In this document: positions 1 through 64,000 of the stretch, piece by piece | How the letters are laid out: each line of letters starts with the position of its first letter | Position numbering within the stretch: the stretch's first letter is position 1 | NCBI GenBank assembly: GCA_963833985.1 | Contig: CAWIAD010000001.1 | Span: 1,952,001 to 2,016,000 of the forward strand | DNA from: an uncultured Planctomycetaceae bacterium | Lineage (GTDB): Bacteria > Planctomycetota > Planctomycetia > Isosphaerales > Isosphaeraceae | Direction: 5' to 3' | DNA: 64,000 bases | Translations under genes and position numbers: made by a program | Notes under the pieces: generated by a model | The model's input: only the letters and a program-made list of their open reading frames with translations | What the model was told of the DNA's origin: nothing | Databases searched by the model: none

Positions 1-93
1 CGCCTGCACGGCGCGTCCCGCCAGCGTGAACAGGCTCATGTTCCGTGCCTCAACATCGCTACCCTTGACCGCAAAGCATCACTGGTAAGCCGC

Positions 94-972
94 TCAGGCG
101 GCCGAAGCCGTGTCCGCCTCGGTGCTGCCGGCCTGAGCAGGGGGCGTGTCGGCCGCAAGGTCCGATGCGCTCCAGATGGCGGCCGGCGCCCGGCCCTGAA
201 GCTCGGACGCCAGCGAGGAATAGTCCTCGGCGCCCCGGCTGTTCGGCGCGTACTGGAAGATGGACTGGCCGAAGCTGGGACACTCGGCCAGCCGGATATT
301 GCGGCGAATCCTCGTGCGGTAGAGCTGCGCGTCCGCCCAGGGGACCGCGTTGTTCCGCCGCGCCGCGAAGAAGGCCTCCAGGTCCTCGATCACCTCGCTG
401 CCGTGCCGGGTCCCCGCGTCGTACAGGCAAAGCAGGATGCCGCCGACCTTGAGCTCCTTGTTGACCCTGCGAGAGACCAGGTGCACCGTCTCCAGCAGCT
501 TGGACAGACCATGCAGCGCCAGGAAATGCGCTTGCAGGGGAATGAGCACCTCGTTCGCCGCGCAGAGGGCGTTCAGGGTGAGTACCGAGAGCGACGGCGG
601 GCAGTCCATGAGCACGAAGTCAAACGGCTCGGTGTCGGCCGCAAGCTGATCGCGCAGAATCACCTCCCGGCCGACCGTGCCCAGCAGCTCCAGCTCGGCC
701 CCGGCCAGGTCAATGTGGCTGCCGCAGATTTGCAGGTTGTTTGCCACCTGCCGGCGCACGCTGGAGACGCTCATGTTGTGGGCGAGCACCTCGTAGAGCG
801 ACGGTCCGGAACGCCCTGGCAGCAATCCAAGGTGAAGCGTTGCATGGGCTTGCGGATCCATGTCGATGACCAGCGTCCGGTGGCCGTCCAGCGCCAGGGC
901 CGCGGCCAGGTTCACCGTTGTGGTGGTCTTGCCCACTCCGCCCTTCTGATTCAACACCGCAATCCGCCGCAT
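94..972 (-). CDS. parA: ParA/Soj family ATPase
   Basis: Deviant Walker A NQKGGVGKTTT, IDMDPQ, DCPPSL and IRRNIRLAECPSFG motifs; start taken at MRRIAVLN. Confidence 0.92.
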   Translation of the reverse strand: MRRIAVLNQKGGVGKTTTTVNLAAALALDGHRTLVIDMDPQAHATLHLGLLPGRSGPSLYEVLAHNMSVSSVRRQVANNLQICGSHIDLAGAELELLGTVGREVILRDQLAADTEPFDFVLMDCPPSLSVLTLNALCAANEVLIPLQAHFLALHGLSKLLETVHLVSRRVNKELKVGGILLCLYDAGTRHGSEVIEDLEAFFAARRNNAVPWADAQLYRTRIRRNIRLAECPSFGQSIFQYAPNSRGAEDYSSLASELQGRAPAAIWSASDLAADTPPAQAGSTEADTASAA

Positions 973-1152
973 TGTGGTTCCCTCCATGGAAGAATGCGAC
1001 CGGGCCGCGCCCTCTCGCCCGGGTGACCGGCGCTCCCGTGGGAAATGCTTCACGAGCGCGTGCTGGCTTCCCGCGGAACGGACCCGGAGACGCCGGAATC
1101 TAGCAGTTTGCGGCCGCAGCGCTAAGGCGAAGTGCAAGACAGGCAACCGCGT

Positions 1153-2892
1153 GGGTGTAAGACGCGGTTCGCGCCGCCCGAGGCCGGTGGTAGCATGTCA
1201 AGTCAAGTTTCCCAAATTGTCCGTCACCGGAAGTCCAAGGAGGGACCTGCTATGCCTTTCCGTAAGTCACCATCGATGGATCGCACCGGGGTCGAGCAGA
1301 TGGCCAAAGGGTGGGGGAAAATTGTGGCGCGACGGGTCCACGAAGAAGTTGGGCCTGACCTGGACCTCGATGCCGACGACATGGAACAAATGGCCATGAC
1401 CGCGGCCTGTGCCGTGGCCAAGGGAACCATCGAGGAACTCCTGAAGCAGAAAGCCTCCCTCTTGGGGGCCGAGCAGCCTTGTCCCAACTGCAAGCGGCTC
1501 TGTCCGGTGCAACGCAACGATCGAACCATTGAATTCTGGGGAGGCAAGGTCACCTACGCCGAACCGAAGTGCCACTGCCCGGCATGTCGCCGGGATTTTT
1601 TTCCCTCAGCGTCCGGCCTTGCGCCTCACGCCACATGACTACAGCCCTTCGGTGCTGCGCAAGATCGTCCGTTGCGGTGCCCGGGAGCCCTCCTTCCGGG
1701 AGGCGGCCGAGGCGATGGCGGAATTGGCCGAGGTGACCATCGGCAGTCGGCAGATCGGCCGCATCGCCCAGGAGGTCGGCCAACAATTGCAGGCCGAGAG
1801 AGATCAGCATGTGAGCGAACTTCAAGCCCATAAGCTCGAGCCGCGAGTCGAGACACGGCCGGCTCTGGCAGTGGTCGAGGTTGACGGCGGCCGGCTGCAG
1901 ATTCGCGGCCAGGGGGAAGGGCCCGGTGCCCATGATGCGTCCTGGCGTGAGGACAAGATCGCGATTCTGGCCACCATGGCCAATGTCGTCTCGGACTGCG
2001 ACCCGGAGCCGGAGTTGCCCGCCTGCTACCGCGACCGGGGATACGTCGAGAAGCTTGTCGGCGGGATCAGCGGGTCGAGCTCGATGGGCCTACAGGAGGC
2101 CCCGGCGGAGAACATCGACGAAGCATCTCTGCCGTCCCCCGGGGATCGGTCCGAGCCGAGGGAAAGGCCCGAACTGGTGGTGCGGACTTACGTGGCGAGC
2201 ACCTGCTCCAGCGAGCAATTCGGGCCGATGGTGGCCGCGGAGGCGTGGCGACGCAATCTCATGAAAGCGGCTCATCGGGCGTTCCTGGGGGACGGCTCGG
2301 CCTGGATCTGGAAATTGCAGCAACGGCATTTTCCGACCTTTCTGGCCATCGTTGATTTTCTCCACGCCCTGGGTCACCTGTTCGCGGCCGCCAAGGCTGC
2401 GGCGATCGAGACCGAAGGCCGCTGGGAGTTGTTCCAGGCATGGGCGGAGGCCTGCTGGAAGGGACGCGTGGGCCAGGTGATTGAGGAACTCCGTACCCTG
2501 CGAGATGCCCAGGCGTCCTTATCCGGAGACGAGCTCGAACGGCTGGCCGACGATGACCCGCGCAAGATCATCGCCCAAGAACTCGGCTACCTGGAGCATA
2601 ATCGAGAGCGGATGGACTACCCTGCTTATCGACGCGGGGGATTGCCGTGGACGAGCAGTCACGTGGAGTCGACCGTGAAGATCTTCAACCGGCGGGTCAA
2701 GGGGTCGGAGAAATTCTGGAGCGACGCCGGTGCCGAGACGATGCTTCAGCTTCGAGCGTCGTTCCTCTCGGAGGACGGACGCCTGGATCGGTACCTCAAA
2801 GAGAGGCCCAGCAGCCCCTTCCGCAACTATAAAGCCAGGGAAACTGGGAAAGCGGCGTAGGACCTCAGAAAAACGAACCGTGTCTTACACCC
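1153..2892 (+). mobile_element. ISKra4-family insertion sequence, 1740 bp
   Basis: 19-bp terminal inverted repeats GGGTGTAAGACGCGGTTCG (1153-1171) and CGAACCGTGTCTTACACCC (2874-2892), one mismatch; 9-bp direct repeat CAACCGCGT at 1144-1152 and 2893-2901; encodes a DDE transposase. Confidence 0.9.
1252..2860 (+). CDS. ISKra4-type DDE transposase in two overlapping frames (1252-1638 and about 1595-2860)
   Basis: ORF1 has CPNC...CHCPAC zinc motifs ending RRDFFP; ORF2 has VEVDGG, LGDGSAWIW, VDFLHA and SSHVES..K..RRVKG motifs; the frames meet at a T7 run (1596-1602). Confidence 0.85.
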
Positions 2893-3220
2893 CAACCGCG
2901 TGCGGGCTTCCGCCCCCGGCTGACCGGGCCGGCCGGGCGCCCCGAGCGGACACCAGCCCCCTTCCGGCTTCGATTCTTCATCGAGTCAGGTCGCCGGCAC
3001 GGGCTCACGTGCGCACACACACGTCCGCTGCTCTTGGCAGTGCAGTTCCCACCGTGATACGATTGCCTATCATAACACCGTAGAGCGATGGGCCTAACAG
3101 CCAGATCAAGGCCGGCGCACCGCGGTCCGGGACGCCTCTGCCGGTGTCATCGTTTCCGGCATGCACGGCCGGGCGGCCCGGGTCGGACGTGCAAGAAACA
3201 TCCGTGAAGGAGCAGCGATC

Positions 3221-5694
3221 ATGGTCGGGGCAATACGATGGCTGGGAGCGATCCTTCTGAGCCCGACGCTGGTCGCCGGGACTGCTGCGGCGATCTCTCT
3301 CGTACCGGCTCATCTCGCTGCCGCGAGCACCACCGCGACGGCCCAGGAGCCGGCCGCGGCTCCGGCCAGCGGACCGCCGGCCACGAGTCCAGCGGCCACG
3401 AGCCCTGTGCCGAAACCGGACGTGGCGCCGCTGTTCTCGCAGCCGGGCGACGATCCTCCCCGACCCTTCGTGCCGCTCCACCCCAGCACCGTCGACGACC
3501 GCCAGCGCACCGAAGCGCTGCGGCTTTACACCACGGCGCGCGGACTCGAGGATCGGGGCTCGTTCCAGGAGGCCGTCACCCTGCTCCAGCAGGCCCAGAA
3601 GCTCGATCCCGATTCCGTCGCCATCGTCCGGCGGTTGAGCCGCATCTACCTGGGAGCCCTGAGCCGGCCGGAACTCGCCGTCGAGTTCGGCAAGAAGGTG
3701 CTGGCGGCGGAACCCGATGACACAGAGACCCTCAGCCGCCTGGTCGAGTTCTACCTCCGCAAGAATGACCTGGCCGGCTGCCAGACCGTGCTCAAGGACG
3801 TGCTGGCCAACCCCAGGCTCGAGGCCCGCTCGCCCGGCCGCCTGCTGGCCCAGTTCGAGCTGGGCAAGCTCTACGCGGAGAAGCTCAACCAGCCCGAAAA
3901 CGCCGCCAGGGCGTACGCCGAGGTCCTCACCGGTCTCGACGACAAGACCGCCAACCGGCTCTCGCCCGCCGACCTCAATCGCATCCTGGGGAACGACCCC
4001 GCAACCGCGTACCTGAACTTCGGCAATACCTTCCTGGAGGCCAAACGCGACGATCTGGCGGTCAGGGCGTTCGAACGCGGACTCATCTATGATGAGGAGA
4101 ACCCGCAGATTCCCCTGCAACTGGCCGAGACGTTGCTCAAGCAGTCCCGGGGAGAACAGCGCTCGCCCTGGTGGAGCGCTACATCAGGCGCCAGCCTCAA
4201 TCGCTGGAGGCTTACGAGCTTTTGGCCAAGGTGCTCACCGCGCTGAAGCGTCAGAACGAGATCACGCCGCGGCTCGAGGAGGCCGCCCGCCGCGATTCCA
4301 AGAACGTTCCGCTTCAGTATGTGCTGGCCGACCGCTACCGCGAAACTGGCCAGACCGACAAGGCCGAGGCCCTCTACAAGGCCCTGCTCACCAGCCAGCC
4401 GACACCGCAAACCTATCGCGCCCTTGCGGCGTCGCTCTTGAAGCGCAGAAAGGCGGCCGACCTGCTGAAGGTCATCTGCGAGGCCATGATGCACCCCAGC
4501 GGCCTGGAGGCGGTCCAGGCACAGCTCCAGGCGGCCGCGGCCGATGATGAGCTCGCCGAGGCCATCCTGGACGCGGGCCTTCAGCAGCTTCAGTCGGACC
4601 CGCAAAGCCTGCCCCGCTCGGCCTTCAACGTGCTCAGCTTCATCGCCAATCCCGAACGCGGGTCCAACAAGACGAAGCGGCTGGAACGGCTGATCAAGCT
4701 CCAGCGCGTGATGCTGGCAAAGAACCCCAGCGCCCAGCTCTACAAGGAAATCGCCGACACGCTCCGCCGCCTTGATCAATATGCCGAGGCCGCCGCCACC
4801 ATTCGCCAGTTGATCGACAAGTATCCCGCCGAGAAGAACAGCCGCATCCTCTCCGCCCTGGCCGAGCTGGAGCGCCGGGCCGGCCACATCGACGCCGCGC
4901 TTTCCGCGGCCTCCCAGGCCTCGCAGCTTGATCCGAACGACGTTGAGGTCCTTGTCTTGCTGGCCGACCTTCTGAGCGACACCGGAAAGATCGATCAGGC
5001 CATCGCCATCCTCGAAAAACTCATCAAGAACGAGTCGGACAACGCCCGCTACCGCTTCGTGCTCGGTGGCCTGCTCGCCAAGTTCGGACGCAACGACGAG
5101 GCCGTGAAAGTCTTCCAGGAGCTGATCAAGCGGTTCCCCTCCAACGATGAGATCGTCAAGCTGGCCCATTCGAACCTGTCGATCGTCTACGTGAACCAGG
5201 GGGACTACGCCCGGGGCGAGGCCGAGCTTGAAATCCTCTTCCAGAAGACTCCGGACGACGCCGGCATCAATAACGACCTGGGATACCTCTACGCGGACCA
5301 GGGGAAGAATCTCGAGAAGGCCGAGACCATGATCCGCAAGGCCGTGACGGAAGACCCGGACCGGCCCGCCTACCTTGATAGCCTTGGCTGGGTGCTCTTC
5401 AAACGAGGCAAGGCCAGGGAATCGCTGGAGCCCCTCACGAAAGCCGTCGAGCTCCAGAAGCTCGAAGAAAAGCGCGGACTGGCCCCCCCGGATGCCACCA
5501 TTCGCGAACATCTGGGCGACGTCTATCTTCAGCTCAAGGAAGTGGACAAGGCGCGGCAGATCTGGGAAGAGGCCGAGCAAATCGCCTCCAAGGCCGTGCC
5601 GGCCGATAAACGACTCTCCGAGATTCGCAAGAAACTGGCGTCGCTCAAGGGCCTGGATTCCCTGCCCAAGACGTCATCCACCAGGACCCCTTGA
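3221..5694 (+). CDS. Secreted tetratricopeptide-repeat protein, apparent frameshift near 4150-4170
   Basis: Signal-like N-terminus and continuous TPR motifs across ORFs 3161-4246 and 4171-5694; C-terminal NDLGYLYADQG...AYLDSLGWV...EHLGDVY motifs. Confidence 0.75.
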
Positions 5695-5813
5695 TCTGAT
5701 CCGGCTCGATCCGGTTCGATCTCATCCCGTCCAATCCAGTCGAGACCAGCAGACCGGCGCCCGATGTGATGTCAGAGCGGGCCGCTCCGATTTCTCCAGG
5801 AGTTTTGATCACG

Positions 5814-6551
5814 ATGGCAGGTCATTCCCATTCGGCCAACATCGCCCACCGCAAGGGGCTTGTTGACGCCAAGCGAGGCAAGCTCTTCAGCAAGCTCTGC
5901 CGCGCCATTTACGTGGCGGCGCGTGTCGGCGGAGGCGATCCCGCCGCCAACATCCGCCTCCGCTACGCGATCGACAAGGCACGGTCGTACAGTTGCCCGA
6001 AGGACAACATTGAACGCTCCATCAAGAAAGCCACAGGGGAGCTCGGTGCGGAAAACTTCGAGGAAGTGGTGTACGAAGGTTATGGGCCTGGCGGCGTGGC
6101 CGTACTCTGCGAGGCACTGACCGACAACCGCAACCGCACCGCGGGAGATCTCCGCCGCGTGTTCGAGGCGGCCGGTGGCAACCTCGGTGCCAGCGGCTGT
6201 GTCAGTTACCTGTTCAACTACCGGGGCCTGTTCGTCATCGACCCGAAACACGTGTCCGAAGACCAGTTGACGGAGTTCGCCCTCGAAGCGGGCGCCGAGA
6301 ATGTCGAGCTCGTGGAAGGCTACTTCGAGCTCACCTGCGACCCCAAGATCTTCGAGACCGTACGCAAGATGCTCGAGGAGCAGAAGATCCCCACCGAAAG
6401 CGCCGAGACGAGCTACATCCCGACCACCTACGTCGACCTCGACGTGGAAAGTGGCAAGAAGATGCTCAAGCTGAAGGACAGCCTCGACGAGAATGAAGAC
6501 GTCCAGAACGTCTACGCCAACGACAACCTGCCGGAAGAAATCCTGGCCTGA
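5814..6551 (+). CDS. yebC: YebC/PmpR family DNA-binding regulator
   Basis: MAGHSHSANIAHRKG, YEGYGPGG, TDNRNRT and DVQNVYAN motifs. Confidence 0.95.
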   Translation: MAGHSHSANIAHRKGLVDAKRGKLFSKLCRAIYVAARVGGGDPAANIRLRYAIDKARSYSCPKDNIERSIKKATGELGAENFEEVVYEGYGPGGVAVLCEALTDNRNRTAGDLRRVFEAAGGNLGASGCVSYLFNYRGLFVIDPKHVSEDQLTEFALEAGAENVELVEGYFELTCDPKIFETVRKMLEEQKIPTESAETSYIPTTYVDLDVESGKKMLKLKDSLDENEDVQNVYANDNLPEEILA

Positions 6552-6699
6552 TGACGAGCGGCTCGATGGGGCTGCCAGCGCAGCCGGCGATCAGGTGTGG
6601 CAGTGAGTGGCGACTCACCGAGGACAGATGCCGAAGGCTGAGGCAAAGCGTATGGCCGTCACTTCACTCCCCCCTGCCCACCGCCCTCGGCCTACTCTT

Positions 6700-6893
6700 G
6701 ACAGGCAAGAATGCCTGTCCTCCTTTTCTCTCCACTGCCCACTGCCCTCGGCCCACTGCCCACTGCCGCCCTGGTGGGCCTCGCCTGCGGCTCGACCCAC
6801 CCTACAAACTCGCCTGCGGCTCGACCCACCCTACAAACTGCCTACTGCCTACTGTCCACTGCCTAATGCTCACTGCCTGCTGCCCACTGCTGA
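6700..6893. repeat. Intergenic REP-like cluster with heptamer repeats
   Basis: 29-bp tandem duplication CTCGCCTGCGGCTCGACCCACCCTACAAA (6780-6808, 6809-6837; minus strand begins GTAGGGTGGG); palindrome GACAGGCAAGAATGCCTGTC; runs of CTGCC(C/T)A heptamers at about 6735-6769 and 6838-6893. Confidence 0.7.
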
Positions 6894-6902
6894 AGGAAAC
6901 CC

Positions 6903-8072
6903 ATGCTCACCCCTTTTGTAAAATCCGAACGCCTGCGGAAGCTGCCGCCCTATCTCTTCGCCGAGATCGACCGCAAGAAGAAGGCCGCAATCGCCGCCGG
7001 CCGCGACGTGATCAACCTGGGGGTGGGCGATCCCGACCGGCCCACGCCCACGCCGATCATCCGCAGCTTGCAGCACCATGTCGAGAACCCGGCGTTCCAT
7101 CAATATGCGCTCGACCAGGGCGCACCCGAGCTGCGCCGGTCCATCGCCGCCTTCTGCAAGATGCGCTATGGCATCGACCTTGATCCCGACTCCGAGATCC
7201 TTCCCCTGATCGGCTCCAAGGAAGGCATCGCCCATTTCCCGCTCGCCGTGCTCAACCCCAGCGAGATCAGCCTGGTGCCCGACCCTTGCTACCCGGTCTA
7301 TCGATCGAGCAGCATGTTCGCCGGGGCCGACGTGTACACGATGCCCCTGGAACGCTCCCTCGGCTTCCGCCCCGACCTCGACGCCATCCCCGCCGACGTC
7401 TACAACCTGGCGCGGCTCATGTTCCTGAACTTTCCCAATAACCCCACCGGCGGCACGGCCGACCTGGCGTATTTCGAGCGCGTGGTGGCGCTGGCCCGGA
7501 CGCACGGCTTCGTGGTGGCCCAGGATGCGGCCTACAACGAGATGTATTTTGAACACCCGGTGCCGAGCATCCTCCAGGTCAGCGGAGCCAGGGACGTCGC
7601 CATCGAGTTCCACAGCCTTTCCAAGACCTTCAACATGACCGGCTGGCGCGTCGGCTTCGCCATCGGCGGCGCCCCCATGATCGCCGCGCTCGGGCAGGTG
7701 AAGGCGAACACGGATTCGGGGATCTTCACCGCCATCCAGTTCGCCGCCACGACCGCGCTGGACGAGTACGCCACGCTCACACCGCCCATCCGCGCCCTCT
7801 ACAAGGAGCGCCGGGATGCGTTTGTCGGGGCGCTCGCGAAGCTTGGCTGGGATGTGCCCACTCCCGAAGCGACGTTCTATGTCTGGATTCCCTGCCCGCG
7901 GGGCTACACCTCCACCCAGCTCTGCGGCCGCCTGCTCGAGGAGGCCGACGTCGTCACCACGCCCGGCCTGGGCTTCGGCCGAACCGCCGACGGATACATC
8001 CGCGTCGCGCTCACCGTCGAAACCCCGCGCCTGCTGGAAGCCGTCGATCGCATCGGCAAGCTTGCCTTGTGA
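6903..8072 (+). CDS. dapL: LL-diaminopimelate aminotransferase (class I/II PLP enzyme)
   Basis: LPPYLFAEID, LIGSKEGIAH, FPNNPTG, DAAY and EFHSLSKTFNMTGWRVG motifs. Confidence 0.85.
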   Translation: MLTPFVKSERLRKLPPYLFAEIDRKKKAAIAAGRDVINLGVGDPDRPTPTPIIRSLQHHVENPAFHQYALDQGAPELRRSIAAFCKMRYGIDLDPDSEILPLIGSKEGIAHFPLAVLNPSEISLVPDPCYPVYRSSSMFAGADVYTMPLERSLGFRPDLDAIPADVYNLARLMFLNFPNNPTGGTADLAYFERVVALARTHGFVVAQDAAYNEMYFEHPVPSILQVSGARDVAIEFHSLSKTFNMTGWRVGFAIGGAPMIAALGQVKANTDSGIFTAIQFAATTALDEYATLTPPIRALYKERRDAFVGALAKLGWDVPTPEATFYVWIPCPRGYTSTQLCGRLLEEADVVTTPGLGFGRTADGYIRVALTVETPRLLEAVDRIGKLAL

Positions 8073-8096
8073 ACGCGTCTTCCCCAGGGGTCGCGC

Positions 8097-9068
8097 ATGG
8101 GTACGCTCGCTCTGATTGGCCTGGGATCGAACCTGGGAGACCGCAAGGCTAACCTCGACGGTGCTGTCGAGACGCTTGGCCGCGTATCAGGCATCGCCGT
8201 TCACGCCGTCAGCTCGTACCACGAAACGAAGCCCGTCGGCGGCCCGGGCGGGCAGGGGGCGTTCCTCAACGCGTCGGCCGCCATCGAGACAGCCCTGGAG
8301 CCGCTCGCGCTGCTGCGCCGGCTGCACCAGGTTGAGGCTAGCACGGGCCGGGTTCGTACCGTCCGCTGGGGCGAGCGTACGCTCGATCTCGACCTGCTGC
8401 TCTACGGCGATGCGATCGTCGACACGCCCGAACTGACTGTTCCCCACCCCCGCATGGCCGTGCGCCGGTTCGTGCTGGCGCCGCTCGAGGAAATTGCACC
8501 GGACTGCACGGACCCGCTCACCGGGCGTTCCATCCAGCAGCTACGCGAGAACCTGGATCGGCGGCCGAGTTATCTGGCTCTGGAAGGCTGGTGGAAACAG
8601 CCCGAAAAACGCCAGGTGCTCGAGCGGCTCGTCGCGGAGTTGAACACGGGTTGCTGGAGCCAGACCGACCTGGAGCGCTTCGTGGACCGTGGCTGCCTTG
8701 CGGGTGCGGTCTCCTTGCTGTTCGGGCCGCTCGAAAAAAGCCTGGAGTTCCTGGCAACCCGCGATCGCCAGATATTCGGCAACCGCTGGATCGTCACCGA
8801 TTTCACGGTGGACGATCTTGCCGCCGATGCCCACGAGCGATGGGGCCCCCTCGAGCACGCCAGGCCGGGCTCGCTCACCAGCCAGCACGCCCGGCGCACG
8901 CTGGATCTCATCGAGCCCACGTTCATCGTCGCCGGCCATCGAGGTCCACATCGCCATGCGGATGCCGGAGCGATCCTCCGATCGACGCCCCGGCTGGTTC
9001 CCCGACCTGGAAACGCCGATACCCTGGTCGCGGAAATCCTCGCCGCGTGCACCGCGACGCGAACCTGA
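8097..9068 (+). CDS. folK: 6-hydroxymethyl-7,8-dihydropterin pyrophosphokinase with C-terminal extension
   Basis: IGLGSNLGDR, FLN, RWGERTLDLDLL and LTVPHPRM..RRFVL motifs. Confidence 0.9.
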   Translation: MGTLALIGLGSNLGDRKANLDGAVETLGRVSGIAVHAVSSYHETKPVGGPGGQGAFLNASAAIETALEPLALLRRLHQVEASTGRVRTVRWGERTLDLDLLLYGDAIVDTPELTVPHPRMAVRRFVLAPLEEIAPDCTDPLTGRSIQQLRENLDRRPSYLALEGWWKQPEKRQVLERLVAELNTGCWSQTDLERFVDRGCLAGAVSLLFGPLEKSLEFLATRDRQIFGNRWIVTDFTVDDLAADAHERWGPLEHARPGSLTSQHARRTLDLIEPTFIVAGHRGPHRHADAGAILRSTPRLVPRPGNADTLVAEILAACTATRT

Positions 9069-9160
9069 ACGGGGTCGTGACCCTCCACCGTCTTGCCCGC
9101 TTGTGGTACGCTTTTATCATTCCTTCACGGAACACTGTCCCGGGCGGTGGCACACGCATC

Positions 9161-9667
9161 ATGGCCAAAAAAGAGGCGGTAAAACCATCGGCGAAGGGTA
9201 AGGCTCCGGCCGCCGACGCGGGCATCAAGATCGTCGCGCGGAACCGCAAGGCGCGGCATGAGTACGAGCTTCTCGAGAAGGTGGAGGCCGGGCTGGTGCT
9301 CACCGGAACCGAGGTGAAGAGCCTGCGTAACGGCAAGGCGAACCTGGAAGACGCCTACGCGGAGATTGACAGGGACGAGGTCTGGCTGCTCGGCTGCGAC
9401 ATTCCCGAGTACCTCCAGGCCAACCGCATGAACCACGTTCCCAAGCGCAGGCGCAAGCTGCTGTTGCATCGCCGCGAGATCGCCAAGCTCGGGTCCAAGT
9501 CCGGCGAGAAGGGCCTGACGCTGGTGCCGCTGTCGATCTACTTCAAGAACGGCATCGCCAAGGTGGAGCTCTCGGTCGCGCGCGGCCGCAAGACCTACGA
9601 CAAGCGGGAAGCGATCAAGAAGCAGGACGCCAAGCGCGACATCGACAGGGCGAGCCGCCGGCGCTGA
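9161..9667 (+). CDS. smpB: SsrA-binding protein
   Basis: NRKARHEY, EAGLVLTGTEVKSLR, RKLLLHRREI and ARGRKTYDKR motifs; adjacent to ssrA. Confidence 0.97.
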   Translation: MAKKEAVKPSAKGKAPAADAGIKIVARNRKARHEYELLEKVEAGLVLTGTEVKSLRNGKANLEDAYAEIDRDEVWLLGCDIPEYLQANRMNHVPKRRRKLLLHRREIAKLGSKSGEKGLTLVPLSIYFKNGIAKVELSVARGRKTYDKREAIKKQDAKRDIDRASRRR

Positions 9668-9702
9668 TGGGATGCTGAAGGAAGATCCCGGTAGCAAAGC
9701 GG

Positions 9703-9730
9703 TGGACATCGGCGTGATCCGCCGTAGAAT
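9703..9730 (+). promoter_or_regulatory. Putative sigma70-type promoter of ssrA
   Basis: TGGACA-N16-TAGAAT about 30 nt upstream of the tmRNA 5' end. Confidence 0.5.
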
Positions 9731-9761
9731 GCTACTGGCCAGACTGTTGCCTGGACCATTC

Positions 9762-10128
9762 GGGGGCGAACCAGGATCGACCGGATGACCGAGGTGAACG
9801 GCGGCGTGCCGAGGTTGGTCAGCAGGCCTCGTAAAAAGCCGACCGAAACTTAACTGCCGACACTTACGTGCCGCAGTACCGTCTCGCTGCCTAAACCACA
9901 GCAACGGCCTCGCGCCGGGCCTTCTCCCGAGAGGTTCGGCCGGGGACGACAATTCGGGATCGCCTGAGCCAAACCTCCCGTTGCGGCCCGGGTTAAACTC
10001 ATGATGGGATAAGCCGAAGGGGACCCTGCCGGTCGGGGCCCCCAGGCCGACAATCAAACGATCGGCTACGCACGTAGATGCTCTCACTGACGCTTCTCGG
10101 GACGCGGGTGCAATTCCCGCCGCCTCCA
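9762..10128 (+). ncRNA. ssrA: tmRNA; predicted tag (A)ADTYVPQYRLAA encoded at 9856-9894
   Basis: 5' GGGGGCG pairs with 3' CGCCTCC-A and gives the G3-U70 alanine identity pair; T-arm GCGGGTGCAATTCCCGC; short ORF ending LAA-stop after TAACT; follows smpB. Confidence 0.93.
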
Positions 10129-10420
10129 CTACATGTGATGTAAGTTACTCCAGATAATACGTTTACGTCGATCAGAGACACTGCTTGGCTTCCCGACACA
10201 TCCAATCCTCGGCAAGATTACCGGCCGACGGCGAACGACGGAACGTCCTCTGAACTTTTGGTTCGAGACGTTCGTGTTCTTGGCCAGGACGTCGCTGTTT
10301 GCCCCCGGCGTGGCGAATGGCACCGGAACTCCAGCGCTCCCGCGGCGCGAGCATGGGACTCCCGCTTGGCGGTAGAACATCTCGGCGCAACGTTGCGGAA
10401 TCGAGGCAAGGTGCTGGGAT

Positions 10421-10503
10421 AAAAAACGAGCCGCGTCCCTGTTTCCTCTGGGAAAAAAACGAGCGGCGTCCCCGTTTCCTCCTCCGTCCCCGTTTCCTCC
10501 TCC
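10421..10503. repeat. REP-like short repeats (AAAAACGAGC..CGTCCC(C/T)GTTTCC)
   Basis: Three copies of CGTCCC(T/C)GTTTCCTC, two preceded by AAAAACGAGC. Confidence 0.55.
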
Positions 10504-10553
10504 TCGCCGCACGGCGGCTTCTTCCAGATTCAGCCGCGGCAAAACAGAATCCA

Positions 10554-10997
10554 TCAAGGCCATTGCGCCACCGTGAGGCCGGAGATACGCTCGAAATGGG
10601 CGAGGTTATTGGTCACCAGCGTCGCGGCGAGTGCGACGGCATGTGCGGCGATCAACAGGTCCATGGCGCCGATGATCTGGCCGGCTCTTTCCAGTTCGTC
10701 CCGGATCCGGCCGTAGTGCGCCGGGCAGGTGACGCCGTCGTGGTCGTACACCTCGAATGGCGTCAGGATCTCTTGAACGGCGGCGAGCTCGGTTTCATGA
10801 TCGCCACTCTTGCGGGCACCGAATTCGAGCTCCGAGACCGTGATGGCCGAAAGTCCGACCAGGTCGCCCCTCGTCTGGACCTCTCGGCATCGTGTGATCA
10901 GCGCCAGGGCCCTTTCGCGGCGGGCGCGCTGACGAGACGGCGCCTTGAGCCCGCGCAACATGAAGAAGACCATGTCCGTGTCCAGCATGTAGAGCAC
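10554..10997 (-). CDS. vapC: VapC PIN-domain toxin
   Basis: YMLDTD, SAITVSEL.FG, IGAMDLLIAAHA and LVTNNLAHF motifs. Confidence 0.92.
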   Translation of the reverse strand: MLYMLDTDMVFFMLRGLKAPSRQRARRERALALITRCREVQTRGDLVGLSAITVSELEFGARKSGDHETELAAVQEILTPFEVYDHDGVTCPAHYGRIRDELERAGQIIGAMDLLIAAHAVALAATLVTNNLAHFERISGLTVAQWP

Positions 10998-11002
10998 GGC
11001 AG

Positions 11003-11224
11003 TCAGGCCCGTGATTCGAGCGGAGGTTGGACGCGCTCGTGGCTCAAGAAGTCGTCGGAGAGTTTCTCGACGCCTTCGAAGAAGATCTCCCAGGGGTCCC
11101 TGGTGATCACGAGGAATCCCTCACTCGTGCGCTTCAGGTGGACCGTGTCCGACTCGACGCGAAATTCCTTTGGTAGCCGGATCGCCTGGCTGCGACCATT
11201 CTGAAATACCCTGGCGATCGCCAT
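11003..11224 (-). CDS. vapB: VapB (AbrB/MazE-type) antitoxin
   Basis: ARVFQNGRSQAIRLPKEFR motif; immediately upstream of vapC. Confidence 0.92.
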   Translation of the reverse strand: MAIARVFQNGRSQAIRLPKEFRVESDTVHLKRTSEGFLVITRDPWEIFFEGVEKLSDDFLSHERVQPPLESRA

Positions 11225-11335
11225 GATTAGCCTCCGCGACTCTATGGTATCTATCGTATGGTAGATCTCTCTCGCATGGCGGGCAAGGTCGTGCTGCGCC
11301 CCGTGGGATGCGTCGACAAACGACCTCGCCGAATC

Positions 11336-11480
11336 TCACTGGGGTTTCGCGTTGCCGGCCTTACGCGTCAGGACATCGAGTTCAACCTGGAGGGCCAGCC
11401 CGCCACGCCGCTCGGCATCGGGGAGTCCTCCGAGGCCCTCCGCATCCCGGACGGCGACCAGATCGGTGTCCTTCCGGCAT
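11336..11480 (-). pseudogene. Remnant of the C-terminus of a planctomycete Ser/Thr kinase-TPR type protein
   Basis: KDTDLVAVRDAEGLGGLPDAERRG..AL.VELDVL resembles the tail of such proteins as I recall it; no upstream gene body. Confidence 0.45.
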
Positions 11481-11954
11481 TGTGACAGTCCCGGGAATAC
11501 GGGATTGCGATCCTGCGGCGAGCCGGAAACCAGCATGCGGGACCTGATCTCCAGGTCGGCCTTGACCCAGGTGCGAACGGCGGAGCGGGATACGAAGCAA
11601 CCCCGAATCGCTTCCCAAACAAAGCCGAGGGAAAGGATGTTCACGGTCCCGGGCACGCCTTACATTCCTGTTGCGCTTGTCCGGAGGATCAAATCCTCTC
11701 TCGCTGTAGACCCGCCAGGCGAAGTCAAGAAGCGGTGGGCCGGGGAAGCAGAGCCGGGCACCAGCCTGACACAGAAGGAATCGAGGTGACGACGGCGCCA
11801 CGCCTGGCGCATCCGGGCCGCCCAGCTTCGTCCATCAAACCTGATCGGCGCCTACTTCGTGTCGTCCGAGCGTCGCGGCGCCGGGCAGCCTTCTTTCCAC
11901 GACGAGCGTGCCGTAGTTCAGGAACGATCGACTGGATCAACTCCGTGAAATCAT

Positions 11955-11980
11955 GGGTTCAAATCCCGCCGCCCCGACTA
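11955..11980 (+). other. Isolated tRNA 3'-end fragment (tRNA-Pro-like), possible att remnant
   Basis: GGGTTCAAATCCCGCCGCCCCGACTA is a T-loop plus 3' acceptor strand with no 5' half upstream. Confidence 0.6.
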
Positions 11981-12286
11981 TTCTTCTCGCATCGTTGTTT
12001 TGTGGCACTTTTTGGGGTCTTACCTGGTTCAATCGCAAAGTTGAGTTTTCACTATTGATCGCCTGACTCGTCACAGGTACGTTCTCATAATCACTTGACG
12101 AGTTCAAATCCTGTTGCTTGCTTGGCAAGGCAAACCCGGCCGGAAAACTCTTTGGACGACTTGTCGAATTCCGGACCGGCCGTTCGATCAGATAGTGAAG
12201 GCGGGGAACATGGCCCGCCCGAGGACCGTCACTCAAGGCGGCATCCTGAGCGACACGGCGGGAAACCTATGCGGAGGTGTGAGGGA

Positions 12287-12871
12287 ATGGGAAAGCTGGT
12301 ATTCGGAATGATGCAATCGCTCGACGGCTACGTCGCTGGCCTCGCGGGCGGGCCTGGATCGGATGGCTACGTCGCTGGCCTCGCGGCCGGGCTGGAATTA
12401 CCGCCGCCCGATGCGTCACTCCACCGTCATTTCAACGATCACGTCCGCGGCCTGGCCGGCAGTTTGTGCGGTCGCCGTATGTACGAAGTGATGCGTTACT
12501 GGGACGAGGACCAGCCGGAGTGGGATGTGGTCGATCACGACTTCGCGGCAGTGTGGAGGGCGCTGCCGAAATGGGTCGTGTCACGCTCGCTCAAATCGGT
12601 TGGCGCAAACGCTACGCTCGTGGCTGCCGACGTCGAAGCGTTCGTGCGCGGCCTGAAGGCGGAAGTCGTGGGCGAAATCGACGTCGCCGGGCCCGAACTC
12701 GCGGGGTGCTTGACCGACCTCGGTCTCATCGACGAGTACCGTCTCTACTTCCGCCCGTTTGTGCTCGGCCGCGGCAAGCCGTACTTCGCCGGTGCCAGGC
12801 CGCCCCTCCGACTTATCGCCGCCGATCGCGTCGGCGAGGATGCGGTCAGGCTGACGTACGTCCCTATTTGA
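12287..12871 (+). CDS. Dihydrofolate reductase-like (RibD C-terminal domain) protein
   Basis: MMQSLDGYV, GRRMYE, KWVVSRSL and GLIDEYRL...P.VLGRG motifs. Confidence 0.88.
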   Translation: MGKLVFGMMQSLDGYVAGLAGGPGSDGYVAGLAAGLELPPPDASLHRHFNDHVRGLAGSLCGRRMYEVMRYWDEDQPEWDVVDHDFAAVWRALPKWVVSRSLKSVGANATLVAADVEAFVRGLKAEVVGEIDVAGPELAGCLTDLGLIDEYRLYFRPFVLGRGKPYFAGARPPLRLIAADRVGEDAVRLTYVPI

Positions 12872-13392
12872 TCACGATATCGCGACTACATACATAACTG
12901 CGACCATCCGGGCGTGTCGCCACAGCCGTTCGATAATGGCGGAACCGTGCAAGAATCGAGTTCAATGATCATTGCGGGAAGCTCTGCGGTTCCGGGTGAG
13001 TTGACGCAAGTTCTTTCGCACTCATACGATCAGCCGCTCAAAACCCTGCACCCATTTGGGGCGGTCAATTCACAAGCCGCTTAACTCCACTTACATGTTG
13101 AGCAGGCTGCGCAAGCCGAGGCGTGCGGTGACAGAATGGGAGCGCTGGTATACAACACAGTCGGAACAGTGCAAGGGTGGGAGCTTGCACGCGGTAGGTG
13201 GCGACCTCTGTGTAAAGCAGGCCTCGCGGGATCAATTCTCCGCTGTCGCCGCAGGAGTGTCGGCACGCAGGTAGATGTTTTCTTGCGTGCTGCCTGAGGC
13301 GATCGACATGCGAACGAGGGGTGGTTTTGGTTCGTCCTCTGCAACAACTGTTCACCGAACCGCGGCAAACATGCTCCAACGGGGGTGGCTCC

Positions 13393-14388
13393 ATGACACG
13401 TTCAGACGCGATCACCAGGCGGCGACTCATGAAGGCCGGGCTCATCGTCGCCGGAGCACCGTTCTGCCCCGAGGCACTGTTCGACGGGCGCGCCGCCGCG
13501 GACGATGAGAAGCCGGCGGAGGAAACTCCGATCGGGCCGCGGGAAATCGTGAAAGGCCTCGACGGCATGAGCCGGGTCGCCGAGACGGGGAACACATTCG
13601 GCCTCGGGCACAACGCGGCCGCCGTCATCTCGTCCGCGTTCTTCTGCCGTGAGCAGAAACTCGACGCCGACACGCAGAAGGAGATTCTGGCCCTTCTCGA
13701 CACCCGGCTGCTCAAGAACCCGATCTACGCGGCCGGCCGGCCGAAGGAGACCGCGGATCCGACGCTCACCGAGGGTCTGCTTGAAGACCTCGACGCCGGC
13801 ATCGCCACACTGCGTGGGAAAGGTCACAACATCATCTTCGCGGTCACCTGCCTCAAGGCCCTCCGCGCGGTGCCCGAGGCAGTGACGCCCGAACGGATCG
13901 ACGGCCTGCGGAAGATGGTTCGGAGCTTCGGGAAGACAAGGGGCGGGGCCGAGGAGGATCCGGATCCGCCACTCGTGGGTCTCGACGACGAGCAGCAATT
14001 CGTCCACTTCATCTTTGAGGAATTCCTGAAGGCAGCGGGCGATGGGTTTGACGGGCACGTGTTGACGATCGGTCACGCCTTGCTCGAGTTGCATCGCATG
14101 GGACAGAAGGAACTGGCCCGCAAGGGCGTGCCGGCCTACTGGGAGTGGTGCCGGGGGGCACGCGCGAATGAGGGCGAGGGCGAAGTCCCGCCTGCTCCGC
14201 CCCAGGCACCGACCCCGCTCACCCGCGAGTACTGGGCTGCACAGGCGAAGCGCCGTATCGGCGAGATCGTCAGCAGCCACAGGGTGAAGTACCCCTACAG
14301 CTTCTACGCTCTGGCAAAGGACGTGAAGGACGAGGACCTGAAGAAGCGGATTCTGGCGAAGGTGTACCGCTTGACCGCGACGAACTGA
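13393..14388 (+). CDS. Tat-exported hypothetical protein
   Basis: TRRRLMK twin-arginine signal; protein-like composition with repeated GH motifs (GHNAA, GHNII, GHVLTIGH). Confidence 0.7.
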   Translation: MTRSDAITRRRLMKAGLIVAGAPFCPEALFDGRAAADDEKPAEETPIGPREIVKGLDGMSRVAETGNTFGLGHNAAAVISSAFFCREQKLDADTQKEILALLDTRLLKNPIYAAGRPKETADPTLTEGLLEDLDAGIATLRGKGHNIIFAVTCLKALRAVPEAVTPERIDGLRKMVRSFGKTRGGAEEDPDPPLVGLDDEQQFVHFIFEEFLKAAGDGFDGHVLTIGHALLELHRMGQKELARKGVPAYWEWCRGARANEGEGEVPPAPPQAPTPLTREYWAAQAKRRIGEIVSSHRVKYPYSFYALAKDVKDEDLKKRILAKVYRLTATN

Positions 14389-14452
14389 CCTCGAACGTTG
14401 ATCGTCCCTTCGCCGCGTCCCCGGGCGAGCAGACGACCGGTGAGTGCCGCGA

Positions 14453-16237
14453 CTAATCGGTGTAGTATTTGTTTTCGTCGGGGAACTCTTCGCCCGCGAG
14501 AATCTCGTCCTTCTGCGCCAGGAATTGATCCAGCGGCGGACGTCGCGCAAGTCCAATGGCCCGCTGGCAAGCGTGAGCGAGCGCAAGCAGGGTGCTCTCG
14601 TCGTAAACGCGGCCGATCATTGTTTGCGGTTTTGGCATCGGGAAACCGTCCTGCGTTTCGAACTTCCTTGGAAACGTGATTGCCGGATGCCCTGTCATGT
14701 TGCCGTACCAATCCCAGCGGTCATCCGTTTCGTGGCCGGGAGTCCATTCGTCGCACAGCAAGACATCGACGGCTTGCATCATCTTGTCAAATCGCTGCAT
14801 GACGATGGCGCGCAGCCGATTGATCTTCAGGTAGTCGACGGCGGTCAGGAAATGGCCGAGCAAGAACCACGGCGGCCACCCCTTCACGCCCCTGGGCTCC
14901 CCGCGACGCGTCAGGTCTTCAAACGCGGCAGCCGACTCGCTGGCCATGAGCCCCGCCGAGAGCTCATTCTTCGGCAGTCCGTAGTCCTTTTTCATGTAGG
15001 GTGGCTCGACGGGAACGAGTGTCACGCCCAGCTCGCGCAGGACTCGAAGACGATCCCTATTCTTATCTTCGCCCCCTCCTGCGACATACCCCACTCGAAT
15101 CGTGGAAACCTCCCGCGACGAAGGCCAGACGTACGGCCGATCAACCGACGACGCGTCGCGCGGATCGGCACCGTGGATGGCGGCGAGCACCAGACCGCAG
15201 TCGTCATTGCTCCGGCAGATTGGTCCGATCTTGTCGAGCGACCAGCAGAGTTGCATACAGCCATATCGGCTCACGCGTCCGTAAGTCGGTCGCAGTCCCA
15301 CTGCACCGCAGACGATGGAAGGGCCGATGAGACTTGCGGTGGTTTCCGTGCCGATGGAAAAGCCGACGAGTCCGGCGGCGGATGCAACTGCGGGTCCCGA
15401 CGACGAACCCGCCGCGTCTTTGCGCGGATTCCAGGGATTGCGGGTGATGCCGCGATACCACAAAACTGATCCGCCAGCCAATGTGTTGGTGGCCAGTTTC
15501 GCCACGAGCACCGCGCCGGCATTTTCAAGCCGCTCGGCCACCGCGGCCTTGGTGTCAATGATGCGATGGCGATACTGCCCAACGCCCCACGTCGTGGGGT
15601 AGCCCGGGTAGGAGATGATATCCTTGAGGCCATAGGGAATTCCGTGAAGCGGTCCGCGATCATGCTTCGCGCGCAGCTCCTGGTCGGCTCGCTCCGCTTG
15701 TTTCAGCGCCAGCTCGTCCATGAAGGTCACGACGCATTTGAGCAGCGGGTCGTAGCGCCGGAGCCGTTCCAGATAAAGCTTCGTCAATTCCACCGACGAA
15801 ATCTTTCGATTGCGCAACAGCTTCCCGAGCCGCCGGATGGAACTGAACGCCAGGTCCTCGTCAGAGTCGGGCCGTGAATCCGGATCGGAGACCCGTGCTT
15901 CGGTCCCCTGTGCCGGAGATGTTTTGATCTCGTAACCCCGCGGGTCAGGAAGTGACGCCGGACTGGTGAGCGGAGCGAACCGCAGCCCCGGAAGGAGTGA
16001 ATTGTCGACTTCGATCGGCCGAACGTGTCCCAGGTCCTCTCGCGCAAACTTGAACGCATGGACGACCGCTTCCCGCTGAGGATCGGTGAGCTTGATCCCC
16101 GCGACCCATTCTGCGTCGGTGACCATTTGCGGCGAGACGTCTCCGTCTCTCGCAGCCGCCGCCAGTGCCCGCTGAAAAACGGCCGTCCCGATTCCGGCGG
16201 ATCCAAGAATTGCCAGCGCACTTCGCCGACTGAGCAT
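14453..16237 (-). CDS. Amidase signature family enzyme with Tat signal
   Basis: SRRSAL signal; GPLHGIPYGLKD, NPWN..GSSSG and IGTETTASL.GP..VCG..GLRPTYGRV motifs. Confidence 0.9.
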   Translation of the reverse strand: MLSRRSALAILGSAGIGTAVFQRALAAAARDGDVSPQMVTDAEWVAGIKLTDPQREAVVHAFKFAREDLGHVRPIEVDNSLLPGLRFAPLTSPASLPDPRGYEIKTSPAQGTEARVSDPDSRPDSDEDLAFSSIRRLGKLLRNRKISSVELTKLYLERLRRYDPLLKCVVTFMDELALKQAERADQELRAKHDRGPLHGIPYGLKDIISYPGYPTTWGVGQYRHRIIDTKAAVAERLENAGAVLVAKLATNTLAGGSVLWYRGITRNPWNPRKDAAGSSSGPAVASAAGLVGFSIGTETTASLIGPSIVCGAVGLRPTYGRVSRYGCMQLCWSLDKIGPICRSNDDCGLVLAAIHGADPRDASSVDRPYVWPSSREVSTIRVGYVAGGGEDKNRDRLRVLRELGVTLVPVEPPYMKKDYGLPKNELSAGLMASESAAAFEDLTRRGEPRGVKGWPPWFLLGHFLTAVDYLKINRLRAIVMQRFDKMMQAVDVLLCDEWTPGHETDDRWDWYGNMTGHPAITFPRKFETQDGFPMPKPQTMIGRVYDESTLLALAHACQRAIGLARRPPLDQFLAQKDEILAGEEFPDENKYYTD

Positions 16238-17013
16238 GATTCAAGTCCCTGGAATGGGTGACGATGACCGGCGCAGATTCGCGTCAGCCTTGAACGGCGG
16301 CCACAGTTATTGTTGATTCAGAATCGACGAATGCCAACTCTTTCGCGGCCTGAGCTAACGAGGGGGACATAGTGAGGCAAGCCGGCAGCTTGGACAATAA
16401 TGGGGAACGACTCGTCATCGACCCCAGACGGCCTCCTTTTGCCCGGAGTGCGATGATGGCTGACCATGTTCCTCTCGAATCTCCGCCACTCTCGAGTCTC
16501 CCTGTGCCGCTCGAATATCCCCTGGGACCACGGAACCGCTCGGAGCGGTCAGGGGCGGACCGATTGAGTTCTCGGTCCCCGCGACACCGTGTGCGACTCC
16601 ATCGGGCTCAGTCGCGGCTCGCTCTCGATCATCCAGGGTCCAGACGTGCAGGACCCGGCGATTTCACTCACAAGCAGCACCAGGTCGATCGACTCCAGGA
16701 TCGACCGGAACCGCAGGCCGTCTTTCAGGTGCCGGTGTTGAAACCCTCCGGTTAATCGGCTAAAAAAGTCTTCCTGCTGTGACGCAGGACCGATGCGGCC
16801 TGGCGAGCGCATCGATCTCAGAAGATTCGCATCCTCGGCGTTCCCGGTCAGACTTGGCGTAACCCGGCGAGGGCCTGGCGAAGCGGGTAAGGCGCGGTCC
16901 GAGGCGAGGCCGTCATGCTTCGTCTCGAGAACGTGTTTCTTACCCAGCGCAGGCGAGCACAGGAAGTTGATGAGCCCCATCCGGATTCTCTGTCTCCTGC
17001 GGCGTTGTTCATC

Positions 17014-17616
17014 ATGGGCTTGAAAAGTGTCGCGAAGCGTCTCCAGCGATGGCTTGCCGGCAAGACCGGGGACAGGCCGCCGGCCGTGCCGTACGATTGG
17101 AAGGTCGAGAACGATCGGACGATCGAGAGCTTACGTCGACAGGGTGTGAGAATCGGCGGGGACTGCGTCATTTTAACCACGCAGTTCTCGCTGGAGCCCT
17201 ACCTGGTTGAGATTGGTAACCGCGTTGCGGTTTCCGGAGGGACGATTTTCCTGACACACGACGGCTCGAGTTTCCTGTTGCGGGCTCGCCGGTCGAATGC
17301 CCAGCATTTCGGCAAGATCACGGTCGGCGACAACACGTACATCGGTCAGAATTGCATCATACTGCCCGGGACTCAGATCGGCGCTCGTTGCATTATCGGA
17401 GCCGGCACGGTCCTCCGCGGGATGATCCCTGAGAACTCCGTCGTCGTCGGCAATCCGGGAAAGGTCGTGGGTCGGACCAGCTTATTCCTGGAGATGCTCG
17501 ACAGCAGCCCCGATACGCTCGATACTTTTGCCCTGTCGGCGACGGAGCGGGAAAACATCGTGAAGCGTCATTTTGGGTTGGATCAAGAAGAGGATTCTCC
17601 GTGCCGTGAGTCTTGA
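17014..17616 (+). CDS. Hexapeptide-repeat acyltransferase
   Basis: EPYLVEIG, FLTHDG, ITVGDNTYIG..CIILPG.QIG..CIIGAG and VVVGNPGK motifs; start uncertain (16915 possible). Confidence 0.85.
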   Translation: MGLKSVAKRLQRWLAGKTGDRPPAVPYDWKVENDRTIESLRRQGVRIGGDCVILTTQFSLEPYLVEIGNRVAVSGGTIFLTHDGSSFLLRARRSNAQHFGKITVGDNTYIGQNCIILPGTQIGARCIIGAGTVLRGMIPENSVVVGNPGKVVGRTSLFLEMLDSSPDTLDTFALSATERENIVKRHFGLDQEEDSPCRES

Positions 17617-17704
17617 CCGCTGGCCCACGCCGCGCCGGGCACCCACGGTGCGTCCATCCTCTGCTGCTGGGTGCGGCCGTTGAACCAGCCAAGGAGATTG
17701 GAAG

Positions 17705-18010
17705 ATGCGAGACCAGACGGTAACGCCTGTTAAGACAGCCGTCTCGAAAGACGCTGCTCGGGAAGCGATCGCGAAGCTCCTGGGCGTCGACGTTGCTCGT
17801 TTAATTCCCGATGCCTCACTGACGGAGGACTTGAAGCTCGACTCGATCGACTCGGTCACGCTCATCATGGATCTCGAACGACTGTTCGATGTCCAGCTGC
17901 CTGACAAAGAAGCGGCTCAGATCACGACAGTTTCAGAAATGATCGACTTCCTCTGCGTGCAGACGGCGCTTGCACGGTCGGCGAATGCCTCCGTGACTTC
18001 GCCAGATTGA
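17705..18010 (+). CDS. Acyl carrier protein
   Basis: DLKLDSID phosphopantetheine serine motif; LE..FD.QLPD..A.QITTV. Confidence 0.85.
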   Translation: MRDQTVTPVKTAVSKDAAREAIAKLLGVDVARLIPDASLTEDLKLDSIDSVTLIMDLERLFDVQLPDKEAAQITTVSEMIDFLCVQTALARSANASVTSPD

Positions 18011-18042
18011 GTGTCCGTCGCCGGCATTCCAGAGCAACGCAT

Positions 18043-18176
18043 GGGGCCACCCATAGATCCGGGTGGTGTCAATGGCTTCCGCGTGAGACTCGGTGTCAGA
18101 AAGCGGCCTGAGAACTCGGCTTGCAGCGGTGGAATCACCAGGTGCCTGGTGCGGGGCCGAGAGGAATGTGGATGGC
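18043..18176 (+). repeat. Direct repeat copy 1 (64-bp core 18113-18176)
   Basis: Core AACTCGGCTTGCAG...GGATGGC is 60/64 identical to copy 2; upstream GGGGCCACCCATAGATC also shared with copy 2. Confidence 0.85.
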
Positions 18177-18386
18177 ACCTGAGCCTGGCTCCCCCGCGCC
18201 CCGAGACTTTGTTCTCTCGTTTCTCGCGGTGTGAGACGTTGTCCTCGAACGGACCATCACTGTGTCGAGCATCTCAACCTCGCATGACACTGCCGACTTC
18301 GGATCGGCTTCGAGCATGCGATGTACTATATGAAGGCACAGGCATTCCCCGATGCTTCGAGTTCAACAGTGTCGGCTCTGTGCCGG

Positions 18387-18890
18387 CTAGCCGCCAGCGA
18401 GACGCTTGATGTCTTTGATCAGCAGGTAAAGGTGGAGCGCATCCGTTGGCGACGGAATGAATCCGAAATGCTCGTAGAAACGGCGGGCGTTTTCGTCCTT
18501 GGCGTGGACGGCCAAAGCGCGGATGCCGGCGATGTCGGCGGCCTGAATTGTCCGCAGCATCGCATCCTTGAGCAGACCGGAACCGATTCCCTGGCCTTGC
18601 AATCCGCTACGGACCGCGAGCCGGGCGATGAGCATGATCGGCACGGCATGGCGGGCCAGGCCCTTGCTCAGTCGTTCGGGCGCGTCGTGATAAGCCACCT
18701 GGCCCACCGCCAGCGAGTAGTAACCGACAACAGTCTTTCCGGAAAGCGCTACGTAAGTTTGAGCGGCACCTGCGCGTAGGTTGACCAGGGCGAAGCGTGA
18801 GAGAAAGCGGTTCAGCTCCTCCTGTCCGCAGTCGAAGTCGGAAACCGCGTGATCCGATCTGAGCTTCTCGATCCGGAGTGGATCGGCCAT
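18387..18890 (-). CDS. GNAT acetyltransferase toxin (TacT/AtaT-like)
   Basis: FDCG.EELN.FL, VVGYYSL, IARLAV....QGQGIG..LL and FYEHFGF motifs; paired with a DUF1778 gene. Confidence 0.9.
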   Translation of the reverse strand: MADPLRIEKLRSDHAVSDFDCGQEELNRFLSRFALVNLRAGAAQTYVALSGKTVVGYYSLAVGQVAYHDAPERLSKGLARHAVPIMLIARLAVRSGLQGQGIGSGLLKDAMLRTIQAADIAGIRALAVHAKDENARRFYEHFGFIPSPTDALHLYLLIKDIKRLAGG

Positions 18891-18892
18891 CC

Positions 18893-19177
18893 TCAATCGC
18901 CGCGTTCAAAGACGCTCGGTTCCCTGAGGAGTCGGCCAAGGCGTGGGATTTCGCGGGGAGGGGCGTCGAGCGCTTCCATGAACGCCTTCCAGCAATTGGC
19001 ATCAAGGCCGAATCGGGTGCGGTCGGCCAGGGTTTCCTCAGCGCGCAGCAGGGCACTCTCGAGCACGAATTCGCTGACTGTCCGGCCCGCGGACTCAGCA
19101 GCAGTTTGCAGTTTCTGCTTGGCCTCCGGCGACAGCCGAAGATCAAGCTTGGCGGTCCGAGTCGATCGTACCGGCAT
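18893..19177 (-). CDS. DUF1778 ribbon-helix-helix antitoxin
   Basis: KLDLRLSPEAK..L..AA...GRTVSEFVLESA and FMEALDAPP motifs. Confidence 0.9.
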   Translation of the reverse strand: MPVRSTRTAKLDLRLSPEAKQKLQTAAESAGRTVSEFVLESALLRAEETLADRTRFGLDANCWKAFMEALDAPPREIPRLGRLLREPSVFERGD

Positions 19178-19297
19178 GGGAATGTCTCCTGGCCCTTTTC
19201 CAGAAGTGAGAGGATAACATCCTTGCCCGACATTGTCACGACAACTCACTCCGCGTCAACCCGTTGCCGCGTGCACAAGGGCGAGAATCGCTACGAA

Positions 19298-19455
19298 GGG
19301 GCCACCCATAGATCTGGGTCGGCGTCACAGATCCGGCGCAAGATTCGGAGTCGGAAGTTGGCCTGGCAACTCGGCTTGCAGTGGTGGAATCGCCAGGTGC
19401 CTGGTGCGGGGCCGAGGGGAATGGGGATGGCCACGCGACTCGCGCGCGTGCCTCG
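19298..19455 (+). repeat. Direct repeat copy 2 (64-bp core 19368-19431)
   Basis: Core shared with copies 1 and 3; downstream CTCGCGCGCGTGCCTCG shared with copy 3. Confidence 0.85.
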
Positions 19456-19526
19456 TGGTGCGTCAGGATGGCCTGCGTGCCCTTCTCGGTTACAGTAGAA
19501 CGGTCACCATCAAAGGAGCGCCGCGA

Positions 19527-19769
19527 ATGACCACGCTCACGTCCGAACAGTTGCAAGAGATCCGGAAGGCGGGCGAGGAGGCTGTTCGGCTCGCCGATCC
19601 CGAGACGCAAACCGAGTACGTCATCCTCAAGGCCGACGTCTACGACCGCCTCCGTGCCGTGGCCGACGATGCAAGAGCTGCCTATCCCCTGGCCATGAAG
19701 GTTTTCGGCTAGGACGGTTGGGACGATCCGCAAATGGATGAATACAACCTTCTCGACCCCCGCACATGA
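19527..19769 (+). pseudogene. Putative antitoxin with in-frame TAG at 19710-19712
   Basis: AAGGAG RBS; the frame continues after the stop as DGWDDPQMDEYNLLDPRT and ends at a TGA overlapping the toxin ATG. Confidence 0.65.
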
Positions 19770-20114
19770 AGGTGAATCGTGGCGACGTCGTGCTGGTGGA
19801 CTATCCGTTCACGACGGGCGGGGCCAAGGTGCGCCCCGCTCTCGTCGTTCAAAACGACCGGGACAACGTTCGGATGACGAACACGATCGTCGCCCAGATC
19901 TCCGACAACACCGCTCGCGTCAACGAGCCCACGCAAGATCTGATCGAGCTGGTGAGTGAACCAGGCTGCGGGCTCGCAAGGGATTCGGCGCTGATCGCAA
20001 CAAATCTGCTGACGATGCACCAGGGCGATATCCTACGCGTCCTGGGAGCGCTCTCGGCCGGCAACGATGGATCAGATCGATGACTGCCTGAGGGTCGCGC
20101 TCGGACTCCCGTGA
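19766..20114 (+). pseudogene. PemK/MazF family toxin, frameshifted near 20060
   Basis: RGDVVLVDYPFT...KVRPALVVQND; the expected tail MDQIDDCLRVALGLP is in another frame ending at 20114. Confidence 0.8.
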
Positions 20115-20349
20115 ATTGACTCGACGCACGCGAAACCTCCAGGTCACCCTCTCCACTGATCTCGCAACCGAGGCTGGATGGCTCATACGCCCGATCCGGG
20201 CCACATGACTCAGCCACCGTGCAAGTTCCATGACGGCGGTCCCGACCGAAGGAGTCAGGCGGTGCCAGGCCACCGCAAGCCCCTGTCGTGCCGCGTCCGT
20301 GCAGACAAGGTGGGAGAGGCAAAGACCGCCACGCGGTTTCGCCTTCCTG

Positions 20350-20437
20350 AACTCGGCTTGCAGCGGTGGAATCGCCGGTTGCCTGGTGCGGGGCCGAGGG
20401 GAATGGGGATGGCCCCGTGCCTCGCGCGCGTGCCTCG
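20350..20437 (+). repeat. Direct repeat copy 3 (64-bp core 20350-20413)
   Basis: Core 61/64 identical to copy 2. Confidence 0.85.
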
Positions 20438-20556
20438 CCGCACCGTGCCTTTCTGGGTCAGCGCGGCGAGAACAGGCGTCGAGCAGTGCACTGCAAGCAG
20501 AGGGTCGCTGCGAACTCCGGGTTGCGACGATGGCGTGTCGTTCTTTCTTCCCGGCT

Positions 20557-22323
20557 TCAGCGAGCTGGGCCTTGAAGACGGCTCATGGCGGCTACCGTAC
20601 CGTCCCGAGGCGACGGCGATTCCATGAAGATGGACCAGCTCTCGTCGTTTGGAAGATCGAATCGGGACGTCGGCACCAGGGGGCCCAGGCGACGTTCGAC
20701 GGCCTGCTGATAGGCAGCCCGCTTTTCCTCCGAGAAGTGACGGATGTCACCGTGCCGCTGAACGATCAGCCAGACCTTTCCTGGCGGGGACGAAACGATC
20801 GTTTCGGGCTCGGGCTCCCACCTCACCGGGACCGGGGAATAACTCAGCAGGTAGAAACGGACCTCGGCAACCCGTTGAAGCCATTGCGTCAACATCAAGT
20901 CGTCGAAGACAGGTGGCGGAGTCACGCTGTTGAAGACGATCAACTGGTCGGCGGGTCCGACGCGCCCGGCAATCCAGCGGGCGAGACGGCGGTGCTCCTC
21001 GGTCGCGCTACTGCGATAGGGTCTGGCCACGTCGAACGCCATGGCGGCCAGCGGCAAGGCGGCCAGTACCCCGGCCACGATCAGGGGGCCTCGTCTGATC
21101 GCGTGGCGAGCTCGCAGGAAGGCGATCGTGCCCTCGCCCGCGAGCAAGCAGAAGGCCGGTGCCATGTAGAGCATCACCCGGGTGCTTGTGCCATAAGGAT
21201 AACGGTGCATGGCGGCCGCGACGAGCGCGAAGGGCAGGGGAGCCAGCAACAGAAACAGGAGCGGCCGGCGGGCCCGGCGCTGTGCCATCCGGACACAACC
21301 CATCACGACCAGAAAAGCCGTGAAAGTGCTGCCGAAATCGTGGCCGCCATGCGGATAGGCCAGCATCTGACCGGTGTGGATCTCGAGCAGCCACCAGGGG
21401 AGCCGCCACGGCTGAGCGAGCGGTGGAAAGGCGTTCCGCCAGGTCGCGAGGTTCGGCAGGAACGCCGCGTCGTGGGCCTGCGGGCCCGCAAAGCCGACGT
21501 ACATGACGGCCCAGCTCAGCACCATGGAAATGCCAAGCAGCAACCACACGGCCATCAGCCGGCTCGACCTTTCGCGGACGACCCGCGCCCCCAGCAGCAG
21601 CGCCACACCAGCCCCGGGAAAGACCGCCGTGTAGGAACACCAGACGCCAACGGCCGCCAGCGCAAGCAGCGCCATCCAGCGCCGGTATGAGCGCACATCA
21701 CGCCAGACCCACCAGCCCACCGATGTCAGGGCGAGCGAGACGAGCAGATCGATGGCGTATGGCTTCACTTCAATGGAATGGCGTACCGGATAGAACGATG
21801 CGGCAAGGATGGCCGTCGCGATCAGGGTGGTCCGGCGCGTGGTGACCTTGCCGCAGAAACTCCAGAACCCGAGCAGTCCCCCGACCCCGGCCAGATAAGG
21901 CACCAGCCGCAGCGCCCATTCGCCGGAGCCGAACGCATGGACCACCAGCCATTCCACCCAGAGAAAGCCAGGGGGCACGATCTGGAAGTACTCCAGCGGC
22001 TGCGCCAGGCCCGCCAGGTCGCGAGTCAGCAGGTTCACGGCGACGTACGCCTCATCCCCCCAGAGCGGGAAGGCCATGGCATAGCGGACGGTCCGCCAGA
22101 GCAGCCCCAGGAAGAGCATGAAGAAGGCGGCGCCGCGAAGCAGGGGCCAGGCCGATCCGATCACAACGGGACGAAGGCCCGTGCGCACTCGCCTCGTCGC
22201 TTCGCGATCGGGATCTCCGCGCCCGGGCGGCTGGCTGGTGTGCCGCAGTTTGGTGCAAGAAGGACCTGTTCCGTCCCCCACCTGACTCGTGACTCGGCAA
22301 TCGTCCAATACCGGACTTTCCAT
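20557..22323 (-). CDS. Membrane glycosyltransferase (GT-C fold, family 39/83-like)
   Basis: LWGDEAY, PPGF, GEWALRL.P and EVKPYA.D motifs with many hydrophobic segments; start uncertain. Confidence 0.8.
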   Translation of the reverse strand: MESPVLDDCRVTSQVGDGTGPSCTKLRHTSQPPGRGDPDREATRRVRTGLRPVVIGSAWPLLRGAAFFMLFLGLLWRTVRYAMAFPLWGDEAYVAVNLLTRDLAGLAQPLEYFQIVPPGFLWVEWLVVHAFGSGEWALRLVPYLAGVGGLLGFWSFCGKVTTRRTTLIATAILAASFYPVRHSIEVKPYAIDLLVSLALTSVGWWVWRDVRSYRRWMALLALAAVGVWCSYTAVFPGAGVALLLGARVVRERSSRLMAVWLLLGISMVLSWAVMYVGFAGPQAHDAAFLPNLATWRNAFPPLAQPWRLPWWLLEIHTGQMLAYPHGGHDFGSTFTAFLVVMGCVRMAQRRARRPLLFLLLAPLPFALVAAAMHRYPYGTSTRVMLYMAPAFCLLAGEGTIAFLRARHAIRRGPLIVAGVLAALPLAAMAFDVARPYRSSATEEHRRLARWIAGRVGPADQLIVFNSVTPPPVFDDLMLTQWLQRVAEVRFYLLSYSPVPVRWEPEPETIVSSPPGKVWLIVQRHGDIRHFSEEKRAAYQQAVERRLGPLVPTSRFDLPNDESWSIFMESPSPRDGTVAAMSRLQGPAR

Positions 22324-22843
22324 GTCTCAGTGTTCCTGCGACGACCTCGGGCATCAGACACCCCCGCCTGCTGAGGGTTCATCGCGCGTGCATCCCCCCG
22401 TGCGCGCACTTTTTCCCGATTTGCGGGGTATGACGCGGAATCCAAGGGAGAGTTCCTGCCGCGGGCCCGGCGGCAGCCGCGGCTTGCTGCAACGGCATGG
22501 AAGCGGTCGGGTGCTGCGCCGTCCGCCGACCGGTTTGGCCACCGCGCGGCCCTGCACTGGCCGGCCGGCCGCTCCGGATATGGGTCGTATCGATAAACAA
22601 TGGCGCAATCACCGGTGCCCGCAGGCCGCTGGATGCGCGCTTGGTCATTGTCTTGGTTCTTCGACTTTGTTATACTTCAATGGATTGGCCGGTCGACAGA
22701 GCAAGCACTCTGGTTTCTTACGGAATCACTCCTTGCTTATCTCTCTCGCCTGTTCCACGTCCTGAACAAGCTCGTTCGCCCAATCTCATCGATCCAAGAA
22801 GCAGTCGATGGATCGAACATTCCTTGTCATCCGGAGCTGCTCC

Positions 22844-23140
22844 ATGGGAAAGAAGCTGTACGTCGGGAACCTGGCCGATTCCATTGTTTCATACGATCTG
22901 CGCGACCTGTTCACCCAGTTCGGGACCGTGCTCAGCGCCCGGGTTGTGATGGACCGCGAGACGGATCGCAGCAAGGGCTTCGCTTTCGTCGAGATGGAAA
23001 CCGACGAACAGGCCCACGCGGCGATTCTGGGTCTCAATGACCAGGACCATGAGGGGCGCAAGCTCACGGTCAACGAGGCGAAGCCTCGGGTCGCCCGCAC
23101 GAACCGGGTCAGTCCTGAACCTGGCGGCCTGCGCCATTGA
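22844..23140 (+). CDS. RRM RNA-binding protein
   Basis: RNP2 KLYVGNL, RNP1 KGFAFVEM, LTVNEAKPR. Confidence 0.93.
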   Translation: MGKKLYVGNLADSIVSYDLRDLFTQFGTVLSARVVMDRETDRSKGFAFVEMETDEQAHAAILGLNDQDHEGRKLTVNEAKPRVARTNRVSPEPGGLRH

Positions 23141-23403
23141 CGGGTTGATCCACGGGCAATGCCGGGGGTTGCAGACACGGCTCCCTCGCTGGCTCTCCAT
23201 CAAGAGTCGAAACCATCGTGCGCTTCGATGTGGTTGCGAATGTGCTGGCAGAACTTCCAGCAGGCACAATAATCGACATGCATAAATAAATCTTATGCTT
23301 GGATCCGAAGTAGTTTTGGCGGAGGTTCCCGGCTCGGTCAGGCGGTCCGTTGCGGTGGTGACCCGAACATCAATGGCCGTAAGGTCAGAAAGCAGAGCAG
23401 AGC

Positions 23404-23658
23404 GTGTCCAAGAACCAGAAGAACCAGAATCAGAAGCCGATGGAGATCATGGCCTCGGCGATCGTGCAGAGGCCTCATAGTTTTCAGTTCATACGAGAGT
23501 CAACCGGGCTCAAGTTGACCGACCAGGAATTCAAGGCGATCGCCAAGAGCGACCCGGCCCGGTTCAAGCTTGTCAGGTTCATGAAGCGGGACGACGAGGG
23601 CACGCGGATCTCGCCCGGACGTCCCGGTGTCGGCCTGAAGAGCCAGAGCAGCGCCTGA
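23404..23658 (+). CDS. Small hypothetical protein
   Basis: 84-aa ORF with protein-like composition between the two RRM genes. Confidence 0.55.
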   Translation: MSKNQKNQNQKPMEIMASAIVQRPHSFQFIRESTGLKLTDQEFKAIAKSDPARFKLVRFMKRDDEGTRISPGRPGVGLKSQSSA

Positions 23659-24152
23659 CCGGCACTGTGTTTCACCACGGTGGGGTGATTGCCCTCGCGT
23701 GAGTGCCAATGCGCGTGGCGGGCTCACGTCCCGCGTCGCGCCCGCACAGATTGCTGGCTCGCCATGGGGGGGAGAGCATCCGCCCGGGCTGACGGCACGC
23801 CGCGGCCGGGTGCAGTGCTGCGCTCGCATGAGACGATGGCACGAAGACGCCGACGCTGGCGGCACGGCCTGTGCAAGCACAAGATGCGGGACGGCCGGCG
23901 CACGTCGGTGTTTGTTGCTTGCATTCAAAATCCGCAAGATTTGTGCACTACGTCATTCCCTTCCCTGTCGATTTCGGTGATAATTGGATCTGGTTGGATT
24001 GACGATTGAGCAAGCACAATCGGTTCGCGCCGAATCTTATTTGCTTTCCCCTCTCGACTCTCCCACCTCATGGGCACATCAGTGCGCCCCTTTCTTACCG
24101 GCCCGGAAAGCAACAGGTGGGTCGGGACATTTTCGCCACCGGGAGACTGAAC

Positions 24153-24488
24153 GTGGGGAAAAAAGTGTATGTTGGGAATTTGACCTACTCCGTCACGCAC
24201 TCCAACCTGGAAGAGTGGTTCGCGCAGTACGGGACCGTGCAGAGCGCCCAGGTGATCACGGACCGTGACACCGGCCGCAGCAAGGGCTTCGGCTTCGTCG
24301 AGATGGATACCGACGCCCAGGCACAGGCGGCGATCCAGGGCCTGAACGACCAGGAATTCGACGGTCGCCGCCTCACCGTCAATGAGGCGAAGCCCCGTGA
24401 ACCCCGTAGCGGTGGCCACACCGGCGGTGGCGGCGGTGGTGGCGGCGGTGGCGGTGGCTACGGCGGCAGTCGCGGCCGGCGCTATTGA
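24153..24488 (+). CDS. RRM RNA-binding protein with glycine-rich tail
   Basis: GTG start after GGGAG; KVYVGNL, KGFGFVEM, poly-Gly tail ending GRRY. Confidence 0.93.
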   Translation: MGKKVYVGNLTYSVTHSNLEEWFAQYGTVQSAQVITDRDTGRSKGFGFVEMDTDAQAQAAIQGLNDQEFDGRRLTVNEAKPREPRSGGHTGGGGGGGGGGGGYGGSRGRRY

Positions 24489-24967
24489 CCGTCGGCACAC
24501 GGCCATGGGAACCGGGCGGCGTCTCGCCCGTGCCTGAGCTCCCGGGCCATTGCCTGCCAACCCATTGCCTGCCAACCCAGGGCGGGCCGTGATGACACAC
24601 AACGGGAGTCGCTTGAGGCTGTTCGACGAACAGCCATGGGCGGCTCCCGGCTCATTTTTCTCGCGACCTCGCTCCGGACGCCTTGCCAGGCGGCCGGGAG
24701 TGGACCGCATGCGGGCCGGGCGCATTGTGCCCTGGATCCGCGATTTCAACGCTTTCCAAGTCCCAGCGGATCGTGTACACTCAAAAGACTTCTGCCGGGT
24801 CGGCGCGAGGCGATCCCAGAGCCGGCCCGCTGCCGCTGATCGTGGCCTCTGATCCCCGCTCAGGCCCGATCGACCGCGACTGATCGAACCCGGCGGATCA
24901 AAGTGCGAACCCTGCGTCGCGTTCAGCCTCGCGCCTGAATGCCCGTTTCCCGTCACAGGAGATCCGC

Positions 24968-25186
24968 GTGTCGAAAGAAGAACCGATACGAACCGAAGGA
25001 CGAATCGTCGAAGCCCTCCCCAACACACAGTTCACGGTTGAGCTCGAGAATGGACATCGCATCCTTGCCCACATCGCCGGCAAGATGCGCAAGAACTTCA
25101 TCCGCATCGTCCCCGGCGACCGGGTGACCGTCGAGATCACACCCTACGACCTGACCAAGGGCCGCATCGTTTACCGCGAACGCTGA
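24968..25186 (+). CDS. infA: Translation initiation factor IF-1
   Basis: [46 protein letters not shown]. Confidence 0.97.
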
Positions 25187-25262
25187 ACCGGTTCGCATGC
25201 GATCGCAACCGCGAATGCGCGGAACCTTGCCTCTGGAGCCGGGCCAGCCTTGCGGCGGGTCT

Positions 25263-26264
25263 TCACTTCAGGCGCCACCAGAGATCCGCGTCCAGGGCGA
25301 GGTCTCGGGCCAGCGGCTCGATCTCGCAACGAAACCGCCCCGCGTCCACCGGATATCCGGCCGTGGGTCGTAGCCCGGGCATGCGCAGACGCCAGAAGGC
25401 ATTGAAGACGTCCATCCAGACCTCGCGGATCGTCTTGCTGACGATGGAGGCCAGCGCCACTAGCCCGCTGGCGCTATCGGCTCGGGGCGCGAGGCCCAGG
25501 TTCATGGTGCGCACGGGATCGCGTACCTGGTAGCGGCTGAGCGCAGGCCCTTCCACGCCTCGGCTGATCCAGGTCTCGGGAAACGCAGCCAGCAGGCGCT
25601 CGAAATAGTAATGCCGCCCGCCGTGCTTGTCGCCGTGAACGTCGGTGGGCCTGCCGTCGGCGGCGAGCTCCCACACGTGGACCAGCAGCTCCTGGAACGC
25701 GCTGAAATGCACGTCCGCCTTCGATGCCCGTTCCCTGAGCCGCTCGTTGAACTGCTGCGGGCCGAGGATGACCGAACGAACCTGGACGATCCGCCAGGTG
25801 CCCGAGGCGGGCTCCAGCGGCCGGCAGGCCAGCCGCGGTGGCAGCGCCTGAAGCAGGGCAGGCCGGGGCCAGCTTTCGCCAGGCTTAGGGTGGCAGAGCC
25901 AGCGATGGAGCTCGGCGGTCATCAGCGTCCCGGCGCCGACGGCGGCCAGAAGCGCTTCCGGGTTTTCCGGCAGTCGCTGTCCTGCCGCATCGATGACAGC
26001 CAGGCAGGTGGCCTCGAGCTGCTCGCGGCCGCGACCTGCGCGGAGCACCCGCTTGGAATCGTCGACCCAGAGCCGTTCCGAAGTTCCACCCGCGCGGCAG
26101 ACGGCGGAGGCCAGGTCGAGCCAGAGGTCGGGTGCAGGAGCAGGGGCCGGCCAGCCGTCGCTCGCGGCCGGAGTCGGGGCGCGGCTCTCGGCGATCACGG
26201 CTGTCATCACCAGCGGTCCCAGGTTCGGCCCGTATCCTGCCTCGTCAATCCCGACCCATCGCAC
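25263..26264 (-). CDS. RNase HII-like protein
   Basis: GIDEAGYGP.LGPLV, DDSK, DKHGGR, VALASI.SK..RE and GYP motifs. Confidence 0.75.
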   Translation of the reverse strand: MRWVGIDEAGYGPNLGPLVMTAVIAESRAPTPAASDGWPAPAPAPDLWLDLASAVCRAGGTSERLWVDDSKRVLRAGRGREQLEATCLAVIDAAGQRLPENPEALLAAVGAGTLMTAELHRWLCHPKPGESWPRPALLQALPPRLACRPLEPASGTWRIVQVRSVILGPQQFNERLRERASKADVHFSAFQELLVHVWELAADGRPTDVHGDKHGGRHYYFERLLAAFPETWISRGVEGPALSRYQVRDPVRTMNLGLAPRADSASGLVALASIVSKTIREVWMDVFNAFWRLRMPGLRPTAGYPVDAGRFRCEIEPLARDLALDADLWWRLK

Positions 26265-26359
26265 GGCGGCCTGCTCCTTGAACCTTGCCCCGACCGGCAG
26301 AAAGCAAGCTACACTTTCGGGTAGGGCTAGCAACAGGGGCAAGCGCCGGAGTTTTCGCG

Positions 26360-27187
26360 ATGCGCATTCGTTTGAAAGGCCGTTCCGCCCGGTTCAACGT
26401 CGAGTCTCTCGAGGCCCGGGAGCTGCTCAGCCACATCCACCCCTTACCTGCCGCAATCCATCGTCCTGCGCTGGTGAGCCGCTATCGGCCGGCCATCACC
26501 ACTAATCCCGCCGGGATCGCCGCCGTCACCTCGGCGCTGGAGGGCGGCCTGGGGCGGGAATGGGTCGCGCTCGTGCACTCGCAGATTCGCAATCCGCTAG
26601 CGGTGATCACCGGCTTCGCGACCGGCAAATATACTTCGTACACGATCAAGGGACTCACGGCCCAGACGCCCACCGTACAGCCCTTGTTCACCGGCCAGCC
26701 CTATGACCAGTTGCTGGCCACCGTTGCGGGGGCGTCTGTATTCAAGAGGAACGTACTCGAGCTCGGTGCGATCATGCGGGGGCCATTTCATGATCCCGCA
26801 CCTTCGTACTATGTCTTCGGCCTGAACCGCGGCGCGGGGGCGAGCCTCGGCCCCGTGTTTCCCAGCCGCCCGGGCATCACACCCGATGCACTCGTGACGC
26901 TCACCGTCGGGCCCTACGGCACCACAGCCTCGGGGACCATCACCGACCTGGTCACTCAGGCAACCCAGGTCATCGCGCCGGCGAACATCAAGATCGTGGG
27001 ACCGGTGGTACGCGTCTACCTGAACACCGCTCAGCTTCCATCGCACGGCTGGCCGCTTGCGAAGTATCACTTTGCGTTCTGGACGCAAACTCAGCCAGGC
27101 CACAACATCAGCACCGTGGCGAGCTTCGCGCCGGCCAATTCGATGATCCCCATCGACATCGTCAACTCCGTCGCGCCCACCCACTGA
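26360..27187 (+). CDS. Planctomycete-type secreted hypothetical protein
   Basis: N-terminal F.VESLEARELLS (LEPR-XLL-like) motif; Thr/Pro/Gly-rich body. Confidence 0.7.
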   Translation: MRIRLKGRSARFNVESLEARELLSHIHPLPAAIHRPALVSRYRPAITTNPAGIAAVTSALEGGLGREWVALVHSQIRNPLAVITGFATGKYTSYTIKGLTAQTPTVQPLFTGQPYDQLLATVAGASVFKRNVLELGAIMRGPFHDPAPSYYVFGLNRGAGASLGPVFPSRPGITPDALVTLTVGPYGTTASGTITDLVTQATQVIAPANIKIVGPVVRVYLNTAQLPSHGWPLAKYHFAFWTQTQPGHNISTVASFAPANSMIPIDIVNSVAPTH

Positions 27188-27299
27188 CTGATTCGCGGGA
27201 CCGGCGATGCTGCGGCAGAACACCGCCGGAGACGCGGCTCGGCGTCATCCCAGTCCGGTGCGCGCGCCTGGATTCCAGCGACCCACCGCCAGATCCTCC

Positions 27300-28193
27300 T
27301 CAGCGCGCGAATGGCGGCGGGCAGCCCGGGTCTTTCATGCGCACCTTGTAGACGCCGTCCACGGCGGTGATGGCCAGTCCTTTGCAGTCGTCGTCGCACC
27401 ACGCCAGGTTGGCCGGCCGCTTTGGCGTGGCGATGATCCCCAGCAGCTTTCCCTCCGGCTCGAAGACCCAGACGCCCATGGCAACGGCCACAAAAAGCCG
27501 GCCCAGGCTGTCCACTTTCATGCCGTCGGGCCCGCCCGGCTCGTCCGGGTTCAGGTTCAGCAGGACTCTGCCGGACGCCGGAAGAACGCCGCCCGAGGGC
27601 TCGAGGTCGAACGCGCGAACGTGGTAGCGCGCCGTGTCGCAGACGTAGAGGGTCTGCTCGTCGGGCGAGAGCGCCAGGCCGTTGGGTTTCTCGAAGTCGT
27701 CGGCCAGCAGGCGCATCGGCTCCGGGCTCGTTCCGGAGAGGTCCAGGGCATAGACGCCCTGGTAATGCAGCTCGCGGTCCTGCGGCTGAACGCCATAGGG
27801 GGGGTCGGTGAAGTAGAGCAGCCCGTCCGAGCGGGCCACGATATCGTTGGGGCTGTTGAGGCGCTTGCCGGACCAGTGTTCGATGACGGTCTGCACGTCC
27901 GATCCGTCACGGTTCATGACCGAGACGCGGCGCCCGTTCTGTTCGCAGAAGACCACCCGGCCATCGCCTGTGAACGTTTGCCCGTTGGCGGCGCCGGTAT
28001 GCTCGCGGAGCAGCTCGACATCGCCGGAGGCCGTGCGCCGGTAGGTTCGCTCGGCCTTGATGTCCTGAAAGATCAGGGATCCATCGGGAAGCCAGAGCGG
28101 ACCTTCGGTGAACTGGAAGCCAGCGGCCAGCCGCTCCAGCGTGTCGCTTTCAACGAGGCGTGTAAGCCCCGCGTCTCTCATGACCTCAGCCAT
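27300..28193 (-). CDS. SMP-30/gluconolactonase family protein
   Basis: FTEGPLW, RLNSPND, YFTDPPYG, PNGLALSPD and PDGMKVD motifs. Confidence 0.92.
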   Translation of the reverse strand: MAEVMRDAGLTRLVESDTLERLAAGFQFTEGPLWLPDGSLIFQDIKAERTYRRTASGDVELLREHTGAANGQTFTGDGRVVFCEQNGRRVSVMNRDGSDVQTVIEHWSGKRLNSPNDIVARSDGLLYFTDPPYGVQPQDRELHYQGVYALDLSGTSPEPMRLLADDFEKPNGLALSPDEQTLYVCDTARYHVRAFDLEPSGGVLPASGRVLLNLNPDEPGGPDGMKVDSLGRLFVAVAMGVWVFEPEGKLLGIIATPKRPANLAWCDDDCKGLAITAVDGVYKVRMKDPGCPPPFAR

Positions 28194-28433
28194 GGGCCAT
28201 ATCCTCGCTTGTTCGGGAGATCACGTCGATCATCACGCGGCCTGCTGATGCCCTGCCGCTGCCGGATGCGCCTCATCTGGCTCAGGCTACGTTGCCCCTT
28301 GCATTCCATTTTCCGCATCTCTCGGCTGTGGTGAGAGCCGTGCCAATGCACTAGAATGAGTCGGACGAAGAGAGAACTCGCACAAGCCGTCACGCCCCAT
28401 GGTTTGGGCTCTCGATGGGTAGGAGCGCTCGCG

Positions 28434-29814
28434 ATGCCATTGGATTCGGGCTTGCCCGATCGACAGAAGGCCAAGACCTTTTTCCAGTATGGCAATGAAG
28501 CCACGCTGAAGTCGAACCTGGATTATGCCATCGACATGTACAAGCAGGCGTGCAGGCTTGCACCAGACAACCTGAGCTACCGTCAAGCCCTGCGCGGAGT
28601 GCAGCGGCGCAAGTTCAATAACGACCCCTCGAAGGTGGGGATGCTGGTCGGCGCACGCAACCAGCCGATCCGCATGCGGGTCCGCTCGGCGCGTTTCGAA
28701 AGGGAACCTGGCACACGCCCTGGATATCTGCGAGGACGCGTTCACGCATAACCCCTGGGACGTGTCGGCAGCGCGCGAGGCGTCGGAGGCGGCCGAGCAA
28801 CTGGGTTACCTGGCGCTGGCGGAGTGGTACATCGAGTCGGTACACGCCCAGGCCAAGGACGCCGACTTCTTTCGCCATGCGGCGCGGGTGTACGAGAAGA
28901 ACGAGCACTGGCAGAAAGCGATCTCCTGCTGGGAACAGGTGAAGAAGCACGACCCTCATGACGAGAGTTCCAGCCGGCAGATCAACGCGCTGTCGGCCAG
29001 TGCCACCATCAAGCGGGCCGGGCTGGATGAAGCGCTCGAGAAACGCGGCAAGCCGGCTGACACGAGCTCCGAGGAGCTCGATGCCAAGCTGGAACGGCTC
29101 AAGCTGGAGAAGCTCTCTCCCGAGGAGCGCTGGCAGAAGGAGATTCAGGACAACCCCAACCAGACCTGGCCTTACCTCGACCTGGCCGAGCACTTCCGCA
29201 ATCGCAGCCAGTTCGACCAGGCGGAGAAGGTCCTGGCTCAAGGGCTGAAGGCAAACCCCAAGGAGCCGGTGCTCCAGCAAGCCTACGCCGAGGTCCAGAT
29301 TACCCGCATGAAGCGCGCGATCGATTCGTGGACCCAGCGCACCAAGGACCGGCCCGACGACGCGGCCGCCAGGGCCAAGCTCGACCAGTTGACCAAGCTG
29401 CTCGCCGACTACGAGATCAAGGAATTCCGAAGGCGCTCGGCCGCCAGCCCGGAAGATGCCAACCTGCATTACCAGCTTGGTCTTTGCCTGGCCCGCCTCG
29501 GCCAGCACGACGAGGCGATCGCCGAATTCCAGCAAGCACGATCCAGCCCCACGCTCAAGGTGCAGGCGCTCATTCAGGCAGGGCTCAGCTTCGAGGCGAA
29601 CCAGGCCTACAAGCTGGCGGACCGCACGTATCGCGAAGCACTCAAAACCCTTGAAGACGAGGATGTTACAAACTTCCTGTCGCTCAACTACCGGCTTGGA
29701 CGGGTGGCCGAGGCGATGGGCAATTCCGAGGTCGCCGAGGAGCATTACAACGAGGTGGCCGCCAAGGATTATTCCTACCAGGACGTCGCCCAGCGTCTGA
29801 GGAACTTGAACTGA
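28434..29814 (+). CDS. Tetratricopeptide-repeat protein, apparent frameshift near 28695-28710
   Basis: TPR-like helices continue from ORF 28356-28751 into 28762-29814; AGGAG before ATG 28434. Confidence 0.72.
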
Positions 29815-29971
29815 AACCCTGTTCCGTGGTAACTTTCCTTTTTCGTCACGACGATCGCTTCGTGCCGATCGTCGGCGTTCGATATGAGCCGATCTGACCT
29901 CCGGCATGCCCGGTGGCGTCGTTCATTGACCGAGATCACCCAACCTCTTATTGCCGGATCATTCAGGAGCC

Positions 29972-30253
29972 ATGCCAAATTCCACTTCGGCGAGCAAGCG
30001 GCTTCGCCAGAGCGTCAAGCGACGGATGCACAACCGCATCACCAGGAAGGTCATGAAGACCTTCACGAAGAAAACGGTTCAATCGCTGAGCGAGAACAAC
30101 CTCGAACAGGCCACCACTGACTTTCGCGCCGCGGTCGCCAAGATCGACAAGGCCGGCGCACGCCGGGTGCTCCATCCGAACACGGCCGCCAGACGCAAGA
30201 GCAAGCTGGCCCGCGCCTTCGCGGCCGCCCAGGCGAAATCGGCAGGCTCCTGA
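29972..30253 (+). CDS. rpsT: 30S ribosomal protein S20
   Basis: MPN..SA.KR.RQ..KRR..N, IDKA and LHPNTAARRKSKL motifs. Confidence 0.95.
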   Translation: MPNSTSASKRLRQSVKRRMHNRITRKVMKTFTKKTVQSLSENNLEQATTDFRAAVAKIDKAGARRVLHPNTAARRKSKLARAFAAAQAKSAGS

Positions 30254-30342
30254 GCCGCGCGGCGAGTTCGGCCCTCCCTCAGCCGGCAGCGGCATCCATC
30301 GAGCGGCCCTGCTTTTCCTTGCCTGCCGCGGGACGGTCCGCC

Positions 30343-31033
30343 ATGGGCTCACTCGCCGAGTCTTACCCCGCCTTGCTGGAGGTGCTCGCGGTGGCGTACG
30401 GGCCGCCGAGGCCCTTGCCCGCGGGGGCCTCCGCGTTCGAGACCGTTCTCTCCGCCGTGCTCTCTGCTGCGGTCGATGAGCGGCGTGCCACTCGAATCCT
30501 GGCGGCGTTCGATGGCTCCGGGTTCCTGGATCCGTCTGCGTTCGCCAGCGCGGACCCCGCGGAGCTGGCCGATTGTCTGCGCGAATCATCGCTGAAGCTC
30601 GCGCCGCGGACCATCACTCTGCTGATCCGCCTGGCACGGTGGTGCCTTGACCCCAGCGGCGACCAGCATCCGGAGACTGCGCCGGACCCGGACAGCGCCC
30701 GGGACCAGCGCGGCGCTCGCGGCGATTCGCGGTGTCGGGCCCGCCACGGCAGACGCGATTCTGCTGGCCCTGGGCCGTGCGGTCTATCCGATGGACCGGG
30801 CCTCGTATCGCATCCTCGTCCGGCACGGCTGGATCGATGCCGGATTCGAGTACCGCGAGGCCAGCGAGCTGGTCTCGTTGCATGCCGCGGGGAACCATGA
30901 GGAGCTGGCGCGGCTCTCCTTTGGAATGCAGCGCGTGGGCCGCGAGTTCTGCGTTCCACGAGCGCCACGCTGTGAGCGCTGTCCGCTGCGCGGCCTGCTG
31001 CCGGAAGGCGGTCCCGTCGACCCCGAAGGCTGA
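30343..31033 (+). CDS. Endonuclease III-like HhH-GPD protein, apparent frameshift near 30690
   Basis: AFETVL.AVL; helix-hairpin-helix L.AIRGVGPATADAILL; C-terminal FC..RAPRCE.CPL. Confidence 0.72.
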
Positions 31034-31194
31034 GCTTCCGGGCCAAACCCGCGCCCGTTCCCTGGCCACCGGGAAGCCGCGCTTCGAGGGGCGGCCCGCG
31101 CATTGCTCGACCAGTCGTGCGGGACATGGGATGATCTTCAGCGTGTCTCGTCTTCCGTCCGGGAACAGCGCCAGGGAGCACGCCAGGGACCACC

Positions 31195-31697
31195 ATGAGC
31201 GAATACCAGCTCGAAGGGCCAAAGCCGGCACGCATGTACGAGGTGATCCTGCCGAAGAAGCTCGGCTACTTCGGCAAGGTTCAGGAAGTGCTGGAAGACC
31301 TGTTCGATGAGAAAGCCATCCGCGCCATCCCGTTCGTGAAGAAGTCGATCGCGCGAGGCGGCGCGAGCCGGACTTCGACGAGGAGTCGTGGATCAAGGCG
31401 CTCTGCCAGGCCTCGCGCGGGTACTCGATCTACGAGATGGACGGACGCTATCTCTCGTACAGCGGGCCCGTCGACGAACGGGTGCTGGTGATCCGGTTCA
31501 TCTTCCACAACTTCGCCTCGGAAGCGGACGCTGACGTGAAGACCGATTTCCTGGCCATGTCGATGGAGGTGGTGAACCACCTGGTCGCCCACCGCTTCGC
31601 CAACGAGCTTGGCGTGGAGGAGGAAATCTGGTTTGTTGAATATCACCAGCCTCAACTGTCGATCTGGCGCAAGCGGCGGCCGGCCGGTGAATCGTGA
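31195..31697 (+). CDS. Hypothetical protein, apparent frameshift near 31355-31365
   Basis: ORFs 31195-31491 and 31437-31697 read as one protein (YEVILPKKLGYFG ... YSIYEMDGRY ... EEEIWF). Confidence 0.6.
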
Positions 31698-31723
31698 AGC
31701 CGCTCCGCCCGAGGGAACCAGCC

Positions 31724-32227
31724 ATGACCGCTCTGGAGTTGTTGATCGAGCGCTACGCCCTTGGAGGCTCGGTGCTCCTGTACGCCGTGCACGGGCTGAG
31801 CGCCGAACAAGCCTCCGCGCGGCCAGGCCCGGGTGCCTGGAGCATCACCGAGCTGGCCGCTCATCTGGTGGATAGCGACCTTGTGGGGATTGAAAGAATG
31901 AAGCGGGTGATCGCCGACGACGAGCCCTCACTTCTCAATTACGACGAGGACGCGTGGATCTCGAGGCTCCGCTCGCAGGAGATGCCCGTCGAGGAAGCCG
32001 TCAACTTGTTCGCGGCCAACCGGCACTGGATGACCCGCGTTCTGCGCGGCTGCCCCGAAGAAGACTTCCGCCGCGCCGGCGTGCACTCGGTGCGTGGCCG
32101 GATGACCCTGGCTGAGCTGCTGAGCGGATACGCGGGCCATCTCGACCACCACCTGAGGTTCCTGTACGGCAAGCGCGCCAACCTGGGCACGGCCGTGCAA
32201 CCGCGGTATAGCTATCCCATTTGTTGA
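31724..32227 (+). CDS. DinB family protein
   Basis: WSI.EL.AHL.D, YDED.W, GVHS.RG.MTL and HL.HHL motifs. Confidence 0.88.
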   Translation: MTALELLIERYALGGSVLLYAVHGLSAEQASARPGPGAWSITELAAHLVDSDLVGIERMKRVIADDEPSLLNYDEDAWISRLRSQEMPVEEAVNLFAANRHWMTRVLRGCPEEDFRRAGVHSVRGRMTLAELLSGYAGHLDHHLRFLYGKRANLGTAVQPRYSYPIC

Positions 32228-32243
32228 ACAGGACCCTGCCACG

Positions 32244-32639
32244 GTGACGCGCCTCTTTGCCGGAACTCCCTGGGACCGCCCGCCCACCTGCGAGCGCTGC
32301 GGCAAGCCGGAAGCCGAGTGCGACTGCCCGCCGCCGGTCCCCGCGGCGAAGCTCCTGCCTCCGGAAAGTCAGACCGCGCGGCTGAGCCTGGAGAAGCGTC
32401 CCAGGGGGAAGGTGGTGACCGTCATCGCGGCACTTGACCCCGCGGGGAACGATCTGCCGGCCCTTGCGGCCCGGCTCAAGTCTCAGTGCGGTACAGGGGG
32501 CACGCTCAAGGACGGGCGGATCGAGCTCCAGGGAGACCATCTGCAAGCAGCGGACTCAGCGCTTCAGACGCTCGGGTACAGGACCCGGCGCAGCCTGAGG
32601 CTTCGCGCCCGGAACCAGCGAGGAACCGAGAAACGATGA
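32244..32639 (+). CDS. yciH: Translation initiation factor SUI1/YciH with N-terminal Cys cluster
   Basis: EKR.RGK.VT.I and LK..CG.GGT.KDG.IELQGDH motifs. Confidence 0.88.
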   Translation: MTRLFAGTPWDRPPTCERCGKPEAECDCPPPVPAAKLLPPESQTARLSLEKRPRGKVVTVIAALDPAGNDLPALAARLKSQCGTGGTLKDGRIELQGDHLQAADSALQTLGYRTRRSLRLRARNQRGTEKR

Positions 32640-34819
32640 AGTTGCCTGCCATGCCGTTGATGCTCGGGGTGCTGGCGGTCCTGGCGATCGCCTACCGTTA
32701 TTACAGTGCCTTCCTGGCGGCGCGGGTGGCCGTGCTGGATGATACCCGGGAGACCCCGGCGCACCGCTTCCGCGACGGCCAGAACTTCGACCCCACGAAC
32801 CGCTGGGTCCTCTTCGGCCATCACTTCGCGGCCATCTCCGGGGCCGGTCCGCTCATCGGTCCGGTGCTGGCCATCCAGTTCGGTTATGTTCCGGGGCTGA
32901 TCTGGCTGGTCGTCGGCGTTTGCCTTGCCGGCGCGGTGCAGGACATGATGGTCCTGGCGCTCTCGACCCGCAACGGCGGCCAGAGCCTGGCCAGCCTGGC
33001 GCGGACGGAGATCGGCCGGCCCGCCGGCATCGCCGCCACGGTGGCCATCCTCTACATCATCATCATCGCCCTCGCCGGGCTGGGGATCGTGGTGGTCAAG
33101 GCCCTGGGCGGAGAGGAGGTGCCCCTCAAGGCGGGCACGGTGCTGACCTATCCGCCCCGCGCGGACATCTCCATCCACATGAAGCGGGGCGGTCCCCGCA
33201 TCTATGACATTCCGGCGGAGTCCTCCTACCGGTTCGGCGACACTCCGGAACAGTCGATGGTCGTGCACGAGCCCTTCAAGCTGGCGCTTCCCGCGTCTTC
33301 TAGCATGAAGCTGGACGCTCAGGGCAAGGGGTTCATCCTGCCGGAGAACGCCAGGCGTCTGGTGCCGGGCAGCTCCTGGGGAACCTTCACCATCGCCTGC
33401 ACCATTCCCATCGCGCTCTTCGTCGGCTGGTACATGTACCGCTTGCGCAAGGGAAAAGTGATCGAGGCGTCGATCATCGGCGGCGTGGCCGTGGTGGGGG
33501 CCACGGTGGCAGGCGCCCTGGTGCCCGGCTCGCCCCTGGAGCCGTACTGCTCGCTCTCGCGCGACGGTACGGTCCTCGCCCTGGCGGCCTATGGCTTCAT
33601 CGCGGCCGTGCTGCCGGTGTGGCTGCTGCTCTGCCCGCGTGATTACCTTTCCAGCTTCCTGAAGATCGGCACGATCTTCCTGCTGGTGGCCGGTGTGATC
33701 GTGGCGAACCCGAGACTGGAGGCGCCCACGGTCAGCCCGTTCTTTGCCTGGGGAGGAGGGCCCTATTTCGACGGGCCAATTTTCCCCTACGTTTTCATAT
33801 GCATCATGTGCGGGGCAATTTCCGGCTTCCACTCGCTTGTCTCCTCTGGCACCACGCCCAAGATGGTGAGCAGGGAGAGCGACATCCGGATGATCGGCTA
33901 CGGCGCCATGTTGATGGAGGGCCTGGTGGGAGTGGTGGCGCTCATCGCCGCAGCGGCGCTGCCCAGCTCGATGTACTACGACATCAATATCGACCTGGGC
34001 AAGCGGCCCGCCTTCATGGCGCGCCATCCGGACTTCGCCCGGTTCTTGAAGGCGTCCGAGTTCGACCCCCACGGAGCCCTGGAGCCGGGGCAGGCCGGCA
34101 AGCCAGCGGCCGGCAGCGAGCTGGTGGTGATGGAGCAGGACGTGGGCGAATCTCTGCACGGCCGGACCGGCGGAGCGGTGACGCTGGCGGTGGGCATGGC
34201 CCGCATTTTTTCGAACGCGATCCCGGGTGCGCGCTGGCTCATTGCCTACTGGTACCATTTCGCCATCATGTTCGAGGCGCTGTTCATCCTGACGACGATC
34301 GACGCCGGCACGCGGATCGCGCGGTTCCTGGTGCAGGAGTTCCTGGGCCGGCTGTGGCGGCCGCTGGGCAATCTGGACTGGCTGCCGGCCGCGATGCTCG
34401 CCACCGGGCTGGTCGTGCTGGGCTGGGGCTACTTCATCTGGGCCGGTTCGGTGGAGACCATCTGGCCGATGTTCGGCATGGCCAATCAGCTTCTGGCCGT
34501 GATCGCGCTGGCGGTAGTGACCACGGGGCTGGTGAACGCCGGGCGCCGGCGGTATGCGGCCGTCACCCTGCTGCCGATGCTCTTCGTGGCAACGACGACG
34601 ACGACGACCGGCTATTACGAGATCACGGGCAAGTTCTGGAACATGGTCCAGGCCGGCCAGGCCCTGCGCGGCTGGCTGAACATCGGGCTGACGATCATGC
34701 TGCTGGTCTGCGCCGCGGTCATTCTGGGCACGGCGGCGGTGCGATGGGTCGCCGGGCCGGGGGCGTCGTCCAGGCCTGCCGAGGGAAAGCCGGGCCTGGT
34801 GACCGAAGGCGCTTCATGA
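32636..34819 (+). CDS. cstA: Carbon starvation protein A family transporter
   Basis: LFGHHFAAISGAGPL.GPVLA, PVWLLL.PRDYLSS, CGAISGFH, GRTGGAVTLA and IWPMFG.ANQLLA motifs. Confidence 0.93.
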   Translation: MKLPAMPLMLGVLAVLAIAYRYYSAFLAARVAVLDDTRETPAHRFRDGQNFDPTNRWVLFGHHFAAISGAGPLIGPVLAIQFGYVPGLIWLVVGVCLAGAVQDMMVLALSTRNGGQSLASLARTEIGRPAGIAATVAILYIIIIALAGLGIVVVKALGGEEVPLKAGTVLTYPPRADISIHMKRGGPRIYDIPAESSYRFGDTPEQSMVVHEPFKLALPASSSMKLDAQGKGFILPENARRLVPGSSWGTFTIACTIPIALFVGWYMYRLRKGKVIEASIIGGVAVVGATVAGALVPGSPLEPYCSLSRDGTVLALAAYGFIAAVLPVWLLLCPRDYLSSFLKIGTIFLLVAGVIVANPRLEAPTVSPFFAWGGGPYFDGPIFPYVFICIMCGAISGFHSLVSSGTTPKMVSRESDIRMIGYGAMLMEGLVGVVALIAAAALPSSMYYDINIDLGKRPAFMARHPDFARFLKASEFDPHGALEPGQAGKPAAGSELVVMEQDVGESLHGRTGGAVTLAVGMARIFSNAIPGARWLIAYWYHFAIMFEALFILTTIDAGTRIARFLVQEFLGRLWRPLGNLDWLPAAMLATGLVVLGWGYFIWAGSVETIWPMFGMANQLLAVIALAVVTTGLVNAGRRRYAAVTLLPMLFVATTTTTTGYYEITGKFWNMVQAGQALRGWLNIGLTIMLLVCAAVILGTAAVRWVAGPGASSRPAEGKPGLVTEGAS

Positions 34820-36703
34820 GCCAGCGCGGGCAAGCCCCGCCGGCCTGCTCGGCTGGCCGTCGAAGGGGTGGACCACCGGGGCGACCAGGGTGGCGTCATG
34901 CACGAGGATGCCGCGCGGGCCGACGAGGAATGACCCCGCCCGGGCCACTTCCAGGTTGTAGACAAGCTGCCTGCGAGCGCGCGAGACCGAGGCCACCTTC
35001 ACGGTGCCGCCCAGCACCCGCAGGCGGTCGCCGGGGCTCAGCTCCCTGGCCATCTTCCAGCCCGCGCCGGCCAGCCAGAAGCGATGGATGTCCGTGGCGC
35101 TGACGGCCTCGCCGGTTTCCAGCTCCAGGCGCAGCACGTCGGCCGGCGGGTTGTGCAGCGTGGCCAGGACCGGTTCAAAGACGAGGTTGCCCGTGGTCGC
35201 GTCCTGCGCAAGCACCTGGTCGCCGATCTTCAGGTCCTCGATCGGGCGCAGGCCGGACCGGGTGTGCACCAGCGTGCCGGCGACGAAGCAGGAGTGGGGG
35301 CCGACCTGCTGGGTCTGGCTGACGTACATCACCGGCGGTGGCGGCGAAGCATAGGGTGCCGAGACTTCCTCCAGGACGACGGGCTTCGGCACGGGCTGGG
35401 AAGACGACACGTGGTAACCAAGCTCTTGGGTCCACCACCGCGTCCACACCTGCTGGTCCGGCCCGAAGGCCTTGCCGGTGAGCTCCTTCAGTGCGTACAG
35501 GACACGGCTATTGGTCACCTTGATGGGAAGGTTGGACTCCTCGATCTGCCGCAGGTCGGCGGCCACGCGCTGGCTCAGCGCGGCCCCGGCACTCTGGGAG
35601 TCCTCGCTACCACTCGAGGGCTGTGCGACGGCGCGCACCTCCTCGTTGAAGAGCGCGTAATGGCCGTTCGACTGCAAGCGCGACACCTGGCCGGAGCGGA
35701 CCAACTGGCCATTTCCGCTGCCGGTTCCCTGCGACGCCGAGCGGGCGGCCGGCACGGCGACGGCGTGGTAATGCCGTTCGATGACCGCCCGGGGATCTTC
35801 AATCTGCACCACGGCCTCGCCACTGGACTGCCCACGCGCGATCACCTGGTATTGCGTGGTTGCCTTGATGCCGTTGATCAGGAGCCCCACGTAGGTGCGC
35901 GGATCGAGCCGGCGCAGGAGGCGGATCGCGGCGTCGCGCGTGCCGGCATCCAGACCGGTCACAGCCAGACGGGCCAGGGCCTGGGCGGACTGGGGTGCGT
36001 CGATCCGCCCCAGCACGTAGACCGCCCAGCGCTGCGACTGGGGCTCACCATCGAACACCAGCGTGACGGGAGCGACGGCCTCCGGCTCATGAATCGCAGA
36101 GAGTTCGCGGATCGCGTCATCGCGGCGGGCCGGATTGACTAGCCAGTTTTTCCAGCGGATGAGCCGTGGCAGCCAGTGCCGATCGGCCTGGCCCTGGCGT
36201 TCCAGGTCGGCCGCCAGGCTGACGATCTCCTCCGGGCTCATCCAGCGGCCGTGATAGAAGCGGCAGCCCAGCCGCCTCCAGGCCGCGGAGTTCTGCGGGT
36301 CTAGCCGGGTCACCTGCGTCAGGTGCGCGATGGACTCCGCCTTCAGGCCATGCGCCTGGCACCAGAGGGCCAGGTCCCAGTGCGCCGGGGCCGTGTCGGG
36401 GATGGACTCTCGGCGTTGCTCGTACTCCGCGCGGAGGGCCGCCTCGTCGCTGTCGGAAAGCACGCGCTGCGACGCGTCCTGCTCCCGCACCCAGCGATCG
36501 CCAAGCTTCACCTGGCCGAGCAGCCCCCGGGCCGTGCTGTTCTCCGGCTCCGCCTCGACGGCAAGCTCCAGCAGGTGTTGCCGTTGGGCGTCCTGTCCGC
36601 GCTCTTCGCAAGCGATGGCCTGCTGGATGAGGTTGCTCGCGTTGGCCTCGGGCGGGGATGACGCCAAACCGAGGCAGACGGCCAGAGCGAAGAAAGCGGG
36701 CAT
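34814..36703 (-). CDS. Secreted helical-repeat protein with C-terminal Hint (PT-HINT-like) domain
   Basis: Signal peptide; CFVAGTLVHT..G.RPIE.L.IGD.V, T..H.FW and VYNLEV....F.VG..GILVHD blocks. Confidence 0.85.
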   Translation of the reverse strand: MPAFFALAVCLGLASSPPEANASNLIQQAIACEERGQDAQRQHLLELAVEAEPENSTARGLLGQVKLGDRWVREQDASQRVLSDSDEAALRAEYEQRRESIPDTAPAHWDLALWCQAHGLKAESIAHLTQVTRLDPQNSAAWRRLGCRFYHGRWMSPEEIVSLAADLERQGQADRHWLPRLIRWKNWLVNPARRDDAIRELSAIHEPEAVAPVTLVFDGEPQSQRWAVYVLGRIDAPQSAQALARLAVTGLDAGTRDAAIRLLRRLDPRTYVGLLINGIKATTQYQVIARGQSSGEAVVQIEDPRAVIERHYHAVAVPAARSASQGTGSGNGQLVRSGQVSRLQSNGHYALFNEEVRAVAQPSSGSEDSQSAGAALSQRVAADLRQIEESNLPIKVTNSRVLYALKELTGKAFGPDQQVWTRWWTQELGYHVSSSQPVPKPVVLEEVSAPYASPPPPVMYVSQTQQVGPHSCFVAGTLVHTRSGLRPIEDLKIGDQVLAQDATTGNLVFEPVLATLHNPPADVLRLELETGEAVSATDIHRFWLAGAGWKMARELSPGDRLRVLGGTVKVASVSRARRQLVYNLEVARAGSFLVGPRGILVHDATLVAPVVHPFDGQPSRPAGLARAGS

Positions 36704-36787
36704 GTGCGACCCTCCCAGGAAACCACCAGGAACGTCACCAGTAAGCTCATTCTAGGCGACGGTGCGGCCAGGCCTCAAGCGAGGCAT

Positions 36788-36899
36788 CTTCTAAATAGAT
36801 CCTCGCCTCTTGGAATGTGGGCCAGCCGCCCTCGGCTGGCTCAGGACGGCCGAGGGCGGCCGTTCCACACTTTCCCTCTTACGGGTAGCGATTTAGAAG
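36788..36899. repeat. REP doublet / hairpin element
   Basis: Imperfect inverted pair TGTGGGCCAGCCGCCCTCGGCTG and CGGCCGAGGGCGGCCGTTCCACA (36816-36869), enclosed by CTTCTAAAT and ATTTAGAAG. Confidence 0.65.
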
Positions 36900-36957
36900 T
36901 CCCGCGTGATCGGCGGAAGTCGGCCTGGCGGCAAGCCCGTCCATACCAGGGCTATGC

Positions 36958-38556
36958 TCACTTTTCGGCACCCGACCCGACGGGCGCAGCCGACAGGTGC
37001 CCGGCCGGAAATCGTGTCCCCAGAACGCTGTGGTGCATCCCGTAGAAGAGATAGATGAGCAGTCCGATGGCCATCCAGACAACAAGCCGGATCCAGGTCT
37101 CACCGGGAAGTGTCGCCATCAGCAGAACCGAGGAGAGTACTCCCATGGGCGCGGTGAAGTAGACAAGAGGGGTCCTGAAGGGCCGCTCCACTTCGGGTTG
37201 AGTGAGCCGCAGGTAGAGGACGCCAGCAGACACGACCGCGAAGGCGAACAGAGTGCCGATGGACGTCAACTCGCCTGCGACGTGAATCGGAATGGTGCCC
37301 GCCGCCGTCATGACGATCAGTCCGGTGATGATCGTGGTGATCCATGGCGTGCGAAACCGCGGGTGGATCTTCGAGACCGTCTTGGGCAGCAATCCGTCCT
37401 TGGCCATGGCGAAGAAGATGCGCGGCTGGCTCAAAAGCATGACCAGGATCACCGACGTCAGCCCGGCGATGGCCCCAATCTTGACGATCGTGGAAAACCA
37501 CTTCAGTCCCATCGCGTCGATGGCGATGCCCACGGGGTCGGGCACGCTCAGAAGCTTGTAGCTGACCACGCCCGTCATGACGATGGCGCCCAGGATGTAG
37601 AGAATCGTACAGATGATCAGTGAGCCGATGATCCCGATGGGCATGTCACGCTGCGGGTTCTTGGCTTCCTGGGCGGTGGTGGAGACGGCGTCAAAGCCGA
37701 TGTACGCGAAGAAGACGACACCCGCTCCCCGGAAGACTCCGCTCCACCCGTAATGGCCGAACACGCCGGTATTGTCGGGGATGAACTTGCCTCCCCAATT
37801 GTCGGTCGTGAAGAAGCGAAAGCCCAGCGCGATGAACAGGATGACGATCACCACCTTGATGACCACGATCACGTTATTCACCCGCGCCGATTCCTGGATG
37901 CCGATGACCAGAAGCGTTGTGACCAGTGCGACGATGATCATGGCCGGAACGTTGATCACCGCGGTGTCAATCGGGAAAGCGGAATAGTCGATGCCGCTAT
38001 CGTGAAGCAACTTGGAGAGGGCATCAGTGAGCGCGGTCCAGCCGTGGCGCATGTGCAACTGGTCGGCCACCGCATCGGGAAGCTCGATCATGCGCGTGCC
38101 GTACGACGAGACGAATCGAGCGGGAAGGTCGATGCCGTAATCGTGCAGGAGGCTGACGACATATCCCGACCAGCCGATCGCGACGCCGGTCGCTCCCACC
38201 ATGTATTCCAGGATCAGGTCCCAGCCGATGAGCCAGGCGACGAATTCACCCATCGTGGCGTAGGCGTAAGTATAAGCCGATCCGGCGATGGGAACCGTCG
38301 AGGCCATCTCGGCGTAGCAGAGGCCGGCGAAGGCACAGGCGATTCCGCCCAGGGCAAAGGAGATGGCCACGGCCGGCCCGGCGTTATTGGCGGCCGCGGT
38401 GCCGGTGTAGACGAAGAAGCCGGCACCGATGATCGCGCCGATGCCCAGCATGACCAGGTTGGTGGCGGTGAGCGTACGTTTCAGACCGTGCTCATGGCTC
38501 TCGGCCGCTTCGGCCTTGAGCGCGGAAATGGACTTGCGAACCCACAGGTTGGCCAT
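36958..38556 (-). CDS. APC family amino acid permease
   Basis: LGIGAIIGAG, CYAEMAS.VP.AGSAYTY, FFAYIGFDAVST.AQE.KNPQRD and SIGTL.AF motifs. Confidence 0.94.
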   Translation of the reverse strand: MANLWVRKSISALKAEAAESHEHGLKRTLTATNLVMLGIGAIIGAGFFVYTGTAAANNAGPAVAISFALGGIACAFAGLCYAEMASTVPIAGSAYTYAYATMGEFVAWLIGWDLILEYMVGATGVAIGWSGYVVSLLHDYGIDLPARFVSSYGTRMIELPDAVADQLHMRHGWTALTDALSKLLHDSGIDYSAFPIDTAVINVPAMIIVALVTTLLVIGIQESARVNNVIVVIKVVIVILFIALGFRFFTTDNWGGKFIPDNTGVFGHYGWSGVFRGAGVVFFAYIGFDAVSTTAQEAKNPQRDMPIGIIGSLIICTILYILGAIVMTGVVSYKLLSVPDPVGIAIDAMGLKWFSTIVKIGAIAGLTSVILVMLLSQPRIFFAMAKDGLLPKTVSKIHPRFRTPWITTIITGLIVMTAAGTIPIHVAGELTSIGTLFAFAVVSAGVLYLRLTQPEVERPFRTPLVYFTAPMGVLSSVLLMATLPGETWIRLVVWMAIGLLIYLFYGMHHSVLGTRFPAGHLSAAPVGSGAEK

Positions 38557-38722
38557 CGTTGCGTATCTCTCGTCGGGTCAGGAAGTGAGGGATTCCGAAG
38601 CGCCGCGGTTCCTGGCTGTGGGCTTGCATCGAGTCGCTCGTGCGGACTCTTGCCCGGACCAGCCGTCACGCGCGGGGAGGGGCGGACGGCTGGAACGGAG
38701 GACTATACCACAAGATCGGTCC

Positions 38723-39350
38723 TCAAGGTAACTCCTGAACCTCGATCTTGCGGATCTCCACCCGGCTCCCCGGATCGTGCTGCTGGAAGGCGAAATGGCC
38801 CTCCTTCCAGGCGTTGCTGTGATCCAGATACTCGTACAGCAGCTTGCCGTTGATGGATATTTTGATGTGCGGGATCGTGCTGCCGCGAAACTCGCGGGTG
38901 ATGCACTCGATCTCATAGGTGAACCAGGTGTCCGGGGGCACGAGCTGATCGTAGAGGTGCACGAAGGTGTAGAGCGAGCCGGTGCGGATCGGGTCGCGGT
39001 GGGTGCTGTCCACCTGGGCCTCGTAGCCCTCGCCGAAGCTGCCGTTCGGCGTCGGGCAGCGGAAGTAGACGCCGGAGTTGCCGTGGTCGTTGATCCTCAG
39101 CTCGGTGCGAAACTTGAAGTTCTTGTAGGTCTTGGGGCTGTAGAGCATGGACGAGTTGCCGGTGCCGACGATGGCGCCGTCCTTCACGTCCCAGCTACTG
39201 TTTTCGCTGCCGGCCTTGGTCCAGCCGGAGAGCGTGCTGCCGTCGAAGAGCGAGACCCACTGGGCCTCCTCGGCGCTTCGAGCAGGTCGTGGACAGGGCC
39301 GTGAGGGCCAGTGCCACAAGACATCCGCAGGTGGTTGGAAAGCGTTTCAT
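38723..39350 (-). CDS. DUF1080 (3-keto-disaccharide hydrolase-like) protein; signal peptide apparently frameshifted near 39285
   Basis: W.SLFDG.TL.GW, GNSGVYFR, YE.Q.D, GH.A.QQH and I.KI..ELP motifs. Confidence 0.82.
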
Positions 39351-39892
39351 GAAGTGGGATCTTCCTTTCATGGAGAGCGGCTCGTGCCGCGGGGCGGGCC
39401 TGGTACAGAACGCGCCTGGGTGCCGCCCGCTGTGCTCGACGGCCCGGGAAGTCCCCGGCCGTGACCCGCGGAAGGCTCCGGAGCGCCTACGTGATTGCCT
39501 GAACGGCAGCCATGTGTAGCGAGTCTAAGCCATTGGCAGGGGGCGGGCCAGAGCCTACTCAAGTGAGCATGGCGTGGGGCCGAAGCCATGAAAATCACCG
39601 AGTTCGCCGCGGGCGGTTTCGCTGGTCCACAATCCGCGCCTGCCCGCTTCGGCCGTGGAGAGACCAACGGTCCTGGTCTGGGGCCTGTTCATGGCGGAAG
39701 TGCACGTGCATCGCGAGGTCCGCCGGGTTTCCCGAATCCGATGACCTCGCGGCCCACGAGCGGCCGTCTCGCGGTGTGCACCCGGTGCGCCTCTGGCATC
39801 GGCCCTGATGCGGCATTACCATGAGACACGGTCAAACCCGCGACCCTGCTCGTATCGAGCGCGGCTTTCCTGCTCATCCACAGGTGCCAACC

Positions 39893-40630
39893 ATGAGAAA
39901 TTGCAAGATCATCACGCGGCGAGTTCTGTTGATTGGACTGGGGCTCTCGGGCTGCCTCGCGCCCGTGCCGAGGCTGCTCGCACAGGCGCCGGACAGCGTC
40001 ACTCCCGCACCGCGCGAGGGGTGGTGGATGAAGATGCACGAGCAGTTTCTCGAGCAGGCCAAGAAGGGGAACATCGACCTGCTGTTCCTGGGCGACTCGA
40101 TCACCCAGGGATGGAACAACAACGACGTCTGGAGGCGCTATTACGGGCCGCGGCACGCGGCGAACTTCGGAATTGGCGGCGACCAGACGCAGCACGTCCT
40201 CTGGAGGCTCGAGCACGGAGAGGTCGACGGCATTCACCCCAAGGTCGCGGTCCTCATGATCGGCACGAACAACTCGGGGCACAACTCGGCCGACGAGATC
40301 GCCGCGGGCGTCACGGCCATTGTCAAGGACCTGCGCAAGCGGCTGCCCGAGACGAAGATCCTTCTGCTGGGCGTCTTTCCGCGCGGCGCCAAACCTGACG
40401 AGACGCGCGAGAAGCTGGACCAGGTGAACCGCCAGATCGCCCACCTGGACGACGGGTCGAACGTCACCTATCTCGATATCGGCAAGGCGTTCCTGAACCC
40501 CGATGGCACGATTTCACGCGAGATCATGCCCGATTACCTGCATCTGACCGCCCGGGGATACCGGCTCTGGGCCGACGCCATGGAGCCGACGCTCTGGCGA
40601 CTGCTCGATGAGCCCCAGGTGAAGCACTGA
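39893..40630 (+). CDS. SGNH/GDSL esterase (PAF-acetylhydrolase Ib-like)
   Basis: FLGDSIT, NFGIGGD.TQH, MIGTNN and D.LH motifs. Confidence 0.92.
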   Translation: MRNCKIITRRVLLIGLGLSGCLAPVPRLLAQAPDSVTPAPREGWWMKMHEQFLEQAKKGNIDLLFLGDSITQGWNNNDVWRRYYGPRHAANFGIGGDQTQHVLWRLEHGEVDGIHPKVAVLMIGTNNSGHNSADEIAAGVTAIVKDLRKRLPETKILLLGVFPRGAKPDETREKLDQVNRQIAHLDDGSNVTYLDIGKAFLNPDGTISREIMPDYLHLTARGYRLWADAMEPTLWRLLDEPQVKH

Positions 40631-40654
40631 GCCAGGCACGGGCCTGAAGCCGGA

Positions 40655-41443
40655 TCACGTATCGAAGAGGTCCGAGGCCTTCAGCTTCGGCAGATCGCCC
40701 CAGCTCGCGATCTCGTCGGCGAAGGGATGACCGGTACTCTCACGCTGGCTGCCGGACTGCACGCGCAGGGTGGCCGCGGCCAGCCTGAGATCTTCCTGGG
40801 TCGTCAGCTTGAGGTTCAGGGGCGAGCCCGGCACGATCGCGCAGCGGTGGCCGAGCGCCTCGACAAGCTGGGTGTCGTCGGTGACCTCGGCGCCCGCGGC
40901 TCCGCGCCGGGCGTAGGCCTGCTCGAGCCAGTCGCGGCGGAACGCCTGCGGCGTCTGGGCCAGGTAAAGGTTGCGGCGCGCGACCGTCTCGGTGGTGAAG
41001 CGGTCATCGCCGGCACGCTTGATCGTGTCGCTCACGGGCGTGGCCAGGAGCGCGGCACCATGCTCCCGGGCGGCCGCGAACACGGCGCTGACCATGGCCT
41101 CGGTAAGGCAGGGGCGGGCCGCGTCGTGGATGGCCACGAACTGGCAGAGGGGACGCACTCGTTCGAGCGCTCGGGCGATGGTGTCAGATCGTTCCGCCCC
41201 GCCGTCGATGACGTCGAGGTTCAGGAAGGCGGCCTTGTCGCGGTAGCGCCGCTCGAACAGCTCGCGGTCCTCCGGCGCAATCGCGACGATGATCTGCTCG
41301 ACGTCCCCGTGCGTGAGGAAGGGCTCCAGCGCGCGCAGCCAGACCGCCCGGCCTTCCAGCTCGGTGTAGATCTTCTTCTGCTTCGGGTCCCCGAACCGCG
41401 TGGAACGCCCGGCGGCGGCGAGGATCACGGCGAACTGGCCCAT
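40655..41443 (-). CDS. ispD: 2-C-methyl-D-erythritol 4-phosphate cytidylyltransferase
   Basis: AAAGRS.RF, GG.ERS, IHDAARP, DTIK, AQTPQ.F, TDD and N.K.T motifs. Confidence 0.93.
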   Translation of the reverse strand: MGQFAVILAAAGRSTRFGDPKQKKIYTELEGRAVWLRALEPFLTHGDVEQIIVAIAPEDRELFERRYRDKAAFLNLDVIDGGAERSDTIARALERVRPLCQFVAIHDAARPCLTEAMVSAVFAAAREHGAALLATPVSDTIKRAGDDRFTTETVARRNLYLAQTPQAFRRDWLEQAYARRGAAGAEVTDDTQLVEALGHRCAIVPGSPLNLKLTTQEDLRLAAATLRVQSGSQRESTGHPFADEIASWGDLPKLKASDLFDT

Positions 41444-41749
41444 GGATCTGGCTCCTGGAATCGCGGTGACGTGCGGTGCTGGCCGGCATGCTTTGCCGCT
41501 CTCGGATTCGCCCTGATTGTGCGACCCCGTCAGACGCCAGTCAACTTGCCGCCGGATCAGGAGTTCGGGAATTGCACCGGATCGCGGGGCGAGCCGCGGC
41601 TCGGCCGATTCGGAACCGTCCCGCCGACTCCGGCCTTGATCCGGCTGCGGGCAGTGCTTAGTGTCAGTGGATCGAGCGTCCCCGCGAGTCTGCCGCACGA
41701 GGGCACGTCACAGGCGCGGAGACGCAGGAGCCGAGGAGTCGAACGCGCG

Positions 41750-42577
41750 ATGGAGTGTCTAGGTCCCCAATGTGCCTCGATGCTGCTGGATTGGCTGAAG
41801 GCACGCGCGGCCGGGACGGAGCCGGGCAAGGAGGGCCAGGCGCCCGCCGATGCACCGCGCCAGGGATGGCTCTGGCCCCTGGCTTCCTACAATGAAGACT
41901 CGCCCGTGATCACCTCCCTGGCGGAGTTCACCGCGGCGCTCGAGCACCTGCATTACGCGGTCTTCCGCCGGTTCGAGAACCAGCTCACTCGCGCGGAGCG
42001 CAACCGGCTGGACAACACGATCGAGAACGCGCTCTTCAAGATGGAGCGGTTCCTCGATCGTTGCGAACCCGAGCAGCGACCCACGCACAGCGCGGAGGTT
42101 GCCGGCATCCGCCGCTCGCTCACGGAAGGGCGTGAGCGAGTCGAGAAACAGCGGACCCTGGCGCGGCGGGCCGAGCTCAAGCTCGCCCAGCTCACCGCGC
42201 TGGCTCCCGAGACATTCGAGGACTTCGTGGCCGAGCTTTTCGAAGCCCTGGGTTACGAGGTCGAGCAAACCGGCGGCACGGGCGACGAGGGCGCGGACCT
42301 CCGGCTGCACCGGGGTGATCTGCGTGCGGTCGTCCAGTGCAAGTACCACAAGCGGAGCGTCGTGGGTTCGCCGGAGCTCCAGCGGTTCCTCGGCACCATC
42401 CACCACACCCGCAGCCACAAGGGCTTCTTCGTGACCACCAGCACATTTTCGCTGGCGGCCGAGAGGTTCGTCGCCGATCATCCGATCGAGCTCGTGGACG
42501 GAACCAGGCTCGTCGAGCTGGTCCAGGAGGCGCTTGGTCCCGGCGCACGCCGCGAGCGCGAGCCTGCCTGGTTCTGA
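41750..42577 (+). CDS. Mrr-like restriction endonuclease
   Basis: FE..VA.LF..LGY, GD.G.D, VQCK.H, VG...LQ.F.G and VTTS.F motifs; start uncertain (41780 possible). Confidence 0.85.
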   Translation: MECLGPQCASMLLDWLKARAAGTEPGKEGQAPADAPRQGWLWPLASYNEDSPVITSLAEFTAALEHLHYAVFRRFENQLTRAERNRLDNTIENALFKMERFLDRCEPEQRPTHSAEVAGIRRSLTEGRERVEKQRTLARRAELKLAQLTALAPETFEDFVAELFEALGYEVEQTGGTGDEGADLRLHRGDLRAVVQCKYHKRSVVGSPELQRFLGTIHHTRSHKGFFVTTSTFSLAAERFVADHPIELVDGTRLVELVQEALGPGARREREPAWF

Positions 42578-42846
42578 CGGCCTGGCGAAGGCGGCAGCCG
42601 GGTCGGCACATGTTCTGCATCGTCAAGATTCCGAGCCTCTCCCGCCTCGTCGGCCCGGTGCGGGCTTTGATCGGTGCGGTGAACTTTTCAGAAAAGTCTC
42701 TCAGCATTGTGAGTATCGGCGTCGTAGAATCAGTGTGAGCCACGGCGACACGGACGGCCGGCGGACATCGATACGCTGACCCCGCAGATTGCCGACCGGG
42801 ATGGACCCGATCACCACTCTGGCCTTCAGGCCAAGGAGGGATTGGT

Positions 42847-43086
42847 ATGTCGGCTCGAGCGCACCGAGGATCACTTCAGTCCCTCGAGCTCCCACCGGAG
42901 TTCGAGGACCTGACGGGGGTTATCCAGAACGACCTCAAGGTCATCGTCTCGATCCTGGCCGATCGCGCCTCGGAGCGGTTGCTGCTGTCGCCGCGACAGT
43001 CGGCACAGCTTCGACGTTCGCTCTGGAACAGCTTGACCGCGACGATCACCGAGACCCTTGAGCCGTTCTCGGTGGAACATCGCTGA
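42847..43086 (+). CDS. Small hypothetical protein
   Basis: AAGGAGG RBS; 79-aa helical-looking ORF. Confidence 0.65.
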   Translation: MSARAHRGSLQSLELPPEFEDLTGVIQNDLKVIVSILADRASERLLLSPRQSAQLRRSLWNSLTATITETLEPFSVEHR

Positions 43087-43169
43087 ACCGCGCCGCGAAT
43101 TGGGGCCGGCAAGCAGGCCTTTGCCAGTCGGCGGCGGGATGGTTCCAGAGGCGTCGCAGGAACACGACC

Positions 43170-43838
43170 ATGGCGCGAATCATCCTTGGAGTGACGGGCT
43201 CGGTGGCGGCCATCCGGACGCCTGAACTCTTCGCGGCGCTGCGAGCCCAGAAACATCTCGTGCGCGTGGTCGCCACCGAGCCGTCGCTTTACTTCTTTGA
43301 TCCCGGCCAGCTTGCCGCCAAGAAGGAAAAGCCGGTGGACGACGAGCCGGCCGACCCCGTCTACCGCGACCGCGATGAATGGCCGGGCCTGCGCTACCGC
43401 CGCGGAGATCCTGTCCTGCACATCGAGTACCGCAACTGGGCCGAGCTGCTGGTCATCGCTCCGCTGGACGCCAACACCCTGGCCAAGCTAGCGCTCGGGC
43501 TGTGCGACAACTTCCTGACCTGCCTGTTCCGCGCCTGGGACTTCTCAAGGCCCGTCATCCTGGCCCCGGCCATGAACACCCTGATGTGGAACAGTCCGCT
43601 CACCGGTCGCCATCTCGGGCAAGTGCTGATGGATCGCGGCGGGCTCGCGGCGCTGCCGGAAAACTGGGACCTGGAATCCGCTCCGGAGCACTTCGCGCGT
43701 CATGCCCCGCGGGTCGTGCTCATCCCTCCCCAGGCCAAGGAACTTGCCTGTGGCGATGTCGGCATGGGTGCCATGGGCGAAGTCTCGACGATCGCCGAGG
43801 TCGTTCGCCGCTGCTTTGAAACGGAGCCAGTCAAGTAA
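43170..43838 (+). CDS. coaC: Stand-alone phosphopantothenoylcysteine decarboxylase-like HFCD flavoprotein
   Basis: ILGVTGSVAA, LHI, APL.ANTLAK.A.G.CDN.LT, PAMN..MW and LACGD.G.G.M motifs; no CoaB domain. Confidence 0.8.
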   Translation: MARIILGVTGSVAAIRTPELFAALRAQKHLVRVVATEPSLYFFDPGQLAAKKEKPVDDEPADPVYRDRDEWPGLRYRRGDPVLHIEYRNWAELLVIAPLDANTLAKLALGLCDNFLTCLFRAWDFSRPVILAPAMNTLMWNSPLTGRHLGQVLMDRGGLAALPENWDLESAPEHFARHAPRVVLIPPQAKELACGDVGMGAMGEVSTIAEVVRRCFETEPVK

Positions 43839-44031
43839 AGGCTTACCGCCCGCCGCCAGCCAGTTTTTTCCCGCCACTGTTCCTGTCGCCACCCTGCTGG
43901 ACCGGCTGGAAAACCTCACATCCTGCATCGGCACGCACCCGGCTCGCTGCTGAATTTGAGCAGATCCGCAGAAGTCTTTTGGCAGGATTGCAGTTCGCTT
44001 GCCCGGGGGCTGAGGGCCCTGCCTGACCGCT

Positions 44032-44062
44032 CTCCTTGTGGGGTACGATTCCAATCGTGCCA
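44032..44062 (+). repeat. REP-like palindrome, copy A
   Basis: CTCCTTGTGGGGTACGATTCCAATCGTGCCA; inverted relative to the copy at 48135-48166. Confidence 0.75.
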
Positions 44063-44260
44063 TTCCTGGTCCATCAGATAGAAGAAGTGACACCATGTAG
44101 AGTCGAGGTGTGGCGCGGTGGGCTCGAGTCGATGGCTCGGCTGGGCCTCGTTTCCACACCCCGCTCATCAAACTGGACGGGCGGTTTTCCCGCATCCAGC
44201 TTTCGGACAAGGCTTGTCTCATCGGTTGAGTTCACACGTTCGCTCACGAAACCATCGCGG

Positions 44261-44860
44261 CTAGGTTCGTTGCAGCTGGTAAAGATGCAACTCCTGGTGC
44301 AGGTATCTGTCAGGGTAGCGTCTGAGCCCCTGACCCGGCACCTTGAACTTCGCACACAACCACTGACGTACCCGGTAGCGGACGTGGTGGTTGACTTGGC
44401 GATAGGCTGGGCTCACCGTTCCGATGCGAAAATAGTTGGACCAACCGCGTAACTTGCGATTGATCCGACCAATCTGCATCTCGACGTCCTGTCCAGTGGT
44501 CTGGCGCGTCGTCATCGCACTGATCTCGCTGCACAGCCGAATGATCTTCTTCCGCGATGGGCGTGACCCTATGTAGGATCGGCCCGTTCGTCGGTCGTAG
44601 TTCCGGCCGAGGGTATAACCCAGAAAGTCGAACGTCTCCTCAGGCAGGTGGCACAGCCGCGTCTTGGTCTCGTTCACCGTTAACTTCAGCCTGGACATCA
44701 TCTTCCGCATCACCGTCATGGCCTCTTCGGCCGTGCCGCGACAGCAGATGACGAAGTCGTCCGCATAGTTGACGATTCGCGCGACCAGACGCCGCTCGTG
44801 TCCACCAGTCTTCCATCCCTTCACAAATCGTCGCATGTAGATGTTGGACAACAATGGTGA
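44261..44860 (-). pseudogene. ltrA: Group II intron RT/maturase, C-terminal part (no endonuclease domain)
   Basis: SPLLSNIYM, YADD, LKLTVN..KT, FDFLGY and IN..LRGW.NYF motifs. Confidence 0.92.
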
Positions 44861-46514
44861 GATCACGCCCCCAACAATGTTGCGAACTACGTTGTTGGGG
44901 GCCTTTCTCAAAAGGGGACGGACTGACCCGATACACGATGCGGACCTCCTGCTCGTCGATCTCGACCTTCTTCACCAAGGCCCGAACCACCTCCCGTCGC
45001 GTGGCCCAGTCCGGCTCTTGCAACCCTTGCGAGACGCGACGTGCGAACTCCTCCAACTGACCGATCACCAGTCGCAATTCCGCCTCTTGGGCGGCCTCGC
45101 CGATTCGTTGTCGATGCTCCTCCGCCAATCTCGAGAGGCGCGTCCTTGCCGCCGAGATCCGGGGCTCGAACTCCGATTTGTCGAGCAACCCGTCGCCGTA
45201 AGCATCGATTAATCGAGAAATCATCTTTTTCACATTATTTATCAATTTGCCGAGATGCTCCACCTCCTGATTCGGCCCGCCCTGGGCACCCTGCAGCCGC
45301 CGCTCGTACTCCTCCCGGACCCGCTCCGGCTCGGACAGGAGACCTCGTAAGTCCTCCCAGACGGCAGCGTCAAGGATATCGGTGCGGATCTGCTTGTTCC
45401 AGCAGAGGCGCTGCCCGCCGAAACGATAGGCGTCAGAGCCCGTGCAACGGTAGTACGCGTAGCGGACCCTACCCTTGCCCTCGAACGCGGCTCGGCTCGT
45501 CGGCTTGCCGTAGCAGCCGTAGCCGCAGCGCTTGCAGACGACCAGGCCCTGGAGCAGATATCGGCCACCGCCGGGCCGGTCGCGACGGCGTTGCCGGTTC
45601 TCTTCAAGCTGGGCCTGGACAGCCAGGAAGAGGTCTTCGCTCACCAGCCCGGGGACTTCAATGAAGATTTGATCTTCCGAGGATGTATCAACCCGTGAGA
45701 CCGGTCGCCGGGAGTGTTCGGGGCGGCCTCGCTGCGGGCGGAGGCGTTGAGGTTTGAACTCACCTGAGCGCGTCTTGCCGAAGGCCGCGGTCCCCTTGTA
45801 GGCAGGGTTCTTGAGGATCAACCAGACCGTCGCGCGATCCCAGGCCGATTTCCCGGTCCGCGTCGGGATACTGTCGCGCCGGAGGCGTCGGCACACCTCG
45901 CCGATCGAGCACCGTTCCTGACCCACCCATTCGAAGATCTTCCGCACGACCCGGGACTCTTCAGCGAGGACCTGATAACGCGCCTCGCCACCTCCCTCGT
46001 GCTTGCCGATGTAACGGTAGCCGTACGGCGCGCCGCTGAGGACGTTGACCGAACCGCGGCGGGCGGCGTGTTGCTTGCCCCTGCGGCAACGCTCCATGAT
46101 CTTGGCGCGCTCGTATTCCGCGATCATTCCCTGGACCTGAAGCAGCAGGTCGGCTTCCGGACTGCGGCCGACGGGGTTGCGCAAGAAGACGACCTCGACA
46201 CCGCACCGGATAAGTTCCTCAAGGATCAAGACCTGATAGGCATACTTGCGTGAAAGTCGATCCGGATCGAGCATATAGAGGCGGTCGATGGCTCCAGCGG
46301 CGGCTTGGTCCCGAAGTCGCTCGAGTGCCGGTCGGGCCAGGATGTAACCGCTGACGCCGTCGTCCACGAAGTGCAGTTCGGGCTCGCATTCCAAGCCATC
46401 AGTGGCGATCCGCTGAGTGACCGCCTCGAGCTGGCTGGCGATCGTGTCCTCCTTCTCCTGCTGCTCCCCCGAAACCCGGGCGTAGAGCGCCACGCGGAGA
46501 TTGTCCGTGATCAT
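44640..46514 (-). CDS. Large serine recombinase (resolvase, recombinase and zinc-ribbon domains)
   Basis: ALYARVS catalytic Ser, DRLSR, IAEYER, PYGY, IL.NP.YKG and LL.GL..C..CG...YYRC motifs; last ~74 codons lie outside the element. Confidence 0.95.
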   Translation of the reverse strand: MITDNLRVALYARVSGEQQEKEDTIASQLEAVTQRIATDGLECEPELHFVDDGVSGYILARPALERLRDQAAAGAIDRLYMLDPDRLSRKYAYQVLILEELIRCGVEVVFLRNPVGRSPEADLLLQVQGMIAEYERAKIMERCRRGKQHAARRGSVNVLSGAPYGYRYIGKHEGGGEARYQVLAEESRVVRKIFEWVGQERCSIGEVCRRLRRDSIPTRTGKSAWDRATVWLILKNPAYKGTAAFGKTRSGEFKPQRLRPQRGRPEHSRRPVSRVDTSSEDQIFIEVPGLVSEDLFLAVQAQLEENRQRRRDRPGGGRYLLQGLVVCKRCGYGCYGKPTSRAAFEGKGRVRYAYYRCTGSDAYRFGGQRLCWNKQIRTDILDAAVWEDLRGLLSEPERVREEYERRLQGAQGGPNQEVEHLGKLINNVKKMISRLIDAYGDGLLDKSEFEPRISAARTRLSRLAEEHRQRIGEAAQEAELRLVIGQLEEFARRVSQGLQEPDWATRREVVRALVKKVEIDEQEVRIVYRVSPSPFEKGPQQRSSQHCWGRDLTIVVQHLHATICEGMEDWWTRAASGRANRQLCGRLRHLLSRHGRRGHDGDAEDDVQAEVNGERDQDAAVPPA

Positions 46515-46879
46515 GGTTTGTCAAACCCCCCCGACCTTGGACTGGATAGTGTGGACCACAGTCGCGTGGTTGCGGCTGGGTCGCGGCCGATCCAGGCGCT
46601 GCGAAACGACCGGGATCAAGACCTGATATGCACGCGCGATCAATTGCTCCTGAAGCCGAGTGAACTCGAAGTGGCGGGTGACAGGAGGACTGAACGTGGG
46701 CCTCCGTGGGGACGTGATCATGTCGACTCCTCCTCTCCGAGAGCGCGGCCGCCAGCCTGCCTTGGATCGGGATCGAGTCGGGGCTGCCATCCGTGCCCGT
46801 ACTTCGGTCGAAGCCGCGATCTGGAAATGACAGAGTCAGGAATCAGGGACGATTTTGCAACATTGTTGGGGGCGTGATC
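44861..46879 (-). mobile_element. Minimal serine-recombinase integrative element inserted in the intron RT gene
   Basis: Perfect inverted ends GATCACGCCCCCAACAATGTTGC (44861-44883 and 46857-46879); GATC present at both junctions; removal restores the RT frame. Confidence 0.92.
46521..46721 (-). CDS. 66-aa ORF upstream of the recombinase (possible directionality or regulatory factor)
   Basis: Strong GGAGAGGAGGAG RBS; MITSPRRPTF...FEFTRLQEQLIARAYQVLIP; ends 6 nt before the recombinase start. Confidence 0.7.
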   Translation of the reverse strand: MITSPRRPTFSPPVTRHFEFTRLQEQLIARAYQVLIPVVSQRLDRPRPSRNHATVVHTIQSKVGGV

Positions 46880-47574
46880 GGTGCACCTTGCGGTGTACCC
46901 ATCCCCTGGTCTTTATTCCGGGTCGTTCGATGGCGCTGCCCCTTCCCGTCGGTTTCTTCCACCGGTGTTTCCAGCCACATCTTGATCAGCCGCAGGACGC
47001 GACCGTCGCTGATGCGCCGTGACGCCGATTTCATTAACTCGGAATGGGGTATGCTATCGAAATATCCAGATAAGTCCGCGTCCACCACCTCGGTGTGCCC
47101 CGTCTTGAGCAGCCGTTCGACTTCGCGGACGGCGTCCAGGGCGCTGCGCTCCGGGCGGTAGGCGTGTTGTTCCGGCTCCAGGTCGGCCTCGAAGATCGGC
47201 TCCAAGACCAGCACCGCAGCCATCTGCACCACACGATCCTTGATGCAAGGAATGCCCAGCGGCCTTTGCTTGCCGTCCCCTTTGGGGATGTACACGCGCC
47301 GCACCGCCTGGGGTTGATACGTCTCCTTACGAAGTTGTTCCGCCAGTTCGTCCAGCCATCGTTCCTTCCCGGACGCCTCGATGTCGGCGAAACTCTGGCC
47401 GTCGATCCCCGGCGCGCCGCCGTTGGCACGGCAGCGTTCGTAGGCGAATCCCAGAACGTCACGTCGATAAATCTTGTCGTACAGGACGTAGAACCGATAG
47501 TTGGGCGCGTTCTTCGCTTTGGTGTGCAACGCCGTCTGCAACTTCCCGACCTTCAGTGGAGGTGATAGACTCAC
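46876..47574 (-). pseudogene. ltrA: Group II intron RT/maturase, N-terminal part
   Basis: GAPGIDG, RRVYIPK, RPLGIP...DR..Q, DADL..YFD.IPH and GTPQGAPI motifs; truncated at the GATC junction. Confidence 0.93.
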
Positions 47575-48134
47575 GCCAATCTCCCGGCTGTCTGCCGCTT
47601 GTTGCGTTGACCTTGAACCAAGGCCCCTTCCCTCGACCGGAGTTACCCGGCGTCGACGGTACTACGGGCCTCTCCGCCACCCCAGGCAGCCCGGCCGGTC
47701 CCTCGCGGGCGTCCGGTTGAGGGTCACGCGCCCTCACCGCTTGGGGTTTCCCGTGTTGTGTTGATCTCCGTGTGCCGACATGCCGTCGTCAATACCCCGG
47801 TGGCCCGCTGGGTTCTGATCGCTCGTGGGGCGGCCTATTCCAACCGTTTCCCTTTCATCCCCAGCGACGGCGGCCTTCCCCATATTCCAGCAAGGTCGGC
47901 GACCACATTGGACTTTTCGAGGCCTGCTCAACGTTCACTCGCGTTACGGCCTGTCGGTTCGCTGCATCGCCAAGCGACACATCTGTCTCGAAGGCTCCGA
48001 CGGTTTCGTCTCCTCCACCGCCGCTCCGATAGCTACCGGCTGGAGCGACCCAGTTGCCGGGTGGGAGTTACACCCACTGAAGACCAACACCTTTCCACGG
48101 CGCACGGGAGTCGTGTCCCACGAGGTGATTGAAT

Positions 48135-48166
48135 TGACACGATTGGGTATCGTGGCCCACAAGGAG
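48135..48166 (-). repeat. REP-like palindrome, copy C
   Basis: Minus strand reads CTCCTTGTGGGCCACGATACCCAATCGTGTCA, similar to copy A and to the intron-split copy. Confidence 0.75.
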
Positions 48167-48437
48167 CGGCCTGCCGGTCATCCAGGATCGCATCAACCTG
48201 CTGAATGCCTGTCAAAGAACGATTGCGAACCTGCTTAGACTTTCTTTCAAGTTGTGCCGATGAGCCGAGTCTCGCCGGAGAAATCGGTAACACCGGCATT
48301 TTCTCTCCAGCCAGCCGAGCCACCGCGCCGATTCAACGGGTGGCATGGAGCGCGAAAGCTTCTCCGTTCCGCGTTTTGCAGGCAGGAACCTGCATGCAAC
48401 CGCGGTCAGAATGAATTCGGGGAGGGCGAGCCTCGCG

Positions 48438-50291
48438 ATGAGAACCATCAGGGTTCTTCGGTACGCCTCGACGTCCGCCGTTCAGATCGCGTGCTTGCTT
48501 GCCTTGCAACCCTGCGCGAACGGCCAGGAGGCTCAGGCCGCGCCACACGAGAATGCACAGCCCCCCGGTGCGGCTCCCTTCCGCGACGACATCAATGATC
48601 GCCTCCGGCGCATGGAGGAAGCGAACAACAAGCTGCTCCGCCAGTTTGACAGGATCCTCAAGCAGAACGATGACCTGTCGCGCGCCAACCACGAGCTTTC
48701 CAGGGAGAACAAGACGCTTTCCACGAAATTCACGGATATGTCCAGAAAGCTGGACGATCTCGAAAAGAAGCAGAAAGAAGCGAAGGAAAAGAAAGAAAAA
48801 GAGGACCAGGAGAAAAAAAACAAGGAAGAGAAGGATAAGTCGGAAAAACAGGGGGGAGGGTCGCAAGATAAGGGCGGCTCAGAATTTGAGGAGGCCGGCC
48901 GAAGATCGGGCGACGCCGAATCAGGTGGGCATGCCCGGGGCGGCGGTCTTGATCGGGGCCGGAACGCGCAGCTTGTCGGCAATCGGAACCTTGGTAAGCT
49001 GCCCTTGACGGTCCGGTACAACTACGAGCACGAAGGTCTGCAATTCACCACCGACGACGACGAGCTTTCGCTGAAGATACGCGTCATGCTGCAGGCCGAC
49101 TGGCGGCAGTACCAGCAGGCGAATTCCGATCCGGTGTCCAGCGGTTTCTTTCTGCCCCGAGCGCGTTTCTATTTCACGGGGCACATCACCCGGCCCATCG
49201 AATACAACATCTCGTTTCAGCGCTCGTACAACACCTTGAACCTGCTCAACGCATTCGTCAATTTTAACTACGACCAGCGAGTCCAGTTCCGCTTTGGACG
49301 CTTCAAGACACCGTTCACCTATGAATTCTTCAAGCTTCACGTCTGGCAGCTCATGGCACCGGAACGCTCTCTCTTCACCGACAATTTCCAGGGCGGCCGG
49401 CAAATTGGCTTCATGGGCACGGGGGACCTGCTTGATCGCCGCCTGGAGTACGCGGCCGGCATCTTCAACGGGCCAAGGCGGTCGTTCACGGACTACAACA
49501 GCTCCAAGGACTTCATGGCACTGCTCAACTTCACGCCCTTCGAAAACCAGGAGAATTCGCCGCTCCGCGGCCTGAATTTCGGCGGGTCGGTCGATTATGG
49601 CAACCAGACCAACCCGCTCACGCCGGTTGCGCTCAGGACGTCGTCCAATCCCTCGGAAGAGACTCTCGACGGCAACACAGCCGTCAATAACGCTGCGGTG
49701 CCTTTCCTGATATTCAACTCCAACGCCCGCGAAGTGGGCCTGCGCGCCCTGTGGGAGCTGCACACCGCCTATTACTACAAGGGGCTGTCGCTCATCGGTG
49801 CATGGGATAGCGGCTTCGACAGCTACGCCCTGAGCAAATCCGCGAGCTCCAGCGGCTTCAGCGGCAGCGCCCTGAGCTCCAGCGCCGGCCCGACCGGCCG
49901 GCCGGTGCGCATCCCCATTAATGGCTGGTTCGCGCAGGCAGGCTACCTGCTCACCGGCGAGACCCTGATCGACCGTACGGTGATCGACCCGCTGCGGCCC
50001 TTTGACCTGCGCCGCGGCCGGGTCGGACCCGGAGCCTGGGAGATCACCGGGCGCTACAGCGCCCTGGCGCTCGGCAGCCAGGTCTTCACCGGCGGATTTG
50101 CCGACCCCAACCTCTGGACGAACCGGGTTCAGATGGTGGACGTCGGCCTCAACTGGTATCTGAACCGATGGATGAAGATCTACTTCGACTGGGAGCACGC
50201 GATGTTCGCCGAGCCGGTCCTCTACAAACCGGGTCCGAACCTGCAACGGACCAGCGACCTGTTCTGGCTGCGCATGCAGATCTACTTCTGA
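48438..50291 (+). CDS. OprO/OprP-type porin with coiled-coil N-terminal region
   Basis: Signal peptide; F.LPRAR.YF.G, GRFKTPF.YE, GAWEI..RYS.L and GLNWYLN motifs; terminal Phe. Confidence 0.85.
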   Translation: MRTIRVLRYASTSAVQIACLLALQPCANGQEAQAAPHENAQPPGAAPFRDDINDRLRRMEEANNKLLRQFDRILKQNDDLSRANHELSRENKTLSTKFTDMSRKLDDLEKKQKEAKEKKEKEDQEKKNKEEKDKSEKQGGGSQDKGGSEFEEAGRRSGDAESGGHARGGGLDRGRNAQLVGNRNLGKLPLTVRYNYEHEGLQFTTDDDELSLKIRVMLQADWRQYQQANSDPVSSGFFLPRARFYFTGHITRPIEYNISFQRSYNTLNLLNAFVNFNYDQRVQFRFGRFKTPFTYEFFKLHVWQLMAPERSLFTDNFQGGRQIGFMGTGDLLDRRLEYAAGIFNGPRRSFTDYNSSKDFMALLNFTPFENQENSPLRGLNFGGSVDYGNQTNPLTPVALRTSSNPSEETLDGNTAVNNAAVPFLIFNSNAREVGLRALWELHTAYYYKGLSLIGAWDSGFDSYALSKSASSSGFSGSALSSSAGPTGRPVRIPINGWFAQAGYLLTGETLIDRTVIDPLRPFDLRRGRVGPGAWEITGRYSALALGSQVFTGGFADPNLWTNRVQMVDVGLNWYLNRWMKIYFDWEHAMFAEPVLYKPGPNLQRTSDLFWLRMQIYF

Positions 50292-50339
50292 AAAGAAACT
50301 CTTTTCCGCAGCATCCGAGTACTGTTTTATGACGGCTCT

Positions 50340-51804
50340 CTACCTGTCCCGGTCGCTGACGCTCAGGATGCGGCTCCGGAGCGAGGCAATCCAGTCCTGC
50401 CCCTTGATCGGCGTGCGCGTGGCCAGGGCGGCGTCGACCTGCGCCGTGGAAGGATGGCCGGCACGCTCGCATTCCAGCCCTCTCTCCGCGAGCTTCCGGG
50501 CCTCTCCCTTCCAGTCGCCGCTCGTCAATCCTTCGGCCAGTGCCGAGAGGTACCAGACGCGGGCATCGTTGGCCTGCGCGGCCTGCAAGCGCAGGAAGAC
50601 TTCCCGCGCGGTGGCATACTGGCCGCGTTCCAGCAGACTGATGCCAAGGTCCATTGTCGGGCTCGTGCCGGAGTCAGCTCCCCCGGCCGACCCGCGCCGA
50701 GTCGCCGGGTGGAAGCGTGATGCCCGGCGTTCCTCCACGCGGCGAGCCCTCCTGCACGGCTTCGATGCGTCCGCGGATCGTCTTCAGCTCTTCTTGAAGC
50801 GTCTCCAGCCGGTTGTCGTAGTGGCGGACTCTGGCGGGGAGCGAGGCCAGCTCATCCATCTCCCGGGTCAATTCGCTCATCTTGATCTGGAGGGTGTGCA
50901 GCACCGGGGGCGTCTCATCCTTGGGACGGCTGACTCGGTCGATGCGCTCGCCCAGGCGGTCCACGCGCTGCATCAGGTCCATGATCTGCCGCTTCAGGGT
51001 CTCGGCGTCCTCGGCGGAGGTGAAACCAGGGATCGCCGAAGAGTTCGAGGACTGCGAGTTCGACTCCTTGCCGGACTCCTTGCTCGACCCGCTTCCGGAT
51101 CCCTGCTTCGATTTCGATTGGTTCTTCGAGCCGGACTCGTTCTTGCTCTTGGATTGATCCGAGGAGGAATCGTTCGATTTGGAGCCAAAGAAGTACGAGT
51201 AGCCAACAGCCCCCAGCACGCCAAAGAGGAGCGCGACACCAGCCGTGATCATCAGGTTCTTCATCATCGAGGGCTGCTTGCCCCTGGGCTTGCCGGAGCG
51301 GTCCTCGCGATCTTCCTCGTCCCGGTCATCGCCCTCGTCCCGGCCCTGATCGTTCTTCTTCTTTTTTTCGCCCTGGCTCGCGCCGTGCTTGCCGTTTCCT
51401 TGCTTCGAATGGCCCTTCTGGTCCTGACCCTTGCCACCGCCGGAATCATCCCGCTGATTGCCGCGGCCGCCCTCCCTGTCCTTCTCTTTCCCCCGAGGGC
51501 CCGGCGACCCGGATTCCTCGCCATCCTCTTCATTCGAGGAGTCATCATCCCGGGACCGCTCGCTTCGATGTCCCGGCCGGTCCTCGATCACTACGGCGCG
51601 GACACCCGGCAGATACAGCGGGCTGGTCTCGCTGACCTGCGTGGTCTCCATACGCGTGGTCGTGTCCGGGTGCGTCTTCCAGTCCGACGGATGCTCGACG
51701 GCGGACTGGATCTCAGGATCGAGAGTGGTGATGGTGTGTGGGCCGCCGGATTCCTGCTGCCGCGATGACTTGCCGCTACGTTCCTGGGTTTCTTCGTCGG
51801 CCAT
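50340..51804 (-). CDS. Membrane-anchored low-complexity/coiled-coil protein with TPR-like tail (probably one frameshifted gene)
   Basis: ORF 50674-51804 (charged region, one TM segment, coiled coil) overlaps ORF 50340-50738 (TPR-like GQYA.AR..F, DARVWY). Confidence 0.55.
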
Positions 51805-51961
51805 CGAACAATGTCCTTCACCTGGTAAGGAACGCTTGCGTTGCCTCTTCAGTCACCGCGCAAGCGACTTCCGCGCAACAACGATGCGATTCCCGACGCG
51901 TCTGCTGGGAGATGTTGTTTTGCGAATTCCGTGCCGAACCAGCACTGCCGGTGAGTCGCGC

Positions 51962-52420
51962 TCAGGCCCGGGTCACCCTCCGGTAGGTCAGCGCGGCGAT
52001 CACACCGCCCGCGAGAGCGGCCGCGACGATGAGCCAGGCGAAACGGCCCGACCACCGGCGCGGTCTGTCCGGCTGATGAACTTGCGGCACCGGTTCAGTC
52101 AAACGGGTTGCGCGGGCCACGGCCTGCGGCTCCCAGGGCCAGCCCAGCTCCGCGATGGCACTCAGCTCGGGAATGGCGAAAGAGAGCGGCGCCGGCGCGC
52201 TCATCTGGCTGGTGAGCAGGCTCCAGCTCGCCTCTGGATGTTGCATCCACTGAGGTTGGTGCGCCGCGATCAGCGTGACGGCCGGGTCGGTCGTCGCCAC
52301 CGACTGGATCATTCTCGGTTCCGCGCCGCCGGGACCAGTCCCACGACCATCACCGCCGGCAGCACCATGCTCCGGCTCCGCGGACGGCCCGGTTCCCTTT
52401 GCCTGTTCGTCATGGTCCAT
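51962..52420 (-). CDS. Hypothetical protein with C-terminal TM segment
   Basis: GAGG before ATG; C-terminal FAWLIVAAALAGGVIAAL. Confidence 0.5.
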   Translation of the reverse strand: MDHDEQAKGTGPSAEPEHGAAGGDGRGTGPGGAEPRMIQSVATTDPAVTLIAAHQPQWMQHPEASWSLLTSQMSAPAPLSFAIPELSAIAELGWPWEPQAVARATRLTEPVPQVHQPDRPRRWSGRFAWLIVAAALAGGVIAALTYRRVTRA

Positions 52421-52719
52421 GAAACGTGACCTCGCTCTCAGGAAAGCCCAGCACATGGCTTGCCGTTGCCGGATGGAAGCGAGAAAGAGCGAATCACGCG
52501 CCAATGCGCGTGGGGTTTGGGACGGCCGCGAACCTGAACGTGTCCCCAGAAACGGGATGTTTCCCGGGACCCTGGCCTGATGCGCGGATGACTTGCAGTC
52601 ATCGCGGCTCTTCTGCCGATAGCTCCCGATGTGCCGGGAAAACCGCGGGCACCGCCTGGCGGCAATTCAGCGGTTTTTCGTGAAATTCCGGCGACGATCG
52701 TGAGTGCGGAGGAGAGAAG

Positions 52720-54471
52720 ATGGGCAAGTTCCCCGGGTTGGTTCGCCAGAGATGGGCGTGGTTGCTGCCGCTCTGGGGATGCGTCGCCGGGACCGCCGTG
52801 CACGCCCAGCCGCCCGGCCGCCCGGCTCTGGAGAGCCCGGCGCTGCCGGGCACCGCAGCGCCGGCCACGGAGCCGCCGGCGGGCACGTCACGCGAGCGGC
52901 CGGGCGTGCTCGGCTCCGCGGTACCGCCTTCACTGCCGCGCTCGCACTCGATCCTGAAATCCGACGCGAACCCGATCGACCTGAACACCGCCCTGCGGCT
53001 TGCCGACGTGCAAAACCCGCAAGTGCTGATCGCGCGGCAACTGGTGCTCGAGGCGGTGGCGCAGAGGCAGCTCGCGGCCGCCCAGTTCATTCCCAGCATC
53101 AACGGCGGCACCAGCTACGACACGCACGCCGGCAACTTGCAGCAATCCAACGGCAACATCCTCTCGGTCAATCGCAGCGCGGTCTACGTGGGGGCAGGCA
53201 GCTTCGCGGTGGCCGCGGGAACCGTGACGATTCCCGGCGTGGTTCTGGCCGGCAATGTGGCCGAGGGCCTGTTTCGATATCTGGTGTCGCGGCAGGTGGT
53301 GCGGCAGGCGGAGTTCGGCAACGTGGCTACCCGGAACCAGGCGTTTCTGCGAGTCTGCGAGGCCTACTGCGATCTGCTCCAGGCCGAGGGCCGGCGGGCC
53401 ATCGCCGAGGAGATTGCCCGGGACGCGCAGGAGGTTGTGAAGATCACGGCCGACTTCGCACGCACCGGGCTGGGCCGGCCGGCGGATGCCGATCGGGCCG
53501 CCACCGAGCTGGCACGGCGCAGGGCCGAGATCCGGCTCCGGGAGGGCGAGATGATCTCGGCCTCGGCCCGGCTCTGCCGGGTCCTGAACCTCGATCCCTC
53601 CGTCCGGCTGCATCCCACCGACGCATTCATCGTGCCCGCGCCCCTGGTTCCCGACCCGATCCCGATGTGCGAGCTGATCGCGCTGGCGCTCACGCACCGG
53701 CCGGAGATGGGCGAACGCAGGGCCGTCGTCAAGCAGGCGCTGCTGGTCCTGCACGGTGCCAGGGCCTTGCCCTTCTCGCCGACCATCTTCCTGGGGTACA
53801 GCGCCGGCGGGTTCGGCGGAGGCAGCAACCTGGTGCGGCCGATCTTCGGCGCCTTCGGCGGCCGGCAAGATTTTGACGCAATTGCTTACTGGACCCTGCA
53901 AAACATGGGAATCGGCAACGTGGCGCTCATTCAGGTAGCCAGGGCCCACCTGGGCGTCACCGAGTTCCAGGAACTGGCGATGCTCGACCACATTCGCGAC
54001 GAGGTGGCCGAGGCCTACGCCAGGACGCATGCGCGTTACGAGCAGATCCTCGAGGAGGAGGAGGCGGTTCGCTCTGGCATTCGAGGCTTTCAGGAAGACC
54101 TGGGCCGTGCCCGCCAGGCGGCCGGATTGCCCATCGAGGTGCTGAATAACCTGAAGCTGAAGGCCGAAGCACAGATGGAGTACCTGGAAGCCATCGTGGA
54201 CTACAATCGTGCCCACTTTGAGCTCTACGTGGCGCTCGGGCAGCCGCCGGCCGCCACGCTGGCCCGGCCGGTCCCCGTCGAGGGAGTGACGCCGGCGTTC
54301 CCCGGTGCCGCGGGCGCGGCTGCCGCCGTGACGGCCCCGCCTGGCAGCGGCCTGGCCCCGCTGGCGTCGCCTCCCGGCAGCAGCCGCGGGAACCCCGTCC
54401 CGCCAGCAGCCGCCCCCAGCGGCGCCGGCTCGCCTTTCTCACCGGCACAACCCGACCGTCCCGGGCGCTGA
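52720..54471 (+). CDS. TolC-family outer membrane factor
   Basis: Signal peptide; PIDL.TAL.LA...NP, AL..RPE and Y..A..DYNRA.F.L..A.G helical-repeat pattern. Confidence 0.85.
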   Translation: MGKFPGLVRQRWAWLLPLWGCVAGTAVHAQPPGRPALESPALPGTAAPATEPPAGTSRERPGVLGSAVPPSLPRSHSILKSDANPIDLNTALRLADVQNPQVLIARQLVLEAVAQRQLAAAQFIPSINGGTSYDTHAGNLQQSNGNILSVNRSAVYVGAGSFAVAAGTVTIPGVVLAGNVAEGLFRYLVSRQVVRQAEFGNVATRNQAFLRVCEAYCDLLQAEGRRAIAEEIARDAQEVVKITADFARTGLGRPADADRAATELARRRAEIRLREGEMISASARLCRVLNLDPSVRLHPTDAFIVPAPLVPDPIPMCELIALALTHRPEMGERRAVVKQALLVLHGARALPFSPTIFLGYSAGGFGGGSNLVRPIFGAFGGRQDFDAIAYWTLQNMGIGNVALIQVARAHLGVTEFQELAMLDHIRDEVAEAYARTHARYEQILEEEEAVRSGIRGFQEDLGRARQAAGLPIEVLNNLKLKAEAQMEYLEAIVDYNRAHFELYVALGQPPAATLARPVPVEGVTPAFPGAAGAAAAVTAPPGSGLAPLASPPGSSRGNPVPPAAAPSGAGSPFSPAQPDRPGR

Positions 54472-54503
54472 GGGTTCCCCCTGGTCCGGCAGGAGCCGTG
54501 TAG

Positions 54504-56822
54504 ATGACGCGTCGCCCCCAAACTCGGAGCATCCGGCCCGAGCGATCCCACGATCGCTTGGCCCTCCACGTGCTTGCCGCGCTCCTGGCGTGCCCGCTCT
54601 CGGGCTGCATGACGCGGACCTGGCCGCCTCCCCCATCGCCGGCCGGCAACCATTCCGCGATCGCCGCCGGCGGCAAGACCCGGGTCGTGGATGCGGCGAC
54701 CATCCGCGCGTCGGCCGTGGTCGAAGCACCCTCCGCATCGCCGGTTCCGGCCCAGGCCACGAGCCCGGCATCGGCCCTGTCCCCGGAGCCGGCCGGTTCG
54801 CCGGCTGCCGTGCCGGCCGCCAGTGCCAGCAGTGCGCCGGGAGCACCACCGGGCGAGAAACCAGCCGCGTCCCCGCTCGGCTCGCGGCCGGCCGAGTCGA
54901 CACCGGCACCGGCCTCGAACATCTTCGCCGCGGTGATTCCGCCGCCGTCGTCCGAGTATCCCATCGACCTGTCCTCGGCCTTGTTGCTGGCCGAACGTGC
55001 CAATCCCTTCATCGGTGAGGCCCGCGCCCGCATCAGCGAGGCGCTCGCGATCCAGAAGAAGGCGCGCATCGAGCTGGTGCCGTGGCTCAACGCGGGCGTT
55101 GATTACAACGCGCTGAATGGCAACCTTCAGCGATCGGCCGGAAACATCATCAATATCTCCAGGCAGGCGCTCTATTTCGGTGGCGGTTCCGTGACCTCGG
55201 CCCAGGGGACGATCACGGTTCCGGCGGTGAGCATCGTCGAGCAGCTCTCCAATGCGATCTACGACCCGCTGGTGGCGCACCAGCGGCTGCACCAGGCGCG
55301 GTTCGATGCCGCGGCGACGTCCAATTCGGTCCTGCTGGAGGTGACGCATTACTATCTGGAGCTGCTCGGCGCCACGGCGCGGCTGGAAGCCGATCGGCGG
55401 TCCGCGGCGGAGGCGGAAGAGCTGATGCAGATCACGTCGCGGTTCGCCCGCACCGGCGAGGGCGCGCCGGCGGATTTCCATCGGGCCCAGACCGAATGGC
55501 GCCTTCGAAGAGGAGACGTCCGCCGCGCCGAGGAAGATGTCGTGGTGGCCGCGGCCAGGCTTTCCCGGCGGCTGCACATGGATCCCTCGATCCGCATCCG
55601 GCCCACCGCCAACGTGCTGGAAGTCCTGGCACTGGTGGACATGAGCTGTGATCTCGAATCGCTCATCCGGACGGCCGTCCAGCAGAGGCCGGAGGTCAAG
55701 TCGGCGGGCGCGGACCTGGCCGCGAACGAGTTCCAGCTCAAGCAGTCGATCGCCCGGCCCTTCCTGCCCACCTTCTTCCTGGGTGGCAGCGGAGGGGCGT
55801 TCGGCGGTGGCAGCAACATCGTGCCGCCGCTTGTGGGCAAGTTTGGCGGCCGGTCCGATTTCGACGTCGGTGCGTACTGGACGCTCGAGAACTTCGGCAT
55901 CGGCAACTACTTCCAGCAGAAGCGGCGGCGCGCCGAGGTCGGGGCCTCGAGCGGCCGGCAAGCTCATGTGGTCGCCCGCGTCCGCGCCGAAGTCGCCGAT
56001 GCGTACGGTGAGACGCTGGCAAGGCGCGAGCAGGTGGACATCGCCCGGGTCGGCCTGGCGACCTCCATGGACGGCTTTCAGCGCGATCTCGCACGTTCCC
56101 GGCAAGCCGTGCCCGACCAGCTTGGCCGGACCCCGCGTCCCATCGAGGCAATCAACAGCCTCAAGCTGCTCATCGAGGCCAGGCGACGGCTGATCCGGAC
56201 CATCACTGATTACGATCAGTCGCAATTTCGGCTCTTCGTCGCCATGGGGTCGCCACCACCCCTGGAGCAGCATTCGGATCCCTCCGCTCCCGGCGTCTCG
56301 ATCGCCAGTCTCTCCGCGCCATTGCCGCCCTTACGAGCCGGCGATCGTCCGGCCGAATCGGCGCGGGGATCGGCGGGCGCCGAGCAGGCGAAACCGGCGG
56401 CCGCCGAGCAGGTGCTCGCCGAGGCAGCATCCGGACTGGCCGCCTCGCTCGAACGACTGGCGCAGGAGAGCGGCCCGGCAGCCAGGGCGGCCGGCGAGTA
56501 CTCCGCCCTGGCCCAGGCGCATCAGCGGTCGATGACCGCCCTGCTGGAATATGACCGGCTCCAGCAAGAGCTCTTCCGCGCGCTCCAGCGCCCCGTCGGC
56601 AAGCCCGCACCGGATGAGCAAGTCGACCTGCTGCTCAGGCTCGCCCAGGCGCACGGCCAGCTCATGAAATCGAAGTCGGAATACGACGAGACCCTCTGGA
56701 AGCTGGTGCAAACCCTCAGGACAAAGCAGAAGGCCCCAGCGGATCCTCCCCGAGACTCCCGCACCGGCGATCCATCGTTGACCCGCGGAAAGCCGGCCGA
56801 GAACAGCAGCCGGACGCGGTGA
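54504..56822 (+). CDS. TolC-family outer membrane factor, probable lipoprotein with C-terminal extension
   Basis: LSGC lipobox; paralogous to the upstream gene (PIDL..AL.LA..ANP, GAFGGGSN, DFD..AYWTL.N.GIGN). Confidence 0.85.
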   Translation: MTRRPQTRSIRPERSHDRLALHVLAALLACPLSGCMTRTWPPPPSPAGNHSAIAAGGKTRVVDAATIRASAVVEAPSASPVPAQATSPASALSPEPAGSPAAVPAASASSAPGAPPGEKPAASPLGSRPAESTPAPASNIFAAVIPPPSSEYPIDLSSALLLAERANPFIGEARARISEALAIQKKARIELVPWLNAGVDYNALNGNLQRSAGNIINISRQALYFGGGSVTSAQGTITVPAVSIVEQLSNAIYDPLVAHQRLHQARFDAAATSNSVLLEVTHYYLELLGATARLEADRRSAAEAEELMQITSRFARTGEGAPADFHRAQTEWRLRRGDVRRAEEDVVVAAARLSRRLHMDPSIRIRPTANVLEVLALVDMSCDLESLIRTAVQQRPEVKSAGADLAANEFQLKQSIARPFLPTFFLGGSGGAFGGGSNIVPPLVGKFGGRSDFDVGAYWTLENFGIGNYFQQKRRRAEVGASSGRQAHVVARVRAEVADAYGETLARREQVDIARVGLATSMDGFQRDLARSRQAVPDQLGRTPRPIEAINSLKLLIEARRRLIRTITDYDQSQFRLFVAMGSPPPLEQHSDPSAPGVSIASLSAPLPPLRAGDRPAESARGSAGAEQAKPAAAEQVLAEAASGLAASLERLAQESGPAARAAGEYSALAQAHQRSMTALLEYDRLQQELFRALQRPVGKPAPDEQVDLLLRLAQAHGQLMKSKSEYDETLWKLVQTLRTKQKAPADPPRDSRTGDPSLTRGKPAENSSRTR

Positions 56823-56923
56823 CAACCGTGCCCTTGCGATGGACGCGGCGTACCCGGCCATCGCCGCACTCGTCTGAATCCGGGCTCGACCCCCTCATGC
56901 CGACAGCGAACTCGCCGGCATCG

Positions 56924-57536
56924 TTACGGCTCGTTGGCGCCGAAGCGTAGCCCGTCCATGAGCAGGGCGACCATGCGCCGGGCATGATCGGGACCCACGT
57001 CGTGGGCGGGCGCAGAGGCTGGCGACCGTGCGCAAGAGGTCGTGTGGCTCGACCCCGCCCCGCACCCTGCCCGCGGCGACCGCGGCTTGCAGCAAGGCCT
57101 GGAACGCCGGGAGCAGCCGCTCCTTGAAGTAGCCCGGCAAGGCGTTATAGGCCGGATCGCCCGAGTGCAGGGCCGCGGCAAGTCCGCGCTTCGCGGAGAT
57201 GAAATCCACGTAACGCTGGAGCCACCGAGCCAGCGCCTCGCCAGGCTCATGCTCGGCGGCCAGGATCGATGCGGCGTCGGCGCAGGCGTCGACCTCGCGG
57301 CGTAGGACGCCCACGATCAGGTCCGAGCGCCGCGGGAAGTGCCGGTAGATCGTGCCGAGGCCGAGGCCAGCCCTCTCCGCGATCTCCCGCACCGGGGCGT
57401 CCACGCCCGAGGCGAAGAACACGGCCTTGGCCGCCTCGAGCAGAGCGTCAATGCTGCGCTGGGCATCAGCGCGCAGGCGTCGCTCCGTTTGACCACGCGG
57501 CGCCCGATCGCCTTGCCCTTCTTGCGTCCCGCTCAC
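56924..57536 (-). CDS. TetR family regulator, apparent frameshift near 57010
   Basis: LRADA.R, IA.RAG.G.GT.YRHFP.R..L; tail ARRMVALLMDGLR in another frame. Confidence 0.85.
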
Positions 57537-57546
57537 AGTGTCCCCC

Positions 57547-57591
57547 TTGACAAACGGAACGATGTTCCGAATATTACCGGAACACGGTTCC
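57547..57591. promoter_or_regulatory. Divergent promoter region with two TetR-type operators
   Basis: TTGACA at 57547-57552; palindromes CGGAAC-N3-GTTCCG (57555-57569) and GGAAC-N3-GTTCC (57579-57591). Confidence 0.75.
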
Positions 57592-57658
57592 ACCTGGCTT
57601 TGATTCTAGTGCAGCCAGGCGGTGTTGACCATACCGCAAAGCTCGAACGGAGAATCGC

Positions 57659-58411
57659 ATGCCTGATAAACACGTCGCCCTGATCACGGGGGCGAACAAG
57701 GAGATCGGACTTCAGATCGCCAGGGACCTGTCGGCGCACGGGCTCACCGTGCTCGTCGGGTCACGCAACATTGAGAAGGGGAAAGCGGCGGCCCGGAGCA
57801 TCGGGCCTGATGCCTACGCCGTTCAGCTCGACGTCACGGACGCAGCCTCGATCAGCGCCGCGGCGCAGCGCATCAGGAGCGAATTCGGCCGCCTCGACGT
57901 GCTGGTGAACAACGCGGGCATCGCCTATGCGGGAGATCCGGAAGCCCCGTTCGAGGAAGGCATGAAGACGAACGTCCCGAGCATCGGGTCGATCGACAAC
58001 ATGTGCGCCATCTTCGAGACCAACGTGTTCGGCGTCGCGGCCGTCACGCAGGCGATGCTGCCGCTCCTCCGCGAGGCGCCGGCGGGGCGCATCGTCAACG
58101 TGGGCAGTTCCGCCGGCTCGCTGACGAAGGGCTCGGACCCGAACTGGGAGCATCGCCACGTGTTCGGACTGGCGTACAGCCCGTCCAAGGCGGCCCTGAA
58201 CGCCATCACGCTGGCCTTCGCGAACGAGCTGGAGAAGACGAACATCAAGGTCAACGTCGCGTGCCCGGGCTACACCGCGACCGATCTCAACCACCACCGG
58301 GGCACACGCACGGTCGAGCAGGGCGCGCGAGCACCCGTGCGGCTCGCGCTGCTCGGCCCGGACGGCCCGACGGGGACGTACTCGGACGAGGACGGTCCCG
58401 TGCCCTGGTGA
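57659..58411 (+). CDS. Short-chain dehydrogenase/reductase (carbonyl reductase-like)
   Basis: ALITGANK.IG, LDV.VNNAG, IVNV.S, Y..SK and CPGY.ATDL motifs. Confidence 0.92.
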   Translation: MPDKHVALITGANKEIGLQIARDLSAHGLTVLVGSRNIEKGKAAARSIGPDAYAVQLDVTDAASISAAAQRIRSEFGRLDVLVNNAGIAYAGDPEAPFEEGMKTNVPSIGSIDNMCAIFETNVFGVAAVTQAMLPLLREAPAGRIVNVGSSAGSLTKGSDPNWEHRHVFGLAYSPSKAALNAITLAFANELEKTNIKVNVACPGYTATDLNHHRGTRTVEQGARAPVRLALLGPDGPTGTYSDEDGPVPW

Positions 58412-58673
58412 CATCGCCTCCGGCGACCCTGTCCCTGAGCCTGGATCGAATCGCAGTGCCGGGTCCGCCTCCCGGCCGCTTCCGCTTCGTCGTGCATGGT
58501 CGTGGATTGAACCCGGCCGATTGTGCTCGACGAGGCGGGATCGAGGCCGCGCGGTCCCCGGATCCGCCCTCACGGGTTTGCGGCTGTTGTTCGTGCATCA
58601 TCCGGGTATCATGATTGCGATGATCTTCAACGCGATTCGCGGCTACGGGTGAAACGAGGCGAAGGGCTTGACG

Positions 58674-58922
58674 ATGGCGACTCCCGTGCAGCTTCGCCAA
58701 CGGACAACGGCGCAGCCTTTCCGCCCTTTTCATGTCAGGCTGGCCAGCAGGCAGACTCTCACGGTCAGGCATCCGGAAAACGCCGGATGCGATGAACGAG
58801 GCCTTTCGATGACGGTGTTTGAAGGTGAGGAAATGCATCTGGTCGCCATGTTGCTGGTCGAGGAGCTTGTTCCCATCGCCTCGGAGCAGGCCAGCGCGCC
58901 CACCAGCAGACCGGACGCGTGA
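58674..58922 (+). CDS. Small planctomycete-type hypothetical protein
   Basis: QPFRPF.VRLA......V.HPE pattern recalled from small planctomycete proteins. Confidence 0.55.
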   Translation: MATPVQLRQRTTAQPFRPFHVRLASRQTLTVRHPENAGCDERGLSMTVFEGEEMHLVAMLLVEELVPIASEQASAPTSRPDA

Positions 58923-59184
58923 TCGGCGTTTTGACTTCGGGGCCGACGTCAAACGATCGGCAACGCACGTCGATGCCCGCGACGTCGGTTCCTGGGACGC
59001 TCCTGGTCAATGAGTGCTCGATCTTCCTTGTTCACCACGTGAGAAAATAGCCTTGAGCCAGGCAGATCCAGAGCGGCATGGCTCGGCGTTATCCGCTCAC
59101 GACCTGGCCGAGCCGCTGGCGTCGCCAGAATCCGCTCACGCGAGATCCAGCTTGCGCGATCGAGACACGGGTAACCGCACAGTG

Positions 59185-60403
59185 ATGCGCGGCGTGCGCG
59201 CATGCGCTCGCTCACGCATCTGGATCTGGCGATTCCTCCTGTGCGCGCTGGCGTTTGCGGTAGTTTATGTTGGTCTACGGACCGTGCGACCTGGGACGAA
59301 GCCACCGGACGAGATCTGGAAACAGGCGGAAGCGGACCTGGAGAGTGGCAAGCTGGGCTCGGTCGATCGAGCGATCGAGCGACTTGGCCGGCTGCGGAAG
59401 CCAGTCCCGCTGGACTGGTTTCTGCGCGGGCAGCTCGCCGTCGTCCGGCATCGTGAGGACGAGGCGATCGAATGTCTCTCACGAGTTCCGGATGGTCACC
59501 GTGCGGCGCCCCGGGCGCGGCTGCTGGCAGGACAGGTCGAGCTGAGGCGCTTGCGCGTCCGGCACGCGGAGGCGTGGCTGCTTGCCGCGATAAAGCTTGA
59601 TCCCCGACTGGTCCAGGCGCACCGCGAGCTGATTTTCATTTACAGCACGCTCCTGCTGCGCCGAGTTGAACGCGGAGTTCACCGCATTATCTCAGCTCTC
59701 TGAACTGACGTTCGACAACGCCATGCACTGGTCGCTGCTTCGTTGTTTCTCCTGGGAGCCGGCCAAGATGGTCGGACCGCTGGAAGAGTTTGTCGCCGCG
59801 GATCCTGAGGACCGCTGGTCGCGGCTGGCGCTCGCGGAGAACTATCGCAGGATGGGCCAGTCGGAAGCAGCCATCGCGGCGCTCACCGGCCTTCCGCGGA
59901 GCCAGCCCGAGGTGATCGACCTGCTGGCCCGCATCGAGCTCGACCGGCAAGAGGTGGACGAGGCCAGGCGGCTGATTGCGGCCGGACCGGTTGACGATCC
60001 GCTCTTGGCGCGGCTGCGCGGCCGGCTGGCGCTGGCGCGGGGCGACGCGAAGGCGGCTCTCGATCAGTTCCGGATCGCGCTCGCCGATGACCCGCTGGCA
60101 CGCGAAACGCTGTTTGGATTGACGGCGGCGCTCCAGCTTGCCGGCGATCCCGGGGCCGCCAGACCTTACGGCCAGACGGCCACCCACCTCGACCGTTTGA
60201 ATTCGCTGGTCCAGCGTGCCCTGATCAGGGGTGGGAGCACTGACCGCGGCCTTGTACGCGAGCTGGGAGAAGTCTGCGCGGCCCTCAAACTGAACGACCT
60301 CGCGCGCGCCTGGTACAAGCTGGCGATCGCCGCCGATCCACTCGATTCCCAGTCGCAGCAGGCGTTGTACAGACTCTCCCAACCGAATCTCAACCATCCG
60401 TAG
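59185..60403 (+). CDS. Membrane-anchored TPR protein, apparent frameshift near 59660
   Basis: N-terminal TM segment, then TPR helices across ORFs 59014-59703 and 59666-60403; start uncertain. Confidence 0.7.
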
Positions 60404-60439
60404 GCCCCGGCGGTGCCCCCGCGACGCCTCTGCTTGACG

Positions 60440-62381
60440 ATGTTGGAGTCTTCCATGCAGTCCGCTACGGGTATCGCGGAGGATCGGGGCGTGGATGCGC
60501 CCGCGGCACGGCTGGCCGCTCCAAGGATCGGGGCGGGCATGGTCCTGTTGATCGCGACCTGGATCGGATTGCTCACCGGCTTCTGTGACGTATGCGTCCT
60601 GGTCATCGACAAGAGATTCATCAGCCGCGACTTCTATCGGGTGGGGCAGGACTTCCCGTGGATCGTCCCCGCGGCCGTCGCGTTTCTTGTACTCGTGCCC
60701 GCGGCGTTGATCGCCTGGCGCGCCCGAATTCGGGGGACGGTGCCGCTGGCTGTTCCCGTGGGACTGCTTTCGCTCATCGGGTTTCTTGAGCTGAGCTCCC
60801 GGCTACGGCTGGAGCTCTGGGCGTCGCTTCTCCTCAGCGCAGGGCTGGCCATCCAGGCGGTACGGCTGCTGCGGCGCCGCGGTCACGTGTTCTTGCGGCT
60901 GGTGCGCTGGACCGTCGGATTCCTCGTCACGCTCTTGCTCGGGACGATGCTCTGGACGATGGGCGGGCGGACCTGGTCGGAGCATCGGCAGCAAGCCGCC
61001 CTGCCGGCGGCCCCGGCCAGGGCGCAGAACGTGGTGTTGATTGTCTGGGACACGGTGCGCGCCGCGAATACCAGCCTGTGCGGGTATCGCCGTGCGACCA
61101 CACCCAATCTCGAGCGGCTGGCGAGTCGTGGAGTACGGTTCGAGCGGGCCTTCTCAGCGTCGTCGTGGACGCTCCCTGCGCACGCGAGCATGTTCACCGG
61201 GCGATGGCCTCATGAGCTGGGTGTCGATTGGAAGTCGCCGATGCGCGACGGTGTACCGACGCTGGCCGAGTACCTGGCCACGAAGGGGTATGACACCGCG
61301 GGGTTCGTGGCGAATTACGATTACTGCTCAGCGGAAAGCGGGGTGGCTCGCGGCTTCGCGCATTACGAGGATTATCCGCTCAGCCTCCTCGAAACCTTCA
61401 CCCGGCACGTCGCCCTGGGGCGGCGGATCGACGTCCCATCGATGGCGTCGGCCATCGAATCGTTCCTGGAAAGGCATACGGGACGCCTGTATGACGTGCT
61501 CCCGCGTTCCAGGGAGCACGCCAGGCGCGCCGATGCGATCAATGACGCCTTCCTGGCATGGCTCGGGAAACGGCCGGCGCAGGGACGGCCGTTCTTCGCG
61601 TTTCTGAACTGGAACGACGCGCATACGCCTTACGATGTTCCAGATCCGTCGATTCCCGGCTTCGGTCTCCGCCCCATGACGGCGTCGCGGAAGCAGTTCC
61701 TGCGCATTCGCCAGTACGGACAAGACGAAACTCTCGGTCGAGGACGTGCAGCTTGCCAGGGATGTTTATGACGATTGCCTGTTATATATGGACCGGCAAC
61801 TGGGGATGCTGATCGACGAGCTCGATCGCCGCGGTGCGCTGGAAGAAACGCTATTCATCGTCACCTCGGACCACGGCGAGCACCTGGGCGATCACGGGCT
61901 CTTTTTTCACGGCGGCAGTTTGTACCGTCAGGCAGTTCAGGTCCCCCTGTTGTTGCTGGGCGCAAGGCGGATTCCAGCGGGGCGGACCGTTGCCCGGCCC
62001 GTGAGCCTGTGCAGTCTCCCGGCAACGATCATTGACCTTCTCGGCCTGGGTTCCGATCACCCGTTCTTGAGTCCATCGTTCGCAAGCGACTGGGAACCGC
62101 AAGGGGAGGAGCGTGGTCCCTCTCTCGCAAGTGCGCTGCTCATGGAGACGACAAAACCAGAGCTGCTCACGAACGGCGGGCGCGAACCCGCCGCCAAGGG
62201 GCCGATGAGCGCGGTGATCGTGGCGGGAATGCATTACATCCAGATGGCCGACGGAACCTGCGAGCTGTTCCACCTGGATGCGGATGTCGAGGAAACGGTC
62301 AACCTTGCGAACCACCCCGATTACGGGCCGACAATCCTTGAGGTGCGGAACCTGCTGGGCGTGATGCGTCGAAGAAGATGA
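60440..62381 (+). CDS. Sulfatase-like hydrolase/transferase with N-terminal TM segments, apparent frameshift near 61705
   Basis: NVVLIVWDT.RA, TPN...LA, WTLP.H.SMFTG, DAH.PY, YD....Y.D and TSDHGE motifs. Confidence 0.85.
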
Positions 62382-62470
62382 ATCATCGCGGCCAGGGGCG
62401 GCATCGACGAGCGCTCGCCCCCACCCGGGAGAGCGGCGGTGTGGGGAGAGCGTGCTCGATGTGAGGCAGG

Positions 62471-62900
62471 TCAGTAAGCGTCCGAGCTGACGACTTCACC
62501 ATTCCCCTTGGTGGCGAGAGCCCAGCACGTGGGACGACTGATGCTGTTCTTGACGAACTGAACGTGGCCATCGACCATGGTCACGTTCACGCCGCCTGGG
62601 TGGGCACTCGTGGCGGGTACCGTCCAGCCTGAATCGGTGTTGCAACCGACACTGCAACTTTGATCCCGGAACCGGCATCCGTTGAAACGGACTCGTTCGG
62701 AGTCTGCACGGCATTGAACATGGTGGCGCCCGGGATGCCAAGGATCCAGCGATAGCCCCGGTAATCCGCGATACTCGCCGGAGCCGCCGTCTGAAACGCG
62801 GTCGCGCAGGTCTGGATATCCGTCACCACCTTGGTCAGGGCGTTTGGTATCGCGCTGATGTCGTACACGTCGCCGCTGACCGGAGCACTCGAGCTGGTGG
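62471..62900 (-). pseudogene. Remnant of a DUF1559 (prepilin-type) gene
   Basis: MFN...TPN followed, in another frame, by SAHPGGVNVTMVDGHVQFVKNSI...ALAT..NGEVVSSDAY-stop; no N-terminus seen. Confidence 0.7.
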
Positions 62901-63325
62901 CCCTACTTTCCGCACATCACACGTTGATTCTCGCTGAATTACCTGAGGCGTGCCCAGTCAGCAGTCGTAGCCTCCTCTCAAGCCGAGTAACCTCAGGACC
63001 TTGCGTTGTATGTGAGTCACCCCGGTCGTAAGTACGACAGGCAGATGCCTGCCAAATGGTCAGCGTGTCAGATTTCACGTCGTCAAACAGGTCGATCGGT
63101 CAATGCATGGTCGGACCCCCGGGCAACGACGGCCCTCCGAACCGGGGAGCAAGCTTTCGATCCCACCCTGTTCCAGCGTGCGAGGCAACTCACGCTCCAA
63201 CAGGGAGAGCACTGGCAGCACAAAGAAGGACCCGCAATACGAATGCTGGATTCGACTGATCTCCTTGAGCTGCACTGAGGCCGCCTCGAAGTCCGTCTTC
63301 GACCACACGATCAGCCAGACATCTC

Positions 63326-64000
63326 CTAATTATCGCGGTCGATGTCCGTTGATGATTTCCGTGACTCCTCCTCCACGCTGGATGGCTTGTGGTCGTCCGG
63401 TCCAGCCGGAGTTGGCTTGATCCATTTACCCGCGAGTCCGCCCGATTTCAGTTTGGGCAGCAGTCGTTTGACGCAATCGGCGGGTATTGCCATACAGCCA
63501 TATTGCCCTCGATACATGGTGATACCGACAGCCTCTCCGTTTAGATCGACGACGGGTCCACCACACTGGCTGAGCAACAGGGGCATGTCGTGTTCGAACA
63601 GCGTCGGGTAATCGGCGTAGGGTTTTGAGTATGTCAGCGCCACGGCCCCCAATACAAGTTCCAAATCCTGTCGCTGACCGCCTCGGATGAGACGTACGGG
63701 CACCCGCTCGCCCGCAAGATGGTCTTCAACGCACCTGAAAATGTCTTGATCGTCATGGATATCCTTGCCGGCGATCGAGAGGATCACGTCTTCTTGGAGA
63801 ATACCCGTGTCTGGAACGGCTCTGTCTACCAAGTAGCCCGCCTCCGTTCGCTTGCCGAACACACCAGGCCGTTTGGCATGAATCGTAGGGCGGGTGACGC
63901 GCGTCGGGAAGGGACCTGGCAAATTGCGTTGCGGCACACTCACGACGCCCATGGCCAGGGGCATTTCCGACATCCCTGCGGCGGCCAGGATCGTCCCTGC
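63326..64000 (-). CDS. PDZ/trypsin-like protease family protein, 3' part (runs off window)
   Basis: MGVVSV..R, PDZ-like G....DVILSI.G and F..D..L....CGGPVVDL.G..VGI motifs. Confidence 0.75.
   Translation of the reverse strand, partial: AGTILAAAGMSEMPLAMGVVSVPQRNLPGPFPTRVTRPTIHAKRPGVFGKRTEAGYLVDRAVPDTGILQEDVILSIAGKDIHDDQDIFRCVEDHLAGERVPVRLIRGGQRQDLELVLGAVALTYSKPYADYPTLFEHDMPLLLSQCGGPVVDLNGEAVGITMYRGQYGCMAIPADCVKRLLPKLKSGGLAGKWIKPTPAGPDDHKPSSVEEESRKSSTDIDRDN

Follow-up and report, generated by a model that had tools for sequence, protein, structure and literature searches.

A putative class F-like group II intron at dispersed palindromic repeats of an uncultured Planctomycetaceae bacterium

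The intron and its nested recombinase element

The window, a stretch of 64,000 nt from the genome of an uncultured Planctomycetaceae bacterium, contains a group II intron at 44097..48105 on the minus strand, which measures 4009 nt with the recombinase element that it carries and 1994 nt without it. The intron begins with GUGCG at 48105 and ends with CUCUAC at 44097 (minus strand). The group II hallmarks are present: the GUGYG 5' end, the AY 3' end, a domain V (44170..44202, minus) with the AGC triad, a 5-nt GAAAA loop and a 2-nt CC bulge, and a domain VI (44100..44166, minus) with its bulged A at 44103. The RT/maturase ORF lies in two parts on the minus strand, a 5' part (46877..47574) that reaches the PQGAP motif and a 3' part (44261..44861) with YADD and the X domain and without an endonuclease domain. 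In an element-free copy this ORF of domain IV scored 356 bits against TIGR04416, for which the cut-off is 300. A promoter search over 43700-48500 gave no plausible site.

The 5-nt domain V loop, an alpha-prime at the tip of a stem-loop and the missing En domain are RNA traits of class E/F (IIE/IIF) introns, a trait set drawn from the portions of PMC3753933 covered here. The properties of class C (IIC) introns, namely no EBS2, an IBS1 of 3-4 bp and insertion downstream of a hairpin, were not found in this intron. Pairwise comparison of the RT with g1, g2 and g3 references gave identities of 51% to Ni.ha.I1 (g3), 36% to B.th.I3 (g2) and 30% to Sr.me.I2 (g1). The intron is accordingly predicted from its sequence to be class F-like and endonuclease-less. 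Alpha (GUCGCU, 48044..48049, minus) pairs with alpha-prime (AGCGAU, 47818..47823, minus), and both covary across relatives. Delta-prime was not located in the intron by covariation across relatives because delta is nearly invariant.

The two ORF parts are separated by a large serine recombinase element (44864..46876, minus), 2013 nt long without counting a duplicated AT core. The element has terminal inverted repeats and holds an 89-aa ORF (46521-46790, minus) and the recombinase ORF (from 46514, minus). The nest of palindromic repeat, intron and recombinase element that the preliminary description proposed does exist. The RT ORF is broken by the 2-kb element in the window copy and in 10/13 copies of the genome, while two copies, one of them at C2:1391320, are element-free. 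While the element is in place the window copy is predicted to make no whole RT; either excision of the element or help in trans from the two copies without it would be needed. One DNA contig among 4 sequencing runs skips exactly the 2015-nt element, as is expected from an element-free copy, and of 20 candidate runs none contained half of the searched words.

Palindromic repeats and the insertion sites of intron copies

The joined exons at the window copy read CCTCGTGGGACACGACTCCC|ATGGTGTCA on the minus strand; no contig showing this junction occurred in the contigs of the 4 runs. The 5' half of the occupied palindrome (48106..48121, minus) holds IBS2 (GGAC, 48115-48118) and IBS1 (ACTCCC, 48106-48111), and the 3' half (44088..44096, minus) provides IBS3, the A at 44096. 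Two empty palindromes flank the intron: copy B (48135..48164, minus, unit core to 48160) is of the GGCC subtype, and copy A (44034..44062, plus, unit from 44038) is of the GGGT subtype, lacks IBS2 and is inverted relative to the occupied unit. In the consensus hairpin an 8-bp stem closes a loop of 4 nt, and the intron cut falls at the 3' edge of that loop; the window's own occupied unit is a poor hairpin with a 5-bp stem. The preliminary description had thus correctly placed the intron in the loop region of a palindrome that the exons rebuild, and the sequences that it cited, including UGGAAU at 47842-47837 and 47889-47884, were all recovered at their positions.

That this palindrome is a multicopy repeat was confirmed genome-wide. 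Counting as a unit any match with at most 5 mismatches to either of two 25-mer consensuses, 164 units were found in 67 clusters on both strands, compared to 0 on one strand of the base-shuffled genome. The exact repeat pattern matched 80 times and its reversed control 0 times; among 100 other genomes of the family, many of them incomplete, it occurred in one, as a single copy. In a crude stop-to-stop test without gene annotation, an open frame of at least 200 codons crossed 80/161 units and 275/300 random sites. The palindrome shows the features of the GTAG/GTRG family of REPs, with a GTRG tag at the hairpin foot, many copies, and inverted dimers and clusters. The RAYT gene expected in the preliminary description was missing beside it: none of the 7 PF01797 genes (genome 96% complete) had a unit within 2.5 kb, and among further tblastn matches one had a unit about 2.3 kb off, beyond another IS-like gene. 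Nor was any TIRYT gene in the genome flanked by inverted copies of the palindrome, as would be seen for a TIRtron repeat.

The window units are part of a MITE/BIME-like composite host repeat (43959..48235, minus), which is about 230-490 bp long when empty. It consists of a fixed left arm (about 48168-48235, minus; 31 genome matches), a variable palindrome array and a fixed right arm (about 43959-44030, minus; 34 genome matches), and its terminal inverted repeats are imperfect. Regarded as a MITE, it had no consistent target-site duplication, and no transposase flanked by these terminal repeats was found in the genome. Rfam returned no match to the composite above a gathering score.

The genome holds 13 copies of the intron, of which 12 are at least 99.4% identical and one is 95% identical, and from this near-identity we infer a recent multiplication. 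Twelve copies interrupt GTGG-tagged palindromes, all at one base on the 3' edge of the loop, and their exons rebuild the palindrome, which agrees with the proposed homing to a dispersed family of palindromes that are probably intergenic for the most part. The 13th copy was inserted in an arm of the composite repeat (about 270 bp), which carries many of these palindromes; its site offers full pairing (5/5, 6/6, U-G) yet no palindrome hairpin. Open frames of at least 200 codons crossed 4/13 insertion sites, compared to the 275/300 random positions. GC skew was flat, and replichores were not definable for replication-strand bias.

It is very unlikely that one or a few homing events were followed by duplication of intron-bearing composites or by gene conversion among the copies. 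SNPs are shared among the intron copies in a mosaic pattern, and the right arms of the window and C2:1391320 composites are 99% identical over 138 nt, both of which would fit such a spread. However, four occupied units (C2:6449421, C2:5372397, C1:2833550 and C1:3096926) have no composite arm beside the intron and unrelated flanks, and one copy lies inside an arm itself. Occupied composites are also not mutual nearest neighbours (3/7 for each arm; p 0.23 and 0.18 by permutation), and duplication leaves the covariation of guides and targets across genomes unexplained. As a general account duplication is largely refuted; for one or two pairs it may hold.

Guide sequences, repeat subtypes and retargeting in related introns

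Unconstrained folding of domain I, suggested earlier as a means of confirming EBS1, was uninformative (z -0.87), and the EBS assignments therefore rest on covariation. Among 72 related introns, several per genome and thus not independent, with some 5' ends set by pattern and maybe 2 nt off, 42 distinct EBS1 sequences occurred. The UGGAAU at 47884..47889 (minus), in the stem-loop GCCGACC...GGGAAGGC, covaries with the target and formed a mean of 4.75/6 pairs with it, compared to 1.79 when shuffled (n=72; maximum 2.31 in 1000 shuffles). Each of the exon positions -1 to -6 found its best mutual-information partner within intron nt 217-222. The UGGAAU at 47837..47842 (minus), the first choice of the preliminary description, was rejected as EBS1: it belongs to a structural hairpin that is the same in 34/45 relatives whatever the target, and formed 1.42/6 pairs compared to 1.53 shuffled (n=45). 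The doubt that had been attached to this choice, on account of the second UGGAAU, was justified.

EBS2 (core GUCC, 47910..47913, minus) also covaries across relatives, with 2.92/4 pairs to the target compared to 2.02 shuffled (maximum 2.36), and the EBS3 U (47792, minus) is a Watson-Crick partner of exon position +1 in 41/47 relatives. Matches of the predicted guides were shown for EBS1 with positions -6 to -1, for EBS2 with GGAC at -13 to -10 and for EBS3 with +1. The 4/6 pairing of UGGAAU with the occupied ACTCCC, noted previously, was reproduced; 4/6 pairs also occur at one other copy, and 2/6 at an old deleted copy.

The choice among repeat subtypes is accounted for by the predicted EBS2 pairing. 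GGAC was present at 13/13 occupied sites and in 50/164 empty units, with a Fisher p of 1.7e-6 for the 12 REP sites versus empty units. Across relatives, 14 introns with GUCC sit after GGAC (10), GGTC (1) or neither (3), while 9/9 introns with GACC sit after GGTC or TGTC. Copy A does match UGGAAU at 6/6 positions as had been described, but it is of the GGGT subtype without IBS2, of which 0/65 units were occupied.

Base pairing alone may not suffice for insertion, as sites that obey the pairing rule but lie elsewhere than in the repeat are nearly always empty. Of the pairing-competent sites, 9/32 inside the repeat were occupied compared to 1/35 outside (p 0.005). This comparison is confounded, since most of the outside sites probably fall within genes. 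The difference would suit a mechanism in which pairing is needed and the repeat hairpin, or single-stranded DNA made by an HUH enzyme, is also recognised or opens the site, as in class C introns, and so would the position of the cut at the edge of the loop here and the related targets in repeats that flank Y1/HUH genes. We regard such recognition as unlikely, since the empty outside sites are equally well explained by purifying selection against intragenic insertions, poor folding is seen at the site of the 13th copy and in several occupied units, and in relatives the cut lies at varied places in stems or in repeats that are unpaired. The intron moreover has EBS2 and a full 6-bp EBS1, and a Y1 gene was found within 1 kb at 1/21 clade sites and 0/35 outgroup sites, with a profile built from 19 proteins.

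In the RT tree the window intron falls in a clade of 14/37 RTs (support 100/97), whose introns all have GTCC, GACC or GTCT as EBS2. The target motifs of relatives are multicopy in their own genomes, for example with 51, 114, 117, 26 and 20 copies compared to 0-1 for reversed controls. At least 5 different EBS1/EBS2 combinations occur in the clade, each matching a multicopy repeat of its host. Guides of relatives were switched to other repeats with a GGG(A/T)C head; several of these repeats flank HUH transposase genes, and several targets flank a TIRYT gene as TIRtron repeats do. Two introns in one genome encode almost identical proteins and have different EBS1 and different targets. As judged from these sequences, EBS2 probably stays on the GG(A/T)C head of the repeat families across the clade, with EBS1 changing quickly. 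The proposal of one REP family as the home of the lineage thus has to be widened, with relatives retargeted to several families. Local repeat structure at the site separates the groups weakly (10/24 clade members, 11/43 others), and the GGGGWSA motif (21/25 clade, 0/47 others) is partly circular with EBS2 and gives no independent support.

A preference for a 10-base motif regardless of repeats, with REP copies as the places where insertions survive, is extremely improbable. It would fit the 35/67 pairing-competent sites that lie outside the repeat, and outgroup introns with other EBS2 that sit mostly in non-repeat or AT-rich DNA, but at least 5 guide combinations matching multicopy host repeats are hardly expected without selection for such targets. 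The homing steps are the same as in the favoured explanation below, and the two differ in whether the match is adaptive.

We consider it likely that an En-minus, class F-like intron multiplied recently at a fixed base of the palindrome by retrohoming guided by RNA-DNA pairing. Ordinary retrohoming through such base pairing would bring the intron to the palindromes, the mostly intergenic repeats would supply dozens of tolerated sites, and selection would favour guides that match them. Other selfish repeats thus appear to be safe landing pads for the intron and its relatives. A more far-reaching view, which we consider less likely than not, is that the clade is a specialist parasite of HUH-driven palindromic repeats, with EBS2 locked on the GG(A/T)C head, EBS1 reprogrammed by point changes at each new family and repeat homing as a heritable trait. 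The 4-kb RNA, loaded with its own serine-recombinase parasite, may possibly have retrohomed in trans here because one linked SNP is common to all 7 forward-oriented element copies, and it is absent in the 4 other scorable copies.

If the specialist view is true, repeat homing would be a heritable targeting strategy beside terminators and attC. Repeated re-aiming of guides at dispersed palindromic repeats would illustrate a way for an intron without endonuclease to escape saturation of its targets, and the clade also shows the speed of guide evolution. The two subtypes of one repeat, with and without IBS2, form a natural test of the role of EBS2, which all 13 insertions follow.

Comparison with known systems

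Bacterial group II introns are assigned to homing sites, terminators and attC in the covered portions of PMC4424553. Homing to REP or TIR repeats was not found described in the searched literature, with most subscription papers outside the search. In a table in the consulted part of PMC1525189, 2/9 group II intron copies of P. putida are REP-associated. The insertion sequences IS1397, IS621, ISPpu9/10, ISPa11 and ISRm22 in the same portion also have dedicated REP landing pads; unlike the window intron, they are DNA transposons.

GTAG-type REPs and TIRtron repeats (GGGGWSAS), as presented in parts of PMC3733652 and PMC6006769, resemble the host repeat in their inverted dimers and clusters. With its GTGG tag, 8-bp stem and 4-nt loop the host repeat is also similar in build; it matches GGGGWSAS at 7/8 positions, and targets of relatives match GGGGWSAS. 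In contrast to those repeats, it has no flanking Y1 transposase gene in the genome, and many of its units lie inside a composite with fixed arms.

Class C (IIC) introns likewise occur at many intergenic positions that are linked to palindromes, according to sections of PMC4424553 and PMC7923331. They differ in that they sit at terminators or attC, lack EBS2, pair over 3-4 bases and insert after the hairpin, whereas the window intron has a 6-bp EBS1 and an EBS2 and lies inside the palindrome. The earlier analogy to terminator and attC introns therefore fails for this class F-like intron, with no sign that hairpin shape is read.

The class F/g3 (IIF) introns Ni.ha.I1, D.a.I1, Ge.ur.I1 and Pe.th.I2 are, in the portions of PMC3753933 and PMC3552965 (Table S2) covered, similarly En-minus and about 2 kb long, with a 5-nt domain V loop, a terminal-loop alpha-prime and the same EBS1 stem motif; repeat targeting is not described in those portions. 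EBS2 of IIE/IIF introns is dispensable for splicing in vitro and its role in homing is a proposal in that part of PMC3753933, whereas natural site choice of the window intron tracks EBS2.

The closest precedent found is RmInt2 of Sinorhizobium meliloti, which sits in the inverted repeats of ISRm17 (portions of PMC4615759 and PMC5894124). As far as those portions describe it, it is also En-minus and reaches many sites by pairing with the repeats of another mobile element. [quoted passage not shown] RmInt2 is of class D and targets the end of an autonomous IS, whereas the window intron targets a short orphan palindrome family and belongs to a clade that was retargeted as a whole to different families.

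The intron copies and their target repeat

The group II intron extends on the minus strand from 48105 (GUGCG) to 44097 (CUCUAC). Its D1-D4 region and its domain V/VI matched Rfam models with 98.9 and 41.2 bits, respectively; the AGC triad is present in domain V, whose loop is 5 nt long, and the bulged A of domain VI lies at -7. The RNA features agree with IIE/IIF as described in PMC3753933. The reverse transcriptase (RT) is without an endonuclease domain, and its closest match among the three reference groups compared (g1, g2, and g3) was Ni.ha.I1 of g3, the former class F, at 51%. A second, unrelated group II-type RT (~40% identity) is encoded at C2:4725768-4726874 of the same genome, G000.

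Joining the exons rebuilt a third palindrome copy, in exact agreement with the preliminary description. The genome holds 13 intron copies. Recent spread was evident, with 12 copies at 99.4-100% identity, one of them split over the two contig ends and scored as a single copy; the remaining copy is older, carries a deletion, and has 95% identity. Site fidelity was likewise evident: 12 of the 13 cut the palindrome at one identical base on the 3' edge of its loop, and the 13th sits in the right arm of a composite repeat with perfect pairing and no palindrome hairpin. In a crude test, open frames of at least 200 codons spanned 4/13 intron sites vs 275/300 random positions.

Genome-wide, 164 empty palindrome units were counted in 67 clusters (shuffled control, 0), and the pattern was almost confined to G000, with 1 match across 100 family genomes searched. 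Many units lie in the composite repeat (~230-490 bp), whose terminal repeats are imperfect and whose arms are fixed (31 left-arm and 34 right-arm hits). This MITE-like composite (window 43959-48235; ~30 places in G000) encloses a variable palindrome array between its arms, and its right arm carries a degenerate half-palindrome used once as an intron target. An autonomous partner sought in G000 was not found. An associated RAYT gene was looked for and not found: the palindrome flanks 0 of 7 Y1 transposase genes detected with PF01797, which have other repeats. G000 also encodes at least 10 copies of an HUH-like gene family not detected by PF01797 (e.g., C2:4965336-4965890, C2:1522266-1522796, and C1:2895354-2895908), some with purine-rich runs containing GGACA motifs before and tandem repeats after them. 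A tmRNA gene occupies window 9762-10131 (Rfam RF00023, 134.9 bits).

Guide sequences and choice of repeat subtype

A pattern search across loci L008-L233 kept 83 intron starts (76 unique), and the 72 with sufficient sequence were aligned; this set comprises loci with both the start pattern and the EBS1-stem pattern, and several share a genome. Guide-target matches were clear. Intron nt 217-222 (window 47889-47884) were the best covariation partner of each exon position from -1 to -6, with a mean of 4.75 of 6 Watson-Crick pairs (shuffles, 1.79) and at least 5 pairs in 51 of 72. EBS1 is accordingly assigned, from sequence comparison, to nt 217-222. The preliminary description had tentatively placed it at the UGGAAU of nt 264-269 (window 47842-47837), a placement refuted by chance-level pairing and by the constancy of the motif in 34 of 45 relatives whatever the target; its match to the palindrome is judged a coincidence. 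EBS3 is nt 314, which covaries with exon +1 (41/47), and alpha and alpha-prime covary across relatives.

Covariation of exon -12/-13 indicates nt 193-196 (GUCC) as EBS2, with pairing above all 1000 shuffles. Fourteen introns have a GUCC EBS2, 10 of which follow GGAC, 1 GGTC, and 3 neither, while all 9 with GACC follow GGTC or TGTC. Subtype choice was evident in G000, where GGAC at -13 to -10 occurred in 13/13 occupied sites vs 50/164 empty units. GGGT, the commonest subtype (65 units, including the copy at 44038-44062, plus strand), was never occupied. At five of the 12 sites in the repeat, IBS1 pairs at 6/6 positions; four sites pair at 5/6, each having a U-G wobble at -1, two at 4/6, the window's own site among them, and the old copy at 2/6. 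Eight of the 13 copies have A as the +1 exon base, three have T, and two have G.

Outside the repeat, 34 of 35 pairing-competent sites were empty, which weakens a model of pairing alone. Any one of three factors could account for this: counterselection of intragenic insertions, contacts of the protein with flanking bases, or accessibility of the hairpin. The cut position relative to the palindrome varies among relatives, which argues against a hairpin-shape reading.

The serine-recombinase element

A 2013-nt element (window 44864-46876; 12 places in G000) splits the RT frame at an AT core within the PQGAP motif. It encodes a large serine recombinase, has terminal inverted repeats, and is accompanied by a duplication of the AT core; its removal restores the sequence of element-free copies. 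The codon it occupies is identical in 10 of 13 intron copies, where the element is forward in seven, reverse in two, and at the contig break in one; two further places lie outside introns. The old deleted copy holds a remnant of a related element (81%), and two relatives have a related element at the same site. At 16 nt from the core, 7/7 forward copies share a silent SNP that neither the two reverse nor the two empty copies have, but the remaining SNPs are mosaic among copies. Element-bearing copies may equally reflect a loaded intron that spread, insertion on repeated occasions, or gene conversion. The RT frame is open in two copies, one differing from the others at two residues. A DDE transposase IS (PF01609 and PF13808; C2:2147541-2148825) lies inside the 3' end of an intron copy that also bears the recombinase element, adding one nesting level.

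Related introns and comparison with known systems

In a tree of 37 intact RTs, the window intron fell within a group of 14 (support 100/97). EBS2 of the GTCC/GACC/GTCT type occurred in all 14 and in the introns of 0 of the 23 remaining RTs, and 25 aligned introns of this type had 15 distinct EBS1 sequences. Named relatives are mainly Planctomycetota, with some from other phyla. Five target motifs were counted in five genomes each, mostly picked because intron-bearing, and gave 51, 9, 6, 3, and 1; 21, 20, 16, 2, and 0; 10, 6, 4, 1, and 1; 117, 114, 28, 4, and 2; and 26, 20, 13, 8, and 0 copies per genome (reversed controls, 0-1). Several target motifs are inverted repeats around Y1 transposase genes (e.g., G006:C1295, G133:C20, and two G000 genes). 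Two introns of one relative (G020) lie inside such a repeat immediately upstream of a Y1 gene; this adjacency is rare overall among relatives.

Another genome (G007) carries three introns (L039, L040, L041) with three different EBS1 in different repeat variants, two having almost identical RTs. Short related copies of ~710-780 nt (L046, L056, L026, L061) have intact ends and apparently no RT ORF. Several relatives (L077 at G009:C21 and matches in G010, G003, and G011) have a ~1.9-kb insertion at intron nt ~91 without a match to the recombinase, and many others are interrupted near RT codon 172.

By analogy with RmInt1/RmInt2 (PMC5894124, PMC4615759), the intron may reverse-splice into single-stranded DNA at forks, with priming by the nascent strand. 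The literature searched, which included few subscription papers, yielded no account of an intron clade that homes to REP or TIR repeats. IS elements targeting REPs (PMC1525189), class C introns targeting hairpins (PMC4424553), and RmInt2 targeting IS repeats (PMC4615759) are already published, and several Y1-flanking target motifs of the relatives fit GGGGWSAS, the consensus given for TIRtron repeats (PMC3733652).

What the first reader, a model, noticed from the sequence alone, without database searches (positions are those of the whole stretch)
44861..46879. Minimal large-serine-recombinase element parasitising a group II intron RT gene
Seen: a 2015-bp unit holding only a 66-aa ORF and a large serine recombinase sits inside the intron RT, between GTPQGAPI and SPLLSNIYM. 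Both ends carry the identical inverted 23-mer GATCACGCCCCCAACAATGTTGC. Deleting the unit and one GATC gives GGT GCA CCG ATC TCA CCA TTG TTG TCC AAC and an open 432-codon RT with YADD. Established: large serine recombinases integrate through attP x attB, and QG..SP is a conserved RT motif. Inference: this is a cargo-free element that uses another mobile element's conserved motif as its attB, and its excision would reactivate the intron protein. I do not recall a characterised system of this design, but cannot verify novelty.
Basis: partly seen in the sequence, partly recalled or inferred. Interest (0 to 1): 0.9.

Follow-up and report, generated by a model that had tools for sequence, protein, structure and literature searches.

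The report
Recombinase element that targets intron RTs
A 2-kb jumping element made of only a large serine recombinase and a small partner gene sits exactly inside one conserved codon of a self-splicing intron's reverse-transcriptase gene, and its relatives in several bacterial phyla sit at that same codon, so it is a parasite of another genetic parasite.

Summary
Confirmed and extended. The 2,015-bp unit has 11 near-identical full copies in this genome: 9 at the same Ile codon of intron copies (7 co-oriented, 2 inverted) and 2 elsewhere. Two intron copies are empty and encode the intact 432-aa RT. Of 79 homologous loci, 50 of 69 with readable flanks sit in register in the RT QGxx(I/L/V)SP motif, across five phyla and several intron classes, in both orientations. 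The small ORF is conserved (71 of 74) and is modelled at the recombinase's DBD2/coiled-coil junction like a directionality factor (0.65 against best control 0.00). The crossover dinucleotide differs between the two junctions in 9 of 31 insertions, which is unusual for serine integrases. Phage WO carries the same module: 40% identical recombinase, small-ORF homologue, same att arms. Excision was not observed. No description was found in 8 literature searches; ISfinder could not be searched. This scan reported such elements before on other DNA (23 notes, at least 15 genomes). Verdict: real, a new variant of serine-integrase mobile elements.

The parts
47575..48105 (-). Group II intron 5' RNA part; the intron starts GTGCG at 48105
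   Evidence: Rfam group-II-D1D4-4 at 47939-48079, 98.9 bits; boundary shared by the genome's intron copies
46879..47574 (-). RT/maturase 5' half, codons 1-232, ending PQGAP; forms the B arm of the target site
   Evidence: identical at protein level to the empty copy
46877..46878 (.). Crossover dinucleotide AT at the upstream junction (first two bases of the RT Ile233 codon)
   Evidence: position inferred from off-target copies and from homologues
46854..46876 (-). Element-side att arm upstream of the small ORF
   Evidence: arm motif conserved in 126 arms
46521..46721 (-). 66-aa conserved ORF, candidate recombination directionality factor (core motif V-x3-F-E-x2-R-L...A-Y-x2-L-x-P)
   Evidence: complex model; no Pfam hit (89-aa reading) or NCBIfam hit
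44873..46514 (-). Large serine recombinase, 547 aa up to the att arm; the frame reads on through the arm into the flank (stop at 44640, 624 aa)
44864..44886 (+). Element-side att arm at the 3' end of the recombinase gene; first 20 bp are the exact inverted copy of the other arm
44862..44863 (.). Crossover dinucleotide AT at the downstream junction
44261..44861 (-). RT/maturase 3' half starting SPLLSN, with YADD and the maturase domain; forms the B' arm of the target site
44097..44204 (-). Intron domains V-VI and 3' end (44097)
   Evidence: Rfam RF00029 at 44122-44204; end
48106..48119 (-). 5' exon: first half of the REP-like palindrome into which the intron homes (3' half at about 44087-44096)
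   Evidence: 11 intron copies sit in variants of the same palindrome; 14 unoccupied matches in the genome

Best explanation
This is an active, cargo-free integrative element of about 2.0 kb: att arm, small gene, large serine recombinase, att arm. Mechanism, by step. (1) Inferred from the family: the recombinase excises the unit as a circle by recombining the two junctions; the small protein, bound at the DBD2/coiled-coil junction, probably acts as the directionality factor. (2) Follows from the sequence: the circle junction (attP) is a near-perfect palindrome around AT, so nothing in the first 20 bp of the arms fixes orientation. (3) Shown by comparison: it integrates at the first two bases of the hydrophobic codon of the RT motif PQGxx(I/L/V)SPxLxN, in either orientation; the Pro, Gly, Leu and Asn codons supply the bases recognised. 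(4) Inferred: it tolerates a core mismatch, which lets it use Ile, Leu, Val and other codons. Insertion splits the RT; the intron RNA domains stay intact. The advantage is a target that is conserved, multicopy, mobile and dispensable to the host. Occasional insertions go to look-alike sites elsewhere.
For: Own genome: 11 full copies at 99.95-100% identity; 9 at the same intron codon (7 co-oriented, 2 inverted), 2 off-target; 2 empty introns; an older 81% remnant at the same codon of a 95% intron. The occupied intron sites score 44-45 bits on a target matrix built from homologue flanks; the three best free sites among 20.3 million positions are the two empty copies and a second, unrelated RT. 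Homologues: 50 of 69 informative loci in the RT motif; 15 co-oriented and 16 inverted among the 31 with both halves. Targets form 10 clusters at 50% identity among 33 RT halves; recombinases 86-90% alike sit in RT halves 34-78% alike (5 pairs). Intron RNA of Rfam families D1D4-1, -3, -4, -6, -7 or domain V lies in 22 of 35 loci scanned. The complete Singulisphaera acidiphila genome (L033) and plasmid pWW53 (L110) carry it in the same codon. The recombinase frame is open through the downstream arm in 64 of 64 loci with that arm. Outer arm bases 16-23 recur at 11-18 of the B' consensus, the 5-bp shift described for attB (PMC3783163 passages). Small ORF in 71 of 74 loci (the profile was built from 42 of them plus the window). 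Complex model: score 0.65, best control 0.00; mark reached by 116 of 157 solved and 2 of 215 mismatched pairs; runs agree in at least 69% of contacts; partner pLDDT at least 62. Its interface (recombinase 376-405, 490-532) is DBD2 plus the coiled-coil base in the model, the site described for verified RDFs (PMC12286644 passages). Phage WOVitA1's particle genome has the same arm motif around an AT at the same place in the recombinase gene, and that attP was amplified and sequenced (PMC5062602 passages).
Against: No circle junction or fresh excision was seen (contigs of 4 shallow runs). 19 of 69 informative loci are not in the RT motif, and two whole subclades (an alphaproteobacterial/myxococcal one, and one of AT-rich gammaproteobacteria with phage WO) showed no RT target. 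The two off-target sites in this genome fit the RT-derived matrix only weakly (top 0.11% and 1.7% of positions). The B (5') arm fits the 5-bp-shift pattern poorly. No significant preference for CAA over CAG at the target Gln codon (30:17 against 139:131, p=0.15). Integrase-RDF complexes are in the PDB (9dxd), so the complex pass may reflect a learnt binding mode; a small repressor or inhibitor binding the same site is not excluded. Most loci are metagenome assemblies, and related loci are not independent.
Confidence: 0.85

Rival explanations
1. The recombinase is a relaxed, multi-targeting transposase (TnpX/TndX-like). RT genes are only one good look-alike site, over-represented because insertions there are harmless and introns are multicopy.
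For: 2 of 11 copies here and 19 of 69 homologue loci lie outside RT genes, some at sites with little likeness to the motif. Variable cores. Survival bias is real: insertions in essential genes are lost.
Against: Where an RT is hit, it is the same codon in register, across RT halves as little as 34% alike. Genomes hold far more other dispensable DNA than RT motifs. No DUF4368, the marker of the multi-targeting clade (PMC10083194 passages).
Confidence: 0.1
2. It is a domesticated switch: the host or the intron uses excision or inversion to turn the RT on and off, as skin or SPbeta do for sporulation genes.
For: Precise removal restores the frame; both orientations and empty alleles coexist in one genome.
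Against: Both orientations break the RT. A synonymous SNP 15 bp into the 3' half is C in all 7 co-oriented copies and A in both inverted and both empty copies (Fisher p=0.028 for 7 against 2), so copies are not flipping or excising back and forth in place. The element also jumps to non-intron sites and between unrelated introns.
Confidence: 0.04
3. Assembly artefact, or one ancient insertion passively inherited with the intron.
For: The genome's contig break falls at one such junction; many loci are long-read MAGs.
Against: Short-read contigs cross both junctions; a finished isolate genome and a finished plasmid carry it; elements 96-97% alike sit in different introns of one genome.
Confidence: 0.01

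Closest known systems
Phage WO (Wolbachia) integration module, WOVitA1 and WOVitA2
   Same: Recombinase 40% identical over 556 aligned residues, ending in the same QHC; 44.7% for WOVitA2. Upstream small ORF matches the element's profile (E 7e-8 and 5e-9). Same arm motif around an AT core, with the gene reading through attP. WO recombinases fall inside this family's tree.
   Different: WO is a 40-66 kb prophage that integrates in the magnesium chelatase gene or VNTR-105 (PMC9203015 passages; PMC5062602). This element has no phage genes, is multicopy and targets intron RTs. WO's attP arms are imperfect repeats.
Phage-type large serine integrases with an RDF (SPbeta SprA/SprB, phiC31, A118/LI, Bxb1)
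   Same: Domain order and fold (top Foldseek hit SPbeta integrase-RDF 9dxd, E 3e-22); attP longer than attB, with a shifted outer motif on one arm; small partner modelled at the RDF site; interrupts a conserved coding sequence.
   Different: Only 16-18% identity to the top solved integrases. The whole element is 2 kb. The arms are identical, and insertion is in either orientation. [quoted passage not shown]
Tn4451/Tn4453 (TnpX) and Tn5397 (TndX); multi-targeting LSR clade of Durrant et al.
   Same: A large serine recombinase moves a non-phage element to several sites in a genome.
   Different: Those recombinases suffice alone (reference titles) and the elements carry mobilisation and resistance cargo (recalled). 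The multi-targeting clade mostly has DUF4368, not found here. Here one coding motif dominates and a partner gene is conserved.
IS607-family serine-transposase insertion sequences
   Same: About 2 kb, serine catalysis, multicopy.
   Different: NF033518 scores 26 bits against a cut-off of 110. IS607 TnpA is a small protein with an N-terminal DNA-binding domain and often travels with TnpB (recalled); neither feature is here.
SCCmec Ccr recombinases and XisF excision elements
   Same: Best NCBIfam matches (CcrB 103 bits, XisF 102 bits).
   Different: Far below their cut-offs (900 and 375); different targets and no such cargo.

Membership tests
Large serine recombinases | Catalytic, recombinase (DBD1) and zinc-ribbon (DBD2) domains with a coiled coil and an N-terminal catalytic serine | tested here: met
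   Pfam hits above cut-off; S15 at least 90% conserved and C327, C330, C357, C371 invariant in 42 sequences; helices 414-494 in the model
Serine-integrase integrative elements | Ends are hybrid att sites around a 2-bp crossover, with no target duplication beyond it | tested here: met
   Empty alleles against filled ones
Serine-integrase integrative elements | Outer (DBD2) motif about 5 bp nearer the core in attB than in attP | tested here: inconclusive
   Fits the B' arm consensus, poorly the B arm
Serine-integrase integrative elements | Matched central dinucleotide needed for religation | tested here: not met
   9 of 31 two-flank RT insertions have different cores; AT/TT at a site whose empty homologue has TT. 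Recombination between copies could explain some cases.
Serine-integrase integrative elements | Cognate RDF needed for excision | tested here: inconclusive
   Conserved candidate and a passing complex model; no functional test
Serine-integrase integrative elements | Circular excised intermediate | tested here: inconclusive
   No circle joint listed in 4 shallow contig sets; shown in print for the homologous WO module
Phage WO / Symbioviridae | Structural, replication and lysis modules beside the recombinase | tested here: not met
   Only two genes lie between the arms; arm-to-arm length 1945-2025 bp in homologues with both arms
TnpX/TndX-type multi-targeting LSRs | DUF4368 and many unrelated targets | tested here: not met
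   No DUF4368; 50 of 69 targets are one motif
IS607 family | IS607-type TnpA | tested here: not met
   26 bits against cut-off 110
Named IS elements (ISfinder) | An entry with these ends and genes | not testable with these tools
   ISfinder is not among the libraries; PLSDB names the gene only 'recombinase family protein'
Group II intron (host element) | RT/maturase ORF within intron RNA domains, GUGYG 5' end | tested here: met

The most novel reading that the evidence does not exclude
A family of minimal two-gene serine-integrase elements specialised on group II introns, which (a) religates mismatched crossover dinucleotides and so follows codon variation in its target, (b) spreads also as a passenger of the intron it disables, by retrohoming with RT supplied from intact copies or by gene conversion, (c) swaps halves between different introns at a fixed RT codon and so can make chimeric introns, and (d) is the lineage from which phage WO took its integrase and a so far unrecognised directionality factor.
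Probability: 0.3. Interest if true: 0.88.

Novelty: new variant of a known kind. Interest (0 to 1): 0.74.

Why it matters
It would be a widespread parasite of a retroelement that recognises a protein-coding motif rather than one gene, and it may limit group II intron activity (10 of 12 copies of this intron are hit here, counting the one split at the contig break). It is about the smallest complete integrase system: two genes and two 23-bp arms. Apparent tolerance of mismatched cores departs from the textbook serine-recombinase rule and can be tested directly. It offers a candidate directionality factor for a recombinase clade that includes phage WO's integrase. It gives a concrete route to chimeric introns. 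It also explains many 'fragmented RT plus recombinase family protein' annotations.

Tried and rejected
Circle or empty-site joints in public runs: none at the att positions among the joints listed (contigs only, low depth, no raw reads), so uninformative. DNA-level codon preference at the target Gln: not significant (p=0.15). That the base 16 nt out on the B' arm sets orientation: no such pattern across 39 homologue arms, and the element arms are identical for 20 bp, so rejected. A special C-terminal extension of the recombinase in the circle: the frame from the upstream arm is open for 52 codons in nearly all planctomycete copies but 7-114 elsewhere, not pursued. Sigma-70 promoter scan: 0 sites in 44700-47100. 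Small protein: no family in Pfam or NCBIfam, one chance-level PDB hit, ESM Atlas best 0.88 to unnamed clusters; leads only. Empty allele of the C1:1741772 off-target site: not searched. Careful ML tree did not finish; only quick trees were used, and 13 of 79 loci with under 380 stop-free residues were left out. Literature searches for a description of this element: (listings and abstract starts seen); none described it. Searches were for mechanism. Papers, passages only: PMC10083194 (8 supplements searched for intron/RT terms and four motifs; part 79 of file 3 read: no RT family among the target Pfams shown; cells over 400 characters are cut and figure pages are pictures), PMC4853749, PMC12286644, PMC11722253, PMC9203015, PMC11376236, PMC11795197, PMC5062602, PMC3898094, PMC3783163. 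A pDK1 plasmid paper, by a DOI recalled from memory, is not held; the pWW53 and pDK1 papers might mention this element and could not be seen.

Full report
1. Observation. A group II intron lies on the minus strand at 44097-48105. Its RT/maturase gene is cut between PQGAP and SPLLSN by a 2,015-bp unit whose ends form a 23-of-23 inverted repeat. The unit holds a 66-aa ORF and a large serine recombinase (LSR) with all three Pfam domains. The two RT halves equal, residue for residue, the 432-aa RT of a natural empty copy in the same genome. Short-read contigs cross both junctions with no differences; they may come from the window's own study.

2. The element is mobile in this genome. G000 holds 11 full copies at 99.95-100% identity. 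Nine sit at the same codon of nine intron copies, seven co-oriented with the RT and two inverted; two sit at unrelated sites. A twelfth is implied at the contig break, and an 81% remnant sits at the same codon of a 95%-identical intron. Two intron copies are empty; one of them carries N239S and L317H relative to the other. The off-target copies show that the crossover is the central AT. One has a frameshift at codon 460. A synonymous SNP 15 bp into the RT 3' half is C in all 7 co-oriented copies and A in the 2 inverted and 2 empty ones (p=0.028 for orientation). So inverted copies are separate insertions, not flips. The seven co-oriented copies, which lie at seven different host sites, probably go back to one insertion. 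They spread either by retrohoming of the loaded intron with RT from intact copies, or by gene conversion between intron copies. Mosaic SNPs in one copy and the report that cargo above 1,000 nt can drastically cut intron mobility (PMC3898094 passage) keep gene conversion fully open. I cannot separate the two.

3. The family. An arm profile found the ends, 1945-2025 bp apart where both were found. Of 69 loci with a readable flank, 50 have the RT motif in exact register; 10 loci were uninformative. The chance rate is 328 of 23,700 per flank with a looser pattern. Among 31 with both RT halves, 15 are co-oriented and 16 inverted. Hosts include Planctomycetota, Chloroflexota, Pseudomonadota, Spirochaetota (tree labels) and Acidobacteriota (L058). 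Targets are diverse: 33 RT halves form 10 clusters at 50% identity, and LSRs 86-90% alike sit in RT halves 34-78% alike. Group II intron RNA was found in 13 of 17 and 9 of 18 loci scanned. The finished S. acidiphila chromosome and plasmid pWW53 carry the element at this codon. Nineteen of 69 loci are not in RT motifs; some are strays of RT-targeting lineages, others form two subclades with other targets. These loci are related and not independent, and only the closest 79 were examined.

4. att sites. The element-side arms are strongly conserved (126 arms). Bases C5-C6 are shared by the element arms and both target arms. The outer motif at 16-23 of the element arm recurs at 11-18 of the 3' target arm, the 5-bp shift known for attB (PMC3783163 passages); the 5' target arm fits less well. 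The core is always the first two bases of the hydrophobic codon after QGxx: AT, CT, GT and rarer ones. In 9 of 31 two-flank insertions the two junctions carry different cores. In 16 planctomycete loci with both flanks in regular arrangement, 5 of 32 core bases differ against 4 of 320 arm bases (p=4e-4). At G000 C2:5865418 the junctions read AT and TT, and a collinear empty homologue in G012 (68-78% alike) has TT at that place. That is what religation of a mismatched core followed by replication would leave. Serine recombinases generally do not religate mismatches (PMC11722253 passage), so this is the most unusual mechanistic feature. Recombination between element copies could produce some of the nine cases. 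The LSR frame is open through the downstream arm in 64 of 64 loci, so its C-terminus depends on the site.

5. The small gene. A homologue precedes the LSR in 59 of 74 loci by pattern and 71 of 74 by profile (partly circular). R22 and Y32 are invariant in 43 sequences. It has no known family. A complex model scored 0.65 against a best control of 0.00; this mark was reached by 116 of 157 solved and 2 of 215 mismatched pairs; runs agree in at least 69% of contacts and partner pLDDT is at least 62. The small protein touches the last strand of DBD2 and packs on the coiled-coil base. Verified RDFs are predicted to bind there, most adding a strand to the DBD2 sheet (PMC12286644 passages). Integrase-RDF structures exist, so the pass shows likeness, not proof. 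I put the RDF reading at about 70%.

6. Rearrangements. Three loci have two RT 5' halves as flanks and two have two 3' halves. In G007 contig C63, two inverted elements 13.4 kb apart carry swapped halves of two different introns: each half is 99.9-100% identical to its normal partner locus or 86-92% to the other intron type. An inversion between the two copies explains this, by homologous or site-specific recombination. Excision from such a state would give chimeric introns; that step is inference.

7. Link to phage WO. The best phage matches are Wolbachia phage WO recombinases (40-47%). WOVitA1 has an upstream hypothetical gene that matches the small-protein profile (E 7e-8), and its particle genome shows the same arm motif on both sides of an AT at the same place in the recombinase gene. 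That junction is the attP amplified and sequenced in PMC5062602 (passages). This is the best outside evidence that the module circularises at this position. In quick trees the two WO proteins nest among RT-targeting LSRs, and holding the 16 RT-targeters together is rejected (p-AU 2e-7, 27 rows). The test set was chosen after seeing the first tree, WO proteins have deviant composition, and the root rests on three relatives of unknown target. So 'WO took its module from this lineage' is suggested, not shown.

8. Mechanism and rivals. Best reading (0.85): a minimal integrase element that excises with the help of its small protein, forms a palindromic attP and integrates in either orientation at the conserved RT codon, with occasional strays. 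Shown: anatomy, repeated independent insertion, both orientations, empty alleles. Inferred: circle, RDF role, mismatch tolerance, restoration of RT. Rivals: a relaxed transposase filtered by selection (0.10), a domesticated on/off switch (0.04), artefact or passive inheritance (0.01).

9. Novelty. It works like a phage serine-integrase module. It is not a prophage, a TnpX-type transposon or an IS607 element by the features tested. Eight searches of the held literature found no description, and the Durrant et al. text passages and supplements name no RT or intron targets. ISfinder, subscription journals and the pWW53/pDK1 papers could not be checked. This scan has noted such elements 23 times in at least 15 other genomes; those are unchecked AI notes and not support. 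A word search of those notes for a WO link found none. I rate it a new variant of a known kind, interest 0.74.

Noticed in passing
G000 intron copies, e.g. window 48106-48119 and 44087-44096: The host intron homes into the centre of a REP-like palindrome; 11 copies are occupied and 14 matches are free. Candidate exon-binding sites lie near intron positions 116 and 207/254 of the stretch examined.
   Followed up: partly
L116 (G000 C2:2142500-2155500): A loaded, inverted intron copy also carries a 1,283-bp insertion (3 copies in the genome) in its RT 3' half, and an empty intron copy follows about 3 kb downstream.
   Followed up: no
G000 C2:4725200-4727100: A second, unrelated intact group II RT (476-aa open frame, 39% alike) has a good but unoccupied target site with a CT core.
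   Followed up: partly
L114 (G007 C63:110000-129999): Two inverted element copies flank 13.4 kb with swapped halves of two different introns.
   Followed up: yes
L141:2314-2589 (KX522565.1 gwv_1155): Phage WO hypothetical gene just upstream of the recombinase is a homologue of the small ORF and a candidate RDF for WO.
   Followed up: partly
L110:6142-8505 (pWW53): A second, different serine-recombinase unit (small ORF plus two recombinase genes) lies next to this element, between benA and xylS.
   Followed up: no
window 9762-10131: tmRNA gene.
   Followed up: no
L085: The element is flanked by long inverted copies of the same flank (76-bp inverted match including the arms), suggesting a rearrangement between two copies.
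   Followed up: no
window 46713-46721 and 46506-46514: Both element genes start with the same nine bases, which resemble the att core plus the first arm bases; possibly chance, possibly autoregulation.
   Followed up: no
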